14,296 nucleotides of DNA from a marine bacterium AO1-C (GTDB lineage: Bacteria; Bacteroidota; Bacteroidia; Cytophagales; Microscillaceae). Shown in pieces: positions 1-14,296 of this stretch. The stretch covers positions 616,341-630,636 of the forward strand of contig MLAY01000008.1 in the NCBI GenBank assembly GCA_001890965.1, read 5' to 3'. How positions within the stretch are numbered: position 1 is the stretch's first letter; every line of letters begins with the position of its first letter. Under the pieces are notes generated by a model, which saw only the letters and a program-made list of their open reading frames with translations, had not been told where the DNA came from and made no database searches. A program made the translations under genes and the position numbers.

Positions 1-2
1 AC

Positions 3-1931
3 TTTAATATTAGCCATTTCAAATTTAAGAATATTGGCAAGATTCCCTATTATCGGAATCTAGAAAAGTACAATAAAATCAAGAAGTACTACAAAAGAAA
101 AAATTGGCGTCGTATGTACAGTGAGCTCAAAGCATATGTGCTGGAGTTTGGCGTACAGAATTTTTATAAAGATACCTACCTTTTGTGGAGGTTGGGCAAA
201 CTCTCTGAGCAATTGGGGTATATAGAAGAAGCCAAAAGTTTGTATCGTTTGGTGCTAAAACACCACCACAATGCCCGTAAAAAGGAAATTAGGCTTTATT
301 ATGACGAGCTAACTAAGCTTGATAAGGATTATTACTTACCCATTGAATATTATAAAAACCTGGTAGGTATGCCTAATAAATTTGTAGATACCATGGATGT
401 GGCTGAGGCCAATACTACCAAAATGAATGATAGTATTAACTCTCCATTTAGCGACTATGGTCCAAGTATTTCCAAGTTAGGCATTAAGTCTATGCTGGTG
501 TTTACCTCCAAGCGTAAACGTAAAGAAACCTCAGCAGGTAATGTTACTTTCGATGAGGATTTATACTTCTCTGTAAGAGCCGATTCATTTTATATCAATA
601 AAGCCAGTGGAGCTATTGATACCATCCCCTGGACGCTTGCCCGTCCTCTGAAAGGCATCAATACCGATGATTACAATGAAGGCTCTGCAATAGTTACCCC
701 AGATGGTAAAACTATATTCTTTGTGCGTTGCGAAAGCCCCGATGGTTATGGCAATTGCGACATATTTACGGCCGAGAAAATGTCGGATGGCACCTATGGT
801 AATGTCCAAAACCTTGGCCCTCAGGTAAATAGTATCAGTTGGGACTCCCATCCCTCGTTATCCCATTCAGGCGACACCCTGTTCTTTGCCTCAGATCGTA
901 TTGGGGGCTTTGGGCTATCGGACATTTACTTTACCTATAAAATGGGCGATGGAAGCTGGGCTCCGGCCCAAAATATGGGGCCTGATATAAACACTCGTCA
1001 AAGTGAAATCAGTCCATTTTATCATCCAACCTTCGAGATTTTGTATTTCAGTTCCAATGGGCACTTAGTCAACTTTGGCAACTTTGATATTTACAAAACT
1101 TATAAAATGTACAATACCTGGACCGAACCACGCAACGTAGGCCCTCTGATCAACCATGATCAGAATGAATATTACTTTGCGATTGATCCCAAATCGGCGT
1201 TTATGTTTTTCGCCAAAGCAGATACTATTCTGCGTTGGAATCATGTCAAACGGGATTCGGTCAAGACAGAGGATTTAAATATTCATTCCTATCCCTTGCC
1301 CATGGAGGCTCATCCCAATGCCACCGTGCGGTTTTCGGGAAGCATCAAAGATTCTATTTCAGGAAGAGCATTTTCGGGTATTGTATCTATCATTGATCTG
1401 GATAATGGAATCGAAATTGCACCCAAGCGACTGCGTCCAGATGGTTCTTATGACTTCGAGCTGATCAAGAATAACAATTATCTGGTCGTCATCACGGGAG
1501 AAGATTTTTATAGGATAGAAAAAGAGTTCTTGCTAAGGGGAGATACGGCCATTAATATATCGACACCTTCGCTGAAGTTCAAAAAATGGGAGTTTTCATC
1601 AATCGAGTTTAAGCAAAACGAAGCGAAAGTTACTCCTGAGATGGAAGCCGACCTGGATAAGCTGGTCATTTTACTGGCTGACCACCCCAAACTGGGATTA
1701 AAAATATCTGGGCACACTGATTCTTCAGGAGACCATGATTCTAACCTGAAGCTTTCACAAGATCGTGCCGATGCCATTAAAAAGTATATAGTCGACAAGG
1801 GGAAATTCGATCCCAAACGAGTCACCGCGATAGGCTATGGGGATACTGTGCCTATTATAAAAAATGAAAAGACCGAAGAGGACAAAAAGGTCAACCGTCG
1901 AGTCGAATTTGAGATTGTGACGATTGAATGA
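3..1931 (+). CDS. OmpA-family protein (TPR-like N-terminus, TolB/PD40-type beta-propeller repeats, C-terminal OmpA/MotB peptidoglycan-binding domain). It is 5'-partial: the frame stays open to the window edge upstream of Met114.
   Basis: The 605-aa ORF (114..1931) has no in-frame stop back to position 3, and the upstream residues (…FKFKNIGKIPYYRNLEKYNKIKKYY…) continue the TPR-like helix pattern. Repeated PD40 motifs are present (SPDG…DIF, GDTLFFASDR…SDIYF, FDIYKT). The C-terminal OmpA signature is present: ISGHTDSSGDHDSNLKLSQDRADAIKKYIV…NRRVEFEIV. Confidence 0.8.
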   Translation, partial: FNISHFKFKNIGKIPYYRNLEKYNKIKKYYKRKNWRRMYSELKAYVLEFGVQNFYKDTYLLWRLGKLSEQLGYIEEAKSLYRLVLKHHHNARKKEIRLYYDELTKLDKDYYLPIEYYKNLVGMPNKFVDTMDVAEANTTKMNDSINSPFSDYGPSISKLGIKSMLVFTSKRKRKETSAGNVTFDEDLYFSVRADSFYINKASGAIDTIPWTLARPLKGINTDDYNEGSAIVTPDGKTIFFVRCESPDGYGNCDIFTAEKMSDGTYGNVQNLGPQVNSISWDSHPSLSHSGDTLFFASDRIGGFGLSDIYFTYKMGDGSWAPAQNMGPDINTRQSEISPFYHPTFEILYFSSNGHLVNFGNFDIYKTYKMYNTWTEPRNVGPLINHDQNEYYFAIDPKSAFMFFAKADTILRWNHVKRDSVKTEDLNIHSYPLPMEAHPNATVRFSGSIKDSISGRAFSGIVSIIDLDNGIEIAPKRLRPDGSYDFELIKNNNYLVVITGEDFYRIEKEFLLRGDTAINISTPSLKFKKWEFSSIEFKQNEAKVTPEMEADLDKLVILLADHPKLGLKISGHTDSSGDHDSNLKLSQDRADAIKKYIVDKGKFDPKRVTAIGYGDTVPIIKNEKTEEDKKVNRRVEFEIVTIE

Positions 1932-1953
1932 CCCTGATTTTATAAAGAAATTT

Positions 1954-1989
1954 GAAGCCTGACTGCTGGATAGTAGTTGGGCTTTTTTT
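1954..1989 (+). terminator. Putative rho-independent terminator of the OmpA-family gene
   Basis: The arm AAGCC(T) at about 1955-1960 pairs with (G)GGCTT at about 1979-1984. A T7 run follows at 1983-1989, 20-55 nt downstream of the stop codon. The stem is short and the loop long, so this is a weak call. Confidence 0.4.
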
Positions 1990-2000
1990 GTAAGTTTTCT

Positions 2001-2262
2001 ATGAATGAAAGATCATAATTATTTTATCTATATCAGCACCAACCCTAAAAGAACAGTTCTTTATACAGGAATAACCAATGATTTATACAATCGCTTAGAA
2101 CAGCACTATTGCAATAGAGGTCAGATACTTTTGCGGGTAGATATTATTGTATCTACTCGGAGCGTTTTCAGTATATGAGTGACGCTATAGACAGAGAAAA
2201 GGAAATTAAAGGGTGGAGTCTTGCCAAAAAATAAAGTACTCATCAATGAATTTAACCCATAA
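2001..2262 (+). pseudogene. Decayed GIY-YIG nuclease-family gene (short COG2827-type selfish nuclease), disrupted by multiple frameshifts and stops
   Basis: ATG-AAT-GAA-AGA-TCA (MNERS) at 2001 is followed immediately by TAA. In the +1 frame (from 2020) the sequence reads YFIYISTNPKRTVLYTGITNDLYNRLEQHYCNRGQ, which is the GIY-YIG N-terminal half-motif. A third frame (from about 2130) reads FAGRYYCIYSERFQYMSDAIDREKEIKGWSLAKK*, the conserved 'REKQIKGW' C-terminal motif. After another shift it reads KVLINEFNP*. The family's diagnostic motifs are therefore all present but spread over three frames with three or more disruptions. Confidence 0.55.
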
Positions 2263-2427
2263 TGGATATTTTTGAATAATGAGATTTAACTTTTTGGCAT
2301 TTAGAACGCAGTGAAGAACCTGGTTGGAATTGTATGAACCTGAATGCAACTGTGAGTGGATTATACACTGCAAACTAGATAACAAAGGGGTACAAAAAAA
2401 GCCAACCTTTTCAGATCAGCTTTCTTT

Positions 2428-4653
2428 TTAGAGAAGCTCGTCTTCGTCGTAGACTTTGAGTAAATCCATTGTGCGTCTTTCGAGGTCGGTAGATTTTACT
2501 CGCACCTTTAAAGTATCGCCAAAGGTGATTACGTTTTTGGTTTTCTTACCTACTACTCGGTAATTTTCTTCATCAAGTTGGTAAAAATCATCTACCAAAT
2601 CACTCATCCGAATCATACCTTCGCACTTGGTTTCTTCCAATTCTACGTAAATACCCCAATCAGTTACTCCGGTTACTACCCCATCATATGCCTTATCAGA
2701 GTCATTGAGAATACGCATATATTCTACCTGCTTATATTTAATAGAAGCTCGTTCTGCTTCCGCAGCACGTTTTTCCATATCGGTAGAATGTTTACATAGC
2801 TTCTCAAAAGTACCTTTGTCTACTGATTTGCCATTGTCTAGATAATGCTGCAACAAGCGATGCACCATCATATCTGGATAACGACGAATCGGTGAGGTAA
2901 AGTGGGTGTAATGATCAAAGGCTAACCCAAAGTGCCCGGTAGGCTCTGTGGTGTAAATCGCTTTGGCCATTGTACGAATTGCCAACCCTTGCAATACGTG
3001 TTGCTGAGGAGTATTTTCAATGGCTACCATCAACTTGTTCAAAGAACTCGTCATTGCTTTGCCGTTGAGTTTTACATCGTGCCCTAGCTTTTTAGCAAAA
3101 CCTGAGAAGTTTTTCAACTTATCTACATCTGGATTATCATGGGTACGATATACCATTGTATTGCTTTCAGCTTTAGCACCTTTCACTGGCATTTTGTAAA
3201 TAAACTCAGCCACTTTTCGGTTGGCCAGCAACATAAATTCCTCGATCAATTTATGGGCATCTTTACGCTCTTTGGTAAATAAACCAATAGGTGTTCCGTT
3301 TTCGTCTAGCTTAAACTTAACTTCTACAGTTTCGAAACTCATCGCCCCTTTTTCAAAGCGTTGAGCAGTTAACTTTTTAGCCAAATCATTGAGCAACTGC
3401 AGTTCTGCAGCAAAATCTCCTTCGCCACTATCAATTCCTTCCTGTGCTTCTTCGTAAGTAAAACGTCGGTCAGAATGAATGATCGTACGCCCAAACCACT
3501 CGCTATGCACATTGGCTTGCTCGTCCAGCTCAAAAACTGCCGAGAAAGTCAATTTATCCTCATGGGGTCGCAAAGAACACAACTCATTGGAAAGTTTCTC
3601 AGGCAACATAGGTATTACCCGGTCTACCAAATATACCGAAGTAGCTCTTTCGGCTCCTTCTTTTTCTACTTTTGAATCAGGTTTTACGTAGTGGGTTACA
3701 TCGGCAATGTGGATGCCTACTTCCCAGTTACCATTGTCTAACTTCTTGATAGACAAGGCATCATCAAAATCCTTGGCAGTATCAGGGTCTATGGTAAACG
3801 TAGTAATCTCTCGGAAATCACGTCGTTTCTTAATCTCAGCCTTGGTAATTCTGCCGCGAATTTTATCCGCATCTGTTATCACCTCCTTTGGAAAATGGCG
3901 GGCCAACCCAAACTCAGCCATGATGGCATGCATTTCGGTCTCGTTTACTCCTGGTGCTCCCAACACTTCTTTCACCTGCGCTACCGGACTACTCTTTTCA
4001 TCGTGCCATTCCAGAATTTCTACAATCACTTTGTCTCCATTTTTCGCACCGTTGATGTGTTTTTGGGGCACAAAAATATCCATATGCATACGGCGATTAT
4101 CGGCCACTACAAATGCATACTTTTCTTTGATTTCTATTTTACCAACAAATTCATTGGTTTTACGCTCCAACACTTCCAGTACTTCACCTTCTGGACGCTT
4201 ACCCTTTGCTTTAGGGTACAAACGGGCTTTTACCGTATCGCCATGCAAGGCAAATTTCAAATGATCGGCATCTACCCAAGTATCTTCTTCGGTTTCGTCG
4301 CTCACAATAAAAGCAAAACGAGGATTTACAAAATCCACCGTACCTTTAATGATATGCAACAAGATTCGCACGTTACCTTCCTGGTCTACTAAAACCTGAT
4401 CACTTTCTGCTAGTTTCTCAAGTGCATCAATCACCTTCACTTTATTTTTCTCAGTTCTAACCTGTAGAATGTCAATTAGTTCTTCAATTGCAAATTGTCG
4501 TTCTGCATTTTTATTTAGAATGGCAAAAATTTTAGATTGGAAATGTTGAACGGTGAGGGTAGTTTTTTTGCTTTTCTTTTGTCTTCTTTTGTTAAACTGC
4601 TTTTTTGTAAGTTTCTTCTTTTTCGTCTTCTGCGTTTTCATGTTCTGTTTCAT
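2428..4653 (-). CDS. rnr: Ribonuclease R (3'-5' exoribonuclease, RNB family)
   Basis: 741 aa. It has OB/cold-shock-like N-terminal domains, a central RNB catalytic domain (…TIDPDTAKDFDDALS…, …HFTSPIRRYPDMMVHRLL…) and a C-terminal S1 domain (…DGVVTGVTDWGIYVELEETKCEGMIRMSDL…). The N-terminal tail is lysine/arginine-rich and low-complexity. It starts at an ATG and stops at TAA (2428-2430). Confidence 0.9.
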   Translation of the reverse strand: MKQNMKTQKTKKKKLTKKQFNKRRQKKSKKTTLTVQHFQSKIFAILNKNAERQFAIEELIDILQVRTEKNKVKVIDALEKLAESDQVLVDQEGNVRILLHIIKGTVDFVNPRFAFIVSDETEEDTWVDADHLKFALHGDTVKARLYPKAKGKRPEGEVLEVLERKTNEFVGKIEIKEKYAFVVADNRRMHMDIFVPQKHINGAKNGDKVIVEILEWHDEKSSPVAQVKEVLGAPGVNETEMHAIMAEFGLARHFPKEVITDADKIRGRITKAEIKKRRDFREITTFTIDPDTAKDFDDALSIKKLDNGNWEVGIHIADVTHYVKPDSKVEKEGAERATSVYLVDRVIPMLPEKLSNELCSLRPHEDKLTFSAVFELDEQANVHSEWFGRTIIHSDRRFTYEEAQEGIDSGEGDFAAELQLLNDLAKKLTAQRFEKGAMSFETVEVKFKLDENGTPIGLFTKERKDAHKLIEEFMLLANRKVAEFIYKMPVKGAKAESNTMVYRTHDNPDVDKLKNFSGFAKKLGHDVKLNGKAMTSSLNKLMVAIENTPQQHVLQGLAIRTMAKAIYTTEPTGHFGLAFDHYTHFTSPIRRYPDMMVHRLLQHYLDNGKSVDKGTFEKLCKHSTDMEKRAAEAERASIKYKQVEYMRILNDSDKAYDGVVTGVTDWGIYVELEETKCEGMIRMSDLVDDFYQLDEENYRVVGKKTKNVITFGDTLKVRVKSTDLERRTMDLLKVYDEDELL

Positions 4654-4970
4654 CTTTTTTCATTTTAATAGGTTGATTGATAATTGAATTGGATGGGAAA
4701 ATGGTAATTGAAAATTGAATTTTTAATAGGATAAGTATACAACTTACCTTGTATATAGGAGGGGCGCTTATGATGCAAAGTAACGTAATTTATTTTATTA
4801 AAGTTGACTATTTTCAATATAAATGTAGTTTTCCAATTAAAAAACTGAATTTTAATATCACTTTTTGTAGTTAAGATGTGTATTTTTTGATAGAATCTAA
4901 ATTCACTCTTTTCGAAAAGAGATATAATTATTTAAAGGATTGTGCAAAAACCTTACTACGAATTTATTTG

Positions 4971-6830
4971 CTATGAGGCCAAATTGTTATTTTTTTTCTC
5001 CTTGCTCAATCTTCTTCTCAATTGTGCTTTACGGATGTCTTCCAGTGTACCTTTTGGAATAGCCTCAATCAGTCGTTTCGTGTATTCTTCCTGAGGCTTT
5101 TCATAAATTCTATCGGCATAATCGCTTTCTACGATTTTGCCTTGGTTCAACACAATCAGGCGATCTGACATAAATTTTACAACTGATAAGTCGTGTGAAA
5201 TGAATATATAAGTCAGATTAAATTTTTCTTTAAGTTCGTTGAGCAAGTTGAGCACCTGGGCTTGAACCGATACATCTAGTGCTGAGACAGACTCGTCACA
5301 AATAATAAACTTAGGATTCAAGCTCAAGGTACGGGCAATGACAATACGTTGACGTTGTCCTCCAGAAAACTCATGAGGATAACGACTGTAATGCTCTGGT
5401 TTTAGACTCACCGTTTCCAATAATTCAATCACCCGATCTTTGCGTTGCTTATTGTTTTTTAAAACACCGTGCAAACGCATAGGCTCTAAAATCGCCTCAC
5501 CGATAGTTAAACGTGGATTGAGTGACGAATAAGGGTCCTGAAAAATGATTTGCATGTCACGGCGTAACTTGCGCAGTTTTTTGCCTTTAAAATCATTGAT
5601 TCGCTCCTTTTCAAACACGATAGATCCACCTGTAGGCTCAATTAGGCGCATAATCGCTCGACCCAATGTCGTTTTTCCTGAGCCAGATTCTCCTACCAAC
5701 CCTATGGTTTCGCCTGGATATACCTTAAAACTCACATTGTCTACCGCCTTGATAGGTGCAGGACGTTTTTGAAACAAACCTTTACGGATAGGGAAATATT
5801 TCTTTAGGTTTTTGACCTGCAAAATAGGAGGTCGTTCGGCCAGCATTTTATTCCGCTCTTCTACCTCATCTTCAGTGACAAAGTTCATCAAGAGTGCCTC
5901 CCCTACCGAAGCATATTTGTTGTCTGCTTTCTCTACAATCGAATCATCTTCGGTCACCTCCATAAAGTCATCAATCGTTGGGAGTACTCGCATCTGTACG
6001 TCTAAACGAGGACGACAAGCCAACAATCCTTTAGTATAAGGGTGCTGAGGATTGTCAAAAATATTCCACACATCATCTTTTTCCATCATTCGTCCGTGGT
6101 ACATCACCATTACATCATCAGCGATTTCGGCAATGACTCCAAGATCGTGGGTAATAAAAATGATAGAAACATCCTTGTCTTCATGAAGAATCTGCAACAA
6201 CTCTAAGATAGCAGCTTGTACTGTTACATCCAATGCCGTGGTAGGCTCATCAGCAATCAGTAATCGAGGATTACAAGATAATGCCATGGCAATCATTACC
6301 CGCTGTTTTTGCCCTCCAGAAATTTCGTGAGGATAAGCATCAAACATTTTTTCAGGTCGAGGCAAACGTACTTTTTTGAAGAGTTCAATGGTTTTGTCGT
6401 AGGCTTGCTTTTTAGTCACGTTTTCGTGCAGAAGAATAGCCTCCATCACTTGGTTGCCACAAGTATAAACCGGGTTGAGCGAGGTCATAGGCTCTTGAAA
6501 GATCATTGCAATGTCTTTTCCACGAATCTCTCGCATCTCTTCCGGGGTGGCCTTTACTAAATCTAGTTTTTTGCCTAAGGTTGGAGAATCAAACCAAATT
6601 TCGCCTCCATTAATCTTCCCTACAGGCTCTTGAATAAGTCGCATAATGGCCAGAGAAGTTACTGACTTGCCCGAACCAGACTCTCCTACAATGCCTAATG
6701 TTCTCCCTTTCTCTATAGAAAAGCTCACATTATTCACTGCTTTTACTATTTGTTCTTCGGTGGTAAAGGTAACCTCCAGGTTGCGTACCTCAATAATTGT
6801 TTCCTGTTCTTCTTCTTGATGCAATGACAT
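4971..6830 (-). CDS. ABC transporter ATP-binding protein with two fused nucleotide-binding domains (DppD/DppF-like, YejF-type architecture)
   Basis: 619 aa. There are two Walker A motifs (GESGSGKSV and GESGSGKTT) and two ABC signatures (ISGGQKQR and FSGGQRQR). There are two Walker B/D-loops ([12 protein letters not shown] and [12 protein letters not shown]) and two H-loops (ITHD and ISHD). An oligopeptide-type C-terminal 'HPYT' motif ([11 protein letters not shown]) follows domain 1, with a variant after domain 2 ([10 protein letters not shown]). Confidence 0.88.
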
Positions 6831-6949
6831 ATCTTCCTAAATGTGAATACCCGCTCAAAACTAATGTTAGATGGTTTTATTATTCAATTGCTTCGTGATA
6901 CGTAATCCCTCAATTAAACAATAGAATATAACCTCAACTGCTTGATGTG

Positions 6950-7678
6950 TTAATCTACTCGATAGATGTGGTCATCTAAATTTATGGGTATTTGGTTTAA
7001 CTGCAAGAAAAGTTTAGCTAAAATTTCAATATCTCGCACACATCCTTGAACGATTCTTTCTAAGTCTTGTTCTTCGTGGTAAATTCGATTGACTTCATGT
7101 CCCTCTAATCGTTCTCCTGCATAGGGAATGTTCAATAATGTAGCCAGTAAAGATAAGGAAGTTTTGTGTTTTCGATCACCAAATTTCCACATTTCCAAGG
7201 TATCCAAATGAGGCACCTCCCAAGGCTTTTTGTATAAAAGGTTAAGGGTAAGTGGCAACTCAATGCCATGGATAACCATGCGCCGACACAAATAAGGGTA
7301 GTCAAACTCTTTTCCATTGTGCGCACATAGTACTACATTATTGAATTTGGTATCTACCAATGATTTAAACGAAAGCAGAATGTCTTTTTCATCTGGGCCA
7401 GTAATAGCTTTTACCCGCAATGCTGTTTTTTGAAACTCATCCAGGTAAAAATAGCCTACACCAATGGTAATCACCTTGCCAAACTCGGCCTGTAGGCTTG
7501 CCTGCTGCATGTAATGATCTTCTATGCTTAGGCTTTCATCGCGTTGATAGGAAAATTTTTTATCCCAAAACTTTTGTAAGTCAGGTGGTAAGTTTTGGTA
7601 ATTATCGCTTTGGGATACCGTTTTGATATCCACAAACAATATATTCTTTATTCTTTGATTGATATGATTATCCAGCAT
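6950..7678 (-). CDS. Predicted 3'-5' exonuclease homologue, RNase H-like fold related to the PolB exonuclease domain (COG3298/DNA_pol_B_exo2-like)
   Basis: 242 aa. The Exo I-like segment is NILFVDIKTVSQ. The Exo II-like segment is VLCAHNGKEFDYPYL (the N-x3-F-D-x-PYL pattern). The C-terminal segment is …RIVQGCVRDIEILAKLFL. Overall length and motif order fit the stand-alone PolB-like exonuclease family. The ORF runs from ATG to TAG (6950-6952). Confidence 0.6.
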   Translation of the reverse strand: MLDNHINQRIKNILFVDIKTVSQSDNYQNLPPDLQKFWDKKFSYQRDESLSIEDHYMQQASLQAEFGKVITIGVGYFYLDEFQKTALRVKAITGPDEKDILLSFKSLVDTKFNNVVLCAHNGKEFDYPYLCRRMVIHGIELPLTLNLLYKKPWEVPHLDTLEMWKFGDRKHKTSLSLLATLLNIPYAGERLEGHEVNRIYHEEQDLERIVQGCVRDIEILAKLFLQLNQIPINLDDHIYRVD

Positions 7679-7783
7679 TCGATTGTGATAGTATTAAGTA
7701 AGTGTTACGGGTACTTAGTTAGTGACAAGCTTTGAGCCACAAATAAGTGATTGTTGGTAGTGATATTGTAGAAATTCTTTAGT

Positions 7784-8188
7784 TTATCCGTGCAGGATTC
7801 CTTCCAACTCAAGTATAGCAATTTGGGTAAGGTTGGTATCTATGATGCTTTCTGGCATAAAAATAAATTTCTTATCATAGATTTTGCCTTCTACATAATA
7901 GCTTACCCAATATTCATTGGATAGATGAAATACCTGGGGATCAATGCGTTCGATCACGACAAAGCTTTGTTTTTCTACTTTGTCAATCATTTGTCTAATG
8001 GTAGAAGTTTTTTGAGACTCGCCATCTTTTTGCCCATACCCTTTAGAGGTAACCAGGATATTGTTGAGTTCAAAATCGTTACGATTGATCAAGTATACGT
8101 GCCAGTCATACTCCTCATTGGCCACTGGCTTGCGTGCAATGGCTACTTCTACGCCTTCTACTTTGGGGAATTCAATGTCTTTTTTCAT
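7784..8188 (-). CDS. Hypothetical protein (134 aa from ATG 8188; the 6-frame ORF extends to a TTG at 8218)
   Basis: The ORF is uninterrupted and sits in the same orientation as its neighbours, 105 bp upstream of the exonuclease homologue. Its codon composition matches the flanking genes. I recognise no domain in it (MKKDIEFPKVEGVEVAIARKPVANEEYDWHVYLINRNDFELNNILVTSKGYGQK…). Confidence 0.5.
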   Translation of the reverse strand: MKKDIEFPKVEGVEVAIARKPVANEEYDWHVYLINRNDFELNNILVTSKGYGQKDGESQKTSTIRQMIDKVEKQSFVVIERIDPQVFHLSNEYWVSYYVEGKIYDKKFIFMPESIIDTNLTQIAILELEGILHG

Positions 8189-8299
8189 AGTATATATTAT
8201 AGTGTGGGATTTTAGCAAATAGTAAGCAGTAAGTAATAAACCACAGATTGTTGATCGAAGAGAAACAAATGTAGTTTAAAACTCACCGCTTATGATGCT

Positions 8300-9298
8300 T
8301 TAGATTTTTGCCAGCTCACCTTTCAGGTGCATAATGATGTTTACCTGGAAAGGATCTACCCCATTTTTCTCTGCCAAATAAAAAGATACCCAGTCTAACA
8401 AGTGAATCAAATAATAAGATTGGCTAATTAAACTTTCTCCCTTGGCATTAAGCTCTATCACTTTAGCAGCTTTTTCTTCAAAAATGGACTTACAAATATC
8501 CATACGAATTTTTACTCGCTCGTGGTCAAGTCCAGAACGAATCAACAATACCGCAGCTTTTTCGCGGATCACATCGCCTGATTCCCAACCTACTAATTCG
8601 TTGTGGTTCATTTCCGGGAAAACATGGGCGTGACACAATTGCTTAGAGTTTTCGTTGACTTGTTGCTGAAAACGTGTAATCACCCCAGCAAAGTGAGTAT
8701 CTGAATATACTACTGGCAAATGATTGTAAAATGCATCGGCTAAATCTTTGGCTTTAGTCTGAATATCTGCCAAATCAGATTCTAACAATTGCAATGTTTC
8801 GGTGTAAGCCGTTTCAAATTCAGTGTCTGACAGACCATATCCTTTAAAGACATACAACAATTGAGTCAATGAGTAACCTAAAAATGCTCTTGGGCAAGGG
8901 GCTTCATTAGGAATTTGGGCATAATCATACCCGTTGCTTTGGGCAATTTCTAATAATTTACCTCCCGAGGTTACACAAAATACTTTAGCGCCTTTGCTTT
9001 GTACTACTTCCAACGCCTGAAGAGTTTCCTCGGTGTTGCCAGAAAAAGAACAAGCTATAAATAAAGTGCTGGCACTTATAAAATTAGGTACTGTATATGT
9101 TTTTGAAACAGTAACAGGCACCTTTAGTCCAGAAGCCATAAAAGCTTCTACCAAATTACCGCCAATTCCTGAGCCACCCAAACCGGCAATTACTACGTTT
9201 TGAATGGGCTGAGCAGGGGCAGTGAAGGTAAGGCTCTTTCCTATTTCCTGAGCCTTTTGCAGTTGATTGCGAAAACCTTCTATGAGTGATTGCATCAT
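8300..9298 (-). CDS. Bifunctional phosphoglucose/phosphomannose isomerase (SIS-domain, archaeal/bacterial PGI/PMI family)
   Basis: 332 aa. The N-terminal SIS domain carries a glycine-rich phosphate-binding segment (VVIAGLGGSGIGGNLVEAF) and a second SIS-like segment (FIACSFSGNTEETL). The C-terminal PGI/PMI-type domain contains …GWESGDVIREKAAVLLIRSGLDHERVKIRMD…. It starts at a double ATG (9298/9295). Confidence 0.7.
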   Translation of the reverse strand: MMQSLIEGFRNQLQKAQEIGKSLTFTAPAQPIQNVVIAGLGGSGIGGNLVEAFMASGLKVPVTVSKTYTVPNFISASTLFIACSFSGNTEETLQALEVVQSKGAKVFCVTSGGKLLEIAQSNGYDYAQIPNEAPCPRAFLGYSLTQLLYVFKGYGLSDTEFETAYTETLQLLESDLADIQTKAKDLADAFYNHLPVVYSDTHFAGVITRFQQQVNENSKQLCHAHVFPEMNHNELVGWESGDVIREKAAVLLIRSGLDHERVKIRMDICKSIFEEKAAKVIELNAKGESLISQSYYLIHLLDWVSFYLAEKNGVDPFQVNIIMHLKGELAKI

Positions 9299-9623
9299 AA
9301 TCGGTGTGTTTTTTCAGTGTTTTTACAAGCTCGTAAAACAAATAAATAACCCCCACTTTACAAAACAGCACGGATTGAATTAGGCAGAAAATTATTTTAT
9401 CTAAAATAGGCTGCTGACTTACAACAAGTTAACTATTAAAACAAAAGAAAAATTAAAAATAATTTAAAATTAGACGAGCTTTACACTTCCTGTATATTCT
9501 ATCAAAACACCTACATCTACCTTGTTTTACACAAAATATGATTAGTTTATAAGCACTAGTAACTTATAACAAACCTTGGGCGTTTTTAAGTAAAATAATG
9601 TATCAAACTAAATAAGTGAATCT

Positions 9624-10217
9624 ATGAAGTCATCAGAAAACCACACCAAAAAAGGTATATGGTATTACTCTTCTACTACTATAGATATACATGCATCACG
9701 TACGGTGTTTTGGATACTCTCATTTAGTAGCATTGTTTTTTACCTCTCTTATCTTTATCTACCATACGATGAAACCCTCTTATGGCCCTTGGCCATTGTT
9801 ATTTTATGGATATTTTTTCAATTTCGACATCGTGAACGCTCAGCACCTGATCGTATTTCCTTTTATAAAAGAGGGATTAAGATTACCCAAAAAGGAAAAA
9901 CTTATAGGTTTTATCATACACACATGACTGCCCCTAGCCTAAAACGTACTACAATCACCAAGTTAGAGTATGAGCATTTCGCCATCTGTTTAAGTTTTAC
10001 GATAAAAGACATCCACGAAAATTTTATAGCTCCTCCCAATAATCGCTTATCAATTGTGTTTATCATCCCTCCTGGGCTACGAGTGGGTCAAGTAGAATAT
10101 AGCTTAGATTATAGAATACCATATCCCTATTTCCAACTGAAGGATAAAGATGTTTTTGAACATTTAATAAAGTTAAAAAAACAAATAGAAGAAGTAAGCA
10201 ATCAAACTACTGATTAA
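9624..10217 (+). CDS. Hypothetical small membrane protein (two predicted N-terminal TM helices plus a cytoplasmic domain of about 120 aa). The architecture is reminiscent of YdbS/bPH_2-type proteins, but that is not verified.
   Basis: 197 aa with an ATG start. There are two hydrophobic segments (VFWILSFSSIVFYLSYLYL and LLWPLAIVILWIFFQF) followed by a charged soluble domain. It is divergent from the PGI gene and sits 110 bp upstream of, and co-directional with, the OMP gene. Confidence 0.5.
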   Translation: MKSSENHTKKGIWYYSSTTIDIHASRTVFWILSFSSIVFYLSYLYLPYDETLLWPLAIVILWIFFQFRHRERSAPDRISFYKRGIKITQKGKTYRFYHTHMTAPSLKRTTITKLEYEHFAICLSFTIKDIHENFIAPPNNRLSIVFIIPPGLRVGQVEYSLDYRIPYPYFQLKDKDVFEHLIKLKKQIEEVSNQTTD

Positions 10218-10298
10218 TGTATCTCACACAACCCTGTTAAAATTCTGTTAAGCTTATTCTTAGTCAAAGTTCTTCAAAATCTCTACAGATTTGACCAC

Positions 10299-10306
10299 TA
10301 CTTTTG
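10299..10306 (+). promoter_or_regulatory. Candidate Bacteroidota sigma-A -7 box (TAnnTTTG) for the OMP gene
   Basis: TACTTTTG lies at 10299-10306, about 20-27 nt upstream of the ATG codons at 10327/10333. No well-spaced -33 TTG is present. It is the only exact TAnnTTTG match in the 110-bp intergenic region. Confidence 0.3.
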
Positions 10307-10332
10307 AGTGTAATTATAACTTACACATGGAC

Positions 10333-12777
10333 ATGAAAAAGCTAAACCTTATTTTAAACACACTATTTATCAGCTTGTTAGTGATTGGCAGCACTCAGGC
10401 CCAATCTATCAGGGGTAAGTTGATAGACCCTAAAACCAAAAAACCAGTAGAATTTGCAGTAATAGGACTTTTCAAAGCTGGAAGTACAGATCAAACTAAA
10501 GCTGTAGGTTCGGCTACTACTAATCTTGACGGTACTTTTGTACTACCCAATCTCCCATTTGGCAAATATGATTTGGTAGCCAGTATGATTGGCTATGAGA
10601 AAAAGACATTGAAAAATTTAGATGTAAGTGCAGCTCGTCCCAACCTCAACTTACAAAATGTAGAGATGCAATCGTCGGTGGTAAATCTGGATGAAATCGT
10701 AGTAGAAGCCAAAAGGGAATTTATCCAGGCCAATGAAGAAGGTATAAAAGTAAAAGCAGATAATAATATTTCTCAGCAAGGAGGATCGGCTTTAGATATC
10801 TTAAGAAACATTCCGGGAATTACAGTAGACAATGACGGAAACATTAGTTTACGTGGTACTTCTGCCAATATATTAATCAATGGTCGTAACTCAGCGCTTA
10901 CAGGTACCTCGCGGGGAGGAGGCTTGGAAACTTTACCAGCCAGTGCTATCAAGGATGTAAACATTAGTACTAACCCTTCAGCCAAATATGATGCTGCCGG
11001 GGTGGGTGGTGTGATCAACATTACTCTTAAAAAGGGGGTGAAAACTGGTACCAATGCTATGATTACGATCGGAGGAAGTAATAATGGACGTTACAATGGT
11101 TCGGTACGGGTGAATCGTCGCTCTGATAAATTTAATTGGTTTGCTTCTTATGATGTTCGTCGCAACTTTCGTCGGGTTTGGTTTGATAACGAACGAGAAA
11201 CTTTCAATGATTTTAGCCGCTCTCGCTTTTTGATCCAAGATCGTGATGGAGAACGTATTGATAACAACCATACATTGAAATTAGGAGGAGATTGGTTTAT
11301 TGATAAAAAAACCACGCTAAGTATTGAAGGCTTGGCAGGAATCAGTAAACAAGATGAACCCGAGTTTTTGATTAGTAGGTTTGGATCTACCCGCACTGTG
11401 TTAGACAGTACCCTGTTTACATTTAATGATGAGAAAGAAGATAACCTGACCTTTGAAGGAGCTTTGATTTTTACCCGAAAGTTTAACCGTAAAGGACAAA
11501 AACTAAATTTCTCCATCAGTGCTAATATAGGTACCGAGCTAGAAACTCAGGACGTGCAAACTGATTTGTTTGAGGTGGGTACTACCGATGTGCTTAACTC
11601 CCAGATTTTACAGCGCTCAGCCAATAACAACATTAATAATATCACCAACATTCAACTGGATTACACTCATCCTCTGGGTAAGAAGTTTTCTATGGAAACT
11701 GGTTATAAAGCCATTATCCGAGATATGAATCTAGATTTTGATCAGGAGGTGTTTGATGAGATTACCCAAACTTACCAATTTGATGCTACGCTTAGTAATG
11801 AGTTTAAGTATGACGAACAAGTACATGCAGCTTATGCGCTTTTTAAAGGAAAGCTGAATAAAAAAATTGGGGTAAACTTTGGGCTAAGAGCTGAACAAGT
11901 GTTGCTCACCGCTAAATCGGACAATGCGGAGCCTTTTACTAATAATTACTTCAATTTATTCCCAAGTGCGCGTATTGTGTATAACATTCGCAAAGGAGAG
12001 TTTATCAAGATTGGTTATAGTAAGCGTATTCGCCGTCCTCGCTTCCGCTTGTTAAACCCTTTCCGTGATATTTCTAACCCTAACAACATTCGGGTAGGAA
12101 ATCCAGAATTAGGCCCAGAACTCACCCATTCTGCTGAAATTGGTTATAATAAAATATGGAACAAGTTTAGTTTTATTCCAAGCTTATTTTACCGCCACAC
12201 AAATAATGTAATCCAACGCTTCACGACTCAAGACCCCAATGATCCAACTGTATTTATTCGTCGTCCGATCAACTTGGGAACTTCTACTTCTTATGGAGTA
12301 GAGTTAATCTTGATTGGTAATATCACCAAGTGGTGGGATTTCAATGCGAGTTATAGCTTTTTTAATCAGGAAATCGATGCACGCAATGCTGAAACTGATT
12401 TGATTACAAGTAGCACAAGCTGGAATGCTCGCCTACAATCTAACTGGAAACTGGGCAAAAGAACCAGCTTTCAATTAACAGGTAACTACCGAGCACCTAT
12501 TGTAAGAGCACAAGGTACTCGTCGGGCGTTTTATGCGCTCAACTTTGGGTTCCGTCACAGTTTCTGGAATAAGCGTGCTACGTTTGGTTTAGTATTCAGC
12601 GATATATTTGATACCCGAGAGTTTGGTTTTGATGCCCTGACTGATGAATTTACTTCAAGTGGACGATATAAGAGAGAAAGCCAAATTGTTAGAGTAAGCC
12701 TTACTTATCAGATTGGAAAACGTTTCAAAACAAGCATTAAGAAAGGAAGAGGTAATCGTCGCCGAAGAAGAAGATAG
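10333..12777 (+). CDS. Outer-membrane beta-barrel protein: N-terminal carboxypeptidase-regulatory-like domain, then a TonB-dependent-receptor-like plug and barrel (OMP_b-brl_3/'TonB-dependent receptor' family)
   Basis: The signal peptide is MKKLNLILNTLFISLLVIGSTQAQS. The 6-frame ORF begins at a TTG at 10291, and ATGs lie at 10327 and 10333. The CarboxypepD_reg-like segment is IRGKLIDPKTKKPVEFAVIGL…GKYDLVASMIGYEKK. Plug-like motifs are present (DIVVEAKR…, LDILRNIPGITVDNDGNISLRGTS). The barrel region is long and rich in aromatic/glycine alternation, ending …VRVSLTYQIGKRF. This is followed by a basic tail, KTSIKKGRGNRRRRRR. Confidence 0.8.
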   Translation: MKKLNLILNTLFISLLVIGSTQAQSIRGKLIDPKTKKPVEFAVIGLFKAGSTDQTKAVGSATTNLDGTFVLPNLPFGKYDLVASMIGYEKKTLKNLDVSAARPNLNLQNVEMQSSVVNLDEIVVEAKREFIQANEEGIKVKADNNISQQGGSALDILRNIPGITVDNDGNISLRGTSANILINGRNSALTGTSRGGGLETLPASAIKDVNISTNPSAKYDAAGVGGVINITLKKGVKTGTNAMITIGGSNNGRYNGSVRVNRRSDKFNWFASYDVRRNFRRVWFDNERETFNDFSRSRFLIQDRDGERIDNNHTLKLGGDWFIDKKTTLSIEGLAGISKQDEPEFLISRFGSTRTVLDSTLFTFNDEKEDNLTFEGALIFTRKFNRKGQKLNFSISANIGTELETQDVQTDLFEVGTTDVLNSQILQRSANNNINNITNIQLDYTHPLGKKFSMETGYKAIIRDMNLDFDQEVFDEITQTYQFDATLSNEFKYDEQVHAAYALFKGKLNKKIGVNFGLRAEQVLLTAKSDNAEPFTNNYFNLFPSARIVYNIRKGEFIKIGYSKRIRRPRFRLLNPFRDISNPNNIRVGNPELGPELTHSAEIGYNKIWNKFSFIPSLFYRHTNNVIQRFTTQDPNDPTVFIRRPINLGTSTSYGVELILIGNITKWWDFNASYSFFNQEIDARNAETDLITSSTSWNARLQSNWKLGKRTSFQLTGNYRAPIVRAQGTRRAFYALNFGFRHSFWNKRATFGLVFSDIFDTREFGFDALTDEFTSSGRYKRESQIVRVSLTYQIGKRFKTSIKKGRGNRRRRRR

Positions 12778-12855
12778 TAGTTGTTCAAAAATTTTACAGC
12801 ATTTTCTAAAATGCACTATTTATAGGATTATTTCATCTTGATTTATTAGTTGTCA

Positions 12856-12891
12856 AAAGACCAGGGTTGATTAGCCTTGGTCTTTTTTTTT
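12856..12891 (+). terminator. Rho-independent terminator of the OMP gene
   Basis: AAGACCAGGG-ttgatta-GCCTTGGTCTT forms a hairpin with a roughly 10-bp stem carrying one mismatch/bulge. A T9 run follows immediately (12883-12891), about 80 nt downstream of the stop codon. Confidence 0.7.
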
Positions 12892-13619
12892 ATTATATAG
12901 TTCAAATAAGCCTTGTCATTTGAAAGCATATACTACGCTCATAATCAGTTGTTTTATTATGGAGCTTCTCACCCAAATTGATGAGAAGTAGCAATGCTGA
13001 ATGTATATATTCTATTCCAAATTAAATATGCATTGAAAACAAAATCCATTGTATTATTCAACACAAACAAAAATATATTCTGCAGAAAAAAATATACGAA
13101 AATTATATTTTCTTATACCAAAAGGTAACCTTTCATAATTTTGCCCGTAATAATAAGCAAATAGCATTTCATAAACTCAATGCAATGAAAACTTACTCAA
13201 ACATACCGCTCATCTCATTCTACACTCGTAGTGCTTGGTGTTGGTTATTAACTTACCAAAACTTGTTTGAGTAATAACTCCCCTCTCAATTTTTCTTTTT
13301 AACAATCTTATTACATTTCTGAATCCCTATTGGGAAACTTGATTACTTCTAGCATCATAGTGTATTCATGCGTGTTTTTAAGCATAAATACATCAATTTG
13401 CCGAGTCCAAGTTTGTAATACAGATCTATCTGCTATCCAATGCTGATAGCATACTTTCAATAATTTCAAGTTGATTTTATTCTTAAGGCTGAGCTTTGGG
13501 TCTATGCCCAAACTTAATGCGCGGTTTTTTGGAGTTTTTTATCAGTCAATTGACTTGATTTTATTGTTCACAGGAGAATTATATCTAATCAAATCATAAC
13601 ACATATATAATATTTAAGA

Positions 13620-14296
13620 ATTTTAGTGATCAAACTGAAGGAAAATAAGTGAAAGATTTAATGAAAAACTAAGTGATCAAAACAAGGAGAATAAGTATCA
13701 AGCAGGAAAGTAAGTGAAAGATTTAATGAAAAATGAAGTGATCAAATAAGGAAAATGTAACACAAAATTGAGTGAAAAAATTAAGGCAAATAAGTGACAA
13801 ACTACATGAAAAGTGGAAAACGTAAAGTGAAAATTAAGTAATCAAACGAGGAAAATAAAGTGATCAATGAAAGCAAGCAAAAAATTTCTAAACCTAATTA
13901 ACCTTTATTAAAAGGTGATCAAACGAGGAAAATAGTAATCAAACAGGAAAATAAAGTGATCGATGAAAGCAAGTAAAAAATTTCTAAACCTAACTAACCT
14001 TTATTAAGAAGTGATCAAACGAGGAGAATAGTAATCAAACAGGAAAATAAAGTGATCGATGAAAGCAAGTAAGAAAAAGTTTATAAGCCTAACTAACCAA
14101 TTTTAGAAAGTGAAAATAAGTGACAACTAAGGAAAATGAAGTAATCAAATAAATGAGTCTACAAAACTAACGATCAGGCACTTACAATAATAAAAACCAA
14201 GGAGAATAAAGTGATCAAGAAAAGCAAGTAAGAAAAAGTTTATAAGTCTAACTAACCAATTTTAGAAAGTGAAAATAAGTGACAACTAAGGAAAAT
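13620..14296. repeat. Degenerate, purine-rich (top strand) tandem repeat array with higher-order units, truncated by the window end
   Basis: The core GT[G/A]ATC[A/G]A[A/T/G] occurs at least 13 times: GTGATCAAA at 13626, 13673, 13738, 13860(…AAT), 13915, 14011 and 14211; GTGATCGAT at 13956 and 14052; GTAATCAAA at 13838, 13935, 14031 and 14141. The core is usually followed by (C/A)GAGGA(A/G)AATA(A)AG. AAGTGAAAGATTTAATGAAAAA is duplicated at 13647-13668 and 13712-13733. Three higher-order units lie at 13841-13917, 13918-14012 and 14013 onward, with a 61-bp near-identical block (1 mismatch) at 13918-13978 versus 14013-14073. A 97-bp block at 14041-14137 is about 95% identical to 14200-14296. The top strand is almost devoid of C, and no ORF longer than 60 aa occurs on either strand. 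Confidence 0.85.

Follow-up and report, generated by a model that had tools for sequence, protein, structure and literature searches.

The regulatory RNAs CsrB/RsmZ and CrcZ carry many copies of short purine-rich motifs (GGA or A-rich AANAANAA), end at an intrinsic terminator, and work by multivalent titration of an RNA-binding protein. They are 100–450 nt long, with GGA displayed in hairpin loops in the case of Csr/Rsm and with Hfq being bound in the case of CrcZ. ToxI-type antitoxins are built from tandem direct repeats closed by a terminator—that is, two to six exact 34–45-nt units located directly upstream of an endoribonuclease toxin gene. At the DNA level, plasmid iterons and sopC/parC consist of repeats of ~21–22 bp (or 43 bp) in one orientation with a short symmetric core. 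The leader tnaC is a short (24–29 codon), conserved, Trp-containing ORF with an invariant C-terminal half, and is followed by a C-rich, G-poor stretch. Eukaryotic repeat lncRNAs are long RNAs in which short motifs, arranged in tandem, attract an RNA-binding protein in many copies (PMC6224606, PMC6633197).

Little is understood of how Bacteroidota regulate genes after transcription, and the phylum lacks the classical RNA chaperones along with their sponge RNAs. Bacteroidetes are largely devoid of CsrA, Hfq, and ProQ (bioRxiv 10.1101/2021.04.27.441718), and their RRM-1 proteins bind single-stranded RNA of the G/U/A type (PMC11697453; bioRxiv 10.1101/2021.04.27.441718). The locus described here lies at the 3′ end of a 14,296-nt stretch of DNA that was analysed as a whole (the window). 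A search of the literature for its motifs and for comparable Bacteroidetes repeat RNAs returned nothing relevant, and no Rfam match at E ≤ 1 was obtained for the array, linker, or 3′ domain in the window, L001, or L010.

A purine-rich, non-coding repeat array

The repeat array at the end of the window is real, far beyond chance expectation, and non-coding. TRF detected a 96-bp period (2.8 copies, 90% matches) at 13837–14113, together with sub-periods of 20 and 10 bp, and a repeat search of the window found 111-nt copies at 159-bp spacing (90% identity), 96-nt copies (94% identity), and a 22-nt module occurring four times; inverted repeats of ≥14 nt were absent from the same search. The motif AAGTGATCAAAC was matched 13 times in the window at ≤2 mismatches, against 2.2 expected, a count reached by none of 200 shuffles, and 11 of these matches fall within the array, all on the + strand. 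For AGGAAAATAAGTGA, five matches were found against 0.3 expected. Three kinds of module recur in the array, namely A-GTGATCA-AAC, GGAAAATAAGTGA, and CCTAACTAAC, and AGGAAAA motifs are frequent. The distance from one GTGA to the next is mainly 21–22 nt, which constitutes the basic period, with up to about 40 GTGA-anchored units of ~21 nt; the spacing from core to core is irregular, at 20–100 bp. Seven of the 13 cores read GTGATCA, two read GTGATCG(AT), and four read GTAATCA, which contains no palindrome. Variants with a GTGATTA core were seen in orthologues, and the consensus of 42 cores from five genomes is asymmetric (A-GTGATCA-AAC..AGGAAAAT).

The composition of the array (A 52%, G 17%, T 21%, C 10.2%) sets it apart from the remainder of the window, where C amounts to 20% and is thus twice as abundant. 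GATC occurs at 14.8/kb in the array versus 2.9/kb in the rest of the window, a roughly fivefold difference. No ORF of ≥20 aa is present on the + strand of the array, stop codons interrupt all six frames, and the longest open run on the + strand is 75 nt in the window and 75–138 nt across the arrays of three genomes. Mini-ORFs inside the array are not conserved among orthologues. A repetitive coding gene hidden by a frameshift is ruled out by the stops in every frame and by this lack of conservation.

These results agree in part with a preliminary description of the window, which had placed a repeat array between position 13620 and the end of the sequence, had reported higher-order blocks including one at 159-bp spacing, and had regarded the array as non-coding, strand-asymmetric, and continuing past the window edge. 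The strand asymmetry extends to all modules in all orthologues, each of which lies on the + strand. The description was also right in setting the array apart from REP-like elements and from CRISPR: spacing is irregular, the "spacers" repeat, and cas domains are absent from both the window and L001. An A+G-rich top strand was likewise observed (purines 69%), but "nearly C-free" overstates the depletion in C. Core intervals of 47–97 bp had been given, narrower than the range measured and without the basic period. A palindrome had been assigned to every core; it is lacking in 4 of 13, and the argument drawn from it, for half-sites of a dimeric protein or for a methylation target, fails because about a third of the cores are without the palindrome. 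Iteron-like phasing, which had been excluded on grounds of spacing, fits the basic period of two helical turns, the array having the ~20-bp repeats at a ~22-bp period that characterize iterons.

The conserved cassette and its orthologues

The array is part of a cassette consisting, all on the + strand, of a −7 box, a short ORF (sORF), a linker, the array, a 3′ domain of ~130 nt, and an intrinsic terminator (Table 1). It is located on a Bacteroidota chromosome with housekeeping genes around it, the window encoding an OmpA-family protein, RNase R, an ABC-F ATPase, a PolB-like exonuclease, a bacterial PGI, and a TonB-dependent receptor of the OMP_b-brl_3 type, the last directly upstream of the cassette. 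The nearest relatives of the receptor are from Microscillaceae and "Microscilla" MAGs (92%, 90%, and 74% identity). In a large protein collection, its orthologues extend down to about 75% identity, with the next sequences at 39%, and the locus therefore belongs to a narrow clade; this clade includes coral- and bryozoan-associated metagenome samples. The terminator of the receptor gene, for which equivalent hairpins are found in L001 and L010, forms the 5′ boundary of the cassette.

Table 1. Features of the cassette, with coordinates in the window, and its orthologous loci.
Feature	Position	Strand	Basis or remark
TonB-dependent receptor gene	10327/10333..12777		upstream of the cassette
Intrinsic terminator of the receptor gene	12855..12886	+	14-bp stem and T-run (terminator scan)
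15-bp perfect palindrome GAAAATTATATTTTC	13098..13112		just 5′ of the candidate sORF promoter; read from the sequence
Bacteroidetes-type −7 box TAATTTTG (consensus TAnnTTTG)	13136..13143	+	49 nt upstream of the sORF start codon
Unannotated conserved sORF, 29 aa, MKTYSNIPLISFYTRSAWCWLLTYQNLFE	13185..13274	+	codon-position variation
Linker	13275..13619	+	350–480 nt across lineages; alignment of four lineages
Conserved 25-nt box TCAATTGACTTGATTTTATTGTTCA	13546..13570		in the linker
Purine-rich, C-poor repeat array	13620..14296	+	repeat scans; orthologous arrays; cut by the window end
L001			array 3′ of the receptor gene; complete span, about 1250 nt
L002, L008, L010, L011, L012			one group; array 3′ of the receptor gene
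L010			complete array span, about 1160 nt
L009			array, 3′ end only
L003			array present; AraC-type gene upstream
L017			complete array span, about 400 nt; AraC-type gene upstream; downstream secreted-protein gene absent
L018			array present; AraC-type gene upstream
L016			array probable; contig ends just past the sORF; AraC-type gene upstream

No other part of the cassette is as well conserved as the sORF. Its seven distinct nucleotide versions differ at sites distributed as 3/4/13 over the three codon positions, 24 of 29 residues are invariant, nine codons vary synonymously only, and the frame is free of indels although its flanks carry them. On this pattern of variation, the sORF is a real, unannotated, conserved gene. 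It has no family match in Pfam or NCBIfam, and its exact sequence is absent from a collection of 15 billion proteins; a metagenome scan with the sORF added one locus only (L008). The −7 box preceding it is conserved in position in L001, L002, L008, and L010 and reads TAGTTTTG in L017. TAnnTTTG motifs also occur 21–48 nt upstream of three other genes of the window, and 24 are present window-wide against 18.5 expected; since the motif is thus not enriched, the −7 box is regarded only as a candidate promoter. The palindrome just 5′ of it is identical in L001, L002, and L010, is represented by related AAAAT-N-ATTTT forms in L017 and L018, and is a possible operator.

Immediately after the sORF stop, the linker is pyrimidine-rich and G-poor: a 78-nt segment spanning the stop contains 16 C and 4 G in all five lineages, versus an excess of G over C throughout the array. 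Hairpins are predicted in the linker, and the segment 13145–13625 folds with z = −2.7. Terminator scans revealed no terminator-like site between the sORF and the array, and no convincing, consistently placed promoter of the sigma-70 or TAnnTTTG type was found directly before the array.

Orthologous arrays occupy the same position and strand in at least six other Microscillaceae assemblies. The preliminary description had linked function to conservation of the modules among orthologous loci, and motif counts across loci bear such conservation out; as for the dispersed intergenic element that it had considered, the modules were found solely at the orthologous site and always on the + strand, a statement that covers the 15 loci examined, and the window itself contains no second site. 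The three modules persist where linker DNA is only 61–78% identical to that of the window, and at ≤1 mismatch L017 and L003 show the GATC-core module weakly or not at all. Higher-order blocks differ from lineage to lineage. Array lengths run from 0.4 to 1.25 kb, and may be collapsed, given that the array is uninterrupted in three assemblies only. Of 11 assemblies, eight break off within the array or shortly before it, and a 100-N scaffold gap lies within the array of L011, which invalidates any comparison of copy number between L010 and L011. The locus thus systematically breaks short-read assemblies of these genomes, and the edge of the window probably marks another such break. The anchors gagtctacaaaactaacgatcaggcacttacaa and tataagtctaactaaccaattttagaaagtgaaaataagtga from the tail of the window align to L001 near 5180 and 5340–5430, indicating that about 100–200 nt of the array are missing from the window.

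The cassette has been kept in seven lineages despite a change of genes on both sides. Upstream, an AraC-type gene has been inserted in four of the loci, and neither this gene nor a remnant of it is found at the locus in the window, L001, or L010 lineages. Downstream, the cassette is followed by a gene for a 239-aa secreted protein that has a signal peptide and no Pfam or NCBIfam family match; the gene is absent in L017, and no array precedes a distant homologue of it.

A predicted long RNA and the competing explanations

Beyond the array, the 3′ domain is near-invariant, versus only 63–80% identity of the adjacent protein between the same genomes, suggesting selection on the far end of a transcript. 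The intrinsic terminator, on the + strand and directly 3′ of the array region, has the sORF as its nearest upstream ORF, ~1–1.6 kb away. Its stem exists in four variants (CCCGGUU/AACCGGG, CCCGAUU/AAUCGGG, CCCGAUG/CAUCGGG, and CCUGAUG/CAUCAGG), with compensatory changes at three positions, and each variant forms a 10-bp hairpin with a U-tail (z −3.8 to −4.4).

In four lineages, dinucleotide shuffles are predicted to fold more stably than the + strand RNA of the array itself (z +4.9, +3.1, +4.0, and +2.2; z +4.3 in a separate fold of the window array), these values being inflated by the copying of one unstructured unit many times, so that the copies are not independent. The − strand, with z values of 0–1.7, is not less stable than its shuffles. 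The predicted minimum free energy of −0.08 kcal/mol/nt corresponds to an array with practically no structure. Small GC hairpins share the module context GTGAAAAATG-[hairpin]-CAA across lineages; they read GCGA-UGCA-UCGC in L001 and GCGC-AGA-GCGC in the L010 group, where one C-G to U-A double change and one G.U variant were observed.

The best explanation, and one given about an even chance of being correct, is that the array forms the repeat-built body of a conserved + strand transcription unit, specific to this lineage, that acts as an RNA sponge or scaffold. Sequence and predicted folding together suggest transcription of the array as + strand RNA. Conservation of the array in the same place, between the sORF and a conserved terminator, points to the body of a long non-coding RNA rather than a DNA-binding array. 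A non-coding RNA template, one of the options named in the preliminary description, is likewise favoured by modules on one strand, bracketing terminators, and low structure confined to the + strand.

Given a start at the sORF promoter, such an RNA would be up to about 2.4 kb long. Its array would be kept single-stranded and C-poor, displaying dozens of copies of short motifs, and could serve as a multivalent single-stranded platform—sponge or scaffold—for an RNA-binding factor. Since Rho prefers C-rich, G-poor RNA, a C-poor array with more G than C would be a poor substrate for Rho loading, shielding a long untranslated RNA. The sORF, with its invariant C-terminal half WCWLLTYQNLFE and the C-rich, G-poor stretch that follows, may gate read-through into the array in the manner of tnaC, by analogy. 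The in-vitro motif of RbpB, GUAGGAUA, has no match in any of the arrays at ≤1 mismatch, and so points to no binding partner. Pairing of the modules with the 3′ tail of 16S rRNA was considered and dropped, as that tail in Bacteroidetes is not known to contain GAUCAC. A further proposal, put forward tentatively and more doubtful than the RNA reading itself, is that the element represents an undescribed class of bacterial lncRNA: an sORF-gated, Rho-refractory, unstructured purine-rich repeat RNA, at most ~1.25 kb long, that has a conserved 3′ domain and serves as a multivalent sponge or scaffold for an RNA-binding factor. If true, bacterial regulatory RNAs would gain a new kind, kilobase-scale and repeat-built, with a conserved leader peptide and 3′ domain, and the array RNA would provide a pull-down handle for proteins that read such RNAs.

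Several features could also be accommodated if the array acted as DNA, either as helically phased 21–22-bp direct-repeat protein sites (a sink or nucleoprotein structure, for example for the AraC-type regulator whose gene adjoins the cassette in the 75% lineage) or as a patch for GATC methylation, and this is considered unlikely. The dominant GTGA spacing amounts to two helical turns, a period shared with plasmid iterons and with direct half-sites of the AraC type; the raised GATC density and the AraC-family gene immediately upstream of the cassette in four of the loci (L003, L016, L017, and L018) are in line with it. However, the purine bias extends to the sequence between modules, strand-specific low structure is not predicted by selection on duplex DNA, the array runs into a conserved 3′ domain and terminator, the palindrome-free cores make up 4 of 13, and the window, L001, and L010 lineages do without the AraC gene. 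Absence of rep/par genes and of a DnaA-box cluster argues in the same direction, and bears most heavily on an origin or partition centromere (iterons, sopC/parS-like), an option of the preliminary description that is now largely refuted and scarcely credible. The tandem direct repeats, short palindromic core, and AT-rich flank that might recommend it are set against two weak DnaA-box-like matches (2 mismatches) as the only ones in 12778–14296, the absence of rep, dnaA, and parAB from about 10 kb of flanking DNA in each direction (window and L001), and the chromosomal housekeeping context without similarity to plasmid records. By blastn, 13100–14296 has no plasmid or phage similarity, and viral contigs do not contain the module pattern. 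An oriC is ruled out by the missing DnaA-box cluster, and a partition centromere by the lack of inverted repeats of ≥14 nt, of the palindrome in 4 of 13 cores, and of par genes.

Among explanations that involve a transcript, the 29-aa peptide might be the sole functional product, with the array a slippage-prone 3′ UTR or minisatellite serving at most as a spacer or stability element. The superior conservation of the sORF, the range in array length from ~400 nt (L017) to ~1250 nt (L001) with higher-order blocks peculiar to each lineage, and the near loss of the GATC core in L017 are all consistent with this proposal, which is nonetheless judged rather improbable: the same three modules are kept against a background of linker divergence, the array is present in seven of seven lineages, avoidance of structure is consistent across lineages, and the near-invariant 3′ domain beyond the array does not fit. 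It is very unlikely that the array is a precursor of many small RNAs, whether a ToxI-like antitoxin or an NsiR1-like tandem sRNA array. The layout of repeats followed by a terminator resembles toxI-toxN, and the units are A-rich, but the repeats are irregular rather than exact units of 34–45 nt, and individual units lack both promoter and terminator. A type III toxin–antitoxin system is ruled out by the downstream gene, which codes for a signal-peptide protein without a family match, is dispensable (absent in L017), and has an array-free distant homologue.

Comparison with described systems

Read as the body of a long non-coding RNA, the array can be set beside each of the systems outlined at the beginning. 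Like ToxI-type antitoxins, it has tandem direct repeats closed by a terminator, and presumably forms a single RNA; unlike those of ToxI, its repeat units are degenerate and irregular, and it has no linked toxin gene. With iterons and sopC/parC it shares ~21–22-bp repeats in one orientation and a short symmetric core, but it has no rep/par genes or DnaA boxes, shows purine bias between the sites, and ends in a terminator. The sORF corresponds to tnaC in being a short, conserved, Trp-containing ORF with an invariant C-terminal half ahead of a C-rich, G-poor stretch; it has no sequence similarity to TnaC, and is followed by a non-coding array instead of a catabolic operon. The Xist repeat domains and PNCTR are long RNAs built from tandem motifs, eukaryotic and nuclear, and offer an analogy of principle only.

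The closest likeness is to CsrB/RsmZ and CrcZ, with which the element has in common many short purine-rich motifs, an intrinsic terminator, and, by analogy, a logic of multivalent titration. Membership among the Csr/Rsm sponge sRNAs was rejected, as these present GGA in loops and the array is predicted to be unstructured (z +4.9, inflated by repetition as described above). The array element is 0.4–1.25 kb long, led by an sORF, and found in a phylum poor in CsrA and Hfq. Overall, the element appears to resemble CsrB/RsmZ and CrcZ in logic, and to differ from them in size, structure, and partner.

The small open reading frame and its upstream region

A comparison of seven lineages revealed a clear coding signature in the 29-aa sORF located between the TonB-dependent receptor gene and the purine-rich repeat array, with its product showing no family match and being missing from a collection of 15 billion proteins. 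A perfect palindrome precedes the candidate -7 box of this sORF (a Bacteroidetes-type promoter motif, consensus TAnnTTTG) by about 24 nt; the palindrome is kept in close lineages and, judged from its sequence, looks like a putative operator for a dimeric regulator. The adjoining AT-rich DNA (GC content of 27% in 12801-13200) shows little conservation from one lineage to the next and holds no conserved ORF. In the ~75% lineage, a gene for an AraC/HTH_18 regulator separates the receptor gene from the sORF and is oriented like them, and the window's lineage contains no remnant of this gene.

Positions of the features discussed (L001-L018, related Microscillaceae loci)
Feature	Locus	Position	Strand	Remark
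144-aa ORF	window	7784-8218	-	no Pfam or NCBIfam match
197-aa ORF	window	9624-10217	+	no Pfam or NCBIfam match
TonB receptor gene, start region	window	10291-10333	+	longest ORF, start TTG 10291
Very AT-rich DNA, about 210 bp	window	12887-13097		between receptor terminator and sORF promoter region
15-bp palindrome GAAAATTATATTTTC	window	13098-13112
29-aa ORF MKTYSNIPLISFYTRSAWCWLLTYQNLFE	window	13185-13274	+	unannotated
25-nt box TCAATTGACTTGATTTTATTGTTCA	window	13546-13570
	L001	~4231-4255
	L018	~12142-12166
AraC/HTH_18 gene	L003	~12750-13749
	L016	10619-11620
	L017	4456-5457
	L018	10694-11695
Hairpin islands	L001	4331-4350, 4478-4497, 4789-4808
	L010	4790, 4866, 4942, 5439
Assembly breaks	window	14296		window end, probable break
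	L002, L003, L008, L009, L012, L016, L018			locus ends
N-gap	L011	~4843-4942		within the array

The linker and the array

Within the linker between the sORF and the array, conservation is highest in a 25-nt box, which opens with the palindrome TCAATTGA, precedes the array by 40-110 nt, and does not match the promoter consensus of sigma-70 or the TAnnTTTG type. Independent projects yielded short-read assemblies that are interrupted inside the array or just upstream of it, and the array lengths obtained from three 'complete' contigs may be collapsed. The small GC-rich hairpin islands inside the arrays of two lineages (L001 and L010) share their module position within the array and differ in sequence, with compensatory change present; the window's own array is devoid of such islands.

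Other genes and signals in the window

The true start of the receptor gene is, from the sequence, probably ATG 10327 or 10333 rather than the TTG of the longest ORF, because a TAnnTTTG box is located downstream of that TTG, at 10299-10306. At positions corresponding to the 144-aa and 197-aa ORFs, L016 and L017 contain 134-aa and 198-aa genes, likewise without Pfam hits on record. The 3' end of an OmpA-family gene overlaps with a sub-threshold match to the Rfam family L10_leader (1855-1997, + strand; 29 bits, gathering score 44, E 0.21), which runs beyond the gene and closes with a terminator-like hairpin and a U-run; this match is probably merely the terminator of the OmpA-family gene.
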